From positions 3,660 through 67,659 of the forward strand of contig CAMBFX010000001.1 of NCBI GenBank assembly GCA_945865695.1: a stretch of 64,000 nucleotides of DNA. Direction: 5' to 3'. This stretch comes from Chryseobacterium gleum (GTDB taxonomy: Bacteria > Bacteroidota > Bacteroidia > Flavobacteriales_D > UBA2798). The notes beneath the pieces were generated by a model, which made no database searches, was not told the DNA's origin, and worked only from the letters and a program-made list of their open reading frames with translations. Both the position numbers and the translations under genes were made by a program. This document shows, one piece after another, positions 1 through 64,000 of this stretch. Within the stretch, counting starts at the first letter, position 1; each line of letters begins with the position of its first letter.

Positions 1-422
1 TTTTCTATTGGTAAAAAACCAAATTTTTCATACATTTTTATGGCTGAATTTAATTCAGGTGTGGTCTCTAAATAAATATTTTTATATCCCAATGCATTAG
101 CTGATCCTATGCATTTCTCAATCAATTTCCTTCCTATTCCAAAACCTCGATACTCTTTCAATAAATACATCTTTACTAATTCACAAGTATCATTTGTCAA
201 CCCATCTGTGGGATAAATTCCAGCTCCTCCAATTACCTTCTCACCATCCCTTGCAACCAAATAAATCATCCTTTCTCCTGTATAAAAAGAAAACATGTCA
301 TTTAAACAAGGGTCAAAATAAGCGGTTCCGGGACGATTGATTCCATGCTCTAGAAAGACAGTTTGAATCACTCTCTTTATTTCGGAATTATCAAGCTTAG
401 AAATTTTTTCTAGATGAATCAT
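1..422 (-). CDS. GNAT-family N-acetyltransferase; C-terminus runs off the left window edge
   Basis: Absent from the ORF track because no stop lies in the window. Own translation from ATG (minus) at 420-422: MIHLEKISKLDNSEIKRV...VKMYLLKEYRGFGIGRKLIEKC...LETTPELNSAIKMYEKFGF. The RGFGIGRKL loop is the GNAT acetyl-CoA motif. Confidence 0.6.
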   Translation of the reverse strand, partial: MIHLEKISKLDNSEIKRVIQTVFLEHGINRPGTAYFDPCLNDMFSFYTGERMIYLVARDGEKVIGGAGIYPTDGLTNDTCELVKMYLLKEYRGFGIGRKLIEKCIGSANALGYKNIYLETTPELNSAIKMYEKFGFLPIE

Positions 423-444
423 GTGTTTATCAAAACCTAAAAAA

Positions 445-2346
445 CTATTCAGCTTGCAATATCTCCCATTCAGCAAACAATTTTTCTAAATCAGATTTCT
501 TAGTATTATACTTTCCTAAAGTTTCTTCTGTTTTAATCTTATCCGAATAATCTAATACCGCAATTTTTTCTTCTAGATCAGCTATTTCCTTTTCTAATGA
601 ACTAATTTTATCTTCAATCATTCGAATTTTATTCTCGTTTTTCTTTTTGGCATTTACACTTACTGGTTCTACTACTACTTTCTTTTCTTCCTTTTTAACT
701 ACTGGTTTTTCAGCAACTAATTTTCCATGCTCTTTATCTTGTGCTTTTCTCATTTTTAAATATTCATCAATGTCAAAATGATGAATGGATAAATGATGGT
801 CTCTAATTTCAAAAATTCGATTAGAAATTCCATTGATAAAATCACGATCATGCGAAACAAGAATCATGGTGCCGTCATAAGATATCAAAGCTTTCTTTAA
901 AACATCTTTAGAAGCTAAATCCAAGTGATTGGTAGGCTCATCTAAAATCAAAAGATTACAAGGCACCAATAATAATTTACACAATGCTAACCTTGTTCTC
1001 TCTCCCCCAGATAAAACTTTTACTTTTTTATCTATCTCATCTCCGCCAAATAAAAAAGATCCTAAAATCGCTCTCACTTGTTTTCTAACATCACCCACAG
1101 CTACATGGTCGATGGTTTCAAAAACGGTTAACTCTTTATCCAGCATGTCGGCTGCTTCCTGTGGGAAATAGCCGATGTTTACATTATGTCCTAATTTAAA
1201 TTCACCCTCAAAACTTTCTACACCAGCAATAATTTTGGATAAGGTAGATTTACCTGCACCATTCTTACCAACAATCGCAATTTTCTCTTCCTTACCTATA
1301 TAAAAATCGATTTTATCAATGATAATTCTTGCTTCATATTGCTTGGTCAAATCATGACCTTCTGCAATCACCTTTCCTGAATGAGGAGCAGGTGGAAATT
1401 TAATTCTTACGTTACTGGTGTTAAATTCATCCACCTCTATTCGTTCAATCTTATCTAATTTTTTCATTAGAGATTGCGCCATCGATGCCTTACTCGCTTT
1501 TGCTCTGAACTTATCAATCAATTTTTCGGTTTGCTCAATATATTTTTCCTGATTCTTTTGCGCCTCTTTTTGTCTCTCAATTTCTTCACTTCTAATGGTT
1601 ACATACTTTGTATAATTCGCTCTATAATCATAAATCTGTCCACCACTAATTTCAATAGTGCGATTAGTAATATTATCTAGAAATCTTCTATCATGAGAAA
1701 TTAAAACAATAGTATTATTATGCACTTTCAAAAAATCTTCCAACCATTGAATAGATTCAATATCGAGGTGATTCGTTGGCTCATCTAATAAAAGTACTTC
1801 TGGTTGTTGCAATAATATTTTTGCTAATTCTACTCGCATCTGCCAACCGCCACTAAATTCTCCTAACAAACGATCAAAATCACTTCGAACAAAACCTAGT
1901 CCAAATAATATTTTCTCCACTCTTTCTTCTACTTGAGATCCGCCCATAATATTTTCTCTTTCAGAAAGAGAGGCCAACTCCTCGGCTAATTCCATGTATT
2001 GATCATCCGAAAAACCAGTAGCCGTTTCTAATTCATTATTGATTTGTTCGATTCGTTCTTTGATTTTTACGAGTTCTTTCAATGACGACATCGTTTCATT
2101 TTTCACCGTTTCTTCAACGTGATGTTCCATTTCTTGTGGTAAATACCCAATAACAGTTCCTCGGGCAACAGCAACTTGTCCAGTATCTGCGTTCTGCAAA
2201 CCAGAAATTACTTTTAATAAGGTTGATTTTCCTGCACCGTTCTTACCAACTAATCCGATACGATCATTTTTACCTGCCATGAATGAAATCTCATCAAACA
2301 AAGCTCTTTCGCCAAATCTAAGCGTCAATTTATTTACTGAAAACAT
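445..2346 (-). CDS. ABC-F family ATPase (two ABC domains, no transmembrane domain, C-terminal coiled coil)
   Basis: Two Walker A motifs (GKNGAGKSTLLK, GKNGAGKSTLSK), two signature motifs (LSGGWQMR, LSGGERTR), an inter-domain linker and a K/E-rich tail. Confidence 0.9.
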   Translation of the reverse strand: MFSVNKLTLRFGERALFDEISFMAGKNDRIGLVGKNGAGKSTLLKVISGLQNADTGQVAVARGTVIGYLPQEMEHHVEETVKNETMSSLKELVKIKERIEQINNELETATGFSDDQYMELAEELASLSERENIMGGSQVEERVEKILFGLGFVRSDFDRLLGEFSGGWQMRVELAKILLQQPEVLLLDEPTNHLDIESIQWLEDFLKVHNNTIVLISHDRRFLDNITNRTIEISGGQIYDYRANYTKYVTIRSEEIERQKEAQKNQEKYIEQTEKLIDKFRAKASKASMAQSLMKKLDKIERIEVDEFNTSNVRIKFPPAPHSGKVIAEGHDLTKQYEARIIIDKIDFYIGKEEKIAIVGKNGAGKSTLSKIIAGVESFEGEFKLGHNVNIGYFPQEAADMLDKELTVFETIDHVAVGDVRKQVRAILGSFLFGGDEIDKKVKVLSGGERTRLALCKLLLVPCNLLILDEPTNHLDLASKDVLKKALISYDGTMILVSHDRDFINGISNRIFEIRDHHLSIHHFDIDEYLKMRKAQDKEHGKLVAEKPVVKKEEKKVVVEPVSVNAKKKNENKIRMIEDKISSLEKEIADLEEKIAVLDYSDKIKTEETLGKYNTKKSDLEKLFAEWEILQAE

Positions 2347-2462
2347 TTTGCAAAGTTGGCAATAATAATTGAGAAAAAATCATGTCATATATTACTAATA
2401 CAAATTTTGATTTAGATAAAAATCAGATTTCATAAATAAGAATAACAAGATTTTCTAATTAT

Positions 2463-2490
2463 AAAAAAAGCCCCGTATTTCTACGAGGCT
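2463..2490 (-). terminator. Intrinsic terminator after gldN
   Basis: Minus-strand RNA AGCCUCGUA-GAAA-UACGGGGCU forms a 9-bp stem with one G-U pair and a GAAA tetraloop, followed by a U-run. It lies 22 nt after the gldN stop. Confidence 0.7.
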
Positions 2491-2511
2491 TTCTAATTAT
2501 AAAATTCAATT

Positions 2512-3474
2512 CTAGAATTCCCAAACATCATGCTCAAGTTCCATCATTTCCTTTTTGATTTTCTCAGATTCTAACAAGGCATCAATACCAGAAGTATAAT
2601 CATTGATTTGACGATCAGAAATAGACGATTCTTTAGTGATATAACTTGAGAAGGTGCGTTTCCAAAATAAGTCATCAAATGACATACGTTGTGCATCGTT
2701 CTTTCTATTGTACACAAAATAGTTTTGAATAATCGGTCGAATTTGCGGGAAGTATAACCAGAATAAATTTTTAGTTCCTTCTACCTGTTTGGTATTTGCA
2801 TTAAGATAATACACAACTGGGGCAATTCCAATAATTCTCACATCCATTACTGAACGTTGTTTATCAAAGAACCAGTCTTCCTTCAAATCCCATGCAACGA
2901 TATCCTTAGCGGCTATTGAATCGATTACCCACGTTGCTCTATCTTGCATTTTCAAAACAAGACCTGCTGAATCAACTGCAGGATACCAAGTGTTAACGTC
3001 AGTAGGGTCAGGTTTTATAATAGAATCCGGCTTTGTAATCATCTTCAAACTTTCATCTAATAAATCCTTATACTTAGCTGCATTTGTGTTATCAATTGGG
3101 TACTTGAATTGATCTCCATCATCCGGTAATTGTTTTAAACCTCTAGTAAAGCTTGTCGCTTCATAAACCGTAATTAAATCTTTGTTGTTATAGATATTAT
3201 ATACCAACAAATCCCAAAGACACATACGGTCGTCACTAATAGGCTCAATTGGATAGTAGAGAGGGAAATTCATTTTTTCACGAAGATCTATTCTTCGCCA
3301 AACACGCTTCTCCCACAACACATCAGCTTCTCTCAAGTAAGTGTATTTAATCATTTGCTTAGTAGGAATGTGTTCCTTGATATAAGCACCGTTTATTACA
3401 CCTTGCGCTTTGACTGAAGACCCCGGTATAACAACTACCAGAATCAAAATGAAAACTAAAATTAACTTCCTCAT
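2512..3474 (-). CDS. gldN: Gliding motility / T9SS protein GldN (PorN family)
   Basis: Signal peptide present. WRRIDLREKMN-type motif recalled from GldN. Last gene of the gldK-L-M-N series. Confidence 0.8.
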   Translation of the reverse strand: MRKLILVFILILVVVIPGSSVKAQGVINGAYIKEHIPTKQMIKYTYLREADVLWEKRVWRRIDLREKMNFPLYYPIEPISDDRMCLWDLLVYNIYNNKDLITVYEATSFTRGLKQLPDDGDQFKYPIDNTNAAKYKDLLDESLKMITKPDSIIKPDPTDVNTWYPAVDSAGLVLKMQDRATWVIDSIAAKDIVAWDLKEDWFFDKQRSVMDVRIIGIAPVVYYLNANTKQVEGTKNLFWLYFPQIRPIIQNYFVYNRKNDAQRMSFDDLFWKRTFSSYITKESSISDRQINDYTSGIDALLESEKIKKEMMELEHDVWEF

Positions 3475-3505
3475 ATACTTTTTATTTATCTATACTATAT
3501 AAACG

Positions 3506-5236
3506 TTATTGAAGCGTAAAAGATACAGGTGGACCCGGCATATTTCCTGCTGGACCACTAATTCTGATGTTCTTAAACGTAATTGTTTGCCCAACACTCA
3601 TTGCTTTTACAATTGTAAGCTGCTCTGGGGTTAACTTGCTTGAACTACTGCTAAACTTCTTTTCAGTTCCCTTATAAGATACCACCATTTCGAATCCATT
3701 AACACCGAATTTGATATTAAGTGGAATACTTGCATCATAACCAGCAGATAAACCTCCTGATAATAATTCTGTTTTCTTGATTGAAGAGGCAGTATTAGGC
3801 GTTTGGTTAAAATATACATTAGGGGTAGGAAGTCTTCTTACTTTGAATTTGAAAGCTCCAAGTGATTTAGATCCTGTACCTGTTTTTCCACTCACACTTA
3901 ATTCAATTTCTTTACCTATCAATGAAATATTGGTTGGAGTAACTGAATAATAGTCTGCCTTCTTACTTACACTAACACTTCCAGAAGTTAAACTCACTTT
4001 ATCAGGCGGGAAACCAGAAGCAGTTGCTTTTAACTTATTATCGTAATTCATGTAAAGTACATTCATTTCTATGTTTCCGATGGCAGCTGTTGGCTCACCT
4101 ACTTCATACATAAATTTCCAAGGCTTCCATTTAGTTTCACCTTTTTCTTTTATACCAATTACTCCTCTAACAAAATGCTCTCCTGAGCCTTTGCCTTCCA
4201 ATTTGATTTTACCTTTAATCTCTTTCCAGTTTGCCTCATTTGTAGTATCAGCATCAATACCATACTTAATTGTAGGGATTTCTGTAGAGTCATAAGCAGC
4301 AATCATTACACTTAGGCTTAAAGAATCACCCATGTTCATGTAATTTGATTTAGCAAATGCTAGAGGTTCGATTTTATTAAATTTAAAAGCTGGCACGTTT
4401 ACTTTAGCCAATAATATTTCGATTGCCTTAACCTCAGCATTTCGAATATCACATGATAAAGCGGTGAACAATGCAGATGCAGCCACCACTGGAGCGTGGT
4501 CAAACATTCCTAATTGCCAATCAACTTCCTCTTCAAAATCTTTCAATTTTTCAGGGATGGTTAGCATTTTGTAAATAGCTTCAACTTTATCTCTGTCTTC
4601 AATGAAAACATTTTTTTGAAGCTCTGCTCTTAATTCTTTGATCATTCCTTCAGGATCTGTTGATTTAACGTTTTTAGCATTAAATTTATAACTTTTCTTC
4701 CCATCATTATATACAGTAACAAACTCTACGAGATCATCCCTATACTTCATGATCTTTTCACGAATCTCGGCTCCTTTAGCGTGCCCAGGAGTTCCTGGTT
4801 CACCACCAAATAAGCGAGTAGCTGCATCATAATTGTCTTTTTGTTCGATTTCCATTGGGCTAATGGTTATGAATCTTTTGGTTTTTTCGTCCACAGATAC
4901 ATAATCCTTTTTTTCAACATCTTTAATCAATACATTCTTACAATCAAGATTTAAAAATTTATCCATCTCATAAGCCATTTTCATCACCTTTTCAGCTTTT
5001 TCCTGCCAAGGTTTTACTTGTTTCTTATTTGCCGGCACTGCCATCATAGCGTCAAATTGACCCATTAATGCATCACGGTTATTTAGGATAATAATATTAC
5101 TTTCCATAAGTTTAACATCAAGCTTTGCGAAAGCGTTGATAATCTCTTTGGAAACGTTAAGAGCAAGAAGAGCGGTGAGTACAAGGTACATCATACCGAT
5201 CATCTTCTGTCTGGGTGTTTCTTTACCACCTGCCAT
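3506..5236 (-). CDS. gldM: Gliding motility / T9SS motor protein GldM (PorM family)
   Basis: N-terminus MAGGKETPRQKMIGMMYLVLTALLALNVSKEIINAF closely matches the GldM N-terminal TM helix as I recall it. Follows gldL. Confidence 0.9.
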   Translation of the reverse strand: MAGGKETPRQKMIGMMYLVLTALLALNVSKEIINAFAKLDVKLMESNIIILNNRDALMGQFDAMMAVPANKKQVKPWQEKAEKVMKMAYEMDKFLNLDCKNVLIKDVEKKDYVSVDEKTKRFITISPMEIEQKDNYDAATRLFGGEPGTPGHAKGAEIREKIMKYRDDLVEFVTVYNDGKKSYKFNAKNVKSTDPEGMIKELRAELQKNVFIEDRDKVEAIYKMLTIPEKLKDFEEEVDWQLGMFDHAPVVAASALFTALSCDIRNAEVKAIEILLAKVNVPAFKFNKIEPLAFAKSNYMNMGDSLSLSVMIAAYDSTEIPTIKYGIDADTTNEANWKEIKGKIKLEGKGSGEHFVRGVIGIKEKGETKWKPWKFMYEVGEPTAAIGNIEMNVLYMNYDNKLKATASGFPPDKVSLTSGSVSVSKKADYYSVTPTNISLIGKEIELSVSGKTGTGSKSLGAFKFKVRRLPTPNVYFNQTPNTASSIKKTELLSGGLSAGYDASIPLNIKFGVNGFEMVVSYKGTEKKFSSSSSKLTPEQLTIVKAMSVGQTITFKNIRISGPAGNMPGPPVSFTLQ

Positions 5237-5289
5237 AGTGAATTATGTTTTTTTAAGTTTAAACGATAATGAATAAATTCACTCTTGTA

Positions 5290-6105
5290 TTAACCGCGGT
5301 TCCCCACGTTTACATTCATAGCAGCAAGCATGTTGCCATAAATAGTATTAAGAGCAGAAAGGTTGCGTGACAATTCAGACATGCTTTCCTTGTACTTCTT
5401 AGTATCATCAAGTGAAGAGTGGAGATTATCCATCAATTCATTAATTCCACCATAAAGTTTAGAAGAAGCTTCCAAATGTTGAGAAGCACCTTTTAACTGT
5501 AACTCATAAATATTATTTAGTGACGATAAGTTATCAGAAACCTTAACCATACTTTCTCCTAATGAAGCACCACCTGATTGCGCATCAGCGATACCTAACA
5601 TAGTAGCAGAAGCTTTTGAATAAGCATCCGTTAAACCATTCACTTTTGATGAAGCAGATTTCATTGCATCTACATATTCGTTAGTTGCAAATGATGCATT
5701 TGATACATCACCGATTTTATTACTTGCATCAGAAAGATTCTTTAAACCTTCACCTAAACTTTTTAGCATTTCAGGTTCGATTTTAGCATCTTCTAACATT
5801 TTGTCTAAAGATTCAGTTACTGATTCATTGTCATGACTTTTGCTATCGATAGCATGTGGATCAAAATCATCTGCATGAGCTAATGCTAATTCTGGATAAA
5901 CTAATTCCCACTTCGGATCTTCATGTATCGGTTCGAATGCCGAGAAAATAAAGATTACCGCCTCTGTTGAAAGTCCAATTACAAGCATTGGTCCAGCTCC
6001 TGGCCAGTGCATAATCTTAAACATCGCTCCGATAATTACTACTGCTGCACCAAAACCGTAAAGTTTGGCCATAAAAAGTTTCCATTTCTTGCTTCCTGGT
6101 TTCAT
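5290..6105 (-). CDS. gldL: Gliding motility / T9SS motor protein GldL (PorL family)
   Basis: Two N-terminal TM helices: YGFGAAVVIIGAMFKIMHWPGAG...GLSTEAVIFIFSAFEP. This is the GldL signature. Lies between gldK and gldM. Confidence 0.9.
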   Translation of the reverse strand: MKPGSKKWKLFMAKLYGFGAAVVIIGAMFKIMHWPGAGPMLVIGLSTEAVIFIFSAFEPIHEDPKWELVYPELALAHADDFDPHAIDSKSHDNESVTESLDKMLEDAKIEPEMLKSLGEGLKNLSDASNKIGDVSNASFATNEYVDAMKSASSKVNGLTDAYSKASATMLGIADAQSGGASLGESMVKVSDNLSSLNNIYELQLKGASQHLEASSKLYGGINELMDNLHSSLDDTKKYKESMSELSRNLSALNTIYGNMLAAMNVNVGNRG

Positions 6106-6164
6106 AGATTTCTTGCTTTAATTGGTTTTATTTTATTTGGTTTGTTTGTTCGAAAACTTTTTTA

Positions 6165-7631
6165 CTAACGGAAATACGTTCCTCCGTCACCATCTTGATC
6201 TGGACCTCCACGCCCCATGTAGGTCATTACACAACGGTATCCGATATAACTTTTAGCTGTATCCTGATATTCATAACAACGAGTTCCTGTTTGCAGATAA
6301 TAGCTAATATCCTTCCATGATCCACCACGAATCACTTTACGTTTTTGTGCTGGCATATCTGTATCCAGTGCATTGTATCTATATTCAGGATTTAAATCAT
6401 GCGAGAATTCATATACAGATTCATCGTAAGCTGTTTCGCACCATTCTGCAACGTTTCCAGCCATGCAATATAATCCATAATCATTCGGATGATACGAGTT
6501 TACTTTCACTGCATGGAAACCACCATCTTCCATATATCGACCACGCATTGGCTTAAAGTTACCAAGTATACAACCATGAATATTTCTGATGTATGGACCA
6601 CCCCATGGGTATGGACTTCCATCTAAACCACCACGAGCGGCATATTCCCATTCGGCTTCTGATGGTAAACGAAATTCTTCAACTATTGGCTCTCCGTTTG
6701 AAGCTAAATAGGTATTCATCAACATAGTTCTCCACACACAGAATGCTCTTGCTTGTTGCCAAGTTACACCTACAACAGGATATTCATCGTAGGCTTCGTG
6801 CCAAAAATAATTTCTAGTCATTGGATCATTAAAAGAATAGGTAAAATCATGAATCCAACAAAGTGTATCTGGGTAAACATGAATTTTATCTCTAATGATA
6901 AATCTTGATCTATCGGTATGAGAACGAATCGCATGATTTTGTCCTTTACGATTGTTTTCATTACTTAAATTTAAGTCTCGACCCACAGGGTCACCATTTT
7001 TTAAAGTATCCTCAGGATATAAATTTCGGTGATCAAAATTGGGGTCATTAAATCCATCTTCACGAATAACCAATCGACCTTTATCTGCAGCAGCTAACCA
7101 GTCGAACCACATGTAACTAAAAATTAGTTTACGCGGATCAAACTGACGTTGCCAATAAAACTTCTCATGATCTGGAAAATACATTTGAGAAAGTGTTGGC
7201 ATCAAATCTGGGTCATAATAGCGGAATTTTATACCCCAATCGATATTCCAATCTGGATCTGGACGCTCTTCACCATTATCATCATAAGTTGGATATGTCC
7301 ACTCTGCTGGTTCATTTTGGGCTAAAAGCCTTCTTGCTGTAGAGTCACGAACATAATAAACAAACTGACGATATTCATTATTTGTAATTTCGGTGTTATC
7401 CATAAAAAACGCCTGAACAGAAACCGTTTTGGTTCTGTTATAATGCGCCCAAGGAACATCCTGATCGCTGGCGCCCATGTTATAGCCACCAGAAGGAATG
7501 TACATCATACCATAAGGCGTATTGTGGTAAAAAGGCCTCCTACCTCTTGCACCAACCAACTCATAATCTGACCCTTCGGGACAACCCATTAGGACAAATG
7601 ATGTCAATCCAATAAACAACAACTTTTTCAT
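6165..7631 (-). CDS. gldK: Gliding motility lipoprotein GldK (PorK; FGE/SUMF1-like fold)
   Basis: Lipoprotein signal MKKLLFIGLTSFVLMGC at the internal Met (ATG 7629-7631). The 17-codon extension in the ORF track is unlikely to be real. FGE-sulfatase-like motifs are present (RGGSW, GYRCV). Confidence 0.85.
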   Translation of the reverse strand: MKKLLFIGLTSFVLMGCPEGSDYELVGARGRRPFYHNTPYGMMYIPSGGYNMGASDQDVPWAHYNRTKTVSVQAFFMDNTEITNNEYRQFVYYVRDSTARRLLAQNEPAEWTYPTYDDNGEERPDPDWNIDWGIKFRYYDPDLMPTLSQMYFPDHEKFYWQRQFDPRKLIFSYMWFDWLAAADKGRLVIREDGFNDPNFDHRNLYPEDTLKNGDPVGRDLNLSNENNRKGQNHAIRSHTDRSRFIIRDKIHVYPDTLCWIHDFTYSFNDPMTRNYFWHEAYDEYPVVGVTWQQARAFCVWRTMLMNTYLASNGEPIVEEFRLPSEAEWEYAARGGLDGSPYPWGGPYIRNIHGCILGNFKPMRGRYMEDGGFHAVKVNSYHPNDYGLYCMAGNVAEWCETAYDESVYEFSHDLNPEYRYNALDTDMPAQKRKVIRGGSWKDISYYLQTGTRCYEYQDTAKSYIGYRCVMTYMGRGGPDQDGDGGTYFR

Positions 7632-7737
7632 GCTACCTCCTTTTATAATACTACACTTCATTATGAACTCTTGCATGTTCATAAACCTGTGATTTGATTT
7701 TAACGCAGAATTTTTGATTGGGTTACAATTTTAAAAT

Positions 7738-8688
7738 TTATAAGAATCTTACCGTTTTCTTTTTCGAAATTTTTGGAACTGGATCAAGGCTAAAGCAATA
7801 ATTCAACATGATTTCATGTGAACCAGCACTATAATCCTTTATTTCAGAAGTGGTTAAATCATAAGAATAACCAATTTTAATCATTCCTTTTCCAACAACT
7901 TGCTGATAACCTAATATTGGAGAAATTGCGTCTTGAAGACGATAACCTAATCCAAACCAAACCATATTCTTCCACATACCACGAATTGAAATATCAACTT
8001 GGGTTGAAGCTGCATCAGATTTCATCAGTAAAGTAGGTTTAAGCATCCAATCTCCTGAACCAGGCAGAGTCCAATTATAACCAGCAACAACATAATAGTG
8101 ACGTTTATTCAAGTAACCTAAATCAGAAAGATCTGACTCGGTTAAATGCGTAGAAGATAAACCAACATAATAATTAGGCCCAGCATAATATAATCCTAAA
8201 CTTAAATCATAAGTAGTTTGAGAAACTGCATTATCAGGAATTGCATTATCAGTTGTAATTGAGCCAACTCCATCTGGTGGCAACCAGTTAAATGCTAAAC
8301 TTTTACTTACCATTCCACCAGCAATACCAATACCAAGAGTTCCTCCTGTAGGTAAACCTAAATGAAAAGAGTAGGATCCTCTCGCATATGTATCATTAAA
8401 TTGACCTAATTTATCTTTAAAAACAGATAAACCAAGACCACCACGTAATGCTTTTACAGGGCCATGAACATTCAACAACATAGTTTGTGGTGAGCCATCA
8501 AAACCTGACCATTGCTGACGGAAAAATGCCGTTGCACAAATTTTGCCATCAATTCCAGCAAATCCAGGATTGAAAGACAAGCGATCATACATATATTGAG
8601 TGAACTGAAAATCCTGTTGTGAAAAGGCGGAAACGCCAATGAACAGGGATGAAATTGAGAGTATAATTTTTCTCATAAATCGACTCAA
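7738..8688 (-). CDS. T9SS membrane protein, PorP/SprF family
   Basis: Signal peptide, then QQDFQFTQYMYDRLSFNPGFAG, the PorP/SprF N-terminal motif, and a beta-barrel-like remainder. Sits directly upstream of gldK, as porP does in Porphyromonas. Confidence 0.85.
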   Translation of the reverse strand: MSRFMRKIILSISSLFIGVSAFSQQDFQFTQYMYDRLSFNPGFAGIDGKICATAFFRQQWSGFDGSPQTMLLNVHGPVKALRGGLGLSVFKDKLGQFNDTYARGSYSFHLGLPTGGTLGIGIAGGMVSKSLAFNWLPPDGVGSITTDNAIPDNAVSQTTYDLSLGLYYAGPNYYVGLSSTHLTESDLSDLGYLNKRHYYVVAGYNWTLPGSGDWMLKPTLLMKSDAASTQVDISIRGMWKNMVWFGLGYRLQDAISPILGYQQVVGKGMIKIGYSYDLTTSEIKDYSAGSHEIMLNYCFSLDPVPKISKKKTVRFL

Positions 8689-8706
8689 AAATGGTTAATT
8701 TTTTTA

Positions 8707-8735
8707 CAAAAATATCCTTGGGACACTATCCCAAA
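8707..8735 (-). promoter_or_regulatory. Candidate Bacteroidota promoter for the porP-gldKLMN operon
   Basis: Minus-strand TATTTTTG (-7 box TAnnTTTG, 8707-8714) and TTTG (-33, 8732-8735) with a 17-nt spacer. About 19 nt upstream of the ATG at 8688. Confidence 0.4.
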
Positions 8736-8843
8736 TCTTGGCTAAGTTAATCAAAAACTAAATTGGAAAAATTTTTGGTTGAGATTTTAACGATTTTCCG
8801 AATTTTAAAAAGTTCATTGGAGAACAAGTTATCTGTTAATCAA

Positions 8844-10010
8844 CTAACTAAGCTTTTGAAAAGTCTTCCACCAAAGGTCAGGCATTTCATTCTTCATAGC
8901 TTGTTGGTAGTCTTTGTAGCTACAAGGTACTAAGTGATGACGTTCAAATTTCAATCTTTTATCGGGAGGGTATGGAACATCCATCCACCATCGATCAGTT
9001 TTATTGCTTTTAAAGAAAACAATTTCATGTCCAGGCTCGGTAATATTTACACGATACATAGTATGTTCTTTCTTGGTTGCAGATGGAGTGTCCTTTTTTC
9101 GATTGTAAAAACCATCAATAAAATACCAAGCCATTTGACCGGCTAAATGTGAAGTATGTCCTCTTTTATCCATTTCAGGATTCACTTCATAAATTCCGAA
9201 TGAAGAAACCTTATCACTCATTCCTGAATAACGAGCAAGTTGACATGCTTCTTCTCCAAATAATCCATTTGGGGTTGCGTTTTTATTTCCGTGAGCATCG
9301 GATGCTCGAATGGCGGAAATATCAAAACTTACTATATCTGCATTACGAATTAAGGGTTCTGCCCATGAGATATCCTCCCTTAATTGGCCTAATCGCAAGG
9401 TATCAAAAAATAATTTATCCATCAATTCGATGGATTTTATATCTGCATGGTGAGATTGAAAACCGATGTTAGCGTAATTGAAAAGGAAATTAGGTTGATG
9501 TAAAATTATTTTGCTTAAATAAGATTGTGAATGTAAATCTGCATCTACTTCTCCTAAATCAAATCGAGGATCAATGGTTGCAATATTTATAGTTGTTTCA
9601 ACTTTTTCGTAGGCACGATAATTCGCATAAGTGAAATCTTGTCCGCCTCCGAGTATAAGAACGACTATTTTATTTTTAATCAATTCGGAAATGGCAGAAG
9701 AGACAGCAAAATAAGTATCTTCTTTTGTTGCTCCTTTTTTAATATTTCCTAAATCTGCAATTTTATATTTATGAGAGCCTTTAGCTAATGAATATAAATA
9801 TTTTCTGATTTCATCTGGGGCATTTGAACAACCTGAATTATTGATAGCAGCAGAATCATCCATAATGCCAATGATGGCAATTTCTGTGTTTTTAAAATCC
9901 AGTTCCTCGCCTTTATCTATAAAAAATACAGAATTCCCAATTACCTGATTGAGGGGGTCCTCACTTCGGATAAAAGATTTATAAGGTTCAAAAAAAATGG
10001 AAATATCCAT
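8844..10010 (-). CDS. Arginase/formiminoglutamase-family (ureohydrolase-fold) protein
   Basis: Family-level impression from the ILGGGQDFTYANY, DPRFDLG and SFDISAIR segments. Its start overlaps the topA stop (TAATG). Confidence 0.55.
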   Translation of the reverse strand: MDISIFFEPYKSFIRSEDPLNQVIGNSVFFIDKGEELDFKNTEIAIIGIMDDSAAINNSGCSNAPDEIRKYLYSLAKGSHKYKIADLGNIKKGATKEDTYFAVSSAISELIKNKIVVLILGGGQDFTYANYRAYEKVETTINIATIDPRFDLGEVDADLHSQSYLSKIILHQPNFLFNYANIGFQSHHADIKSIELMDKLFFDTLRLGQLREDISWAEPLIRNADIVSFDISAIRASDAHGNKNATPNGLFGEEACQLARYSGMSDKVSSFGIYEVNPEMDKRGHTSHLAGQMAWYFIDGFYNRKKDTPSATKKEHTMYRVNITEPGHEIVFFKSNKTDRWWMDVPYPPDKRLKFERHHLVPCSYKDYQQAMKNEMPDLWWKTFQKLS

Positions 10011-12472
10011 TATTTCATTTTCTTTTTAGTCACTTTTTTAGTTACTGCCTTTGCCACAGGTTTTTTAGCTGCTGCTTTTTTAACAACGGTTTTAGTTTTT
10101 GCTATACTAACTGTTTTTTTTGTAGTTGTTTTCTTGACAGTGCCTTTTTTAGCTGCTCCTTTTTTCACTGTCTCACCTTTATCTTTCGATTGACTTTTTA
10201 CCAATTGCATTACTTCGTCATAAGAAAGTTTAGCTGCATCAGCATCTTTTGGAATACGAACATTTAATTTTCCAGCTTTAATAAAGGCACCCCAACGGCC
10301 TTTGAGTACAACCACATTTTTATTTTCAGGGAAAGCTTTAATTATTTTATCCTTATCCGCTTGTTTCTTTGCAATTAGTAATTCTGTTGCACGTTCCAAA
10401 GTAACAGTCATTGGATCATCACCTAAATCTTTTTTGAGAGAAGCGAATGTTCCATCATGCGCAACATAGGGGCCGAAACGGCCGGCATTTGCAACTACTT
10501 TTTTGCCATCAATTTCTCCTAAATCACGTGGCAATTTAAATAATTCCATTGCTTCCTCTAAGGTGATAGTAGAAATACTTTGTTCTTTTCTTAAAGAGGC
10601 ATAACGAGGTTTTTCTTTATCATCCTGCTCACCAATTTGAACCATTGGACCGAATCTACCAATACGTACAATTACTTTTCGTTTCGATACTGGATCTTTT
10701 CCGAGCGCTCTTTCTCCAGTGGCACGTTCACTTGTTTCTTGTGTTTTCTCAATATCTTTGTGGAATGGTTTGTAAAATTTACGAATCATTTCATTCCATT
10801 TTATCATTCCTTGCGCGATATCGTCAAATTCTTTTTCTACAGAAGCTGTAAAACCGAAATCCAAAATATCTTCGAAATATTGAACCAAGAAATCATTAAC
10901 CACTTCACCAATATCTGTAGGGAATAATTTATTTTTTTCGGCACCTGTATTTTCTGTTGCAATTTTCTCAGTGATTTTTGCATTCTTCAACTCCAGAACA
11001 TCATAATCACGTTTTATTCCTTCCCGTTCTTCTTTGAGTACGTAACCTCTTTTTTGCACAGTTGAAATTGTTGGCGCATATGTAGAAGGTCTACCAATAC
11101 CTAGTTCTTCTAATTTCTTAACCAAACTTGCTTCGGTATATCTAGCAGGATGATGAGTAAATCTTTGGGTACCTGTAATTAAATTAGCAAGAAGTTTTTC
11201 TCCTTTTTTCATTGGAGGAAGCATTCCTTCTTTTTCATCATCATTATTTTCATCATCAGAACCTTCGAGATAAACTTTCAAGAATCCGTCAAATTTCAAT
11301 ACTTCACCTTGAGCAACAAATTCTTCTTTACGAGTAGAAATACCTATAGTCGCTGTTGTTTTTTCTAAAAGAGCATCAGCCATTTGAGAGGCGATTGTTC
11401 TTTTCCAAATCAAATCATATAATTTTTGTTCAGAAGGATCACTTCCTGCCTCATGACGATTCATGTAAGTTGGACGAATGGCCTCATGTGCCTCTTGCGC
11501 ACCTTTGGATTTTGTCACATATTTTTTTGGATTTGCATATTTTGCTCCATAAAACGAAACAATTTCATCTTTAGCAGCAACCATTGCTGAATCAGATAAA
11601 TTTACCGAGTCAGTTCTCATATAAGTGATATGTCCTGCTTCGTATAATTTTTGAGCTACGCTCATTGTTCTTGCCACAGAAAATCCAATTTTACGAGAAG
11701 CCTCTTGCTGTAAGGTAGAAGTTGTGAATGGCGCGGCTGGAGATTTTTTTGCAGGTTTAGTTACTAATTCATCTATGATAAAATTAGCAGCTTTACATTT
11801 ATCTAGAAATGCTAATGCATCCTTTTTATTGTCAAATCTTTTATTTAATTCGGCTTTAACAATATCCTTTTTGTTTACCACAAATTCAGCCACGAATCTA
11901 TAATATGTTTCGCTTTTAAAATTTCTGATATCGCGTTCACGTTCAACGATAATTCTAACTGCTACAGATTGCACACGTCCTGCAGAGAGAGATGGTCGGA
12001 TTTTTTTCCATAACAATGGGGACAACTCGAATCCCACTAAACGGTCTAAAACACGTCTAGCTTGTTGCGCATCTACTAAATTTTTATCAATGGTGCGAGG
12101 ATTATCAATTGCTTTTAAGATAGCTGTTTTAGTAATCTCATTAAAGGTAATTCTTTTTGTTCTTTTATCTGAAAGTTCAAGCGTTTCTTTAAGGTGCCAG
12201 GAAATAGCTTCCCCCTCACGGTCCTCATCCGTTGCTAACCAAACCATCTCGGCATCCTTACAAAGCTTTTTCAGCTCTGCAACTACTTTTTTCTTATCCT
12301 CAGAGACTTCATAAGTTGGTTTAAAACCATTATCTATATCAATAGAAATTCCACTTTTTGCCAGATCTCTCACGTGACCATAACTAGATTTAACAGTAAA
12401 ATTTTTACCAAGAAAACCTTCGATGGTTTTTGCCTTTGCAGGTGACTCAACGATTACCAGATTTTTAGCCAT
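10010..12472 (-). CDS. topA: DNA topoisomerase I
   Basis: Toprim N-terminus MAKNLVIVESPAKAKTIEGFLG, DEDREGEAISWH, and the catalytic-Tyr region ITYMRTDS. Lys/Ala-rich basic C-terminal tail. Start placed at the ATG at 12470-12472. Confidence 0.95.
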   Translation of the reverse strand: MAKNLVIVESPAKAKTIEGFLGKNFTVKSSYGHVRDLAKSGISIDIDNGFKPTYEVSEDKKKVVAELKKLCKDAEMVWLATDEDREGEAISWHLKETLELSDKRTKRITFNEITKTAILKAIDNPRTIDKNLVDAQQARRVLDRLVGFELSPLLWKKIRPSLSAGRVQSVAVRIIVERERDIRNFKSETYYRFVAEFVVNKKDIVKAELNKRFDNKKDALAFLDKCKAANFIIDELVTKPAKKSPAAPFTTSTLQQEASRKIGFSVARTMSVAQKLYEAGHITYMRTDSVNLSDSAMVAAKDEIVSFYGAKYANPKKYVTKSKGAQEAHEAIRPTYMNRHEAGSDPSEQKLYDLIWKRTIASQMADALLEKTTATIGISTRKEEFVAQGEVLKFDGFLKVYLEGSDDENNDDEKEGMLPPMKKGEKLLANLITGTQRFTHHPARYTEASLVKKLEELGIGRPSTYAPTISTVQKRGYVLKEEREGIKRDYDVLELKNAKITEKIATENTGAEKNKLFPTDIGEVVNDFLVQYFEDILDFGFTASVEKEFDDIAQGMIKWNEMIRKFYKPFHKDIEKTQETSERATGERALGKDPVSKRKVIVRIGRFGPMVQIGEQDDKEKPRYASLRKEQSISTITLEEAMELFKLPRDLGEIDGKKVVANAGRFGPYVAHDGTFASLKKDLGDDPMTVTLERATELLIAKKQADKDKIIKAFPENKNVVVLKGRWGAFIKAGKLNVRIPKDADAAKLSYDEVMQLVKSQSKDKGETVKKGAAKKGTVKKTTTKKTVSIAKTKTVVKKAAAKKPVAKAVTKKVTKKKMK

Positions 12473-12632
12473 ATTAAAGATCATAATGCTGATTTTAGGG
12501 GGTAAGATTTTTCAGCAACAAGGCTGCAAAGAAAATTATTTAACTGTTTGAAACGAAATTTTTTACACTAATGAATTTTTAACACTACGTTAAATTACTA
12601 TAAATCAACAATAAAATAGATTTTAGTGTCAT

Positions 12633-12662
12633 TTTGTCATCCACTTATTTTTGGTATCTTTG
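12633..12662 (+). promoter_or_regulatory. Candidate promoter of miaB
   Basis: TTTG (12633-12636), an 18-nt spacer, then TATCTTTG (12655-12662). The box lies inside the ORF-track N-terminal extension, which favours the ATG at 12684 as the start. Confidence 0.5.
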
Positions 12663-12683
12663 TTGTCATATGACGGAAATAAT

Positions 12684-14120
12684 ATGGAAAACAGCAACAT
12701 TATCAAGGAGATAGACGAAAAAAGACAAGGTGAGGCCTTGGTTTTGGAGACAAATAATGGTCAAATTAAAACCAAAAAGCTTTATCTAGAAAGCTATGGA
12801 TGTCAGATGAATTTTTCTGATAGTGAGATAGTTGCATCGATACTTTCGAATGAAGGATATAGTACCACTAGAGATTTTGAAAACGCTGATTTAATCCTTT
12901 TAAATACGTGTGCGATCCGGGATAACGCAGAACTCAGGGTTCGAAATAAGTTGCGTCAATTTCATGTTTTGAAGCGAAAAAAACCAGGATTAATTGTTGG
13001 TTTATTGGGTTGCATGGCTGAACGTTTAAAATCACAATTATTAGAACAAGAAAAATTAGTGGATTTGGTGGTTGGACCTGACGCTTATCGTGATTTACCT
13101 AATTTGATTGAAGCGGTTGAGAATGGAGGAAGAGCGGTGAATGTATTATTATCAAGAGAAGAAACCTATGCAGATATAAATCCGATTCGTTTAGATACGA
13201 ATGGAGTTTCGGCTTTTATTTCAATTACACGTGGATGTGATAATATGTGTTCGTTTTGTGTAGTTCCATTTACAAGAGGAAGAGAACGAAGTAGAGATCC
13301 AGAAACTATTATTCATGAAGCAAAATATTTATTTGATAATGGATATAGAGAAGTTACTTTATTAGGCCAAAATGTTGATTCGTATAAATGGAATATGAAC
13401 GGAAGTGGCGAGATTCTAGATCCTGAAAAAACAACTTGCAATTTTGCTCAATTATTGGAAAAAGTGGCCCTTGTTACTCCTGAATTAAGAGTAAGATTTT
13501 CTACTTCACATCCAAAAGATATGACAGATGATGTTTTAGAAATCATGGCGAAGTATGAAAATATTTGTGATTATGTTCACTTACCTGTTCAGTCGGGAAA
13601 TAGTGATATTTTAGAAAAAATGAATCGTGGCTATACGAGAGAATGGTATTTAGATAGAATTGCTGCCATCAGAAGAATTATTCCAGGATGTGGAGTTTCC
13701 ACTGATATTATTACTGGATTTTGTACAGAAACAGATGATCAATTTGCCGATACAGTTAGTTTGATGAATGAAGTGGTATTTGATTTTGCCTATATGTTCA
13801 AATATTCTGAAAGACCTAAAACATTGGCAGAACGAAAATATAAAGATGATATTCCAGAGGAGAAAAAAGCGGCAAGATTAGATCAAATTATTAAACTACA
13901 ACAAGAACATTCACATGAAAACAATAAAAAGATGGTTGGTAACATATGTAAAGTGTTAGTTGAGGGTGTTTCAAAAAAGTCAGAATTAAATCTTTTTGGA
14001 AGAAATTCTCAAAATGCAGTAGTAGTTTTTCCACGTGGCGAACATAAGAAAGGTGATTATGTGCATGTATTAATTGAAGACTGTTCACCTGCAACATTAA
14101 GAGGAAAAGTAGTGTCATGA
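12684..14120 (+). CDS. miaB: tRNA-i6A37 methylthiotransferase MiaB (radical SAM)
   Basis: UPF0004 N-domain ([10 protein letters not shown]), radical [14 protein letters not shown] motif and a TRAM C-terminus. Confidence 0.9.
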
Positions 14121-15388
14121 ATGAGAAAATAAATATTCAGCAATTAAAATTGCGATTTGGGATAATTGGAAACTCTCCTTCGTTGAACCGTGCGATTGAA
14201 ATTGCTGCTCAAGTTGCTTCTACAGATTTAACCGTTTTAGTTACAGGAGAAAGTGGAACAGGAAAAGAAATTATGCCTCAGATTATTCATAATTTGAGTT
14301 CGAGAAAACATGGAAGTTATATTGCAGTCAATTGTGGTGCGATTCCTGAAGGAACCATAGATTCGGAATTATTTGGTCATGAAAAAGGATCATTTACAGG
14401 TGCACACGAAAGTAGAAAAGGATATTTTGAGGTTGCCAATGGCGGAACAATATTTTTGGATGAAGTTGCTGAATTACCTATTGCGACGCAAGCAAGATTA
14501 TTGCGTGTTCTAGAATCAGGTGAATTTATTAAAGTAGGCTCATCTAAAATTATAAAAACAGATGTAAGAATTATCGCTGCCACCAATGTAAATATACCTG
14601 AGGCGATTCGTAGAGGGAAATTCAGAGAAGATTTATATTATCGACTTAACACAGTTCCTATATCGATTCCTTCATTGCGATTACGTCAAGACGACATTCA
14701 TTTATTATTTAGAAAATTTGCTGCTGATTTTGCAGATAAGTATAGAATGCCTGCTATCAAATTAACTGAAGATGCCGTTCATTTATTGATGACTTATTCT
14801 TGGCCAGGAAATATTCGACAATTAAAAAATATTACCGAACAAATTTCGGTGATTGAAAGTGAAAGAGATATTACTGCCTCGCATTTAATTCAGTATATTC
14901 CTCAAGAAACAGGGAATACATCCCCCGTTTTTATAGGTCAAAAAGATGGAAATGATTTTAACGAGAGAGAAATTCTTTATAAAGTTTTATTTGAAATGCG
15001 TAATGAAATAAATGATTTAAAAACTATCATTTATCAAATCATGCAAGGTGGTGAAAATAATTTAAAGACAGAGAATCTAGCGGCTGCACAAAGATTGTTC
15101 ACTCAAAAGGAAACTACGCACGTTCCGAGTGTAATTTCTAAAGGAGAAATGCAACCGAATAACGTGGCATCATCCTTTAATCCAGTTTACAATCCAAGTG
15201 TTTATCATGAAGAGGAAATGCCAGAACATGTGGAGGTTGAAGAGACCTTATCACTGGAAGATAAAGAAGTAGAAATGATTCGCAAAGCATTGAAAAAACA
15301 TCGAAACAAAAGAAAATATGCAGCTCAGGAATTAGGCATTTCTGAAAGAACATTATATCGAAAAATTAAGGAATATCGATTAGAATAA
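14117..15388 (+). CDS. Sigma-54-dependent transcriptional activator (AAA+ plus Fis-type HTH, no N-terminal sensory domain)
   Basis: Walker A GESGTGKE, a GAFTGA-variant loop (EKGSFTGA), and C-terminal [22 protein letters not shown]. The AAA+ domain begins about 15 residues from the N-terminus. ATGA overlap with the miaB stop. Confidence 0.85.
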
Positions 15389-15390
15389 GA

Positions 15391-15894
15391 ATGAAATTAT
15401 TTCTTTACATAGTAGGATTTATTTTTCTTTCATCTTTTGGATGCAAGATGAATTATTCAATGACAGGTGCAGATATTGAACCCAATGTTCAATCAGTTTC
15501 TGTTGCCTTTTTTATGAATAATGCCGCTTTAGCTCATCCAAATACCGGGCAATTATTTACCGAATCATTAAAAGACATTATGATGAATCAAACTCGGTTA
15601 CAATTAGTAGTGAACAAGGGAGATTTACAATATGAAGGAAGTATTACTGGATATGAAGTGCGCCCAGTTGCTATCACAGGATCAGAAACAGCTTCTGTAA
15701 ATAGATTAACCATCACCGTTCAAGTAAAATATACTAATACAAAAAACGAAAAGAAAAATTTTGAAAATTCATTTACACGTTTCGCAGATTTTGAAAGCAC
15801 ACAACAATTATCTTCTATTGAAGAAAATTTAATACAGCAAATCAATGATCAGTTGGTACAAGATATTTTTGACAAATCATTAAGTAATTGGTAA
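15391..15894 (+). CDS. Small lipoprotein, LptE-like
   Basis: Lipobox LSSFGC. Size and position (between the sigma-54 activator and secG/groES) match the arrangement I recall for Flavobacteriia. The sequence itself gives no strong motif. Confidence 0.5.
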   Translation: MKLFLYIVGFIFLSSFGCKMNYSMTGADIEPNVQSVSVAFFMNNAALAHPNTGQLFTESLKDIMMNQTRLQLVVNKGDLQYEGSITGYEVRPVAITGSETASVNRLTITVQVKYTNTKNEKKNFENSFTRFADFESTQQLSSIEENLIQQINDQLVQDIFDKSLSNW

Positions 15895-17126
15895 TGACAA
15901 GAGGAGAATTAACCAAATTATTGCATCAACCACATTTGATTGATGAAAATGAAATAGCATCATTAGATCGCTTGATTTCACGATATCCTTATTGCCAAAC
16001 ATTTCATATTTTAAAAACCAAAGGAATGCACAATGTGCAAAGTTTGGGGTATATGGACCAATTAAAATTAACAGCTATTACAGTTTCTGATCGCAAGAAT
16101 TTGTATGAATTGATTATGCGACAATCCCTTCTGAAGCAAATTGAAGAGGTAGAAAAAACTTCAGATAAAATTTCAGTTTTACCATTTAAGAATGAAGTTA
16201 CAGAAATCATTCCTGAAATAAAAGTTCCTGTAGAAGAACCTAGGAAACAAAATGAAATTATAGAGGAACAACCAATTCTTCAAGCTCCGGAACCGAAAGA
16301 AATGGTGGAAGAGAAAAAAACGGTTTCATTAACAGAAGAAATAAAAGAGAAAGTAAAATTCGAAACTTATTTTGTTCCCAAAACGCCCATTTATCTTCAA
16401 GAAGAGAAAAAGGAAAGTGATACTGAAATGGATACAACTTCGAATGTTTCGAAAACAGTTCCATTGGAAGAAATGAAGTTTACTATAAAATCTGAAAAGT
16501 CAATAGTTCCAGAAAAAATAAATATTGAAGAAGAAAAGAAATCGATTAGTGAATCAAAAAAGATTTCAGGATTAGAACAGGAAATTTTATACGAAGCAAT
16601 AAATAAAAGCATTCAAAATGAAGTTTGGAATGATATAGTTGAAGAAAATCCGAATATAACTGAACATCGAGAAGAAGTGAAGTTATTTTCTACAAATGAT
16701 GATCAGCCGAAAGATTTTTACAGTTGGTTACATTTAAATGATACGGTGAAAAAGGAGGCAAAAATTACTCCTTCAACATCAACGGAAATCGAAGAAAAAG
16801 AACATCCATCGGTTATTCCAACTGGACAAGTAAAGAATTTAGATGACTTAATTGATAAATTCATTCGTAGCGACCCTAGAATTCCCCCATCAAAAGCAGA
16901 GTTTTACTCACCTACTAATATTGCTGCGTTGAGTATTGTTGACCAAGAAGACTTTGTATCTGAGACACTTGCAAAAATCTATGAAAAACAAGGCTATTTC
17001 GATAAAGCCATAAAGGTCTATCAAAAATTAAGTTTGAAATTTCCCAAAAAAAACAGTTACTTTGCATCCCTTGTTGAAAAAACGGAACTTCGAAAGGCGA
17101 TAGAAAAACAGAAAAAACAAAAATAA
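15888..17126 (+). CDS. Hypothetical protein, E/K-rich middle, TPR-like C-terminus
   Basis: Long ORF overlapping the preceding stop. C-terminal LAKIYEKQGYFDKAIKVYQKLSLKFP resembles a TPR unit. Confidence 0.6.
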   Translation: MVMTRGELTKLLHQPHLIDENEIASLDRLISRYPYCQTFHILKTKGMHNVQSLGYMDQLKLTAITVSDRKNLYELIMRQSLLKQIEEVEKTSDKISVLPFKNEVTEIIPEIKVPVEEPRKQNEIIEEQPILQAPEPKEMVEEKKTVSLTEEIKEKVKFETYFVPKTPIYLQEEKKESDTEMDTTSNVSKTVPLEEMKFTIKSEKSIVPEKINIEEEKKSISESKKISGLEQEILYEAINKSIQNEVWNDIVEENPNITEHREEVKLFSTNDDQPKDFYSWLHLNDTVKKEAKITPSTSTEIEEKEHPSVIPTGQVKNLDDLIDKFIRSDPRIPPSKAEFYSPTNIAALSIVDQEDFVSETLAKIYEKQGYFDKAIKVYQKLSLKFPKKNSYFASLVEKTELRKAIEKQKKQK

Positions 17127-17127
17127 T

Positions 17128-17463
17128 ATGGCAGCGGTTGTATCAATTTTAATCATTTTAGTAAGTATTCTCATCATAGGAATAGTAGTTATTCAAAATC
17201 CAAAAGGTGGTGGAGTTTCTTCAGGTTTTGGTTCGGTGAATCAAATTGCAGGTGTAAAACAAATGACCGAAGGAGTGGAAAGAATTACATGGATTTTGGC
17301 GGTAGTTTTATTCGTTTTATGCTTAGCATCTGCTTACATTTTAGGAGGCTCTAATGGTTCAGCTAAAAACGATGTAACCTACAATGAAGAAAATCCTGAA
17401 ACTAGTATTCAAACAGAAGGTATCGAATCTACTGGTACAGGTGTTCCTCCTGTAGGTAAATAA
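17128..17463 (+). CDS. secG: Preprotein translocase subunit SecG
   Basis: Two TM helices with IQNPKGGGVSSGFG between them, which is the SecG signature loop. Confidence 0.8.
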   Translation: MAAVVSILIILVSILIIGIVVIQNPKGGGVSSGFGSVNQIAGVKQMTEGVERITWILAVVLFVLCLASAYILGGSNGSAKNDVTYNEENPETSIQTEGIESTGTGVPPVGK

Positions 17464-17484
17464 TTTTGAAAATAAAATTTATAA

Positions 17485-17518
17485 AATGTCTTTGCTCAGC
17501 AAGGACATTTTTTATTTT
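17485..17518 (+). terminator. Intrinsic terminator after secG
   Basis: AATGTCTTTGC-TCA-GCAAGGACATT forms an 11-bp stem with one G-U pair, followed by TTTTTATTTT. Confidence 0.7.
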
Positions 17519-17586
17519 CTTTCGATACAAATATGCTTGCACAATATAGACTCAAGCAACAATATAAAAAAACAAAAAAACAAAAT

Positions 17587-17862
17587 ATGGCAACTAATGT
17601 TACACCCATCGCAGACAGAGTTTTAGTTGAGGCTGATGCCGCAGAAACAAAAACAGCTTCAGGAATCATCATTCCAGATACAGCAAAGGAAAAACCTCAA
17701 AGAGGAACTATCATTGCAGTTGGAACCGGAAAAAAAGATGAACCAATGACGGTAAAAAAAGGAGATAAGATTCTTTACGGAAAATATTCTGGAACGGAAG
17801 TTTCTATTGACGGAAAAGATTATTTGATTATGAAAGAGAGTGATATTTACGCTATTATTTAA
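17587..17862 (+). CDS. groES: Co-chaperonin GroES
   Basis: [15 protein letters not shown]...[20 protein letters not shown]. Start placed at the ATG at 17587. The upstream 18 codons in the ORF track are not GroES-like. Confidence 0.95.
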
Positions 17863-17943
17863 TTAGTCAATGAGCGAATTACTCGTTACAGTTGTGAGAA
17901 AGTTAGCCAATAAGCCAATGAAATACAAAAATTCAAAATTTAA

Positions 17944-19614
<1,671 letters not shown>

Positions 19615-19635
19615 GAAAAACTAATATTATAGTGA

Positions 19636-19662
19636 ACCCTGACGGAAACGTTGGGGTTTTTT
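19636..19662 (+). terminator. Intrinsic terminator after groEL
   Basis: ACCCTGACG-GAAA-CGTTGGGGT forms a 9-bp stem with two G-U pairs and a GAAA loop, followed by TTTTT. Confidence 0.7.
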
Positions 19663-19779
19663 CTTGTTCAAAGTTTAAAGTTCAAAGTTTTTGAAAGATT
19701 AAAACTAATTTTTGTTAAGTATCTGTTAAAGTAAAATCATTAACTTGTTCCTTTATTAATTTTATATCAGAAATATTCT

Positions 19780-21150
19780 GTGAAAACAAAACTACTGCGA
19801 TCGTTGATTTTACTTGCTACGCTTTCTGTAGTTGGAATTATTATTGCTCAGATTTATGTGATTAATGCGAATTTAAACATCCAAAAAGATTATTTGAAAA
19901 TTCAATATGATCAATTAACGTTGGATAAAAAAAAATTCGAAGAACAGCAGAAAATTTTCAACGATCGAGTTACCATTGCTCTTTCTCATATCACAGAGAA
20001 GATATTGAATATTTATAATGATCCTTCACAGATTTATAATAACGTGAAGCAATTAGATACGAATTTCTTTGTTGTAAGAATTAATGACACGCTCCACCCT
20101 GCCCTTTTAGAACGATTATTAAAAAATGAATTTGATTTAAGTAATATCAAGGAAGATTTCCAGTATGCGATTTATGATTGTTTTGATAATTCAGTCGTAT
20201 TCGAAGGATTTGTTTCTTTCGATTCAACCAAGGTAAATGACAATGAAAAAAATCTGAGTGATGTGCAATGGGAACGAGATGGACATTATTTCAGCGTCTT
20301 CTTCCCGAACAAGCCCAAATTCAAGGAGCTGGTACATCCGATACAAATCGAATCTTCCCAGATTTGGTTTTACACCGTTATCATCATTGTTATCGTTTTC
20401 GTTTTTTTTGGTTACGCTGTTTGGGTGATTTTGAAACAAAAAAGATTATCTGATGTGAAAAATGATTTCATCAATAACATGACACATGAATTGAAAACTC
20501 CTATTTCAACAATTTCAATTTCAAGTGAAGTTTTATTGAAGCCTAATATAACTGATGATCCGGAAAGAGTGAATCAATATGCAAGAATTATTTATAATGA
20601 AAATAAAAGATTAGAAAATCAGGTGGAGCGAGTTTTACAATTAGCCACCTTAGATAAAGAGAAAATTGTTTTGAAGAAAACAATACTTGATATCCACGAA
20701 TTAATTTCACAAGCTGCAGAAAATTTCAAACCGGCCATTCAATCAGTGGGTGGAAAAATTGAATTGGAATTGAATGCAAAAGATTTTAACGTGGAAGGAG
20801 ATAAAGTTCATATTTCAAATATTATTAATAATCTTTTGGATAATGCTAGAAAATACTCTGAGCAAGCGCCAGAAATAATTATCAAAACCTCCAATGAGAA
20901 AAATGGAATTTGTATTTCAATAAAAGATAATGGAATTGGAATTTCAGCAGAGGCACAAAAACAAATTTTTGATAAATTTTATCGCGTTCCTACAGGTAAT
21001 GTGCATAATGTAAAAGGATTTGGTTTGGGATTGTATTATGTGAAATACATGCTGGAAGAGCATGGGGGAAGAGTGAGAGTGGAAAGTAGAGCGAGAATGG
21101 AGAATGAGAGCGAAAGTGGAACTACTTTTATAGTATACTTGCCATTTTGA
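19780..21150 (+). CDS. Sensor histidine kinase (two TM helices, periplasmic loop, HisKA, HATPase)
   Basis: GTG start. H-box NMTHELKTPIS. N, G1 and G2 boxes present (DNARKY, DNGIGI, GFGLGL). Confidence 0.85.
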   Translation: MKTKLLRSLILLATLSVVGIIIAQIYVINANLNIQKDYLKIQYDQLTLDKKKFEEQQKIFNDRVTIALSHITEKILNIYNDPSQIYNNVKQLDTNFFVVRINDTLHPALLERLLKNEFDLSNIKEDFQYAIYDCFDNSVVFEGFVSFDSTKVNDNEKNLSDVQWERDGHYFSVFFPNKPKFKELVHPIQIESSQIWFYTVIIIVIVFVFFGYAVWVILKQKRLSDVKNDFINNMTHELKTPISTISISSEVLLKPNITDDPERVNQYARIIYNENKRLENQVERVLQLATLDKEKIVLKKTILDIHELISQAAENFKPAIQSVGGKIELELNAKDFNVEGDKVHISNIINNLLDNARKYSEQAPEIIIKTSNEKNGICISIKDNGIGISAEAQKQIFDKFYRVPTGNVHNVKGFGLGLYYVKYMLEEHGGRVRVESRARMENESESGTTFIVYLPF

Positions 21151-21265
21151 CCCCTCTGTCCTGCGGACATCTCCCCTTGGAAAGGGGAGAATGAAGAGAA
21201 TTGGAGTAAGCTCCCTCTATCTCGAAGACTCGGCATCTCCCCTAGGATAAGGGTAGAATTGAAGT
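21151..21265 (+). repeat. Two tandem copies of a GC-rich hairpin repeat (about 50-55 nt units)
   Basis: Starts immediately after the kinase stop. Unit 1 is CCCCTCTGTCCTGCGGACATCTCCCCTTGGAAAGGGGAGAATGAAG (hairpin 21170-21190). Unit 2 is CTCCCTCTATCTCGAAGACTCGGCATCTCCCCTAGGATAAGGGTAGAATTGAAG. Related copies lie at 22021-22072 and 44488-44657. Confidence 0.8.
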
Positions 21266-21294
21266 AGTATAAAAAAATAACAGTAGTAGAATTT

Positions 21295-21984
21295 ATGATA
21301 ACAAAAGGAACGATATTATTAGTGGAAGATGATATGAATCTGGGATTCGTGATCCAGGATAATTTGAAGATGAATGGATATAAAGTTCATTTATGTTCGG
21401 ATGGGAAAATGGGATTGAAGCAATTCAATGAGGCAGAATATGACCTATGTATTTTGGATGTGATGTTGCCCCATAAAGATGGATTTACATTGGCAGAAGA
21501 TATTCGCAAGACGAATAAAAAAGTGCCCATTGTTTTTTTGACAGCGAAATCGATGACGCAAGACAAAATCAAAGGATTTAAAGCAGGTGGTGATGATTAT
21601 ATTACCAAACCATTCAGTACGGAAGAATTTTTATTGAGAATAGAAGCCATATTAAAACGTAGTAATAAATCCGAAGAGAAAAAAGCAGATACGAATTATC
21701 CTATTGGGAGTTATGAATTTGTAAGTGAAAATTTTATTTTGAAAAGAAACGATGCCGCACAAAAATTGACGAAAAAAGAAGCGGAAGTATTGAAATTATT
21801 ATGTCAGCATAAAGGAAATGTGTTGCCCCGCGAATTAGTTTTAAATATGGTTTGGGGTGACGACACTTATTTTAACGGAAGAAGTTTGGATGTTTTTATT
21901 ACGAGATTGAGAAAATATTTGAAGGATGATGAAAAGATTAAAATCACGAATGTGCATGGGGTGGGGTTTAAACTTGAAGATTAA
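21295..21984 (+). CDS. OmpR-family response regulator
   Basis: Receiver domain (LLVEDD...DVMLPHKDG...TAK) plus a winged-helix C-terminus (LTKKEAEVLKLL...RLRKYL...HGVGFKL). Confidence 0.9.
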   Translation: MITKGTILLVEDDMNLGFVIQDNLKMNGYKVHLCSDGKMGLKQFNEAEYDLCILDVMLPHKDGFTLAEDIRKTNKKVPIVFLTAKSMTQDKIKGFKAGGDDYITKPFSTEEFLLRIEAILKRSNKSEEKKADTNYPIGSYEFVSENFILKRNDAAQKLTKKEAEVLKLLCQHKGNVLPRELVLNMVWGDDTYFNGRSLDVFITRLRKYLKDDEKIKITNVHGVGFKLED

Positions 21985-22020
21985 AAACTGATTAGCGAAT
22001 GAATCAATTAGCGAATTAAA

Positions 22021-22072
22021 ACCCTTCCGTCTCGAAGACTCGACACCTCCCCTAGGATAAGGGGAGAATTGC
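22021..22072 (+). repeat. Single copy of the GC-rich hairpin repeat
   Basis: ACCCTTCCGTCTCGAAGACTCGACACCTCCCCTAGGATAAGGGGAGAATTGC. Perfect 7-bp stem CTCCCCT/AGGGGAG at 22047-22066. Lies between the convergent response regulator and msrB genes. Confidence 0.8.
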
Positions 22073-22132
22073 ATTCACTAAGAAACTAAAATTCTCCTTA
22101 TTTACAAAGTTTAAAATTAAATAATCCGCTAA

Positions 22133-22672
22133 TCATTTCTCTGGTTCAAAATCGAGCATAAGAGAATTCATGCAATAGCGTTTTCCTGTAGGTTTGGGTC
22201 CGTCATCGAAAATATGACCGAGATGTCCTTCACAACGTCCGCAAACCACTTCGATGCGTTGCATTCCATGTGTACTATCATCGTTATAAATCACTGCATC
22301 TTTTCTGATGGTTTCAAAAAAACTTGGCCATCCACAGGAAGAACCAAATTTTGCATCTGATTTGAATAATTTATTTCCGCAAGCAGCACAATAATAAATT
22401 CCGAGGCCAGTATAGTTCCAATATTTTCCCGAGAAAGCGTATTCTGTGCCTTTTTCGCGCGCGATATAATAAATACTATCTGGAAGTACCGCTTTCCATT
22501 GTTCGTTCGTTACATTCAATTTATTCGTGTCGGTGCGGGAGTAGTAAGGGTTAGTGGTTGGAGTGGACATGGATTGTTTTTCGTTTTTAGTTTTTTGTTC
22601 TTCGTTGGATGCTTGTGTTGAGCAGCAGAGTAATGTAATTCCAGTAGCTAAGAGAAGAAATAATTGTTTCAT
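22133..22672 (-). CDS. msrB: Peptide-methionine (R)-S-oxide reductase MsrB with an N-terminal signal/lipoprotein sequence
   Basis: SelR domain with two CxxC pairs (CAACGNKLF, CGRCEGHLGHIFDDGP) and the catalytic region RYCMNS. N-terminal LLCCS leader. Confidence 0.9.
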   Translation of the reverse strand: MKQLFLLLATGITLLCCSTQASNEEQKTKNEKQSMSTPTTNPYYSRTDTNKLNVTNEQWKAVLPDSIYYIAREKGTEYAFSGKYWNYTGLGIYYCAACGNKLFKSDAKFGSSCGWPSFFETIRKDAVIYNDDSTHGMQRIEVVCGRCEGHLGHIFDDGPKPTGKRYCMNSLMLDFEPEK

Positions 22673-22677
22673 ATTTT

Positions 22678-22706
22678 CAAAGTTATGCTATTTGAACGAG
22701 GAACAA
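22678..22706 (-). promoter_or_regulatory. Candidate msrB promoter, -7 box only 5 nt from the ATG
   Basis: Minus-strand TAACTTTG at 22678-22685 and TTG at 22704-22706, with an 18-nt spacer. The ATG is at 22670-22672. Confidence 0.4.
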
Positions 22707-22798
22707 CTTAATTTATGTTATGAAATGGGAGTTAAAAAATGTGAAATTCCATATCAAACAAAAACCCGTTAATTTTCAATAACGTAGAAGATTATTCT

Positions 22799-22838
22799 AA
22801 AAACAAAAAACCCTCCTTCGCTTAAGCTCCGGAGGGTT
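22799..22838 (-). terminator. Intrinsic terminator after the yqeY-like gene
   Basis: Minus-strand AACCCUCC...GGAGGGUU forms an 8-bp GC-rich stem with a 14-nt loop containing GCUUAAGC, followed by UUUUGUUUUU. Confidence 0.6.
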
Positions 22839-22889
22839 ATACACAACCAAATAAAATGAAACGGTTCAACCACAAACCGATTTTGATTT

Positions 22890-23333
22890 TTATCCTAATA
22901 ACTCTTTCACGATTCCTTGAATCACTTTTCCATCGGCTTTACCATTTAGTTTCGCCATAGAAGGACCCATTACTTTTCCCATATCAGCAGCTGAAGTTGC
23001 ACCTACTTGTGCAATCACTTCTCTGATAATAGCGCGAATTTGATCTTCACTCATCTGCTCGGGCAAATAAGCTTTGATAATATTCGCTTGGAATACTTCT
23101 GGATCTTCGAGATCTTTTCTTCCTTGTTGCTTGTAGATGTCTGCCGCTTCAATACGTTGCTTATACATTTTTTGCAAAATTTTCGCTTCGGCATCCGCAG
23201 TAACTTCTCCAGTTCCCTTGGTAGATTCTAAAAGCAAAGCTGCTTTGATAGCGCGTAACGCTTCCAGCTTTCCTTTTTCTTTTGCAAGCATGGCTGATTT
23301 AATATCAGCATTTATTTTTTCTGTTAGACTCAT
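22890..23333 (-). CDS. GatB/YqeY domain protein
   Basis: MSLTEKINADIKSAMLAKEKGKLEALRAIKAALLL is a typical YqeY-family N-terminus. About 147 aa. Confidence 0.85.
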   Translation of the reverse strand: MSLTEKINADIKSAMLAKEKGKLEALRAIKAALLLESTKGTGEVTADAEAKILQKMYKQRIEAADIYKQQGRKDLEDPEVFQANIIKAYLPEQMSEDQIRAIIREVIAQVGATSAADMGKVMGPSMAKLNGKADGKVIQGIVKELLG

Positions 23334-23410
23334 AAATGTTTAAAGTTTAAAGTTAAAGGTTTATGATTATGCCCAACTTTGAACATTGAACCTTAAACCT
23401 TCTAACAAAT

Positions 23411-25198
23411 TTAATCAACGTTATCGTGTAAGAATGAATTATTTGATTTCAAACCCGTTGTTTTGTTTCCGTTTTCATCGGTTTCTTCGCTTACTGTATA
23501 TTTTGATACAGTAGATTCAGATGAATGCGGTGTGTTCAACAAACTTACATTTCTTCTCTTGTAAGCTGGTTCATTTTCTAAATCAGCTAAACCCGATGGA
23601 GTTTTCAATTTATTGCTCAACTCTTTAATTTTAGAGAAACGATCGGATGATCTTTTTTGTTGTTCCTCCGTTGAAAGATGAGAAATATTTTCTTCTGAAT
23701 CAGATTCAGAAGTTGAGTTTTCAATAGTTGAATTCGATTTTTTCTCTTCTTCTAATGAATCATCCAACCAGTAATATTTCTTTTTCTCTTCTGTTTTCAC
23801 AGTCTCTACTTTCGGAACTTCAGCTATTGGAGTTGGAGTAACAGGCGTAGAATTAATTGGAGTTTCAACTTTTGAAACACTTTCAATACTTGGTGTTACT
23901 GTTTGTTCAACCAACGGTGTAGAAGAAATAGTTTCTTTCCATTCTGATTTCACTTCGGCAACCGGTTCAGCTGTTTTCATGAACGGTTCTTCAGAAGCCG
24001 TTTTGATTTCGAATTCAATGGTTGCTTGTGTTTTTATTTCTGATTTCAAAACAGGCGCTTCCGTTTTCCAAGTTGTTTCTTCCTTCTTCAAATATGGCTC
24101 TTCAGTTTTCGCCAAAATATTTTCGGTTGGAGATGAGATTTGATTTGCCACAGGCTTCTCTTCAACAAGAGTTACATATTTTTTTTCTGGCTCTGAAGTG
24201 GTCAATGAAGAATTTACACTTCCAGATTTGAATCCAGTTGCAATGATAGTGATATGTACTTTTTCTCCCAATGCTTCATCGATACCATAACCAATTTTTA
24301 CGTCGGCCGTATTTCCTGTTGCCTCTTGAATCAAGTCGGTGATTTCTCCAAACTCATCCATTGACAATTCAGTTTTTCCAGAGGTGATATCTAGTAAAAC
24401 AAATCTTGCTCCGCGAATATCATTATCATTCAATAAGGGTGAATTTAATGCATGCTCTATAGCTTTTAATGCACGGTTATCTCCTTCAGCAGTTCCAGAA
24501 CCCATCAACGCAACACCACTACTTTTCATCGCAGTGTTCACGTCATTGAAGTCAACGTTCATATGCTTCGTTAATGAAATTAATTCAGCAATACTTTTTG
24601 CTGCACTTGTTAAAACATTATCGGCTTTACCAAAAGCTTCACCTATCCCTAAATTTCCGTAAATCTCTCTCAATTTATCATTGGTGATTATTAATAAGCA
24701 ATCTACATTTCTCTTTAATTCTTCCAAACCTTCTTCAGCTTGTGCACGTTTTCTTTTTCCTTCAAACATAAATGGAATAGTAACGATTCCTACGGTGAGG
24801 ATTCCCATTTCTTTACATGTTTGAGCTATGATTGGAGCAGCACCAGTTCCAGTTCCTCCACCCATTCCTGCAGTGATAAAAACCATTTTGGTATTTGCAC
24901 CAAGCATATCGCGAATCGCATCGATACTTTCGATAGCAGAATTTCTTCCCATTTCTGGAATAGAGCCTGCTCCGAGACCTTGCGTAAGCGAAGTTCCTAA
25001 TTGAACTTTCAATGGCACTGGAGAAATATCCAATGCTTGTTTGTCGGTATTACATACAATGAAATCTACGCCTGTGATTCCTTGTCTGTACATGTGGTTA
25101 ACGGCATTACTGCCTCCGCCACCTACACCGATCACCTTGATGATAGATGTTTGCTCCTTTGGGAGATCGAATTTGATGAAGTTGGTTTCCATGTTCAT
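23411..25198 (-). CDS. ftsZ: Cell division GTPase FtsZ with a long disordered linker
   Basis: [10 protein letters not shown], the tubulin signature [10 protein letters not shown], and a conserved C-terminal peptide SFLHDNVD. Confidence 0.97.
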
Positions 25199-25232
25199 TT
25201 ATTTTTTGGTTGGTTGTGTGTTTGTTTTTTTT

Positions 25233-25289
25233 ATACACGATGCATCATGTATGTTATTATCTCTTTTTGATCCGCGATGCATCGCGGAT
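25233..25289. promoter_or_regulatory. Two palindromes sharing a CGATGCATCG core in the ftsA-ftsZ spacer
   Basis: 25270-25289 ATCCGCGATGCATCGCGGAT is a perfect 20-bp palindrome. 25233-25252 ATACACGATGCATCATGTAT is the same design with one mismatched pair. Centres are 37 bp apart. Confidence 0.6.
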
Positions 25290-25311
25290 TTCCACGCCCT
25301 GAAGGACTTGG

Positions 25312-26592
25312 CTATTTTATATCTTCGTCTTCAAAGAAACTTTTGGTGCCTCCGAGAATTTTCTCGAAGAAAGATCCTCTGCTTTTTTTAGAGTGAGTTT
25401 TTGCTGATTTGTGATTTTCACTTCGCATTTGTTTTTCATATTTCTCAAATCCTTTGATCACGAGTCCAACACCTGTTGCATACAATGGACTAGCACATTC
25501 ATCAGCACCTTTAGAAAGATGTTCATTAGGGTATCCAACACGAGCATCCATTCCAGTGATGTATTCGAATAATTGAGAAATATGTTTTAATTGAGAACCA
25601 CCACCCGTGATTACAATTCCACCAATGAGTTTTTTCTCATAGCCAGAATTTTTTATTTCGTAATAAACGTGTTCGATGATTTCTTCCATTCTCGCTTGAA
25701 TGATACTGGCTAAATTACGAATAGAAATTTCTTTCGGTTCTCTTCCTCGTAAACCTGGAATACAAACGATTTCGTTTTCTTGACTTTCACTTGCCAATGC
25801 AGAACCAAATTTCACTTTCAATAATTCGGCTTGTTTACCAATGATAGTGCAACCCTCCTTAATATCATCGGTAATAATATTTCCACCGAATGGAATAACC
25901 GCAGTATGACGAATAATTCCGTCTTGAAAAATAGCGATATCGGTTGTACCACCACCAATATCTACTAAAACTACTCCAGCTTCTTTTTCTTCCTCACTCA
26001 GAACAGCATCAGCCGAAGCCAACGGTTCTAGAGTAAGTTGATCTACTTCGAGACCCGCTTGAGCCACGCATTTATGAATATTTTTTGCAGCAGCAATTTG
26101 TCCAGTGATAATATGGAAATTCGCTTCGAGACGAATTCCCGACATACCAATCGGATTTTTTATTCCTTGTTCATAATCTACAATATATTCTTGCGGAAGA
26201 ACATGAATGATTTCTTCACCTGGAAGCATCACCAATTTATACATATCTTCAATGAGCATATCGATATCAATTTGCGTCATTTCTTCTTCTATGGAATTTC
26301 GTGTTCTGATTCCACGGTGTTGAAGACTTTTGATGTGCTGTCCAGCAATACCTACATTTACAATTCGTATTTCTACTCCTGATTTGCGTTCTGCTTCGTC
26401 AACAGCTGCGCGAATAGATTCTACGGTTCGTTTAATGTTTGAAACCACTCCACGAGTTACGCCAAGTGATTCTGCTTTTCCCACACCAAGAATTTCAATC
26501 TTGCCATGTTCATTTTTTCTTCCAACTAAGCAGGCGATCTTGGTGGTACCAATATCCAAGCCTACGATGATTTCTGATTCGTTTGATTCCAT
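25312..26592 (-). CDS. ftsA: Cell division protein FtsA
   Basis: Actin-fold motifs (VGLDIGTTKI, DIGGGTTD, VITGGGSQL). Start placed at MESNESE (ATG 26590-26592), which removes the 16-nt overlap with ftsQ. Confidence 0.95.
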   Translation of the reverse strand: MESNESEIIVGLDIGTTKIACLVGRKNEHGKIEILGVGKAESLGVTRGVVSNIKRTVESIRAAVDEAERKSGVEIRIVNVGIAGQHIKSLQHRGIRTRNSIEEEMTQIDIDMLIEDMYKLVMLPGEEIIHVLPQEYIVDYEQGIKNPIGMSGIRLEANFHIITGQIAAAKNIHKCVAQAGLEVDQLTLEPLASADAVLSEEEKEAGVVLVDIGGGTTDIAIFQDGIIRHTAVIPFGGNIITDDIKEGCTIIGKQAELLKVKFGSALASESQENEIVCIPGLRGREPKEISIRNLASIIQARMEEIIEHVYYEIKNSGYEKKLIGGIVITGGGSQLKHISQLFEYITGMDARVGYPNEHLSKGADECASPLYATGVGLVIKGFEKYEKQMRSENHKSAKTHSKKSRGSFFEKILGGTKSFFEDEDIK

Positions 26593-26597
26593 AGGGT

Positions 26598-27383
26598 TTA
26601 TTTTTTTGTGCAAATTATCTGATGTTTGAATTTTACGTTTATAGTGTCGTATTTTTCCCAGTCGGTGTTATTAAGACCTTCTTTATAAAATACGAGAAGT
26701 TTATTAAATTTTCCTTCCATATTATCGAGATTTCCGAACATCACTCGATGATCGCCAACTGTTGGAATTAATTCGAATTCTGCCGAAGAATTTACATGCA
26801 CTTGTTGTATTTGCGCTGACCAAAACTCATCGTCTTTAATAAATTTCGCTAATCTAAAAATTTCATCTGCCATATACATTTTATCTAGTTCGGGAGATAA
26901 GTCCAACTCACGTGCACTTAAATTGGTTGCGGGATCATTTATATTGCCTGTGAAAACTAAAACACGCGGAGAATATTTTTCGGATACTGGCATTTGAAAA
27001 CCTTCTTCATCCAAATAGAAATTTCTGCCTGACTGATTAAATACCCTTGCCATAGGAATTCGTTGATATATTTTAATACCTACTTCACCGTTCATAGATT
27101 TATAAACTTCTGCCAATTTTATTTCTGGAATTTTTCTAAGTGTTGTTTCAATTTCCTCGAGATTCACTTCACTCATCGTAGCTCCAACTGGATTTAAGCC
27201 GTCTACACGTAATGCAGAAATAATATCATCTTCATTAATAAAATGCATTCCTGTTTCTGTATCTACATTTATTATCAATTTCGAACAAATTTTAGTATTT
27301 TGTTTTGATTGCGAAAACGACAACATCACAATAGTTCCGATGAAGAAACCTACCCAAAGCAATATGTTAATTCTCTTTTTCAT
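26598..27383 (-). CDS. ftsQ: Cell division protein FtsQ (single TM helix plus POTRA-like domain)
   Basis: N-terminal TM helix. Position between murC and ftsA. Size 261 aa. Confidence 0.75.
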   Translation of the reverse strand: MKKRINILLWVGFFIGTIVMLSFSQSKQNTKICSKLIINVDTETGMHFINEDDIISALRVDGLNPVGATMSEVNLEEIETTLRKIPEIKLAEVYKSMNGEVGIKIYQRIPMARVFNQSGRNFYLDEEGFQMPVSEKYSPRVLVFTGNINDPATNLSARELDLSPELDKMYMADEIFRLAKFIKDDEFWSAQIQQVHVNSSAEFELIPTVGDHRVMFGNLDNMEGKFNKLLVFYKEGLNNTDWEKYDTINVKFKHQIICTKK

Positions 27384-28732
27384 TTAATTAAATCGGCAAT
27401 TGGCAAAATCATTTTATCAATATCACCTGCACCCATCGTTAATAAAACTTCAGGACGATTTTCATTTATATATTTCAAACAGTTTTCTTTCGACAAAATT
27501 CTTTTATTCGCTTTTTTCATTTTCCCCAATAACAATTCAGAAGTTACACCTTCCATTGGTAATTCACGAGCAGGATAAATTTCCAAAAGAATAATTTCAT
27601 CTAATAAATCTAAACTATGGGCAAAGGCTGTTGCAAAATCTTTTGTTCGAGAAAAAAGATGTGGCTGAAAAATTCCTGTTAATTTTTTAGCAGGGTATAA
27701 TTCCTTAGCACTAGAAATACAAGCTTTCAATTCTTCGGGGTGATGCGCATAATCATCGATAAAAATTACTTTATCGTTCTTCACGATGGTTTCGAATCGT
27801 CTTTTCACTCCGCGGAAGGAAGCCAGTGATTTTTTTATTTTTTCGTTATCTATTCCAAGAGACTGAGCAATTGCCACCGCGGCTAAAGAATTTTCAATAT
27901 TATGTCTGCCCGGCAAACCTAATGTTACATTCTCCATATTTCCATTTTCAGTTATAATAGAATAATGATAAGCCCCATTTTCTACTCTGATATTTTCGGC
28001 ATAAACATTTGCTTTGCCTAAAATCGAATATTCAATATGAGTTGAATGATGTTTCACATTCAATTCCTTCTTTGTCACTAATTCAGTTTTCACCTGTGTT
28101 GCAAATTGTAAATAGGTTTTCACCATTTCTTCTTTATTACCATAAATTTCCAAATGATCGGCATCCATAGAAGTTATTACTGCGTACTCTGGAAATAGTC
28201 GCAAGAAAGAACGATCGTATTCATCTGCCTCCACCACTGTATATGGAGAATCTGAATACAAAACATTTGAATTATAATTTACTGCTATTCCACCTAAAAA
28301 TGCATTGCAACCTATTCCACTTTCTGTTAGCAAGTGCGCAATCATGGTTGATGTAGTCGTTTTACCATGCGTTCCAGCAACAGCAATCGCTTTAGTTTGA
28401 TTAGTAATCATCCCTAAAACCTCGGCACGTTTTAAAATATAGAATCCTTCGTTTATAAACCAATTCAATTCGGAATGATGTGAAGGAATGGCTGGAGTAA
28501 ATACAACTAAAGTAGAATCTAATTTTTTAAATTCAGTTGGAACTAAATTTAAATCGTCTGAATAATGAATATTTATTCCTTCTTTTTCTAATTGCAAAGT
28601 CAATGATGTTGAATGCAAATCATAGCCCGCCACTTTTTTACCGTGGTGATTAAAATAACGTGCAAGTCCACTCATGCCAATACCACCGACACCAATGAAA
28701 TAAACGTTTGCTATGTTTTTCAAATCAATCAC
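27380..28732 (-). CDS. murC: UDP-N-acetylmuramate--L-alanine ligase
   Basis: YFIGVGGIGMSGLA, GTHGKTTTSTM and a Mur ligase C-domain. Confidence 0.95.
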   Translation of the reverse strand: MIDLKNIANVYFIGVGGIGMSGLARYFNHHGKKVAGYDLHSTSLTLQLEKEGINIHYSDDLNLVPTEFKKLDSTLVVFTPAIPSHHSELNWFINEGFYILKRAEVLGMITNQTKAIAVAGTHGKTTTSTMIAHLLTESGIGCNAFLGGIAVNYNSNVLYSDSPYTVVEADEYDRSFLRLFPEYAVITSMDADHLEIYGNKEEMVKTYLQFATQVKTELVTKKELNVKHHSTHIEYSILGKANVYAENIRVENGAYHYSIITENGNMENVTLGLPGRHNIENSLAAVAIAQSLGIDNEKIKKSLASFRGVKRRFETIVKNDKVIFIDDYAHHPEELKACISSAKELYPAKKLTGIFQPHLFSRTKDFATAFAHSLDLLDEIILLEIYPARELPMEGVTSELLLGKMKKANKRILSKENCLKYINENRPEVLLTMGAGDIDKMILPIADLIK

Positions 28733-29829
28733 TTTACTGTTTCTTTTATTACGGCAACTATTGCTTGAGTAGAATTATTAAATCCTAATGAAGCGATATT
28801 ATTTCTCAACTTATTTTGTTCCTCTTGATTAGTAAAAAGCATTTTCATGGTTTCACCTAATTTTTCTTTAGCATCCAAATCCTTCACCAAAATAGCCGCA
28901 TGATGATTGACCAATGCCATTGCATTTTTTGTTTGATGATCTTCGGCCACATTCGGAGATGGAATCAAAATGCAAGGTTTTTTTACCAAACATAATTCCG
29001 AAACTGAAATAGCTCCTGCTCGTGAAACCACCACATCGGCAACTGCATAAGCCAAATCCATTCTAGCGATAAAATCAAAAACTTTCACATTGCTAAATGT
29101 TGATGCAGATTGTTTCGCTCTTTCAAAAAATCCTTTTCCGGTTTGCCAAATTACTTGAATATTATTTTCTTTCAATAATGGTAAATTCAATTCTATCGCT
29201 TCGTTGATTGTTCTTGCGCCTAAACTTCCTCCGATAATCAATAAAGTAGATGCAGAAGTATTCATTCCAAAATGCTCAATACCTCTTTCTCTTTTACCTT
29301 CTAATTTCACTATTTCTTCTCTTACTGGATTTCCTGTGAGAACAATTTTCTCCTTTGGAAACCATTTTTCCAATCCTTCATAAGCGACACAAATTTTTCT
29401 CACTTTCTTAGAGAGAATTTTATTGGTAATGCCAGGATAAGAATTTTGTTCTTGAATAATGGTAGGAATTCCTTTTCCGGCAGCTGCTCGCAACATAGGG
29501 CCACTAGCAAAACCGCCTACACCAATCACCGCATCTGGCTTAAATTGTCTTAATATTTTTCTTGCTCTCAACAAACTTGAAATCACTTTAAATGGAAATG
29601 ATAAATTTTTTATTGTCAATTTTCTTTGCAAACCACTAATCCATAATCCTTCAATTTTATAACCTGCAGCAGGAACTTTCTCCATTTCCATTTTACCAAT
29701 TGCTCCAACAAATAATATTTCAATTTTAGGATCTTGTTTTTTCAATTCATTGGCAATGGCAATAGCCGGAAAAATATGTCCACCTGTTCCGCCTCCACTG
29801 ATAATAACTTTACGCAACGGCATACTCAC
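28729..29829 (-). CDS. murG: Undecaprenyldiphospho-muramoylpentapeptide beta-N-acetylglucosaminyltransferase
   Basis: ISGGGTGGHIFPAIAIA N-terminus and GGSLGA. dcw context. Confidence 0.95.
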   Translation of the reverse strand: MSMPLRKVIISGGGTGGHIFPAIAIANELKKQDPKIEILFVGAIGKMEMEKVPAAGYKIEGLWISGLQRKLTIKNLSFPFKVISSLLRARKILRQFKPDAVIGVGGFASGPMLRAAAGKGIPTIIQEQNSYPGITNKILSKKVRKICVAYEGLEKWFPKEKIVLTGNPVREEIVKLEGKRERGIEHFGMNTSASTLLIIGGSLGARTINEAIELNLPLLKENNIQVIWQTGKGFFERAKQSASTFSNVKVFDFIARMDLAYAVADVVVSRAGAISVSELCLVKKPCILIPSPNVAEDHQTKNAMALVNHHAAILVKDLDAKEKLGETMKMLFTNQEEQNKLRNNIASLGFNNSTQAIVAVIKETVK

Positions 29830-31003
29830 CCTCCTTTACTTTATTTCCTTCTTCATTATTTTCTGTTGTTACTTCTTCATCTTGATAAACACTTCTACTT
29901 ACCGATAAAATAATTCCTATTGATAAACAAGTAAACCAAGTTGATGTTCCACCCATACTGATGAGAGGCATATTTTGTCCTGTTACTGGAAGTAATTTTG
30001 TGCAAACCGCCATATTTACTATGGCTTGTAATAATAAATTCAAGGCTAGACCCATGACGAGAAAGGAGCCAAAATTTTTCTCGCATTTAATAGCAATTCG
30101 TATGGCTCGATAAAAGAAAATTAAAAACAATAGCACTAACAATACAGCTCCTGGCAAACCGAATTCTTCCACAAAAGAAGCAAAAACGAAATCTGCGTAT
30201 GCTTGTGAAAGTGCGTGTTTCAGTTGTCCGTTTCCTGGTCCAGTACCAAAAAATTTACCATTATAAATGGCCATTTCTGCATTATTAATCTGCCATTGCT
30301 CCTTTGGATCTTCACTGGCGTGATTAGAAAAACGATTCATCCATGTATCTAATCGCGGAAGTAAATCAGGATTTATTTTTGCAAGCGCAATCAATAATAA
30401 AAATCCAACTACAGCCGAACCAACAATAATTCCTATTTGTCTCCAAGGAACTTGTCCGATGAAAAACATAATCAATACTAATAAAAATGTTAAAGCAGCG
30501 GTAGAAAAATTCGCAGGTAAAATCAATGCGCAAATTAATCCAACGGGAATTAATATCGGTAACATTCCTTCTTTGAAATCATCCAGTTTCTCTCGATTTA
30601 TTACTAGCATTCTTGCTATAAACATGATCATAATAATTTTTGCAAAATCTGAAGTTTGAAATTGCAAGTTGATGAACGGAATTTTTAACCAACGATCGGC
30701 TGAATTTACACTCACACCTGCCACGAGAGTTAAAAATAAAAGTCCTACTGCTACCCAAATAAATAATTGAGAAATTCGAGAGTAGTAAGTATATTTTAAA
30801 TTATGCGCGTAGAACATTAAGAAAAACCCTGTTCCTAATGCAAACACGTGTTTTAATAAAAAGGATTCGGTATCGGTTCCTTTATGTTGATAAGTTAGAA
30901 TAGGAGTAAAACTATACACCGAAATCAATGACAATAATGCCAAAATCAGTGTAATCATCCAGATCACCTTATCACCTTTGAGATATGTAAAAACTGATTT
31001 CAA
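29810..31003 (-). CDS. ftsW: SEDS-family lipid II flippase/peptidoglycan polymerase FtsW
   Basis: Ten-TM-like profile with the FtsW/RodA C-terminal motif LPVTGQNMPLISMGGTS. Confidence 0.9.
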   Translation of the reverse strand: MKSVFTYLKGDKVIWMITLILALLSLISVYSFTPILTYQHKGTDTESFLLKHVFALGTGFFLMFYAHNLKYTYYSRISQLFIWVAVGLLFLTLVAGVSVNSADRWLKIPFINLQFQTSDFAKIIMIMFIARMLVINREKLDDFKEGMLPILIPVGLICALILPANFSTAALTFLLVLIMFFIGQVPWRQIGIIVGSAVVGFLLLIALAKINPDLLPRLDTWMNRFSNHASEDPKEQWQINNAEMAIYNGKFFGTGPGNGQLKHALSQAYADFVFASFVEEFGLPGAVLLVLLFLIFFYRAIRIAIKCEKNFGSFLVMGLALNLLLQAIVNMAVCTKLLPVTGQNMPLISMGGTSTWFTCLSIGIILSVSRSVYQDEEVTTENNEEGNKVKEGEYAVA

Positions 31004-31021
31004 TTTATACTTTTAAATAAA

Positions 31022-31528
31022 TTATTTTAAATCATTTACTAATTTTCGATAATGCTCACCACGTTCTTGAAAATCATTGTAACTGTCAAAACTGCTACAA
31101 GCTGGAGAAAACAAAACTACCGTGCCTGATTTTGCTTTTGATACTGTAAAATCCAACGCTTCCTTTAACGATTCCTTTTTAATATAACAATCAACTAAGC
31201 AGGAATACATATCGAAGAGCGAAGAATCATTTGATTTTCCGAATACGATTAAATTAACCACTTTGTCTTTTACGAATTTTAAAACATGCGAATAATCCGT
31301 TTCCAAATTAGTTGCACCCACTATCCAAGTTATTGGTGAATTGATTAACTCGAGAGAATAATAAGTTGATTCGATATCCGTAGATTTTGAATCATTAATA
31401 AATTCTACTCCGTTCCAATTGCGAACCGTTTCCATTCGATGTTCGATACCAGCAAATAATTGCAAACTTGCAGTACGTGCATTTAAATAATGATTACTTG
31501 CTGTTTTTATTCCGCTTTTAGATCTCAT
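31022..31528 (-). CDS. Stand-alone paralog of the MurD C-terminal (Mur ligase C) domain
   Basis: Aligns by eye with MurD residues from about 275 to the end. Example pairs: [96 protein letters not shown]. Roughly 40 percent identity. Start placed at MRSKSG (ATG 31526-31528), 7 nt after the murD stop. Confidence 0.6.
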   Translation of the reverse strand: [168 protein letters not shown]

Positions 31529-31535
31529 AACAAAA

Positions 31536-32873
31536 TTAAAGTGCTTTAACTGCTTTTTTAAATTGTGCTCCTCTGTCCTCGAAATTTTCAAATAAATCAA
31601 AACTTGCACAGGCTGGAGATAATAAAACTACTTGATCTTTTTTCGCCAGGCGATAAGCTTGAGCTACTGCTTCTGTTGCACTAGAAACTTCGACAATTTC
31701 TCCTACCATTCCTGAAAAAGTCTTTTTCAATTTTTCATTGTCTTTTCCTAAGCAAATGATTGCCGTAACTTTTTGTTTAACCATTTCGAAAAGGGTTGAA
31801 TAATCATTTCCTTTATCTACTCCGCCAACAATCCATACGATTGGTTTTTCCATACTTTCTAATGCATACCATGTAGAATTTACATTGGTAGCTTTTGAAT
31901 CATTGATAAATTCAATGTCGTGAATTTTTGCAACGAATTCGAGACGATGTTCTACATTTTGGAAATCAGAAAGACTTTCTCTGATAACTTCTTTGCGAAT
32001 GTCGAGCAATCGGGCAGCGATGCCGGACGCCATTGAATTGTAAGCATTGTGCTTACCTTGGAGGGCTAAGTTGTGAATTGACATGGTTAGGGTTTGGTTT
32101 TTTATGGTGATGTTGATTGTTTCGTTTTTCATAAATGCACCTTCTTTCACTTCTTCTTTAATAGAAAAAGGAAATTTAGTTGCAGAAATATTTCTACTAA
32201 GGATTTCTTTCATGGTCACTTCATCATCGATGCAATAAATTAATGCGTCTGAAGAAATTTGGTTTTGTGTAATGCGAAATTTTGATGCCGCATAATTTTC
32301 TAATTTATATTCGTAGCGATCTAAATGATCTGGAGTAATATTGACAAGAATAGCAATGTCGGCTTTGAAATCATACATGTGATCTAATTGGAAACTGCTT
32401 AATTCTAAAACATAATGATCAAAATTATTTTCGGCTACTTGCAATGCAAAACTTTTTCCAACGTTGCCACCTAATCCAACATTGAATCCTGCATTTTTTA
32501 GAATATGATAAGTTAAAAGTGTTGTTGTTGTTTTTCCATTGCTTCCTGTAATACAAATCATTTTTGCCTTGGTAAAACGACCGGCAAATTCAATATCAGA
32601 AATCACGGGAATATTTTTATCGATTAATTTTTTTATTAGATCAACTGTTGATGGAATTCCTGGACTCTTGATCACTTCTTTTGCGTTTAGGATATTCTCT
32701 TCGTGATGCCCACCCTCTTCGAATGGAATATTCTTTTCGATTAAAGTATTTTTAAATTTCTCTTTAATCTTTCCACCGTCAGACACGAACACGTCATATC
32801 CTTTCAGTGAAGCTAAAATGGCTGCACCTACTCCGCTCTCTGCGGCACCTAATATGACAATTCTATCTTTCAA
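31536..32873 (-). CDS. murD: UDP-N-acetylmuramoylalanine--D-glutamate ligase
   Basis: Rossmann N-terminus ILGAAESGVGAA, P-loop GSNGKTTT, and a full-length C-domain. Confidence 0.95.
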   Translation of the reverse strand: MKDRIVILGAAESGVGAAILASLKGYDVFVSDGGKIKEKFKNTLIEKNIPFEEGGHHEENILNAKEVIKSPGIPSTVDLIKKLIDKNIPVISDIEFAGRFTKAKMICITGSNGKTTTTLLTYHILKNAGFNVGLGGNVGKSFALQVAENNFDHYVLELSSFQLDHMYDFKADIAILVNITPDHLDRYEYKLENYAASKFRITQNQISSDALIYCIDDEVTMKEILSRNISATKFPFSIKEEVKEGAFMKNETINITIKNQTLTMSIHNLALQGKHNAYNSMASGIAARLLDIRKEVIRESLSDFQNVEHRLEFVAKIHDIEFINDSKATNVNSTWYALESMEKPIVWIVGGVDKGNDYSTLFEMVKQKVTAIICLGKDNEKLKKTFSGMVGEIVEVSSATEAVAQAYRLAKKDQVVLLSPACASFDLFENFEDRGAQFKKAVKAL

Positions 32874-32876
32874 TTT

Positions 32877-34121
32877 CTATCTCAATTTCAATGTTACAAT
32901 AGACAAAATGGCGAGCATCACAGCAACAATCCAAAAACGCGCAACGATTTTAGATTCATGCATTCCTTTTTTCTGATAATGATGATGTAAGGGAGACATG
33001 AGAAAAATTCTTCTTCCTTCTCCGAATTTTTTCTTCGTGTATTTAAAATAACTCACTTGCATAATCACTGATAAATTCTCAATAAGAAAAACTCCACAAA
33101 AAATTGGAATTAATAATTCCTTACGAATCGCAATAGAGAAAACTGCAATGATTCCGCCTAATGCTAAACTTCCTGTATCACCCATGAAAACTTGTGCGGG
33201 ATAAGAATTATACCATAAGAAACCAATACATGCACCAATGAACGCACTGATGAAAACAACAAGCTCACCCGATTCAGGGATATACATCACATTGAGATAA
33301 TCGGCAAAAACCAAATTACCCGAGATGTATGCAAAAACGGCTAAGGCAACCCCAATAATTGCTGAAGTTCCAGTGGCGAGACCATCGAGACCATCGGTAA
33401 TGTTGGCTCCGTTGGAAACAGCAGTAATAATTAAAATAACAATTGGAATAAAAATAATCCATGCCCAACTCGCATTTTCCTCTCCTAAAATCCAGGAATA
33501 ATTGAATTCATTATTTTTTATAAATGGAATAGTTGTTTTTAAAGAAGTAGTTTCATCCCAATAATATTTTCCATCATCACAAATTGCCGACTCATCTGTT
33601 TCGACTAATTTTTCATAGTTCATCTCTGGGTTAATCGGAACTTTCTCTTTAATTTTTACATCTTCATGAAAATATAAAACTGAGCCTACAATAATTCCTA
33701 ACCCGATTTGTCCAATCACTTTGAATTTTCCTGCTAATCCTTTTTTATTTTTCTTAAATACTTTTATGTAATCATCAATAAAACCAATTGCTCCTAACCA
33801 AATGGTAGAAATAATCATTAGGATGATATAAATATTTTGAAGCTTTGCGAATAATAAAGTGGGAATTAAAATAGCCGCGAGAATAATGAGTCCTCCCATT
33901 GTAGGAGTTCCTTGCTTTTGAATTTGTCCGTCTAATCCTAAATCACGAACCGTTTCTCCTACTTGTTTATACCGTAAATAATCAATTAATCTTTTTCCAA
34001 AAAGCATAGAAATGATTAATGAAACAATCACCGCCATTGCTGCACGGAAAGAAATATATTGGAAAACTCCCGCTCCGGGAAAATTCACACTGTCTAAATA
34101 GTCAAAAAGATAATACAACAT
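32877..34121 (-). CDS. mraY: Phospho-N-acetylmuramoyl-pentapeptide transferase
   Basis: [22 protein letters not shown], and the HHHYQ motif region. Confidence 0.95.
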
Positions 34122-35584
34122 TATTTATCGTTATTTTTTAATGATTGTTCTATTTCTTCCATATCATCGAAAGGAAATTTCTCTCCTTTTATTTCTTGGT
34201 ATTTTTCATGACCTTTTCCTGCAATCAAAATAATATCACCGGGGCGAGCCATCATACATGCTACTTTAATTGCTTCTTTGCGATTTACCAATGACATTAC
34301 TTTACGAATCGTATTTCCTTCTACTCCCTTTTGCATTTCAGTAATTATTTTTTCAGGATCTTCACTTCTTGGATTATCGGAAGTAAGAATAACTTTATCG
34401 CTTTTTTCGCACGCAATTCCTGCCATCAACGGTCGCTTGGCTTTATCTCTATCTCCACCGCAACCCACCACTGTAATCACTTGCTCGTTGCCCGTTCTGA
34501 TATCTTGAATAGTTGATAAAACATTCTTCAATGCATCAGGGGTGTGCGCATAATCTACAATGGCAATAATTCCTGTTGCTGATTTTATATATTGAAATCT
34601 TCCTTCTACAGAACCTAAACTACTTATTGCAGTAAGCACATTCAAATCTTCTTGTCCTAATAAAATAGCCGTTGCATAAGCTGCCATGATATTATAAGCA
34701 TTGAATCCACCAATGAGTTTTGTCCAAATTTCTTTTCCGTCTATATTTAATTGCAAACCTGTAAATTGATTTTCTATCACTTTACATTTGAAATCCGACA
34801 TGGCTTTAATTCCGTAGGTATGAATTTTTGCTTTTGTAGAAGTAATCATTTCATCACTGTGGTAATCGTCTTTATTTAATAATGCAAAAGCATCTGAATC
34901 CAATGCATCAAAAAATCCTTTTTTCGCTTTGAGATATTCATCAAACGTTATATGATAATCTAAATGATCGTGAGAAATATTGGTAAAAACAGCTCCAGTG
35001 AATTTTATTCCCGAAATTCTTTTTTGATGAACTGCATGAGAACTTACTTCCATAAAACAGTAGGTACAACCTTTATCCACCGCATCTCTCAAGAGCGAAT
35101 TTAATTTTACCGGATCAGGAGTAGTATGAGTTGAAGGAATTTCATCGTTATGAATTTTATTTACAACGGTAGAAAATAAGGCTGTTTTAAAACCCAATTT
35201 TTTGAAAAGATGATATAATAAAGTAACAGTGGTAGTTTTTCCATTGGTGCCAGTTACTCCCACTAATTTTATTTCTTCAGAAGGATTATCGTAAAAATTA
35301 GAAGCGATTATTCCGAGTGCAGCTGCAGAATCGTTTACTGCGATATAAGAAACTTTGGGATTTTTAACGGTAGGCATTTCTTCGCAGATAATAGCAACAC
35401 CTCCTTGTAAAATGGCTTTATCTATAAAAGCATGTCCATCTGTTTGCGTTCCCTTTACAGCCACGAATAAGGATAGATTGCGCACTGCACGAGAATCGGC
35501 AGTGATACTTTCTATAGCGATATTCGTAGAACCATCTACTTCAACGATGCGCACACCATATAATATGTCTTTTAATAATTTCAT
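34121..35584 (-). CDS. murE: UDP-N-acetylmuramoyl-tripeptide synthetase MurE
   Basis: [20 protein letters not shown] and the DNPRSEDP motif. Confidence 0.95.
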
Positions 35585-37704
35585 CCTTTTAATTCGATGG
35601 TTATTTTTTGTCCGCTTTGTATTTCACTTCCTGCATTCAATGATTGCTTAATTACTTTTCCACTTCCTCGGACCACTACTTTCAATCCTTTATTTTCTAA
35701 AACATAAAGTGCATCTTTTAATCCCATTCCTTTTACATCAGGTATTTTTCCACCCACAATTTTCTTTTCTGAAAGCAAAACTTTTCCATCTTTACTCTGA
35801 CTTGATGCCCATTCATATCCATAATTGAAAGTGGCATTTCTCACTCCTAAATCGCCAAGCACAAGTAGAATTTCATTAGCGTTTCCATTTTTTACATTAG
35901 GAACCGATTTTTCTGCCATCAATTTTTTCTCATTTATTTTTTCATGAATCTGTAAATTGTAGGAAAAAATTTTATCGGCTATTTCTTTAAATACAGAACC
36001 TGAAACCGCATTTCCATAATAACCCTCGCGTACATCTGGTTCCATAATAGAAACGATACAAGAATATTTAGGATTATCTGCAGGGAAATAACCAACGAAT
36101 GATGCGAGGTATTTTTTTCCTTGGTAAGTTCCTCCAGTATAAATTTGTGCTGTACCCGTTTTTCCTGCAATCTTAAAATTGGCTGCTTTCAAATTTGAAG
36201 CAGTTCCATATTCTACTACATCTTCGAGTGCTGATTGAATTAATTTTAATGTGCTAGCTTTACAAATAGAATGATTCAACACAACTGGTTCGAATTTCTG
36301 AAGAACATTTCCCTTACGTTTTATTTCTTTTACGAAAAGAGGTTTTACCATTTTTCCATTATTGGCAATGGCATTATAAAAAGCAAGAATTTGCAACGGT
36401 GTCATTTTTACCTCATATCCTATAGACATTTGTGGCAATGAAACTCCTGACCAATCATCTCCTGTTGGATCTTTCACCAATGGTTTTGCTTCACCTTGAA
36501 GATCTACACCCAACGGCAAATGCAATCCAATTTTTTTAATTCCTGCTACAAATTTTTCAGCTTGACTTTTGTAAGCATTAAAAAGTGGACGCGATACTCC
36601 TATATTAGAAGAAAAAACTAAGGCATCATGAACAGAAATTGTTCCATGTGCTTTAGAGTCTGTCATGGTTAAATCATAATATTTAAGTTTTCCAGTGCCT
36701 GTTTTTACACTGTCGGACATCTTAACCATTCCTTGATCTAATGCTACCATTAATGAAGCTGTTTTCATTGTAGAACCTGGTTCGGTTGCAACACCTAAAG
36801 CATTATTGAAATATTCATAATAAGCACTATCACTTTCTCTAGAAAGATTGGCAATGGCTTTTACATAACCCGTTTCTACCTCCATTAAAACTACACATCC
36901 ACTTGTGGCATTGTATTTTTTTAATTGATTGAGCAATGCATTTTCTGCGACATTTTGTAAGCGTATATCAATAGTAGAAAACACATCTGCTCCATCTTCG
37001 GGAGTAACATCATATTTATCCGAAACTGCTTTCCATCTTCCTCCTGTTTTGCGCATCAATTGTTTTCCGTCAACGCCATTCAATAAAGAAGAAAATGCAC
37101 CTTCAATTCCAACACGAGTGATGAATTGAGGATGATCGGGATCTTGACGTTCGTATCCAATGGTACGTGCTGCTAAAATTCCAAACGGACGGATACGTTT
37201 ACTGATTGGATCTACAATCATTCCGCCAACGTTAGAACCATTTCTATAAAGAGGGAAAGATTTTAATTCCTTTAATTGGTTATAACTAACTTTTCTTGCG
37301 ATTAATAAATAACGATTCCCTTTTTCACCTTTATTACGTTCATTAATTAACCATTCTTTATATTCATCTTTTGTTTTGCCGCGAAACATTTTGGATAATC
37401 GAAGAGAAAGTGAATCAATATTTTCATTAAATAACTCATCAGTTAACCCATCTGCTCCTAAATCCATATGAATATCGTAAACGGTATTAGAAGTAGCCAA
37501 CAAACTTCCATTATCAGAATATACATTTCCTTTTTTCGAAGGAATGGTTCTCATTTCTGTTTTTAGTTGTGCTGCTTGTTCTTCCCATTCTTTAATATCT
37601 GTCATTTGAATCTTAACTACACGAATTAAAACCAATAGACAAATGATTCCCAAAATGAAATACACTGTATAAACTCTCCACGCTATGTCTTTTTTATCTT
37701 CCAA
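35581..37704 (-). CDS. ftsI: Class B penicillin-binding protein FtsI/PBP3 with a C-terminal PASTA domain
   Basis: N-terminal TM helix. SxxK (GSTMK), SSN and KTGT motifs. C-terminal IPDVKGMGLKDALYVLENKGLKV...GQKITIEL is PASTA-like. Confidence 0.9.
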   Translation of the reverse strand: MEDKKDIAWRVYTVYFILGIICLLVLIRVVKIQMTDIKEWEEQAAQLKTEMRTIPSKKGNVYSDNGSLLATSNTVYDIHMDLGADGLTDELFNENIDSLSLRLSKMFRGKTKDEYKEWLINERNKGEKGNRYLLIARKVSYNQLKELKSFPLYRNGSNVGGMIVDPISKRIRPFGILAARTIGYERQDPDHPQFITRVGIEGAFSSLLNGVDGKQLMRKTGGRWKAVSDKYDVTPEDGADVFSTIDIRLQNVAENALLNQLKKYNATSGCVVLMEVETGYVKAIANLSRESDSAYYEYFNNALGVATEPGSTMKTASLMVALDQGMVKMSDSVKTGTGKLKYYDLTMTDSKAHGTISVHDALVFSSNIGVSRPLFNAYKSQAEKFVAGIKKIGLHLPLGVDLQGEAKPLVKDPTGDDWSGVSLPQMSIGYEVKMTPLQILAFYNAIANNGKMVKPLFVKEIKRKGNVLQKFEPVVLNHSICKASTLKLIQSALEDVVEYGTASNLKAANFKIAGKTGTAQIYTGGTYQGKKYLASFVGYFPADNPKYSCIVSIMEPDVREGYYGNAVSGSVFKEIADKIFSYNLQIHEKINEKKLMAEKSVPNVKNGNANEILLVLGDLGVRNATFNYGYEWASSQSKDGKVLLSEKKIVGGKIPDVKGMGLKDALYVLENKGLKVVVRGSGKVIKQSLNAGSEIQSGQKITIELKG

Positions 37705-37705
37705 T

Positions 37706-38110
37706 TCAATATAAATTATTCAATGTTTCATTTGGCACAGCTATAATATTAGGCGCTTCATCTCTTGCTTCTACTAAACCAATTTTTGCCGTTGAATCTG
37801 CCACTTGTGATTGTCCACTCACCACATTGTATTCAGTTTTTACTGCTATTTCCTCTGTACGTAAATCCAGATTCTCTTCTTCTAATGCGTTTATCAATCT
37901 TGTATTTTTATCAATATTGTATCCCATTCCTATATACACCAACATCAAAGCCGTGATGAAAACGATGAAAGGAAGATTTTGAATCACATAATCTTTCGTC
38001 AATACATTTCCATTCAATACATCCATAAAAGAGCGAGCTACCTTATTGGGTTTTCTCACTTTCTTGGTTTTAACCTTCTCTTCTTTTTTCTCTTTAAACT
38101 TGTTACTCAT
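37706..38110 (-). CDS. FtsL-like small membrane protein
   Basis: Basic N-terminus, one TM helix and a short coiled segment. Occupies the ftsL slot between rsmH and ftsI. Called by position only. Confidence 0.55.
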   Translation of the reverse strand: MSNKFKEKKEEKVKTKKVRKPNKVARSFMDVLNGNVLTKDYVIQNLPFIVFITALMLVYIGMGYNIDKNTRLINALEEENLDLRTEEIAVKTEYNVVSGQSQVADSTAKIGLVEARDEAPNIIAVPNETLNNLY

Positions 38111-39021
38111 TTCTTTTCTGCTATTCTCAATTTTGCACTTCTTGCTCTTGGATTTTGTTCTATTTCTTCTGCTGTGGGCACCATTGGTTTTTTTGTAATC
38201 AATTCGAAAGGTGTGATCGGGTTTCCATAAAAATCTTTTTCTACTTCACCTTCCATTTTTCCTGTTCGCATAAAATTTTTCACCAAACGGTCTTCCAGAG
38301 AGTGATAAGAAATCACCACAAGTCGTCCGCCGGGTTGTAAAAAATCTAAAGATTGTTTTAGGAAATCTTCGAGTACATCCAATTCACCGTTCACTTCAAT
38401 TCGAATCGCTTGGAAAACTTGTGCGAGAAATTGTTTTTCGTTTTTCTTCGGAATCATTTTCGAAAGTGCATCTACTAAATCGCGAGTGGTATTGATACTC
38501 GCAACTGTTCTTGCCTTCACAATCATTTTCGCCACATTGGTTCCGTGTTGAAGTTCACCGTAGGTTTTGAAAATGTATTTTAATTTTTCTTCAGAGTAAT
38601 CATTAATCACATCGATGGCTGAGAGTTCTTGATTTTTATTCATTCTCATATCGAGAAAAGCGTCATTGCGAATAGAAAATCCGCGAGAAGCATCATCGAA
38701 CTGATGAGAAGAAACACCCAAGTCCGCGAGAATTCCGTTTACTTGATTCGCACCGTAAAATCTTAGATAATTACTGAGGTAGCAGAAGTTTTGCGGAACA
38801 AAAACAAAATTCTCATTGGAGGGAACATTGTTTTTCGCATCGGGATCTTGATCAAAACCAAAAAGTTTACCAGTGGTAAGTTGTTTTAGAATTTCACGAG
38901 AATGACCGCCTCCGCCAAAGGTGACGTCTACATAATTTCCGGTGGGTTGAATTTCCAGGCCGTTGACAGCAGCATGTAAAAGAACAGGTGTGTGATAGGC
39001 ACTACTCGACATGGTCCTCAT
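38107..39021 (-). CDS. rsmH: 16S rRNA (cytosine1402-N4)-methyltransferase
   Basis: YHTPVLL, DVTFGGGGHS and the SYHSLEDR motif. The true start may be the Met 3 codons in. Confidence 0.95.
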   Translation of the reverse strand: MRTMSSSAYHTPVLLHAAVNGLEIQPTGNYVDVTFGGGGHSREILKQLTTGKLFGFDQDPDAKNNVPSNENFVFVPQNFCYLSNYLRFYGANQVNGILADLGVSSHQFDDASRGFSIRNDAFLDMRMNKNQELSAIDVINDYSEEKLKYIFKTYGELQHGTNVAKMIVKARTVASINTTRDLVDALSKMIPKKNEKQFLAQVFQAIRIEVNGELDVLEDFLKQSLDFLQPGGRLVVISYHSLEDRLVKNFMRTGKMEGEVEKDFYGNPITPFELITKKPMVPTAEEIEQNPRARSAKLRIAEKK

Positions 39022-39469
39022 CCAGATTGCCTAGTAATTCTTCGGCAAGCGTGGAGAAGTCAGCCATTCCATCCTTCATTTCCTGTTCGTACTTTTTCTT
39101 ATCCCAAAGTTCGATTCGATCGAATGCGCCAACTACCATGAGGTCTTTGGAGATTCCAGCGAAGCCGGATAAGTTTTGCGGCAGAAGTAATCTGCCACTG
39201 GAGTCGAGGGTAACGGGAATTGCGCCATTTCTAAACTGCCTTAAGAGTCTACGACCCTTTTCGGTAAAGCCATTCACCCTTTTGGTGACCTTAGCCATCA
39301 GTTTCTCCCACTCCTTCACTGGATACAAATTGAGTTGCTTCTCGAACCCTCGATTAACCACAAAGGTTTCGTGATCAGTCGGGTCGAGCTGTTTCTTGAT
39401 TCCTGCAGGAAGCATAAATCTTCCTTTCTCGTCAAGCCTGCATTCAAATTCTCCAATAAAGTTTGCCAT
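39002..39469 (-). CDS. mraZ: Transcriptional regulator MraZ
   Basis: Tandem SpoVT/AbrB-like halves (GEFECRLDEKGRFMLPAGIKKQL and PVTLDSSGRLLLPQNL). The ATG at 39467-39469 is preferred over the GTG one codon upstream. Confidence 0.9.
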   Translation of the reverse strand: MANFIGEFECRLDEKGRFMLPAGIKKQLDPTDHETFVVNRGFEKQLNLYPVKEWEKLMAKVTKRVNGFTEKGRRLLRQFRNGAIPVTLDSSGRLLLPQNLSGFAGISKDLMVVGAFDRIELWDKKKYEQEMKDGMADFSTLAEELLGNLDEDHVE

Positions 39470-39499
39470 CACATTAAGGCGTAAAAATATTCATTATTT

Positions 39500-39524
39500 C
39501 CCACAATTTACCACTCTCTCCCAC
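39500..39524 (-). promoter_or_regulatory. Three GTGG(G/T) direct repeats at exact 10-bp phasing; putative MraZ operator
   Basis: Minus strand reads cattGTGGGagagaGTGGTaaattGTGGGaaa. Boxes are at 39524-39520, 39514-39510 and 39504-39500. They lie between the candidate -7 box and the mraZ ATG. Confidence 0.55.
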
Positions 39525-39556
39525 AATGTTCATAAGTTTTAACGTCAAGTACTTGG

Positions 39557-39586
39557 CAAAGTTACATTAATATTCAAATAATCCAA
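39557..39586 (-). promoter_or_regulatory. Candidate dcw (mraZ) promoter
   Basis: Minus-strand TTG (39584-39586), a 19-nt spacer, then TAACTTTG (39557-39564). Confidence 0.5.
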
Positions 39587-39607
39587 CAGTATCAGGGCTT
39601 TTAGAAA

Positions 39608-39622
39608 GTGGGAGAAGGTGGG
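39608..39622 (+). promoter_or_regulatory. Two further GTGGG boxes at 10-bp phasing, opposite orientation
   Basis: gaaaGTGGGagaagGTGGGaaaag on the plus strand, upstream of the mraZ -33 element and of the divergent hydrolase gene. Confidence 0.4.
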
Positions 39623-39697
39623 AAAAGTTTGAAAGCCAGTCCACAAAAGCCTGTTGAAAGCCTACAGACGAATAGTGGATTTCTGCTTTGAAATCGC

Positions 39698-39705
39698 TAT
39701 TTTTG
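39698..39705 (+). promoter_or_regulatory. Candidate -7 box for the hydrolase gene
   Basis: TATTTTTG, 22 nt before the ATG at 39728. The miaB and PASTA-gene boxes show the same spacing. No clear -33 element. Confidence 0.4.
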
Positions 39706-39727
39706 GGAATCATAAAAGACAAAGTGC

Positions 39728-40483
39728 ATGACAGAATTAAAGCAACAAGGAGAGTTTAGTTACCTCGAAAAAGGCAATGGAAAACCATTGATTTTACTTC
39801 ATGGTTTATTTGGAGGGTTGAGCAATTTTGAAGAAATTTTAAATCAATTTTCTGTTCGCTACAGAGTATTAGTTCCGAGTTTACCGATTTATACGATGCC
39901 GGTGCTTACCACAGGCGTTGGTTCATTGGCAAAATTCGTTCTTGCATTCATGAAAGAAATGAAAATTGAGAAAGCCACTTTATTGGGAAATTCATTGGGC
40001 GGACATGTGGGTTTAGTTTTTTCGAAGAACAATCCACAAATGGTGGAGCGATTAATTTTAACTGGAAGTTCGGGTTTGTATGAAAACGCATTTGGAGGAA
40101 GTACACCGAGACGTGGCGATAGAGAATATTTGAAAGATAAAATAAAATTTACTTTCTACGACCAGAATATGGTCACCGATGATTTGGTAGATGAGATATT
40201 AGGAGTTACTTCTGATCGCACTAAATTAATTCGCATTTTAGCAATGGCAAAATCGGCTATTCGTCATAATATGGCCGAAGATTTACCTGCTTTTCAAATG
40301 AAAACTTGTTTGATCTGGGGACGAAATGATAATATCACTCCACCTGAAGTGGCGGAAGAATTTCATCGACTGATTAAAAATTCTGAATTATTTTGGATTG
40401 ATAAATGTGGGCATGCACCAATGATGGAACATGCGAAAGAGTTTAATCGGATTTTGGATGAGTGGTTGTTGAAGACGGATTGA
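39728..40483 (+). CDS. Alpha/beta-fold hydrolase
   Basis: HG oxyanion motif (ILLHGLFG), nucleophile elbow GNSLGG, and a C-terminal His (KCGHAPM). Confidence 0.8.
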   Translation: MTELKQQGEFSYLEKGNGKPLILLHGLFGGLSNFEEILNQFSVRYRVLVPSLPIYTMPVLTTGVGSLAKFVLAFMKEMKIEKATLLGNSLGGHVGLVFSKNNPQMVERLILTGSSGLYENAFGGSTPRRGDREYLKDKIKFTFYDQNMVTDDLVDEILGVTSDRTKLIRILAMAKSAIRHNMAEDLPAFQMKTCLIWGRNDNITPPEVAEEFHRLIKNSELFWIDKCGHAPMMEHAKEFNRILDEWLLKTD

Positions 40484-40530
40484 GGGAAAAGTTCAAAGTT
40501 TAATGTTCAAAGTTTAAAGAAGAAAAATAC

Positions 40531-40560
40531 AAAAGCGTGAATGAGAGTTTACGCTTTTTT
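40531..40560 (+). terminator. Possible intrinsic terminator after the hydrolase gene
   Basis: AAAAGCGT with a 12-nt loop and ACGCTTTTTT. The GC core of the stem is short. Confidence 0.4.
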
Positions 40561-40685
40561 AATAGAATGAAATCTATTTTTCTAAAATGAAATACGATAA
40601 TTAATTTAAAATAAAAAAATATTTTCAAATAATCTTTTATGCTCTATCAATTAATTTAGCTTTCTCCTGCAGCTGTATTCACTAA

Positions 40686-41054
40686 TATGAAAACACCGTA
40701 AAAAAGAAATTTAAAAAAACTGATTTAGTTTTCAATGTCACAGTAATTCAAATTGATACCGTTCATATAAATTCTTCGGAATTAAATTTTGAACAAGATG
40801 AAATTGGGTATACTTTCAAAAAAACCGATAAATTCCAAGGAAAAAAAACAATCAGAATAAGAAGCGGAATTACCAATGCAGATGATTGTAAATATGTATT
40901 TAAAATAAATGAATCGTATGTGGTTTATGCCAACCACCCATTGAAAGAAGATTTTAAAAAGGATAAATCTATTTTAGAAACTACGGAATGTACAAATACC
41001 GGAGAAGCAACAGAGAAGAAAATTTTAGAGGTGAAGGGTTTGGTGAGGGTGTAG
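40686..41054 (+). pseudogene. Start-less 122-codon open frame: 5'-degraded remnant of a small Cys-containing (TIMP/NTR-like?) protein
   Basis: Own translation: YENTVKKKFKKTDLVFNVTVIQIDTVHINSSELNFEQDEIGYTFKK...ITNADDCKYVFKINESYVVYANHP...LETTECTNTGEATEKKILEVKGLVRV*. There is no in-frame ATG, GTG or TTG before codon 79. An ATG at 40687 sits in the +1 frame and hits a stop after 4 codons. One extra A in the A4 run at 40690-40693 would join them. Confidence 0.4.
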
Positions 41055-41066
41055 TTGTAATTGTCT

Positions 41067-41423
41067 TTAATACTCCCTAATCAAAACTTCCACCGGAATA
41101 TTCAAGTAATCATGTAGTTTACGAATCATATTGAGATTTAGCTTTCGATTGTTGTTGAAAATATCAGTTACACGGCTTTTATATCCTAATACGGTTGCTA
41201 AATCTTTATTGGTAATTCCTTTTTGCTCCATTCGGTATTTGATTGCTTCAATAGGAGAAGGAGTATCAAAAACGAAATGTTCATCCTCATAATCTTTTAT
41301 CAAAAGGGATAAAACATCGGCTTCATCACTTTCTTTCGAGCCTGATTTAGCTTGAAAAACTTCCTCGAATCTTTCTAGAGCTTCGTGGTAATCTTTTTTG
41401 GTTTTTAATTTTTTGAAATGCAT
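41067..41423 (-). CDS. higA: HigA-family antitoxin (XRE-type HTH)
   Basis: N-terminal helical region plus C-terminal HTH GITNKDLATVLGYKSRVTDIFNNNRKLNLNMIRKL. Lies downstream of higB. Confidence 0.8.
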   Translation of the reverse strand: MHFKKLKTKKDYHEALERFEEVFQAKSGSKESDEADVLSLLIKDYEDEHFVFDTPSPIEAIKYRMEQKGITNKDLATVLGYKSRVTDIFNNNRKLNLNMIRKLHDYLNIPVEVLIREY

Positions 41424-41440
41424 ATCTCTTTATTTAAATC

Positions 41441-41758
41441 TCATTTGTTCTTTTTCATAAACATATTCACTTTCTCTGCATCTACTCTATCATATTCAGC
41501 ATGCGTTCCTATGAATTTCACAAACGCCCAACCTTTTTGATAATTGAACTCCACAATCAATCTAAAATCATTACCCTTGATATTGAAAACAATTCTATTA
41601 TTTCCAATGATACTGGCAGATGCATAATCTTTTTTTACATCAGCTGGTCTCTTCCAATCTTTAGACAAAACATCGGCATACCAAAACTCCAAAGGACGCT
41701 TTGACTGTGAATGTTTGATCCAAAAATCTCTTAATGATCCTTTGTTGTGGATGTTCAT
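41441..41758 (-). CDS. higB: HigB-family type II toxin (mRNA interferase)
   Basis: LRDFWIKH...FWYADVLSKDWKRPADVKKDY...IVFNIKGNDFRLIVEFNYQKGWAFVKFIGTHAEYD is the characteristic HigB_toxin family pattern. Toxin-first gene order. Confidence 0.85.
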   Translation of the reverse strand: MNIHNKGSLRDFWIKHSQSKRPLEFWYADVLSKDWKRPADVKKDYASASIIGNNRIVFNIKGNDFRLIVEFNYQKGWAFVKFIGTHAEYDRVDAEKVNMFMKKNK

Positions 41759-41763
41759 TCCTG

Positions 41764-41796
41764 CAAATATACGAAAAAGTAACCAAATTGGTTACT
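41764..41796 (-). promoter_or_regulatory. higBA -7 box plus a palindromic operator
   Basis: Minus-strand TATATTTG at 41764-41771, 5 nt from the ATG. AGTAACCAA-A-TTGGTTACT at 41778-41796 has perfect 9-bp arms. Confidence 0.5.
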
Positions 41797-41935
41797 GATG
41801 ATAGAAATAAAATTAATATGCCTAATTATCAATATAGTTCAAATATACTTTAACATCCTTCGATACGTTTCTCTAAGAATCGAAACTACTCAAGATGACC
41901 TAACGAAAAACCAAAAATTATAAGCCAATAACCTT

Positions 41936-42622
41936 TTACAAAGTATTCAACGATTTCATCAACTCATCCTTGTAATTCTTCCCAATAGGAATCGCTTTTC
42001 CGCCTACGTTGATGAAATTATCTTCAATGGAAGTGATCTTATCTTTACGCACGATATAGGAACGGTGTACACGCGCAAAATCAGGCGAGGTGAGTTTTGA
42101 CTCGAGATCTTTCATTGTACTCAAAACAATGTATTTTCCGTTAACCGTAAAAACAGTAACGTAATTCCCCAATGCTTCGATGTATAAAACATGTTCTTTG
42201 AAAACTTGTACCAAACGAGAATCTGTTTTGATGAAAAGCGTTTTGGCATTATCGCCCATCGCTTCGGGTTTGGTATCGTTGGTGCGCTTTACTTTATCCA
42301 ATGCTTTTAGAAATCGCGCATGTGAAATCGGTTTCACAATGAAATCTGTGACATCGTATTCCCAAGATTCAAGAGCAAATTCAGAATGAGAAGTAATCAA
42401 CACCACTTGTGGAAGGTCGTCCAAAGCGCGCATCAAATCGAGTCCGCTCATTTTTGGCATGTCCACATCCAGAAATATCAAATCGATATTTTCGCTTTTC
42501 AAAACGTTGAATGCTTCCATAGCCGAAGAACATGATTTAACCAATTGTAAATCCGTTCCTGATACTAGATCTTCCATGATATTTCTTGAAAGTTCGTCAT
42601 CATCCACAATTATACATTTCAT
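41936..42622 (-). CDS. LytTR-family response regulator
   Basis: Receiver domain (IIVDDD...DVDMPKMSG) plus a LytTR domain (VHRSYIVRKDKITSIE). Confidence 0.9.
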   Translation of the reverse strand: MKCIIVDDDELSRNIMEDLVSGTDLQLVKSCSSAMEAFNVLKSENIDLIFLDVDMPKMSGLDLMRALDDLPQVVLITSHSEFALESWEYDVTDFIVKPISHARFLKALDKVKRTNDTKPEAMGDNAKTLFIKTDSRLVQVFKEHVLYIEALGNYVTVFTVNGKYIVLSTMKDLESKLTSPDFARVHRSYIVRKDKITSIEDNFINVGGKAIPIGKNYKDELMKSLNTL

Positions 42623-42752
42623 AATTTCTAGTTTTTAGTTGTTTATTTAATTGCACGCAAAGACGCTAAGTTCGCAAAGGAAACAAATGCGAAATATTTA
42701 TACATCTTTTGGTTTTCCATTTTTAATTCTTAATTATTAATTTTTAATTATC

Positions 42753-44396
42753 CTAGAGTTGTTTTTGTATTTCTTTTAATTCTTCGATTGCTTTTGTACA
42801 AGTATCTTCTATTTCAACAAAAAAATGTTTCATCTTTTCATCACTCAATTCTTCGAGATTAGAATATTCGGGAGAATTGAACAAAGACGTTAGTTTTTTT
42901 ATTCCCATGTAAGCCGTAATTCCTTTCAATTTATGTAATGATTCACGAATGGCTGCATAATCTTTTGCAATCGCATGTTTTTTCAAAACCTCTAATTCAT
43001 CCGGTAAATTTTGTAAGAAGATTCCAATGTATTTTAAAATTCGATCTTTATTGTCTTTTGTTAATTCTTTGAGGTGTTCGAGATCGATAGTTTTGTATTT
43101 ATTCAACGTCTCGGTGGTTCTTCTCTTTTTCTCCAATAATTTATTCATCTTATTGGTGAGATTAGCCATATCGATAGGTTTTGAAATATAATCGTTCATT
43201 CCCGCCTTAAAACAACTTTCTGCTACATTCTCGAGCGCATGGGCTGTCATGGCAATGATGGGAGTTTCAGAAACGGGATATTTCATATTCTTACGGATAT
43301 GCTCTGCTGTTTCGTATCCATTTTTCTTTGGCATTTGAATATCCAATAAAATAATATCAAAAGAATTGTTGTGCATTTTCGCAATAGCTACTTCCCCATT
43401 TTCAGCCATTACCATTTCAATGGTAGGATTAACATCTAAGAATAAATCATGAAGTATTTCTCGATTGATATCATTATCATCAACAATGAGAATTTTTACT
43501 TTATCCAGTTTCTGGAATTGTTCTTTGTCTTGTTCTTTCGTGACAAATTTTGAATTGGCCACTTTTTCATAGGTAATTTCAACCGAAAATGTAGTTCCCT
43601 GTAAATATTGACTATCCACAGAAATAGTTCCGTGTTGCAATTCCACCAATTTTTTTGTGATGGCTAAACCTAAACCTGTTCCACCTTCGTGTTTGATGGT
43701 ATGTCGTGATTCTTGTTCGTATTGATTAAATATCGTAGCAATATTACTTTTACGAATTCCTTTTCCAGTGTCTTCTACATCGAATCTCAGATTCAAATTA
43801 GTATCGGTTTCGGAAACTTTAGAAATTCTGATGGTCACTTTTCCGATATCTGTAAATTTTACAGCATTGGTAGAAAGATTCAATAAAATTTGGTTAAGAT
43901 GTTTGGAATCTCCTTTGATAACAGCAGGAATTTCATCTACAAACTCCACATCAAATTGTATTCCTTTCGACTCGGCACGATAGCGGAGAATATGTTTGAT
44001 TCCGTTCAAAACTTCCGTAATCATAAATTCAACCGGACGAACTTCCACCATGCTAGAATCAATCTTGGATAAATCCAAAATATCATTTACAATAAATAAA
44101 GTGGCATCTACTGAAGATTGAATGGTGTTAATGTATCTCTGTTGACGTTCATCAAGTGTAGTTTTTCCCAATAAAACAGATCCACCCGCAATTGCATTTA
44201 ACGGTGTGCGCAATTCATGACTGGTATAGGCTAAAAACTTTTCTTGTTCTAGAAGTGAATTTCGAATTTTATCTACTTCTTCATTCAATAATTGTTTTTC
44301 TTTCAGTGCATCACCTTGTTTTTTGGAAAGGCGCCAAAACAAAAACACCATAATAACAATCACAATGGATAAAAGGGATATGATGGCGGCTTCCAT
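42753..44396 (-). CDS. Hybrid histidine kinase: TM, coiled coil, HisKA, HATPase, REC, HPt; no sensory domain
   Basis: One N-terminal TM helix. H-box SHELRTPLNAI. GTGLGLAI. Receiver ILIVDDNDINREIL...DIQMPKKNG. HPt LHKLKGITAYMG. Confidence 0.9.
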   Translation of the reverse strand: MEAAIISLLSIVIVIMVFLFWRLSKKQGDALKEKQLLNEEVDKIRNSLLEQEKFLAYTSHELRTPLNAIAGGSVLLGKTTLDERQQRYINTIQSSVDATLFIVNDILDLSKIDSSMVEVRPVEFMITEVLNGIKHILRYRAESKGIQFDVEFVDEIPAVIKGDSKHLNQILLNLSTNAVKFTDIGKVTIRISKVSETDTNLNLRFDVEDTGKGIRKSNIATIFNQYEQESRHTIKHEGGTGLGLAITKKLVELQHGTISVDSQYLQGTTFSVEITYEKVANSKFVTKEQDKEQFQKLDKVKILIVDDNDINREILHDLFLDVNPTIEMVMAENGEVAIAKMHNNSFDIILLDIQMPKKNGYETAEHIRKNMKYPVSETPIIAMTAHALENVAESCFKAGMNDYISKPIDMANLTNKMNKLLEKKRRTTETLNKYKTIDLEHLKELTKDNKDRILKYIGIFLQNLPDELEVLKKHAIAKDYAAIRESLHKLKGITAYMGIKKLTSLFNSPEYSNLEELSDEKMKHFFVEIEDTCTKAIEELKEIQKQL

Positions 44397-44487
44397 AACT
44401 ACGCCAATATACGAAAGAGAATGAAAAAGGCAAGGGAAGAATGATGAAATGATGGTTTCTTTATTTGAAATTTGGATTTAGAAACAG

Positions 44488-44657
44488 ACCCCTTCCCCCA
44501 TTCGGGGCGCTTCCCCTAGGACAGGGGAAGAGAAGACGTCAACAAAACAAAATTCTACTTTAATTACTTGAATTCTCCTATTTAAAAGAAAAATGTAAAT
44601 TATGTGGGATTCCTCTCCTTTCCAAGTGGAGGTGGCTCGTCTTCGAGACGGAGGGGT
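44488..44657. repeat. Inverted pair of GC-rich hairpin repeat units flanking an AT-rich 65-nt core (MITE-like layout)
   Basis: Left unit (plus strand): GACCCCTTCCCCCATTCGGGGCGCTTCCCCTAGGACAGGGGAAGAGAAGACGTC, hairpin 44510-44530. Right unit, read on the minus strand: GACCCCTCCGTCTCGAAGACGAGCCACCTCCACTTGGAAAGGAGAGGAAT. Same family as 21151-21265 and 22021-22072. Confidence 0.75.
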
Positions 44658-44692
44658 CAAAAGTTTCTTCTAGAAAATAAGTTGAAATAATA

Positions 44693-45997
44693 TCACAATC
44701 TCTTAATCTCCGCACCAATTTTATTTAAACGTGTATCAATATTTTGATAACCGCGATCTATTTGTTCAATATTGTGAATAGTTGATTTTCCTTCGGCCGA
44801 CATGGCTGCAATCAATAAAGAAACACCTGCACGAATATCGGGAGAAGTCATTGTTACGCCACGCAATGGAAATTGATTATTTAGACCAATAACAGTTGCA
44901 CGATGTGGATCACATAAAATAATTTGTGCGCCCATATCAATCAATTTATCTACGAAGAACAAACGGCTCTCAAACATTTTTTGGTGAATGAGAACAGAAC
45001 CTTTAGCTTGTGTGGCTACCACTAAAACTATCGAAAGTAAATCGGGAGTGAAACCTGGCCAAGGTGAATCGGCAATGGTAAGAATAGAACCGTCAATGAA
45101 TGATTCAATTTCATATGAATCTTGAGAGGGAATGTATAAATCATCTCCTCGCAATTCCATTTTAATTCCTAATCTGCGGAAAACTTCGGGAATCATTCCT
45201 AATTCGTTATACGCAACATTCTTAATGGTAATTTCTGATTTTGTCATTGCGGCAAGACCAATAAAACTTCCGATTTCAATCATATCAGGAAGCATGGTAT
45301 GTTCTGTTCCGTGTAATTCTGTTACGCCTTCAATCGTCAATAAATTGGAGCCTATACCAGAAATTTTTGCTCCCATTCGCACTAACATTTTACAAAGTTG
45401 TTGCAAGTAAGGTTCGCATGCTGCATTGTAAATGGTCGTCTTTCCTTTTGCCAGTACAGCAGCTAGAACAATATTTGCAGTTCCTGTTACCGAAGCTTCA
45501 TCTAGTAACATAAAAGTTCCTTGTAAATTGGAAGCTTCTACTCTATAAAATTCTTCTTTTGGGTCATAAGTAAATTTCGCGCCTAACTTTTGAAAACCGA
45601 TAAAGTGAGTATCCAATCTTCTTCTTCCGATTTTATCTCCACCTGGTTTAGGAATAAATCCACGACCAAATCTTGCTAAAAGCGGCCCTACAATCATAAT
45701 GGATCCTCTCAATCCTCCACCGCGATTTTTAAAATCATTTGAATTTAAATATTCGAGATTAACTTCCTTTGCTTCAAAGATGAAAGTTCCTTGCGCGGGT
45801 TGCTCCACTTTCACTCCCATTTCTTTTAAAAGACTAATGAGTTTATTTACATCAACAATATCTGGAACATTTTTTACGGTTACTCTTTCGGGAGTGAGTA
45901 AAACGGCAGAAATAATTTGTAATGCTTCGTTTTTTGCTCCTTGTGGAATTAATTCTCCTTTGAGTTTGGTTCCACCGCGAATTTCAAATGTTCCCAT
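44693..45997 (-). CDS. murA: UDP-N-acetylglucosamine 1-carboxyvinyltransferase
   Basis: Full-length MurA. The active-site loop KPGGDKIGRRRLDTH aligns with E. coli PGGCAIGARPVDLH, placing Asp where Cys115 sits. Confidence 0.95.
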   Translation of the reverse strand: MGTFEIRGGTKLKGELIPQGAKNEALQIISAVLLTPERVTVKNVPDIVDVNKLISLLKEMGVKVEQPAQGTFIFEAKEVNLEYLNSNDFKNRGGGLRGSIMIVGPLLARFGRGFIPKPGGDKIGRRRLDTHFIGFQKLGAKFTYDPKEEFYRVEASNLQGTFMLLDEASVTGTANIVLAAVLAKGKTTIYNAACEPYLQQLCKMLVRMGAKISGIGSNLLTIEGVTELHGTEHTMLPDMIEIGSFIGLAAMTKSEITIKNVAYNELGMIPEVFRRLGIKMELRGDDLYIPSQDSYEIESFIDGSILTIADSPWPGFTPDLLSIVLVVATQAKGSVLIHQKMFESRLFFVDKLIDMGAQIILCDPHRATVIGLNNQFPLRGVTMTSPDIRAGVSLLIAAMSAEGKSTIHNIEQIDRGYQNIDTRLNKIGAEIKRL

Positions 45998-46003
45998 AGC
46001 TAA

Positions 46004-46669
46004 TTAGTATCTTTTTTTATTGTTGTTATTATTGTGTTTATGCTTAAATCCTCCACCGCTTCCACCTTGTTTCCAATTTTTCTTTTTGAAAGTATTTTGA
46101 CGAGGAACATTTTCATTGGTATTTGGACCAAATAAAGTAACATCCCGTAATTTAATGGCACCATCAGAAAGCATTTCTAAATGTTCCAAAATAACTTCAT
46201 CGGTTACGCTATCACGATTCCATGCGAGGTATGATCTCTTCATCAAATTAGCAATCATCATCACTAATGCTTTTTTCTCTTCCCCTTCGGCATAATCCTT
46301 TGCTTTGGCAATAAGAAGCTCCACTGTTTTGCCATAATGACCAAACTTAATATTCTTTCTTGGATAAGTTAAACGCGCAGGTTTTTCTAAGAAAACTTCG
46401 GGAGAAGGTTTTGGATAAGGAGAATCAACATCTAATTGAAATCCGGAAATTAAAAAAAGATGCGTCCATAATTTATGTTTGAAATCTTCCACATCTCTCA
46501 AATGAGGATTTAATTGTCCCATCACAGAAATAATAGATTGAGCCACTTTATTTCTTTGCTCACGATCAGCAATCGTCATGCAATATTCAATCATTCGTTG
46601 AACATTGCGCCCGTATTCTGGCATCACCAAATGTTCTCTAACAGAATTATACTCAAGATTTGTATTCAT
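46004..46669 (-). CDS. DUF4290-family protein with a basic C-terminal tail
   Basis: LEYNSVREHLVMPEYGRNVQRMIEYC matches the DUF4290 N-terminus as I recall it. Adjacent to murA, as in other Bacteroidota. Confidence 0.7.
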   Translation of the reverse strand: MNTNLEYNSVREHLVMPEYGRNVQRMIEYCMTIADREQRNKVAQSIISVMGQLNPHLRDVEDFKHKLWTHLFLISGFQLDVDSPYPKPSPEVFLEKPARLTYPRKNIKFGHYGKTVELLIAKAKDYAEGEEKKALVMMIANLMKRSYLAWNRDSVTDEVILEHLEMLSDGAIKLRDVTLFGPNTNENVPRQNTFKKKNWKQGGSGGGFKHKHNNNNNKKRY

Positions 46670-46784
46670 AGTTATTTGTAAAAATTAAAATTTATGATTT
46701 TCTTAAAAGCGGTGATCGGAATTTTGAAGAGTCCGATGCTTTTGATTTGAGCTGCAAGATAATCATTTTTTTGCTTTACAAAAT

Positions 46785-47768
46785 TCATTTTCTAGAAATT
46801 GCGTCTTCCAACATTTCGGTAAATAGCGTCTCTAAACTTATTCCATGACAACGCGCTTGTTGAGGGATAATACTTTGATCTGATAACCCTGGAACCGTGT
46901 TTACTTCAATCAAATAAGGAACCTCATTTTTGATAATAAAATCAATTCGAGAAACGCCATTCAATCCTAAATAATGATAAACTTCGGTGATAATGGAATG
47001 AATTTTAGCGGTCATTTCATTGGAAATTCTCGCAGGTGTTATTTCTTCCGATTCACCTTTGTATTTGGCATCGAAATCAAAAAATTCATTTTTAGAAACA
47101 ATTTCAGTTGGAGGCAAAGTAACTGTTTTACCATTAAGGTGATAAATTCCACAAGTCACTTCTTTTCCTTCTATAAAAGATTCAATCAAACAACCTGTTC
47201 CGTGCTCCAATGCTTTTTTTACTGCTGGTATCACGTCCTCTTTTGATTTAATTTTGGTCACTCCAAAACTAGATCCGCCATCACAAGGTTTTGCAAAGCA
47301 AGGCAGCCCCAACTTAGCAATAATTTCATCCGGATAAATAGCATCGTGAGGTGTAATTAAAACCGAATCAGCACATAAAATTCCTTTGGCACGAAGTAAA
47401 TTATTACAATAAAATTTATGAAACGTAATGGAAGATGCTAAAACACCAGAGGTGGTGTAAGGAATATTTAATAAGTCGAAATAACCTTGAAGTTTTCCAT
47501 CTTCACCTGGGGTTCCATGAATAGCTATGAAAACAGCATCAAATTTAAATTTTCCTTCTGGAGCCAAGAATGAAAAATCATTCTTATCCACTGGAAAAAC
47601 CGAGCCTTTGTATTCGGCTTTCCAAATAGCTTCAATGATATTAATTTTTACTGCATCGTATTTGGTTGCATCTAAGTTTTTCATCACTGTTGCGCCACTC
47701 TTAAACGAAATTTCGGCTTCATGTGAAAAGCCACCCACCAACACTGCTATTTTCTTTTTCATGCTCAT
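46785..47768 (-). CDS. ddl: D-alanine--D-alanine ligase
   Basis: KIAVLVGGFSHEAEIS, HGTPGEDGKLQG, and the ATP-grasp C-terminus LIEVNTVPG. Confidence 0.95.
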   Translation of the reverse strand: MSMKKKIAVLVGGFSHEAEISFKSGATVMKNLDATKYDAVKINIIEAIWKAEYKGSVFPVDKNDFSFLAPEGKFKFDAVFIAIHGTPGEDGKLQGYFDLLNIPYTTSGVLASSITFHKFYCNNLLRAKGILCADSVLITPHDAIYPDEIIAKLGLPCFAKPCDGGSSFGVTKIKSKEDVIPAVKKALEHGTGCLIESFIEGKEVTCGIYHLNGKTVTLPPTEIVSKNEFFDFDAKYKGESEEITPARISNEMTAKIHSIITEVYHYLGLNGVSRIDFIIKNEVPYLIEVNTVPGLSDQSIIPQQARCHGISLETLFTEMLEDAISRK

Positions 47769-48114
47769 ACTTTAATTTTCATGAATTTATTGCTTGAATT
47801 CAATCATACCAATTATATCTATAAAATAGACCAAGTTTCTTGTTCTTTTTCATCCATACTTCTTCAAAAAATAGTTCCGTAGCTGACGGCTATGCAACGA
47901 ATTTTTTGAATCGTCTTGATAAAAAACCACTTCGAATCTTTAGCCCATTGTATAAACATAATTGGTATAAATCGGTTTAAAAGTAATCATCCCAATCATT
48001 GAATTTTAATCAACCTGCAACAAGAATTAACAATGGATTCTTAATCATTTTTTTCGAATAATAAATTAATCGGTACGTTTACCCTGCATTGAATGGCGAG
48101 GTGAATTAAATTAT

Positions 48115-48122
48115 TATCTTTG
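48115..48122 (+). promoter_or_regulatory. Candidate -7 box for the PASTA-protein operon
   Basis: TATCTTTG, 22 nt upstream of the TTG start at 48145. Confidence 0.35.
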
Positions 48123-48144
48123 TTCACCTTAAAACAAAAAACCG

Positions 48145-48984
48145 TTGAAAGCTTTTTTTAGATTTCTGATTACACGTAAATTCCTTCTTCATTTCGGAGG
48201 GTCTTTGTTATCTGTTTTCTTAATATTCTGGTTAACCTCTTGGTATTTGGATTCTACCACTAACCATGGTGAAGACAACTATATTGCTGTTCCGAATTTA
48301 TATGGCAAACACATGGATGACATTAACGGAATTTTGGCTGAAAAAGGACTCAAATTAGAAATATCGGATTCTATTTACGAGGATGATCAACCAAAAGGGT
48401 CGGTAGTTTTGCAAAAACCAGGGCCAACTGATTCCACCAGTTTGTATGTGAAAGAAGGAAGAACCATTTATGTAACGGTGGTAGCTAAAAGTCCAAAAAT
48501 GCTTTCGATGCCACAATTGGTAAGTAAATCAAAACGTCATGCTGAGGGAATTTGTAAGATTATCGGATTAAAAGTAAAGTACAAATACAAGCCTGATCCC
48601 GACTGTAAAGATTGTGTGAAGGAACAACGATACAAAGGCAAACCGATTACCAAAGGCACTCGATTACGAAAAGGGGAAACTATTGAGCTCGTTCTTGGGC
48701 AAGGTTCAGGAGGAGGTTTAGAGCCTGTACCCAATTTAGTAGGCTTAACAATAGATCAAGCAAATTCACGTTTAGGAAATGTCTCTTTAGGATTATTTGT
48801 GGGAAGTTGTGAAGGTTGTGAAAACAAAAAAGACTCAGCGATGGCTTTCATTTATCGTCAGTCACCAGATGGTGGAGGCGAAATGTCGGCAGGAGGAGAA
48901 ATCACCGTTTGGGCCTCTACCGATCCTGATAAAAAAGCCGAGGAGGAAAATAATATTGATGCAAAACGTGAAGAAAACGATTAA
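48145..48984 (+). CDS. Membrane-anchored protein with three PASTA-like domains
   Basis: TTG start, N-terminal TM helix, and three units starting VPNLYGK, MPQLVSK and VPNLVGL, each ending in a G..I.. beta pattern. Confidence 0.8.
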   Translation: MKAFFRFLITRKFLLHFGGSLLSVFLIFWLTSWYLDSTTNHGEDNYIAVPNLYGKHMDDINGILAEKGLKLEISDSIYEDDQPKGSVVLQKPGPTDSTSLYVKEGRTIYVTVVAKSPKMLSMPQLVSKSKRHAEGICKIIGLKVKYKYKPDPDCKDCVKEQRYKGKPITKGTRLRKGETIELVLGQGSGGGLEPVPNLVGLTIDQANSRLGNVSLGLFVGSCEGCENKKDSAMAFIYRQSPDGGGEMSAGGEITVWASTDPDKKAEEENNIDAKREEND

Positions 48985-48990
48985 ATTTTT

Positions 48991-51216
48991 ATGCGAATAG
49001 CCATTTTATTATTTTTTGTTTTTCGTTTTTCGTTTTTCGTTTCTGCGCAAGGTGAACAACTTGTTCCGTTAAAAAACAATCAGGAATTAAAAAAAGCTTC
49101 GAAGCAAGATAAAATGTTTTTGGAAATTTTTGTATATGAAATTGATACTATTCGTATTCCTTTTAAGGATGATTTCTCTTCTGATAAATTCAAAAAATTT
49201 GATGCCCAAGTTGGGGATGCAAATGTAACTAGTCAAACATTTTATCTTTTTTATGATGCAGCAAATGCTGTTGTATTGGCGGATGATGTTGCTTTTATGA
49301 CAGACCCCACTTTTCGAGTAACGTATGATACCGTTGGGACTGATACTACCATATACACACGATTAGATTCTATTCAAATTACATTAAATGACTTGAGCGA
49401 ATTTCCAATTGCTAATAGTCAAATTTGGGTTTGGCCGAATTATTTTATTTATGATACTTTATTCGCTCCACCTGAGGATACTATTTATTTAACTCCAGAC
49501 TTAATACAAGATTCAGTTTATATTCATTTTGTAGCAGCTACTGATAATGGAATTTGGCAAGATAATTTTGCATATCGTAATTCTAGATTTCCAATTAACC
49601 CACCCACAATTGGCGTAGCTACCTTCGATGGCTTAGATGAAAATGGTTATCCTTATGATTTTTCTACTCCAACTTCATATGGAATTGCTGATTATTTGAC
49701 TTCTAAACCTATCAATTTAGGATTTGATATTTTTTCTAATCCCTATACACAAGCAGATTCTATTTACCTCAGTTTTTATTATCAAGCAGCAGGACGAGGG
49801 GAAAATCCTGAACCCGAAGATACTTTATTTTTAGAATTCTGGTCGCCTTCTGCGCAGCAATGGACACAAGTTTGGAAAACTACAGGGTTTGATGGCGATT
49901 CACTTTTCTACCAAGAAATAATTAGAATTTCTAGCGGTAATTATTTGCAAAATGGATTCAAATTTCGTTTTGGAAACTACTCTACTCTTTCAGGATCCAT
50001 CGATCATTGGCATATTGATTATGTTTTCTTAAATGAATTTAGAACACAAGCTGATACTATTCGTGATGATGTGGCTTTTCAATTTGATCCTACCAGTTTA
50101 TTGAATGAATACTCATCTGTTCCTTGGGCACATTTTAAATGGAATCCGAGTCAATATATGGCCGATACACTAACTACTTTTCAAAGAAATAATGCAGATG
50201 CTGGACATTTAGTTGGAAATAATATTTTACAAATCTCTTATGAAGGATCGGTATTAAATACTTTCAATCATCCTAATAATCCTTCTGTTTCTTCATTTAC
50301 AAATTACACCACACTATGGGATATTGGATTGCAACCATTTGTATATGATACAACCGTAAACGATACTTGTGCCCTGTTTGATGTTACTTTTCGTCATCAA
50401 GCAACACCCGATTTCGAGAGACAAAATGATACGGTTCATCTACAACAAAATTTTGAAAATTATTACTCTTATGATGATGGCACTGCCGAATGGGCTTATG
50501 GTTTAGTAGGAGCAAGCGGAAAACTCGCATATAAATTTGATTTGCTTCAAGCAGATTCCATTCGCGCATTAGATATTTATTTTCGTCCGGATGTGGATAA
50601 TGTAGAAAACGATGCATTTCAATTAATGATTTGGGATGCAACTGGAAGTGGAGGTAAACCAAATAATGTAATTTATCAAAATTCTAATTTTAGTGAAATT
50701 AAGTATACGGATGAAATAAACGGACTTCGAGAATATTTTTTCGATGAGAAAATTTTATTGCCTTCAGGATCTTATTATGTGGGAATGCAGCAATTAGATT
50801 CGTGGCCATTAAATATTGGAATGGATTTTAATACCAATAGAAAAAGTAAAATTTACTATAACGTTTCTGGAAATTGGGCCAACACCGCTTTCAAAGGCGC
50901 ATTAATGATTCGTCCGATTTTTTCCACACTTTGTGATCAACTTTACGCAAGTGTTGAAGAAGAAACCGAAGAATTAAATATTCAATTATATCCCAATCCT
51001 GCTAATGATAAAATATTTATTGTAAGTGATGAAACCGATACCGATAGCTATCGGTATGAAATTACTTTAACAGATTTAGCAGGAAGAATAATTTTAAATC
51101 AAAACGTAAATTCTTCAATTGACGTAAGCTCAGTTTCAGAAGGAATTTATCTTTTACAATTACAATCGATTCACACCGGAAAAATTTCGGTAGAAAAAAT
51201 CATGATCAAAAAATAA
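48991..51216 (+). CDS. Secreted protein with a T9SS type-A C-terminal sorting domain
   Basis: Signal peptide FFVSAQ. C-terminus LYPNPANDKIFIV...GIYLLQLQS...KIMIKK is the Por secretion tail pattern. The body has no motif I recognise. Confidence 0.75.
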   Translation: MRIAILLFFVFRFSFFVSAQGEQLVPLKNNQELKKASKQDKMFLEIFVYEIDTIRIPFKDDFSSDKFKKFDAQVGDANVTSQTFYLFYDAANAVVLADDVAFMTDPTFRVTYDTVGTDTTIYTRLDSIQITLNDLSEFPIANSQIWVWPNYFIYDTLFAPPEDTIYLTPDLIQDSVYIHFVAATDNGIWQDNFAYRNSRFPINPPTIGVATFDGLDENGYPYDFSTPTSYGIADYLTSKPINLGFDIFSNPYTQADSIYLSFYYQAAGRGENPEPEDTLFLEFWSPSAQQWTQVWKTTGFDGDSLFYQEIIRISSGNYLQNGFKFRFGNYSTLSGSIDHWHIDYVFLNEFRTQADTIRDDVAFQFDPTSLLNEYSSVPWAHFKWNPSQYMADTLTTFQRNNADAGHLVGNNILQISYEGSVLNTFNHPNNPSVSSFTNYTTLWDIGLQPFVYDTTVNDTCALFDVTFRHQATPDFERQNDTVHLQQNFENYYSYDDGTAEWAYGLVGASGKLAYKFDLLQADSIRALDIYFRPDVDNVENDAFQLMIWDATGSGGKPNNVIYQNSNFSEIKYTDEINGLREYFFDEKILLPSGSYYVGMQQLDSWPLNIGMDFNTNRKSKIYYNVSGNWANTAFKGALMIRPIFSTLCDQLYASVEEETEELNIQLYPNPANDKIFIVSDETDTDSYRYEITLTDLAGRIILNQNVNSSIDVSSVSEGIYLLQLQSIHTGKISVEKIMIKK

Positions 51217-51217
51217 T

Positions 51218-52270
51218 ATGCTTCACGAAGAAGACGAAGACATTTCAACCGAATCAAGTGCGGCCAACCAAGATGAAGCAGATGAATTGTATGAACATTT
51301 CAAACTCTTAGTTGACAAAGGACAGTCACAAGTAAGAATTGACAAATTTTTATTCGATAGATTAGCGCATACTTCGCGAAACAGAATACAAACCGCTGCC
51401 AAAGCTGGAAGTATTTTGGTAAATACTAAATCAGTTAAATCCAATTACAAAGTAAAACCCTTGGATGAAATTTCCATTGTTTTGCCTTATCCTGTTCGTG
51501 AATTTGAATTAATTGCCGAAGATATTCCATTGACGATTTTATACGAAGATGATTATTTAATGGTCGTGAATAAACAAGCTGGATTAGTTGTTCATCCTGG
51601 TCATGGAAATTATACTGGGACATTGGTGAATGGATTAGTTTATCATTTCGCAAATCTTCCTAAAAACAAATCAAATGAAAATCATCGTCCAGGTTTAGTA
51701 CATCGCTTAGATAAAAATACTTCAGGTGTAATGGTGATTGCAAAAACCGAAGAAGCTTTAACTTTATTAGCGCGACAATTTTTTGATAGAACTACCGAAA
51801 GAACATACAATGCATTAGTGTGGGGAAATGTAATGAATGAAAAAGGAACTATTACTGGGCATGTGGGAAGATCGATTCGCGACAGAAAAATGTTTATGGT
51901 GTATGAAGACGGTTCATTGGGAAAACATGCTGTAACGCACTATGAAGTGATTAAACGATACAAATATGTTACGTTGGTTAAATGTAAATTAGAAACAGGA
52001 AGAACGCATCAAATTCGCGTTCATTTAAAACATATCGGACATACTTTATTCAATGATATTGATTATGGTGGTGATGCGATTTTAAAAGGAACGAATACGG
52101 CCAATTATAAATCGTTGATTGAAAAATGTTTTTCATTGATACCTGGACAAGCATTACATGCAAAATCATTGGGATTTGAACATCCACATACCAAACAATG
52201 GATGCAATTTGATAGCGAATTACCAGATGGATTCAAAGAGATTTTGGAGAAGATGGAAACGGTGGGATGA
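51218..52270 (+). CDS. rluD: RluA/RluD-family 23S rRNA pseudouridine synthase with an S4 domain
   Basis: HRLDKNTSGVMV catalytic Asp motif and GRTHQIRVHL. N-terminal S4-like RIDKFL. Confidence 0.9.
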   Translation: MLHEEDEDISTESSAANQDEADELYEHFKLLVDKGQSQVRIDKFLFDRLAHTSRNRIQTAAKAGSILVNTKSVKSNYKVKPLDEISIVLPYPVREFELIAEDIPLTILYEDDYLMVVNKQAGLVVHPGHGNYTGTLVNGLVYHFANLPKNKSNENHRPGLVHRLDKNTSGVMVIAKTEEALTLLARQFFDRTTERTYNALVWGNVMNEKGTITGHVGRSIRDRKMFMVYEDGSLGKHAVTHYEVIKRYKYVTLVKCKLETGRTHQIRVHLKHIGHTLFNDIDYGGDAILKGTNTANYKSLIEKCFSLIPGQALHAKSLGFEHPHTKQWMQFDSELPDGFKEILEKMETVG

Positions 52271-52274
52271 AAAA

Positions 52275-52305
52275 TTTCGGATTTCGGATTTTCGATTTCG
52301 GATTT
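52275..52305. repeat. Short tandem heptamer repeat (TTTCGGA-like, about 4 copies)
   Basis: tttcggatttcggattttcgatttcggattt, immediately after the rluD stop. Confidence 0.7.
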
Positions 52306-52389
52306 ATTGATTCTACAAAATAATTTGCATTTTCGTCATGATTCTTCATTACTTCATGTTTCAAAAAATCTAAGTTTGAATTACAAAAG

Positions 52390-54090
52390 CTATTTAATTA
52401 TCTGTATCTTCTCCGTATGATTCAAGTCTGGAATACTTATAAAATAAATTCCATCTAAAAAATCTGAAACATCAATGGAAGTGCAATTTTCTTTTCTTAA
52501 AATTACTTTTCCTGAAATATCCGTGAGAATAATTTCATAATTTGAAAGTGAATTATCAATTTGAATAAATAAAATTTCATTGGAAGGATTCGGATAAACC
52601 CGAAATATTTTTTTCTCATATTCTGAAACTCCCACCAAACTTGAAACAATATTCAAGTCCAAAGTATCCTTATCTCCACAAGCTTCTGCAATAATCGTTG
52701 CATTAAAATTTCCATCAGTAGCATACGTATGATAAATTAAAGTATCACTGCTTTCATAAAGCGTATCGAAATTACCATCGCCCCAATCGATAAAACAATT
52801 GCCGAAATACATGGAATTATTCTCCAATACCACTTCAAAATTATCTAATGAGCCCGTTGTTGCATTTGCAAATGGAGGATCTGCAAAACCAAGGCAGTTG
52901 GATTTTATCACGAAAATGTCTTGTGTTCCGGTATCGCCACAACTAAAACAGGGAAATAAAAAGCCACTCACTACAAATCCATTATCAGAAGTCACATTTG
53001 AGCCACTTGTTTGTGAATAATTATGATCTCCAAATGCAACTTGATTTATTCTTTCCCAAATAATTGTGCCATTGCTTTTTATTAATAAATGGTTTGGCTT
53101 CTTATTGCTATAATCATGTTTCAAACAGAAAATGGTCGAATCGTTTTTTTGAACATAAGCATAAATACCATTTGACGACCCTGATGAACCATAATCCAAT
53201 TCCCATTTCAAATTATTGTTATTATCAACTTTAATCAAGTTGGGAATTGTATTAGGTGTAGCTCCTGATTGTGTAGATCGGGAGGTTGAAATTAAAATTG
53301 ATGAGTCCAATAAGTCAATGACTGTACATCCATCGTTCATCGCATCATTCCTTCCCCACTTTCGAAGCCATTGTTGATTACCCAAACTGTCTAGTTTAAA
53401 CACGGCATGATAGCGGTAATTTAGGGAATGCCCAAATTTTGTATATCCGCCTAAAGCAAAACCATTATCTAACGTTTGAGTGATTGACCATGCTTCATCC
53501 ATCTCATTTAAATATCCAAGCTTTTTATAGTTTAAAACATTTCCAATAGTGTCAATTCTTAAAAACATCACATCAAGATCATCAAATACCGAATCACGGG
53601 TTACATTTCCTGCAATTGCAATAGTTGAATCATGACACATTATAACCTGCGATACAAAAGGTAAAGTATCCTGACCAAAAATAATAGTCTTTGTCCAAAC
53701 TGTGTCCAAGTTTTTGTTTAGTCGCACCAAATATGGATTGAAACGGTTAATCTCGTTAAATTTTCTTTTATGACCAATTGCCAGAAAACCATTAGAAAGC
53801 TCAAATATATTTTTGATTTCTATCCGTGCACTGTCAAATCCAAAAAATAAAGTGTCAATAGGCTGCATAATGGAATTGAATCTTAATAATGCCGCATATC
53901 TTTCGTTGGTTGTTTGATATTCAAAAGAACCAAATGTAATATATCCGCTATCACGTAAAACCGTGATTCCGTTATTTAAAACAGCATCATTCAATTCATA
54001 TTCATGTCTTCCTTTATAATAATGTTGAATCTGGGCGGAACTAAATTCCGCCCAAACCAACATTAATAGGATGAACATATTTTTTATCAT
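52390..54090 (-). CDS. T9SS cargo: beta-propeller-like repeats, PKD-like domain and C-terminal sorting domain (paralog A)
   Basis: Signal peptide ...WAEFSSAQ. Repeating L.(K/R)(L/I)D..GN..W blades. IDWGDGNFDTL...YHTYATDGNFNATII resembles PKD. C-terminal sorting domain VYPNPSNEILFIQ...GIYFISI. Its ATGA start overlaps the upstream stop. Confidence 0.75.
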   Translation of the reverse strand: MIKNMFILLMLVWAEFSSAQIQHYYKGRHEYELNDAVLNNGITVLRDSGYITFGSFEYQTTNERYAALLRFNSIMQPIDTLFFGFDSARIEIKNIFELSNGFLAIGHKRKFNEINRFNPYLVRLNKNLDTVWTKTIIFGQDTLPFVSQVIMCHDSTIAIAGNVTRDSVFDDLDVMFLRIDTIGNVLNYKKLGYLNEMDEAWSITQTLDNGFALGGYTKFGHSLNYRYHAVFKLDSLGNQQWLRKWGRNDAMNDGCTVIDLLDSSILISTSRSTQSGATPNTIPNLIKVDNNNNLKWELDYGSSGSSNGIYAYVQKNDSTIFCLKHDYSNKKPNHLLIKSNGTIIWERINQVAFGDHNYSQTSGSNVTSDNGFVVSGFLFPCFSCGDTGTQDIFVIKSNCLGFADPPFANATTGSLDNFEVVLENNSMYFGNCFIDWGDGNFDTLYESSDTLIYHTYATDGNFNATIIAEACGDKDTLDLNIVSSLVGVSEYEKKIFRVYPNPSNEILFIQIDNSLSNYEIILTDISGKVILRKENCTSIDVSDFLDGIYFISIPDLNHTEKIQIIK

Positions 54091-54569
54091 TCAATCACCA
54101 GTTTTTGAATCTCACTTTTTTCATCGTTTAATTCAACTTTTACTAAATAAATTCCGCTTTCCAAACTAGTAATATCCATCAAATAATAATCTGAATCGGA
54201 TGTGGAATAGTAAAGCGCTTGTTTACCTGTAATATCGTAAACCGTGATTTTTAAATTTTCATAAATTTTATCCGTTTGAATATTTACAAAACTTTCGGTC
54301 GGATTAGGATACAATTTGAAAATCTGATTTTCATTTTCTGTTGTAGGATTAAAATTCATTACAGAACGTACGTCACCAGCTTGCAAAAATTTGAATGTTT
54401 CTGGCCTGCTCAATATATTCAATAATTCCAATAACGCTGCAGCATTTTTACATTCTTTCTTTTGTTGGCTCGATTCAGCAATCAAAACCATATCTTGTTT
54501 AAGTTGTTCATCCCAATCGAGGCGATAAACTTTATCCTGACATTGGTAGGTCAAGTTAATTTGTTTCAT
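54087..54569 (-). CDS. 160-aa ORF: copy of the last ~165 residues of the 1331-aa protein (helical segment plus T9SS sorting domain), no signal peptide
   Basis: LTYQCQDKVYRLDWDEQLKQD...ECKNAAALLELL parallels IIYQCQDKAYRLNWDTPLKQD...ECKNAGAILELL in the large protein. C-terminal sorting domain LYPNPTESFVNIQ...GIYLVKV. Confidence 0.55.
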   Translation of the reverse strand: MKQINLTYQCQDKVYRLDWDEQLKQDMVLIAESSQQKKECKNAAALLELLNILSRPETFKFLQAGDVRSVMNFNPTTENENQIFKLYPNPTESFVNIQTDKIYENLKITVYDITGKQALYYSTSDSDYYLMDITSLESGIYLVKVELNDEKSEIQKLVIE

Positions 54570-54573
54570 AAAA

Positions 54574-56295
54574 TCATTTCAAAATCTGTATCTTCTCTGT
54601 ATGCCCCAATTCAGGAATACTTATAAAATAAAATCCGTTAGCAAAACCTGAAACATCTATTTGTTTTATATTTTCTTTTCTGAAAATAATTTTACCGGAT
54701 ATGTCTGTGAGGATAATTTCATAATTCGAAACGGAATTATCTATCATAATATTTAAAACATCATTAGCGGGATTTGGAAAAACACTGAATGCTTTTTTCT
54801 CATATTCTGAAACTCCCACCAAACTTGAAACAATATTCAAGTCCAAAGTATCCTTATCTCCACAAGCTTCTGCAATAATCGTTGCATTAAAAATACCATC
54901 AGTAGAATAATTATGATAAATCAATGTGTCACTGCTTTCATAAAGTGTATCAAAATTACCATCACCCCAATCGATAAAACAATTGCCAAAATACATTGAA
55001 TTATTTTCTAAAACCACTTCAAAATTATCTAGTGAGCCAGTTGTTGCATTCGCAAATGGCGGATCAGCAAAACCAAGGCAGTTTGTTTTAATAACGAAAA
55101 TGTCTTGAGTACCGGTATCGCCACAACCGAAACAAGGTTGTAAAAAGCCGCTCAACACAAACCCATCATCAGCTTTAACATTAGAAACACCGACATGATA
55201 ATAAATATGGCCTCCATTAATAAATTTATACTCCCGTTCCCAAATAGTTTCACCATTATTATTTATCAATTGAAAAATCGGATAACCCATATCTGAATTA
55301 TGGCGAATGCAAAGTATAGTTGAATCAGATTGCTGGACTCCTACAAAAATGTTTTTTGTATTATAATTGTCAATGACTCCATAATCGTAATTCCAAACCA
55401 AAGTATTTGAATAAGTAATTTTTTGAAGATTTGCTATTCTGTTTAAAGTTGGATCAATACCTGCTTGTGTTGCACGATTTGTTGAAATTAATATAGTAGA
55501 ATCCATTAAATTTAATACTGCACAACCACCATTACTTGCATCATTTCTTCCCCATTTTCTATGCCATTGCTGATTGCCTAAACTATCGAGTTTAAGAATA
55601 ATGTGATATCTATAAAAAGGCTGAGGATGACCATAAATAGTATATCCTCCTAATGCAAATCCTTTATCAAGTGTTTGAGTAATTGACCAACAATCATCAC
55701 TACTATTAAGAAAGCCTAATTTTTTATAATTTAAAATATTACCCAATGTATCTATACGTAAAAACATAATATCTGAATCATCAAAAACCGAATCTTTAGT
55801 AACCGAACCGCCAATTGCAAGTGTTGAATCATGGCACATAATAATTTGCGATACAAAGGGCAAGGTATCTTGTCCAAAAATTATTTTCTTAGTCCAAATC
55901 GTATCTAAATTTTTATCCAAACGAATTAAAAATGGATTAAAGCGATTGGTTTCTCCTGAACGTCTAATATGACCAATAGCCAAATATCCTTTAGGTACTT
56001 CAAAAACATTTTTTAATTCTATGTAGCTACTGTCAATTTTCAAATAGAAAGTATCAACTGCAACAAATAACTTATTATATTTAATTAAGGCTCCATAAGT
56101 TTCGAAAACAGAAGGTAATCGCATCGCTCCAAATGCTATATACGAAGTATCTTTTGTTGGTGTATTTCCAAATGAAATTGATGCGTCATTCACAACATAT
56201 TCATCTCTACTTTTATAATAATGCTGCATTTGGGCAGAGCTGAACTCTGCCCAAAACAACATTCCAATCAATAGTGTGATTGTTCTTTTTATCAT
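54574..56295 (-). CDS. T9SS cargo: beta-propeller-like repeats, PKD-like domain and C-terminal sorting domain (paralog B)
   Basis: Collinear with the 566-aa paralog. Same signal peptide end (WAEFSSAQ). Identical CLGFADPPFANATTGSLDNFEVVLENNSMYFGNCFIDWGDGNFDTLYESSDTLIYH block. ATGA overlap with the upstream gene. Confidence 0.75.
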   Translation of the reverse strand: MIKRTITLLIGMLFWAEFSSAQMQHYYKSRDEYVVNDASISFGNTPTKDTSYIAFGAMRLPSVFETYGALIKYNKLFVAVDTFYLKIDSSYIELKNVFEVPKGYLAIGHIRRSGETNRFNPFLIRLDKNLDTIWTKKIIFGQDTLPFVSQIIMCHDSTLAIGGSVTKDSVFDDSDIMFLRIDTLGNILNYKKLGFLNSSDDCWSITQTLDKGFALGGYTIYGHPQPFYRYHIILKLDSLGNQQWHRKWGRNDASNGGCAVLNLMDSTILISTNRATQAGIDPTLNRIANLQKITYSNTLVWNYDYGVIDNYNTKNIFVGVQQSDSTILCIRHNSDMGYPIFQLINNNGETIWEREYKFINGGHIYYHVGVSNVKADDGFVLSGFLQPCFGCGDTGTQDIFVIKTNCLGFADPPFANATTGSLDNFEVVLENNSMYFGNCFIDWGDGNFDTLYESSDTLIYHNYSTDGIFNATIIAEACGDKDTLDLNIVSSLVGVSEYEKKAFSVFPNPANDVLNIMIDNSVSNYEIILTDISGKIIFRKENIKQIDVSGFANGFYFISIPELGHTEKIQILK

Positions 56296-59200
56296 TCGAT
56301 AATTAATTTTTGAACTTCGGATTTTGTTCCATCCATTTTTACTTCGACCAAATAAATTCCGCTATTCAATTTCGGGGTTTCCAATAAAACATAATCTACA
56401 TTATTTACTTTTTGATATTGAATTTGTTTACCCGTAATATCAAAAACAGTAACTTCAATTAATTCATAAACTTTATCAGTTTGTACATTTACAAAATGAT
56501 CTGCTGGGTTAGGATACAATTTGAAAGATTGAAAATAATCCACCACTGTTTCTTCCTTAAAAAATGCTCGTACCTCAGATGGATCGACATTCTGAAATAC
56601 TTCTGGTTGGCTGAATACTTTCAAAAGTTCCAGAATTGCCCCAGCATTTTTACATTCAATTTTTTCGGTTCCTGCATTTGCAATAGCTTCTACATCTTGT
56701 TTTAAAGGAGTATCCCAATTCAATCGGTATGCCTTATCCTGACATTGGTAAATTATAATCAATGATTCCATTAATTTCAAATAATCGTTATACTGATTGG
56801 TAATTGAACGAATATCGGCAATCAAGGTTATAGCATCAACATATTTTCCTTGATAAATCTTAACAGAAACACGAATAGCATCGCTTTCAACGTTTTCGTT
56901 TTCTTTCAACACAATATCCATGCTATCTAATCGGTCAACCAATGTATCATTTAGATACCTGCGTAATAATTCATCAGATGCCATGTCTTTTACCCAAACT
57001 ACAGCCGAAACATCATCTTTTAGAACATCCATACCTGATGCACCATTTTGACCAGTATTAATTTGATTACGGATTCCATTTGGTATGTTCATTCCGTTTA
57101 TATAAGCCATAACTTCTTTTGATACTGGGGAATTAGCCAGAATGATTTGTTTAATATGCCCTGATGGCGGATTGGTGGCCAAATAAGCTAATAAAACTTC
57201 ATCGCTTAGATATGGTGAAAGAGCCATTAAACTGTTTTTAATTTGCCCAGAACTTTGCGTAGCGATAGAATTAAGTAAATTATTCGTGTTTCCTCCATCT
57301 ATCAATTCAATTAACGAAGCAATTTCCGATTTAGAAAGATTGATTTGTGAAAGAAGTTGACCATTGCTAAATAATGAATATGTGTTTTCTGCACAAACTA
57401 ATAATTTTGAGTCATATCTATTATTTGGACAAAACGTTTCGGAATATCCAACCGGACTGCCAGAAACATTATTCGGGTCAACATTAAAACCATTTGCATC
57501 TTGTGGTATATGATAATTGGATGGTTGAACTGTTGATGACAAAGTAAAATGTTTTAACGTTGGCACTATTAATGAAAAAATATTGTTTGCGGGGTTGGTA
57601 TTATTAGTTGGAGAACAAAATCCTTGAAATGCTCTAACTCCTCCATCTACTGCTAAAGGTGTTTTTGTAACCTGAACATCTACATTGGTTGAACCAGTAA
57701 AATCATTGCATAGATATTGTAGTCCAACATACTGTGGATTTTGTGTTGAAATAAGCCCAAAATTTCTATTAATTGCAGTCGCTCCATAATCAACATCCTC
57801 AAAAGTATTGTTTCGAATAAGATTATTGAACGCTCCACTATTAACAGTTACAACTCCATAAGTTCCATTGTTTGCATCTTCAAAATGATTATTCTGAAGG
57901 AAATAACCAGAACAATTGGTTTGATGAATACCATAGGAAGATAAATTGAAACCTGGATTCACAGATCCAATATAAAAATCATTTTTATCTATTTTACAAA
58001 AATTCATACCAACCATTCTAATTCCACGATGCACTTCGTTGAATTGACTGTATTCACAAACAAAATTACGTAAACGTAAAAAACTACTTGCATTAATCCC
58101 ATAATACAAATGTGAAAATGTATTTCCAATCCGATTTACTTCTGGACATGGGTTGCCTGGTAATTGAGGAGAGTTGCATCCGAAAGTAACGTCAAACTTA
58201 CTATCTAAACTATAAATCCCAGTTCCACGATTGCTTGAAACAGGATAAAGCAACGGTGTTGTATTTTCAAAAGTATTATTATGAAATTTCACTCCACTAA
58301 CTTGAACTAATTTTACATGTGAATCTGGCATTGTTTGATCCTTTAATATTCCAGTCGTTGTGAAATGACATCCTCTGAAAATGGATTTGTTACTTTGAGT
58401 TGGAAAAAATCCACCTGTAACATGCGGAGTCAAATTAATATCAATTTGATTATTGATGAAATTAGAGTTTGTTGCAACGATATATCCTCCACTTTGAGTC
58501 AAAAGCGAATTAAAATTTACATCTCTTTCACAAGATGTAATTCCAACAATTGCGTTACTAATTTCAGAATTTTGAAACATTCCGATGTAACCATAATTGA
58601 TATTATTAATAGTTGAGTGAGCAACGGAGGCGGTTCCCCAAACTTCGACACCTCGCCACATTAATCCATCACAATCGAGCGATGTATACGTGGAATTTTT
58701 TGAAGTAACTCTTGCATTTTTTTCAATGATCATTCTTGCATTAGGTGCAAATTTAAAAATCATTCCGTTGATGGTAATATTATATCCGTTGTTAATACGC
58801 AATTCACTTTGAACATGAACAGTTCCATCGATATCATCCCAAGGATTATTTCCAACGCCAGGGCTCCAAGTTTCAATGGTAGAAACTGTCGGATCTGAAA
58901 CAGTGCTGTAGTCTTCCAACTCATATCCCGTGAATCTCTCACAACATTCAGAAGTAATATCAGTTATTAAACTATTCAAATTATCAATATCAATTTGATC
59001 GGGGAGTGCGTAGTATCTCTCCTGAATAGAGCCATTAAAATTATGTTGGGTTTGTAAATTATTATTAAATAAATGAGCTAAAGGCACGAAAACGGATGAG
59101 CCAGGTAAATTGGGATTATCAAGAGTGCTTAAACCATTTGCATAAACATAATACATTTTATCATTAAACCCCCTCTCAATGAAACTTGATCTATAATTAC

Positions 59201-60287
59201 TTGGATTTGAAACTTGCGATAATGTAGTATTTATAGGTGTGGTGACGTTATTGATATCGAAGTACCCAACATATGGCGTATCGTAACAAGTATAATAAAG
59301 TGTATTTCCATCATTTGAAAATTCCAATCCATGAAAATTGGGTTCTGTATTAATTCCTAAATGACAAAATCCAGTATTCAGGATGTTAAAATTCGCATCC
59401 ATTTCAATTAATTTTATTCCTTCTGTATCCTTTACGCCATTTAAATCTAAATCACTAGCAATTTTTGGAACCGCCACAACATAATTTCCATTTACTTTCT
59501 TTATTAATTCACATTCTGAATTTGAAAACCCGAAATACCAACTGTTGATAAAAGGGCCTAATTGAAATGAATATTCTAAAGTAATATTATTTGCCCCAAC
59601 AGAAAATCTATGTAGAAAGTTAGTAAAAGTAAAAAATAGTTTTCTATCACCATTTGTTGTAAGGTCAGAAACTGCTAAAAAATTATTTACCGTTGGTACA
59701 TCATGACCGTCTGAAAAAGTAAAAATTTGATGTGTGATATATTCATCAGTATCGGATTCAGTTTCTAAGGCCCCGAATCTATTTTCATCATTCGGAAACT
59801 TAAGATTCCTTTCGCACATATCGAGTGTGGTATAATATAAACCTGACGGATAATCTACAGAATTACCTCCAAATGTTTTAGTATAGGCCCCGACAATATA
59901 AAATTTACAACAATTTCCTGGCACGGGAATAATCGCCCATTCAGAATTAGGTAAAAAAGGAGAAAAATAATCAATAACCATTTCTCCAATTAAAAAACCT
60001 TTTCCATCATAAACTTTTGAATCAACAATAAAAAAAAGTAAGTCTCCTTCTGAATTATACATCGAGTTGGAAGCGAAATTGGCAGGGGTTCCAGTATAAC
60101 CATAAGCTGAAGGAAAAATGTTTTGCTGTGGTAAAGAGTTTATGGTTGTGCCACTTATGCCAAACTGCAGATATTGGTTTGGTACTGTTAAAGTTTGTAG
60201 TTGCCCATAAGAATTCAAATTAATGAAAAACAAAAGCAGAATCATCAAATGATGTAAGGAAGGAATAAAGTTTTTTTTCTGTTTCAT
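56292..60287 (-). CDS. 1331-aa T9SS cargo: N-terminal beta-rich region, parallel beta-helix-like repeats, helical region and C-terminal sorting domain
   Basis: Signal peptide LNSYGQ. Residues ~490-900 carry repeated N.F.(N/D)...G(I/V) turns (NNTFENTT, QNNHFEDANNGTYGV, RNNTFEDVDYGATAI), typical of right-handed beta-helices. C-terminal sorting domain LYPNPADHFVNVQ...GIYLVEVK. Confidence 0.75.
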   Translation of the reverse strand: MKQKKNFIPSLHHLMILLLFFINLNSYGQLQTLTVPNQYLQFGISGTTINSLPQQNIFPSAYGYTGTPANFASNSMYNSEGDLLFFIVDSKVYDGKGFLIGEMVIDYFSPFLPNSEWAIIPVPGNCCKFYIVGAYTKTFGGNSVDYPSGLYYTTLDMCERNLKFPNDENRFGALETESDTDEYITHQIFTFSDGHDVPTVNNFLAVSDLTTNGDRKLFFTFTNFLHRFSVGANNITLEYSFQLGPFINSWYFGFSNSECELIKKVNGNYVVAVPKIASDLDLNGVKDTEGIKLIEMDANFNILNTGFCHLGINTEPNFHGLEFSNDGNTLYYTCYDTPYVGYFDINNVTTPINTTLSQVSNPSNYRSSFIERGFNDKMYYVYANGLSTLDNPNLPGSSVFVPLAHLFNNNLQTQHNFNGSIQERYYALPDQIDIDNLNSLITDITSECCERFTGYELEDYSTVSDPTVSTIETWSPGVGNNPWDDIDGTVHVQSELRINNGYNITINGMIFKFAPNARMIIEKNARVTSKNSTYTSLDCDGLMWRGVEVWGTASVAHSTINNINYGYIGMFQNSEISNAIVGITSCERDVNFNSLLTQSGGYIVATNSNFINNQIDINLTPHVTGGFFPTQSNKSIFRGCHFTTTGILKDQTMPDSHVKLVQVSGVKFHNNTFENTTPLLYPVSSNRGTGIYSLDSKFDVTFGCNSPQLPGNPCPEVNRIGNTFSHLYYGINASSFLRLRNFVCEYSQFNEVHRGIRMVGMNFCKIDKNDFYIGSVNPGFNLSSYGIHQTNCSGYFLQNNHFEDANNGTYGVVTVNSGAFNNLIRNNTFEDVDYGATAINRNFGLISTQNPQYVGLQYLCNDFTGSTNVDVQVTKTPLAVDGGVRAFQGFCSPTNNTNPANNIFSLIVPTLKHFTLSSTVQPSNYHIPQDANGFNVDPNNVSGSPVGYSETFCPNNRYDSKLLVCAENTYSLFSNGQLLSQINLSKSEIASLIELIDGGNTNNLLNSIATQSSGQIKNSLMALSPYLSDEVLLAYLATNPPSGHIKQIILANSPVSKEVMAYINGMNIPNGIRNQINTGQNGASGMDVLKDDVSAVVWVKDMASDELLRRYLNDTLVDRLDSMDIVLKENENVESDAIRVSVKIYQGKYVDAITLIADIRSITNQYNDYLKLMESLIIIYQCQDKAYRLNWDTPLKQDVEAIANAGTEKIECKNAGAILELLKVFSQPEVFQNVDPSEVRAFFKEETVVDYFQSFKLYPNPADHFVNVQTDKVYELIEVTVFDITGKQIQYQKVNNVDYVLLETPKLNSGIYLVEVKMDGTKSEVQKLIIE

Positions 60288-60372
60288 AAGAATAGTTTTT
60301 AATGTTAATTCTAATAATGATTAAGTGATACTTTAATTAGGATAATTGATTGTTTAATTTCCAATATCCTTT

Positions 60373-60407
60373 CAAATATAGACAATATTATGATATATCA
60401 TAATATT
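60373..60407. promoter_or_regulatory. Divergent control region: -7 box for the cargo operon plus a perfect 24-bp palindrome
   Basis: Minus-strand TATATTTG at 60373-60380. AATATTATGATATATCATAATATT at 60384-60407 is a perfect palindrome, 30 nt upstream of the XRE gene start. Confidence 0.5.
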
Positions 60408-60437
60408 CAAGGATTTATTTCTAGGGAAATTAGTTGA

Positions 60438-60656
60438 GTGAATGACAAAGAGTTTCTTAAAAAGATTGGAGGTAATATTAGTCGAATCCGTAAAACAAAT
60501 GGAATGACTCAGGCAGATTTATGCGCCCTAATAAATATGGAAATCCCGAATTTAAGTGCAATAGAAAACGGTCGTCAAAATGCTTCCAGTTTAACGTTAA
60601 AAAAAATTGCTGATTCATTGGAAGTAAAAGTTAGTGCGCTTCTTGAGAACTTGTAA
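60438..60656 (+). CDS. Small XRE/Cro-type HTH transcriptional regulator
   Basis: GTG start. IRKTNGMTQADLCALINMEIPNLSAIENGRQNASSLTLKKIADSL is a classic HTH_3 fold. 72 aa. Confidence 0.8.
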   Translation: MNDKEFLKKIGGNISRIRKTNGMTQADLCALINMEIPNLSAIENGRQNASSLTLKKIADSLEVKVSALLENL

Positions 60657-60760
60657 ATCAAAGCGAATTGAACCCAAAGAAATTTTTACCATTAAGCCAT
60701 TAAGAAGAAAAATAAGCAATTCTTGTATTTCATTTGCTCATTTGCACATTGGCATATTAG

Positions 60761-63205
60761 CTAATTACTCCTCACCATCATCTCCGGTTTCACCTTCTTA
60801 TATCCTTTTCTCGCTTCAAATTTTTTGATTCCTTCTTCGAGCCAAGGCTTAAAAAGATTTACTTGACCATGTGTTTGATAACTGGCTTTGATATTCAACA
60901 TTTCTTCATGATGATCTATTAAAACATAAAGTGGTTGAGAAACTTCTCCATAGCGAGTTTGTTCCAATTCAGCCCAAACTTGTCCTGTGTATTTTAATTT
61001 TCTACCATCTTTAGAAGTAAGATTGCTTCCTTCAGGCAATGCAATTTTTTCATCCACATGCAATGAAATAATCACCACTGAATCCTTTAATAGTACTTTT
61101 ACTTCTTCATCGCTCCAAACCGATTCTTCCATTTTACGACAATTTTCACAACCATGACCAGTAAAATCTATCATAGCAGGTTTCCCGATTTTTTTTGCAT
61201 AAGCTAATCCATGATTATAATCGTGAAAAGTAATTAAACCATGCGGACCAAAAGATGCATGCTCAGGTAATTTCACATCTGGAGCTTTTCCATTTACGCC
61301 ATAAGGACTTTCACTATAATGCATGGGTGGTGCAATTCCTGCAATCATTTTTAATGGCGCTCCCCATAATCCTGGAATTAAATAAAATGTAAAACTCAAA
61401 ACCAAAGTGGCCATAAAAATTCTACCTACACCTAAATATTTTGTTTCACTATCGTGTGAAGTTTTGAATACACCTAATAAATATAATCCCCATAATAAAA
61501 AGATGGCTACCCATATTCCAATAAATAATTCACGCTCCAACCAATGAGACTGAGTAACTAAATCTGCTTTGGATAAAAATTTCAAGGCTAAAGCAATTTC
61601 TAAAAATCCTAATGAAACTTTTACTGTATTCAACCAACCACCCGATGAAGGCATCGAGTTTAACCAACCTGGAAAAATGGCAAAAAGTGTAAATGGAATG
61701 GCAATTGCCAATGAAAATCCGAACATTGCGAAGAATGGACCCAAGCCTCCTTGCTCTGCTGCAATTACCAATTGTGTTCCGATAATTGGGCCTGTACAAG
61801 AGAATGAAACTAATCCAAGTGTTGCCGCCATGAAGAAAATTCCAATTAAACCTCCACGATCAGCATTCTTATCAGCAGCATTTACCCAAGAGCTAGGTAA
61901 AGTAATTTCAAATGCACCTAAAAAAGAAATACCGAAAACAATGAGCATCGCAAAGAAAATAATGTTGAACCAAACATTGGTAGCTAATTCATTTAATGAA
62001 CTTGCGCCAAACGCTCCAGTGATAATTAATCCGATGGTGACGTAAATAACAATAATTGAAACGCCATAAATCATTGCATTAGAAATTGCTTTCGTTCTGG
62101 ATTTACTAGACTTCAAAAAGAAACTTACGGTCATTGGAATCATTGGAAAAACACAGGGTGTAAGTAATGCAATGAATCCACTTAAAAATGCCAGAATAAA
62201 AATTCCTAAATAAGAAGTTTCATTCACCACAGTGGTTACCTCTTCAGATTTATGTAAATTTACTTCAAGAACAACTGGAGTTAAAGTACTTGCTTTCAAT
62301 CCGCTTTCAGAAATCGCTAAATAATTTAAATACACTTTTACTCCTGATAAAGCTGTACTGTCGTCTGTATCAACTTTTAATTTTTGACTAATGGAAAGCT
62401 TATTTTGATATCCTTGAAATGCATTCCCATTTCCTAATTTTATTATTTTATATTCTGGCCATTTTATTTTTCCATCTTTCTTAATTCCTTTTGGAAATTC
62501 AAAATCAATTAAAATTTTATCGCCTTCGGTATTGGAAACAAATAAATTCCAATTTTTATCGATGGTTGCTTCCATCACCATTTCATATTCAGTATCTGAA
62601 TATTTTTTAGAATAAACCATCCAAGTAATGGGCGAAACTTTTTCTCCTGGAAAAGAATCCGTTAATTGTCTACTTGTATCTTCAATTAATTCTTTGGTTG
62701 CATCTTCATTTGTTTCTTTGATTTCTTGTCCACTTGCACAACCTTTCACTTTATAACTTAAATCCACATATTCGGGAGGTAAACACATGGTTTCATCACA
62801 TTGCATAAATTCCATATCACCTGTAACCGTAAAATCTTTTTTTCCTTTGATTTTAATTTTTTGCTTGAATGTAACGGTATGTTCAAAAATATTGTAGTTC
62901 CCACCAAATCCTTCCATGTATTTCGATTTCGCTTTTCCTTCCGAAACTTTTCCAATCAATTCATAATCGGAACTTGTTTTGAATTTGAAACTGGTGGCTA
63001 TCGGGCCGTCTTCATTGGGTTGAAATTGAGAATATATATACCAGTCATCATCAATAGTTGCCGTGGCCAATAATTCGGCTTCGCAACCATTTTGCTTGAT
63101 GGAATAACTCCAAGAAGTATGTCCTAATTTTTGTGGATCAGGTGCAAAATTTGGGTTAACAAGAAAAAAATTAACCGCTATGAATAAAGAATGAAAAAAT
63201 ACCAT
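60761..63205 (-). CDS. dsbD: DsbD-family protein-disulfide reductase: two N-terminal DsbD-alpha-like domains, a TM core and a thioredoxin domain
   Basis: First N-domain ends FMQCDETMCLPPE. TM core cysteines are LLTPCVFPMIP and SFSCTGPIIG. C-terminal thioredoxin DFTGHGCENCRKME. Confidence 0.85.
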   Translation of the reverse strand: MVFFHSLFIAVNFFLVNPNFAPDPQKLGHTSWSYSIKQNGCEAELLATATIDDDWYIYSQFQPNEDGPIATSFKFKTSSDYELIGKVSEGKAKSKYMEGFGGNYNIFEHTVTFKQKIKIKGKKDFTVTGDMEFMQCDETMCLPPEYVDLSYKVKGCASGQEIKETNEDATKELIEDTSRQLTDSFPGEKVSPITWMVYSKKYSDTEYEMVMEATIDKNWNLFVSNTEGDKILIDFEFPKGIKKDGKIKWPEYKIIKLGNGNAFQGYQNKLSISQKLKVDTDDSTALSGVKVYLNYLAISESGLKASTLTPVVLEVNLHKSEEVTTVVNETSYLGIFILAFLSGFIALLTPCVFPMIPMTVSFFLKSSKSRTKAISNAMIYGVSIIVIYVTIGLIITGAFGASSLNELATNVWFNIIFFAMLIVFGISFLGAFEITLPSSWVNAADKNADRGGLIGIFFMAATLGLVSFSCTGPIIGTQLVIAAEQGGLGPFFAMFGFSLAIAIPFTLFAIFPGWLNSMPSSGGWLNTVKVSLGFLEIALALKFLSKADLVTQSHWLERELFIGIWVAIFLLWGLYLLGVFKTSHDSETKYLGVGRIFMATLVLSFTFYLIPGLWGAPLKMIAGIAPPMHYSESPYGVNGKAPDVKLPEHASFGPHGLITFHDYNHGLAYAKKIGKPAMIDFTGHGCENCRKMEESVWSDEEVKVLLKDSVVIISLHVDEKIALPEGSNLTSKDGRKLKYTGQVWAELEQTRYGEVSQPLYVLIDHHEEMLNIKASYQTHGQVNLFKPWLEEGIKKFEARKGYKKVKPEMMVRSN

Positions 63206-63217
63206 GGGTGTTCTTTT

Positions 63218-63667
63218 TTAAGGTAAATCAACTGAAAATTCAATTACTTCGGGAGGATAACACATCGTATCATCGCAAACCATAAACTCAATGGTGCCTG
63301 AAACTTTTTGTTTCTCTTTGGTATTATTTTTTATTTCTTGAGTGAAAATAGTTTTTCCTTCGAAATAAGAAATTTGCATATCGAAATTTGGATCATACAT
63401 CATTTTTGCTTTTCCTTCATTTACTTTTCCAATTAATGAATAGTTTTTGCTCTCATGGAAAGTGAAAGTAGTGGGCACTGGACCATCGCCTACTAAAAAT
63501 TGTGAATACAAATGCCAACCTTCTTTAATAGTAGCATGAAACTGCAATTGCTTTTTTTCATCCACTTCCACCACTCTGTATTTCCAAGTAGTGATTGACG
63601 AAGAAGTTTGTGCAGAAATTTTCTGAACAGAAATCAGTAAAAATAAAATCATCATTACACGCTTCAT
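63218..63667 (-). CDS. Secreted stand-alone DsbD N-terminal (alpha) domain paralog
   Basis: Signal peptide. WHLYSQF...GPVPTTFTF...LIGKVNEGKAK...FMVCDDTMCYPPE is collinear with the first domain of the adjacent DsbD. Confidence 0.75.
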   Translation of the reverse strand: MKRVMMILFLLISVQKISAQTSSSITTWKYRVVEVDEKKQLQFHATIKEGWHLYSQFLVGDGPVPTTFTFHESKNYSLIGKVNEGKAKMMYDPNFDMQISYFEGKTIFTQEIKNNTKEKQKVSGTIEFMVCDDTMCYPPEVIEFSVDLP

Positions 63668-63959
63668 ATCTTTCTGCTTTTTTATTGAGCCAAAATTATC
63701 GCTTTTAAATATAGCGCAAACAGAAAAGATAAATCATTCTTGCATTTCTACCTTTTTATAACCTTAACGATTTTTAACTAAACGAAAAGCAACTCTATCT
63801 AAAATCATTAAATTCAGTCGAATTGATTTTAGAATTTAGATGTCGGCAAAATTCAAACTTAAATTCCTAAAAAGCCCACATAAATCGATTAATCAGTGTT
63901 ATATTCATATTAAAAAGCCTTTTTCATATATGAATATTCAATTTCTATCGATAAATATT

Positions 63960-63988
63960 TTTGTTTCTAGTTAAAACGTCTACCTTTG
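63960..63988 (+). promoter_or_regulatory. Candidate promoter reading out of the right window edge
   Basis: TTTG (63960-63963), a 17-nt spacer, then TACCTTTG (63981-63988). The transcribed gene lies beyond the window. Confidence 0.35.
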
Positions 63989-64000
63989 CACCCGAATTAA

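Follow-up and report, generated by a model that had tools for sequence, protein, structure and literature searches.

The window (the whole stretch of 64,000 nucleotides that was analysed) carries on its minus strand a dcw cluster of the Bacteroidota type, recognised in the ORF list and, as regards murD and ftsW, by Pfam; the other genes were named from gene order and from the Pfam content of their counterparts in related loci (Table 1). Few bacterial gene clusters are as conserved or as much studied as dcw, and it is unusual for it to contain an additional conserved gene. Such a gene lies between murD and ftsW, where a separate ORF, here termed mini-MurD-C, codes for a small protein homologous to domain 3 of MurD. 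A sequence-only reading of this DNA had described an extra gene of 168 codons, 7 nt past the murD stop, and the coordinates agree with that description. The adjacent murD is itself complete, with canonical motifs and a score of 399 bits against the MurD equivalog model TIGR01087 (cut-off 212).

Table 1. Genes of the dcw cluster in the window, with the spacers around mini-MurD-C and the protein features mapped on its coding sequence
Feature	Position (nt)	Strand	Basis or remark
304-aa ORF	38107-39021	-	called mraW by position alone
ftsI	35581-37704	-	order and Pfam of related loci
murE	34121-35584	-	order and Pfam of related loci
mraY	32877-34121	-	order and Pfam of related loci
murD, full-length, 445 aa	31536-32873	-	Pfam MurD_N, Mur_ligase_M, Mur_ligase_C; own domain 3 intact
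spacer, murD stop to mini-MurD-C start, 7 nt	31529..31535	-	sequence
mini-MurD-C (stand-alone MurD domain-3 gene), 168 aa + stop	31022..31528	-	ORF, BLASTP, PF02875, model, orthologues
basic N-terminal tail, predicted disordered, residues 1-10	31498..31528	-	pLDDT < 50
E29-H30-R31 (E. coli MurD H301-R302)	31436..31444	-	profile alignment to PDB MurD; core family invariant
I44-NDSKS-T50 (MurD I315-N316-D317-S318-K319-A320-T321)	31379..31399	-	alignment; D, S, K, T common to both groups
loop G71-ATNLETD-Y79, Leu75 at the MurD Lys348 position	31292..31318	-	E. coli MurD alignment, motif table
S141-PACSSF-D148 (MurD SPACASLD; S146 = S415, F147 = L416)	31085..31108	-	alignment
R156-G157 (MurD R425-G426)	31058..31063	-	alignment
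spacer, mini-MurD-C stop to ftsW start, 18 nt	31004..31021	-	sequence
ftsW, 397 aa	29810..31003	-	Pfam FTSW_RODA_SPOVE, E = 1e-68
murG, murC, ftsQ	downstream of ftsW	-	gene order
ORF at ftsA position	25312-26613	-	gene order
ORF at ftsZ position	23411-25198	-	gene order

The coding sequence of mini-MurD-C was taken to start from the ATG at nt 31528 and to run for 168 codons, followed by a TAA stop. A longer ORF of 195 aa, opening at a GTG at nt 31609, was rejected, as it overlaps murD and the conserved N-terminus of the relatives begins at the ATG. Indeed, all relatives begin at a conserved Met in the context M(R/K/Q)xK, thus making nt 31528 the likely start. The two spacers flanking the gene are too short for a promoter or a terminator of its own, and mini-MurD-C would be co-transcribed with murD and ftsW. 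A fusion of MurD and mini-MurD-C by readthrough or frameshift was also considered and discarded, since the two genes lie in different reading frames and the gap between them ranges from 7 to 206 nt among relatives. Likewise, mini-MurD-C and ftsW are separate ORFs in the window and in all relatives, with an overlap of 4-13 nt in some. An Rfam scan of the whole window gave no matches.

BLASTP of mini-MurD-C against the adjacent MurD showed 42% identity (residues 21-167 on MurD 300-445, E = 7e-37), in agreement with the roughly 40 percent first estimated, and the MurD-type motifs EHR, NDSKST, SPACSSFD and ERG are all present. The Pfam Mur_ligase_C profile (PF02875) matched residues 30-144 along its entire length (1-127/127) with 31.2 bits, above the gathering cut-off of 28.4; the TIGR01087 model reached 139 bits versus a cut-off of 211.95, over profile positions 293-440 of 441 only. 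No Pfam match to MurD_N or MurD-like_N was obtained in mini-MurD-C, and neither Mur_ligase_M nor a GKT (GxxGKT P-loop) was found in the 168 aa, by Pfam or in the sequence. Mini-MurD-C is a member of the Mur_ligase_C family, by threshold and, as reported below, by fold. It is not a MurD (EC 6.3.2.9) as judged from its sequence, which stays under the TIGR01087 cut-off and lacks the N-terminal domain, the P-loop domain and Lys348. With such a domain content ligase activity of mini-MurD-C alone would be impossible, as the sequence-only reading had argued from the missing UDP-binding and P-loop domains.

One detail of that reading did not hold. Collinearity had been traced back to the end of the central domain, by pairing 10 residues of mini-MurD-C with the HNAYNSMAS region of MurD, and this pairing is absent from the profile-profile alignment (hhalign), in which mini-MurD-C 13-168 lies onto MurD 288-445 and a 13-residue segment of the small protein is placed onto RLLDIRKEVIRESLSDF. 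This placement suggests that mini-MurD-C begins in the inter-domain helix and not at the central-domain HNxxN motif, its N-terminus being equivalent to about MurD residue 276-288.

The structure predicted by AF2 with the family alignment (pLDDT 85.5, pTM 0.80) consists of a disordered stretch (residues 1-10), a long helix (residues 10-26) and then an alternating beta/alpha core. When the model was searched with Foldseek against the PDB, the best 33 matches were all MurD (E down to 9e-12, TM 0.72-0.78), followed by MurE, MurF and MurC; the model thus shows mini-MurD-C folding like MurD domain 3. The N-terminal ~20 residues bear a net charge of +3 to +4 in all 12 genomes compared. No consistent difference from MurD domain 3 was observed in net charge or pI of the whole domain, only the N-terminal tail being steadily basic.

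To locate conserved positions, the family profile was aligned to E. coli MurD (residues 291-436) and its columns were compared between ~52 small proteins and 64 full-length MurDs. Common to both groups are H301, R302, E304, N316, D317, S318, K319, T321, the SP of SPAC, R425 and G426. Exclusive to full-length MurD is the GGxDKGN loop (G345, D346, K348, G349, N350), in place of which the small proteins show the consensus G[AST]x[ED]xE[TN]D, with L, I, M, F, V, S and others at the Lys348 position. Lys348 is absent from every stand-alone protein of 162-190 aa and present in almost all full-length MurDs. Three further switches are family-specific, namely N322 to D (the residue after T321), A329 to S and L409 to F. 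In the more divergent stand-alone members HR, NDSK or SPAC are also lost, a pattern expected of a pseudoenzyme or non-enzyme.

From MurD crystal structures we take R302, D317 and K319 to contact the nucleotide, and T321 and S415 the amino acid. Of the carboxylates of D-Glu-type ligands, one is hydrogen-bonded by Lys348 and Thr321 and the other by Ser415 and Phe422 (PMC3527612). According to the alignment, the cleft face of domain 3 is mostly kept in mini-MurD-C and a key part of the D-Glu site is lost. The lack of an ATP-/UDP-binding domain together with the loss of the Lys348 loop rules out ligation, and mini-MurD-C probably no longer binds D-Glu as MurD does. The D-Glu/substrate-binding module put forward in the sequence-only reading is weakened by the same observation, as the loop binding the D-Glu carboxylate is rebuilt family-wide. 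More generally, the isolated domain could act as a small-molecule sensor or buffer that binds nucleotide, D-Glu or UDP-MurNAc-peptide with no stable protein partner. This would suit a conserved pocket face on a domain otherwise exposed to the solvent, but in MurD structures the ligands are held mainly by domains 1-2, domain 3 alone supplying part of each site, and the D-Glu lysine is lost; we regard a sensor or buffer as improbable.

The rebuilt loop might also be read as a change of specificity. Mini-MurD-C would then be catalytic in trans, as an alternative domain 3 working with the N-terminal and central domains of MurD, or of another Mur ligase lacking domain 3, and its more acidic loop would present a different amino acid or a modified D-Glu. 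The nucleotide-contacting residues are indeed retained, and the loop is rebuilt in a family-specific manner rather than randomised, as seen in its consensus and in the N322 to D and A329 to S switches. However, a residue fixed by a new specificity pocket would not be expected to vary as the Lys348 position does, the adjacent MurD is complete and canonical, and no domain-3-less partner was seen in any locus. Moreover, nearly all peptidoglycans have D-Glu at position 2 of the stem peptide. Catalysis in trans is therefore very improbable in our opinion.

Among 5.8 billion proteins searched, 24 stand-alone homologues were retrieved, with lengths of 163-190 aa and identities between 45% and 96%. 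An exhaustive HMM search against 1.8 billion cluster representatives was headed by at least 16 clusters (at 50% identity) with lengths of 163-186 aa, and further such clusters ranked lower, among full-length MurDs and contig-end MurD fragments. Many short MurD-like matches of 180-300 aa were rejected as family members, being in reality contig-end pieces of true MurD that retain G.DKGNDY and HNxYN. Across lineages the small gene codes for 162-186 aa, down to ~45% identity and in dozens of independent assemblies. No frameshifted copy was seen among the close relatives examined.

The order murD-X-ftsW, where X is the small gene, was observed in every relative with flanking DNA available. These include three metagenomic lineages at 47-75% identity, one of them a 4.38-Mb chromosome, nine GTDB species representatives labelled as Parvicellaceae, Cryomorphaceae or Flavobacteriales bacterium (the nearest, at 93% identity, being a MAG of the Lake Mendota type), two closer relatives and, at the far end of the clade, the two most diverged of the members checked. 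The orthologous ORF looked for in the murD-ftsW gap of relatives is therefore intact and syntenic in all those examined. The window shares with loci L001-L014, L086, L087, L102 and L103 a small protein of 162-186 aa consisting of domain 3 only, the absence of Lys348 and the order murD-X-ftsW, a combination we refer to as type A. In a Bacteroidales genome from the same scan (L015), murD is followed directly by ftsW with no extra gene. The genome scan was limited to the peptide patterns NDSKSTD[IL][ED] and xFxxIxHRxx and missed members with NDSKAT, so that the range of taxa given here is too narrow and its labels are rough. By label, the carriers are Parvicellaceae-type, Cryomorphaceae-type and freshwater 'Flavobacteriales bacterium' MAGs.

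Nei-Gojobori dN/dS of the small gene among five related genomes was 0.06-0.18, well under 1, at dS 0.4-1.6, compared with 0.015-0.065 for the MurD C-domain and 0.015-0.046 for ftsW, i.e., 3-6 times that of the neighbouring genes. The closest pair gave 0.46, a value derived from just 14 non-synonymous and 8 synonymous changes. Selection on the small gene is clearly purifying, weaker than on its neighbours, and the constraint is moderate. The frame itself is informative at 34% GC, where the probability of 168 open codons is ~4e-5 to 3e-6 and none of 200,000 shuffles of the gene remained open. The argument from the open frame to retention, advanced in the sequence-only reading, is thus borne out by the shuffles and by the dN/dS values.

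In the ten genomes carrying both genes, NJ bootstrapping recovered the small proteins as one clade in 200/200 replicates and the MurD C-domains of the same hosts in 167/200, with subclades matching those of the small-protein tree. At the DNA level, similarity between mini-MurD-C and murD is left at two short motifs only. Matching subclades and scant DNA similarity point to one ancient partial duplication in tandem, after which copy and parent were inherited together. As far as these alignments and trees can tell, they show a single event, in which an ancestor of a Flavobacteriales subgroup acquired a tandem copy of the 3' third of murD; this copy then descended vertically with murD and ftsW.

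An origin by tandem duplication and a dN/dS above that of the neighbours, with 0.46 in the closest pair, are what a functionless leftover of a partial murD duplication could also show, and an assembly artefact, or a spacer ORF retained just for the sake of ftsW transcription or translation signals, may be considered together with it. Against these possibilities stand the frame kept intact over the whole range of lengths, identities and independent assemblies reported above, the dN/dS of the other comparisons, the invariance of specific residues, the result of the shuffling and the confident fold of the model. Any such explanation is hardly credible and can be taken as effectively refuted. Mini-MurD-C is a real selected gene and not a remnant, in accordance with the intact, diverged and retained stand-alone MurD C-terminal domain gene first described between murD and ftsW, which ORF analysis, BLASTP, Pfam and orthologues all support.

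A second type of domain-3-only protein emerged from the HMM search. It comprises proteins of 182 aa (P0075, P0082, P0094, P0095 and P0125), all without Lys348, that begin ~25-35 residues earlier than mini-MurD-C, at a degenerate copy of the strand and helix that bear HNxxN. In ten independent assemblies the gene for P0075 lies in the order mraZ, mraW, ftsL, ftsI, murE, mraY, 182-aa gene, ftsW, murG, murC, ftsQ, ftsA, ftsZ, and in none of the ten is a full-length murD found in the dcw cluster. The gene for P0125, which belongs to another 50%-identity cluster, is located directly after mraY. Loci with a 182-aa gene in the murD slot are L088-L101 and L104, corresponding to P0075, P0125 and probably P0082, P0094 and P0095; the host is another, Bacteroidota-like lineage. 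The P0075 and P0125 loci indicate that a domain-3-only gene beside ftsW exists without an adjacent murD.

The 182-aa type resembles mini-MurD-C in being a stand-alone MurD domain 3 encoded just upstream of ftsW, with Lys348 lost, but differs in its earlier start with the degenerate HNxxN, in following mraY and in belonging to a cluster without full-length murD. In a plain NJ tree P0075 and P0095 fell among full-length Bacteroidota MurDs, a placement with no bootstrap support, and the deep nodes that link the two small types (168 and 182 aa) with full-length MurDs had bootstrap values of 0-32%. Deep phylogeny was therefore dropped as a test of a shared origin of the two types, these values being too low to decide. 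The 182-aa type may be an independent truncation.

Taken together, it is very likely that mini-MurD-C encodes a functional, non-catalytic protein, which is probably an accessory factor, not described before, in cell-wall synthesis or in division. More specifically, we propose, with about an even chance of being right, that this single-domain paralogue of MurD domain 3 is an accessory subunit docking on a partner encoded in the dcw cluster. Docking would occur by the conserved cleft face, possibly helped by the basic N-terminal tail, and the favoured partner would be FtsW or the FtsW-proximal machinery, mini-MurD-C being the free-standing counterpart of natural MurD-FtsW fusions; the main alternative partner would be MurD domains 1-2.

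Three lines of evidence favour the link to FtsW. First, ftsW is the next downstream gene in every locus with context, and its distance from the small gene, -13 to +82 nt among relatives, is mostly -13 to +5 and usually 2-5 nt (with a 4-nt overlap in locus L090 and in P0026, a 171-aa relative), as against the murD gap of up to 206 nt; translation of mini-MurD-C might often be coupled to that of ftsW. Second, the 182-aa type persists at ftsW after the remaining murD left the cluster. Third, natural MurD-FtsW fusions are documented (PMC10214165). On the other hand, adjacency is weak evidence for an interaction with FtsW, since the 3' end of murD always precedes ftsW and the position may simply be inherited. 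The assignment of the partner is tentative. Conservation of the nucleotide-/substrate-facing residues would suit docking on a Mur ligase central domain, or binding of a small molecule, at least as well as FtsW. The 182-aa relatives without adjacent murD point to FtsW and the dcw machinery at least as strongly as to MurD. An adaptor linked specifically to FtsW is thus a possibility that we put forward with some doubt.

The alternative partner leads to a different role, in which mini-MurD-C would be a trans-acting regulator of MurD, of the 'microprotein' or dominant-negative kind. The free domain 3 would dock on domains 1-2 loaded with ATP and UMA and, having no D-Glu lysine, would form an unproductive closed complex, thus throttling precursor flux. 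The retention of the cleft-facing residues (H301, R302, D317, S318, K319, T321, S415, R425-G426) with loss of the D-Glu loop is what such a regulator would need, the gene always comes after a full-length murD in the family of the window, and protein inhibitors of MurD do exist, as MigC in Acinetobacter (PMC12208494). However, the tethered domain 3 of MurD itself is far ahead of a free competitor in effective concentration, the 182-aa relatives persist by ftsW without a neighbouring full-length murD, and in divergent members the cleft residues are lost too. Regulation of MurD in trans is, in our view, unlikely.

The accessory subunit we favour can be extended to both types of small protein, although in this wider form the proposal is speculative and rather unlikely. 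Apart from catalysis, MurD domain 3 would have another role at the SEDS polymerase FtsW, or at the MraY-MurG-FtsW membrane machinery, for example as a cytoplasmic regulatory subunit by which septal glycan polymerisation is coupled to the supply of precursors or to the nucleotide state. This role would have been exposed at least twice in Bacteroidota, domain 3 being made a gene of its own by duplication in the lineage of the window and by truncation of the dcw murD in the 182-aa lineage, and the MurD-FtsW fusions found elsewhere would be the covalent form of the same partnership.

The members of the family carry in public databases only automated labels as 'UDP-N-acetylmuramoylalanine--D-glutamate ligase'. 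This label is wrong and can mask the lack of a true murD, as in the 182-aa lineage. No NCBIfam model exists for the mini-MurD-C family. The sequence-only reading knew of no such dcw component being described, and the literature searched (full text) yielded no account of a gene for the MurD C-domain on its own, which is not proof of absence; a paper on the evolution of the dcw cluster (PMC8871954) does not mention such a gene. What appears to be new is a known domain, Mur_ligase_C, in a stand-alone, non-catalytic and syntenically fixed form, which we propose as the type A family (~168 aa).

Physical coupling of the cytoplasmic Mur ligases to the membrane steps and the divisome is debated, and the case for it rests largely on gene order and on MurE-MurF and MurD-FtsW fusions. 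A MurD domain 3 naturally isolated and kept by selection beside ftsW is a tool for this question, as binding can be studied free of catalysis, and gives specialists of the cell wall and of division a natural handle on the suspected coupling of Mur ligases to FtsW. Should mini-MurD-C instead inhibit MurD, an antibiotic target would turn out to have a natural protein regulator, and the surface by which this regulator docks would help in designing inhibitors.

Among known systems, the closest is MurD domain 3 itself. Mini-MurD-C has the same predicted fold, is collinear with E. coli MurD 291-436 and keeps the equivalents of the ten residues H301, R302, D317, S318, K319, T321, S415, F422, R425 and G426. 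It differs in being a separate polypeptide of 168 aa without domains 1 and 2, in the replacement of the GGxDKGN loop, in the N322 to D, A329 to S and L409 to F switches and in its basic disordered tail. A more distant parallel is MurT of the MurT-GatD lipid II amidotransferase, likewise derived from a Mur ligase and recruited to a non-canonical role, for which it requires a protein partner. MurT was a weak Foldseek match to the mini-MurD-C model (6H5E and 7Q8E, TM about 0.5) and, unlike mini-MurD-C, is a catalytic protein in which the central ATPase domain is still present; the two are only remotely related in sequence. Finally, natural MurD-FtsW chimeras have been reported in Proteobacteria and Actinobacteria (Shirakawa et al. 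2023, PMC10214165). In these, as in the locus described here, a MurD domain 3 comes next to FtsW and the two are encoded in the same order, but the chimera is a complete, presumably active MurD fused covalently to FtsW, whereas mini-MurD-C is a separate, domain-3-only and non-catalytic ORF in a cluster where a full MurD is also present.

Relative to its counterpart in the closest relative (L006, a Lake Mendota-type MAG), the small stand-alone MurD domain-3 gene carries 14 non-synonymous and 8 synonymous differences, corresponding to an amino-acid identity of 93% and a dN/dS of 0.46. For the neighbouring murD, ftsW, murG and mraY, the same pair of loci gave protein identities of 98–99% and dN/dS values of 0.01–0.07. 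The excess in the small gene reflects either a local acceleration of amino-acid change or small-sample noise. At the RNA level, an Rfam scan of the whole window (1–64000) returned no family at gathering score, be it rRNA, riboswitch or other curated RNA.

A full-length murD is absent from the otherwise complete dcw cluster of another Bacteroidota-like lineage (L088–L101 and L104). There, mraY is followed, after a gap of 1–2 nt, by a gene coding for a MurD domain-3-only protein of 182 aa, and then by ftsW. Ten independent assemblies show this arrangement, as does a second member of the family that belongs to a different 50%-identity cluster.

The 182-aa proteins (M-T-L-E-S-L-A-L-Q-G...) start at the TMSIxDLALQGKHN segment of the Flavobacteriales MurD, the match being at the level of the segment. 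Met264 of the window MurD lies within this same segment; it is invariant among the 11 aligned Flavobacteriales MurDs (alignment A3) and is not universal among other MurDs. Since Met264 shares the segment with the start of the 182-aa proteins, the comparison raises the idea that an internal start at this codon might yield a domain-3 isoform of MurD.

A MurD C-terminal protein of 208 aa was also retrieved (P0027/P0210 cluster), with a degenerate HNxxN region of the central domain and the D-Glu-binding Lys348 retained (GVDKGNDY). About 220 contigs are on record for this cluster, the largest of 380 kb. The cluster may add a third type to the stand-alone proteins or, if murD is split, its members may be the C-terminal half.

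Coordinates of the genes compared, in the window and in related loci
Feature	Location	Product
Small MurD domain-3 gene	window 31022-31528 (-)	168 aa
murD	window 31536-32873 (-)	445 aa
Small gene, closest relative	L006:3863-4369	
Domain-3-only gene	L092:10001-10549	182 aa
Domain-3-only gene	L104:2951-3499	182 aa
murC, two ORFs	L102:7305-8697	299 aa (Mur_ligase + Mur_ligase_M); 177 aa (Mur_ligase_C)
murG, two ORFs	L007:5602-6523 (Parvicellaceae MAG)	188 aa; 135 aa
Gene between mraY and murD	L103:2712-3038	108 aa (Pfam 23S_rRNA_IVP, four-helix-bundle)

Two other genes of related dcw clusters were called as two ORFs each. In murC the ORFs share an overlap of about 40 nt, and a frameshift error, instead of a real split, is the probable cause because the '5x' at the end of the record name is taken to mean low coverage. 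The interrupted murG is likewise probably due to an assembly frameshift. A further non-canonical insertion in the dcw cluster is represented by the 23S_rRNA_IVP gene, found in one lineage (L103), where the small MurD C-terminal gene is present too.
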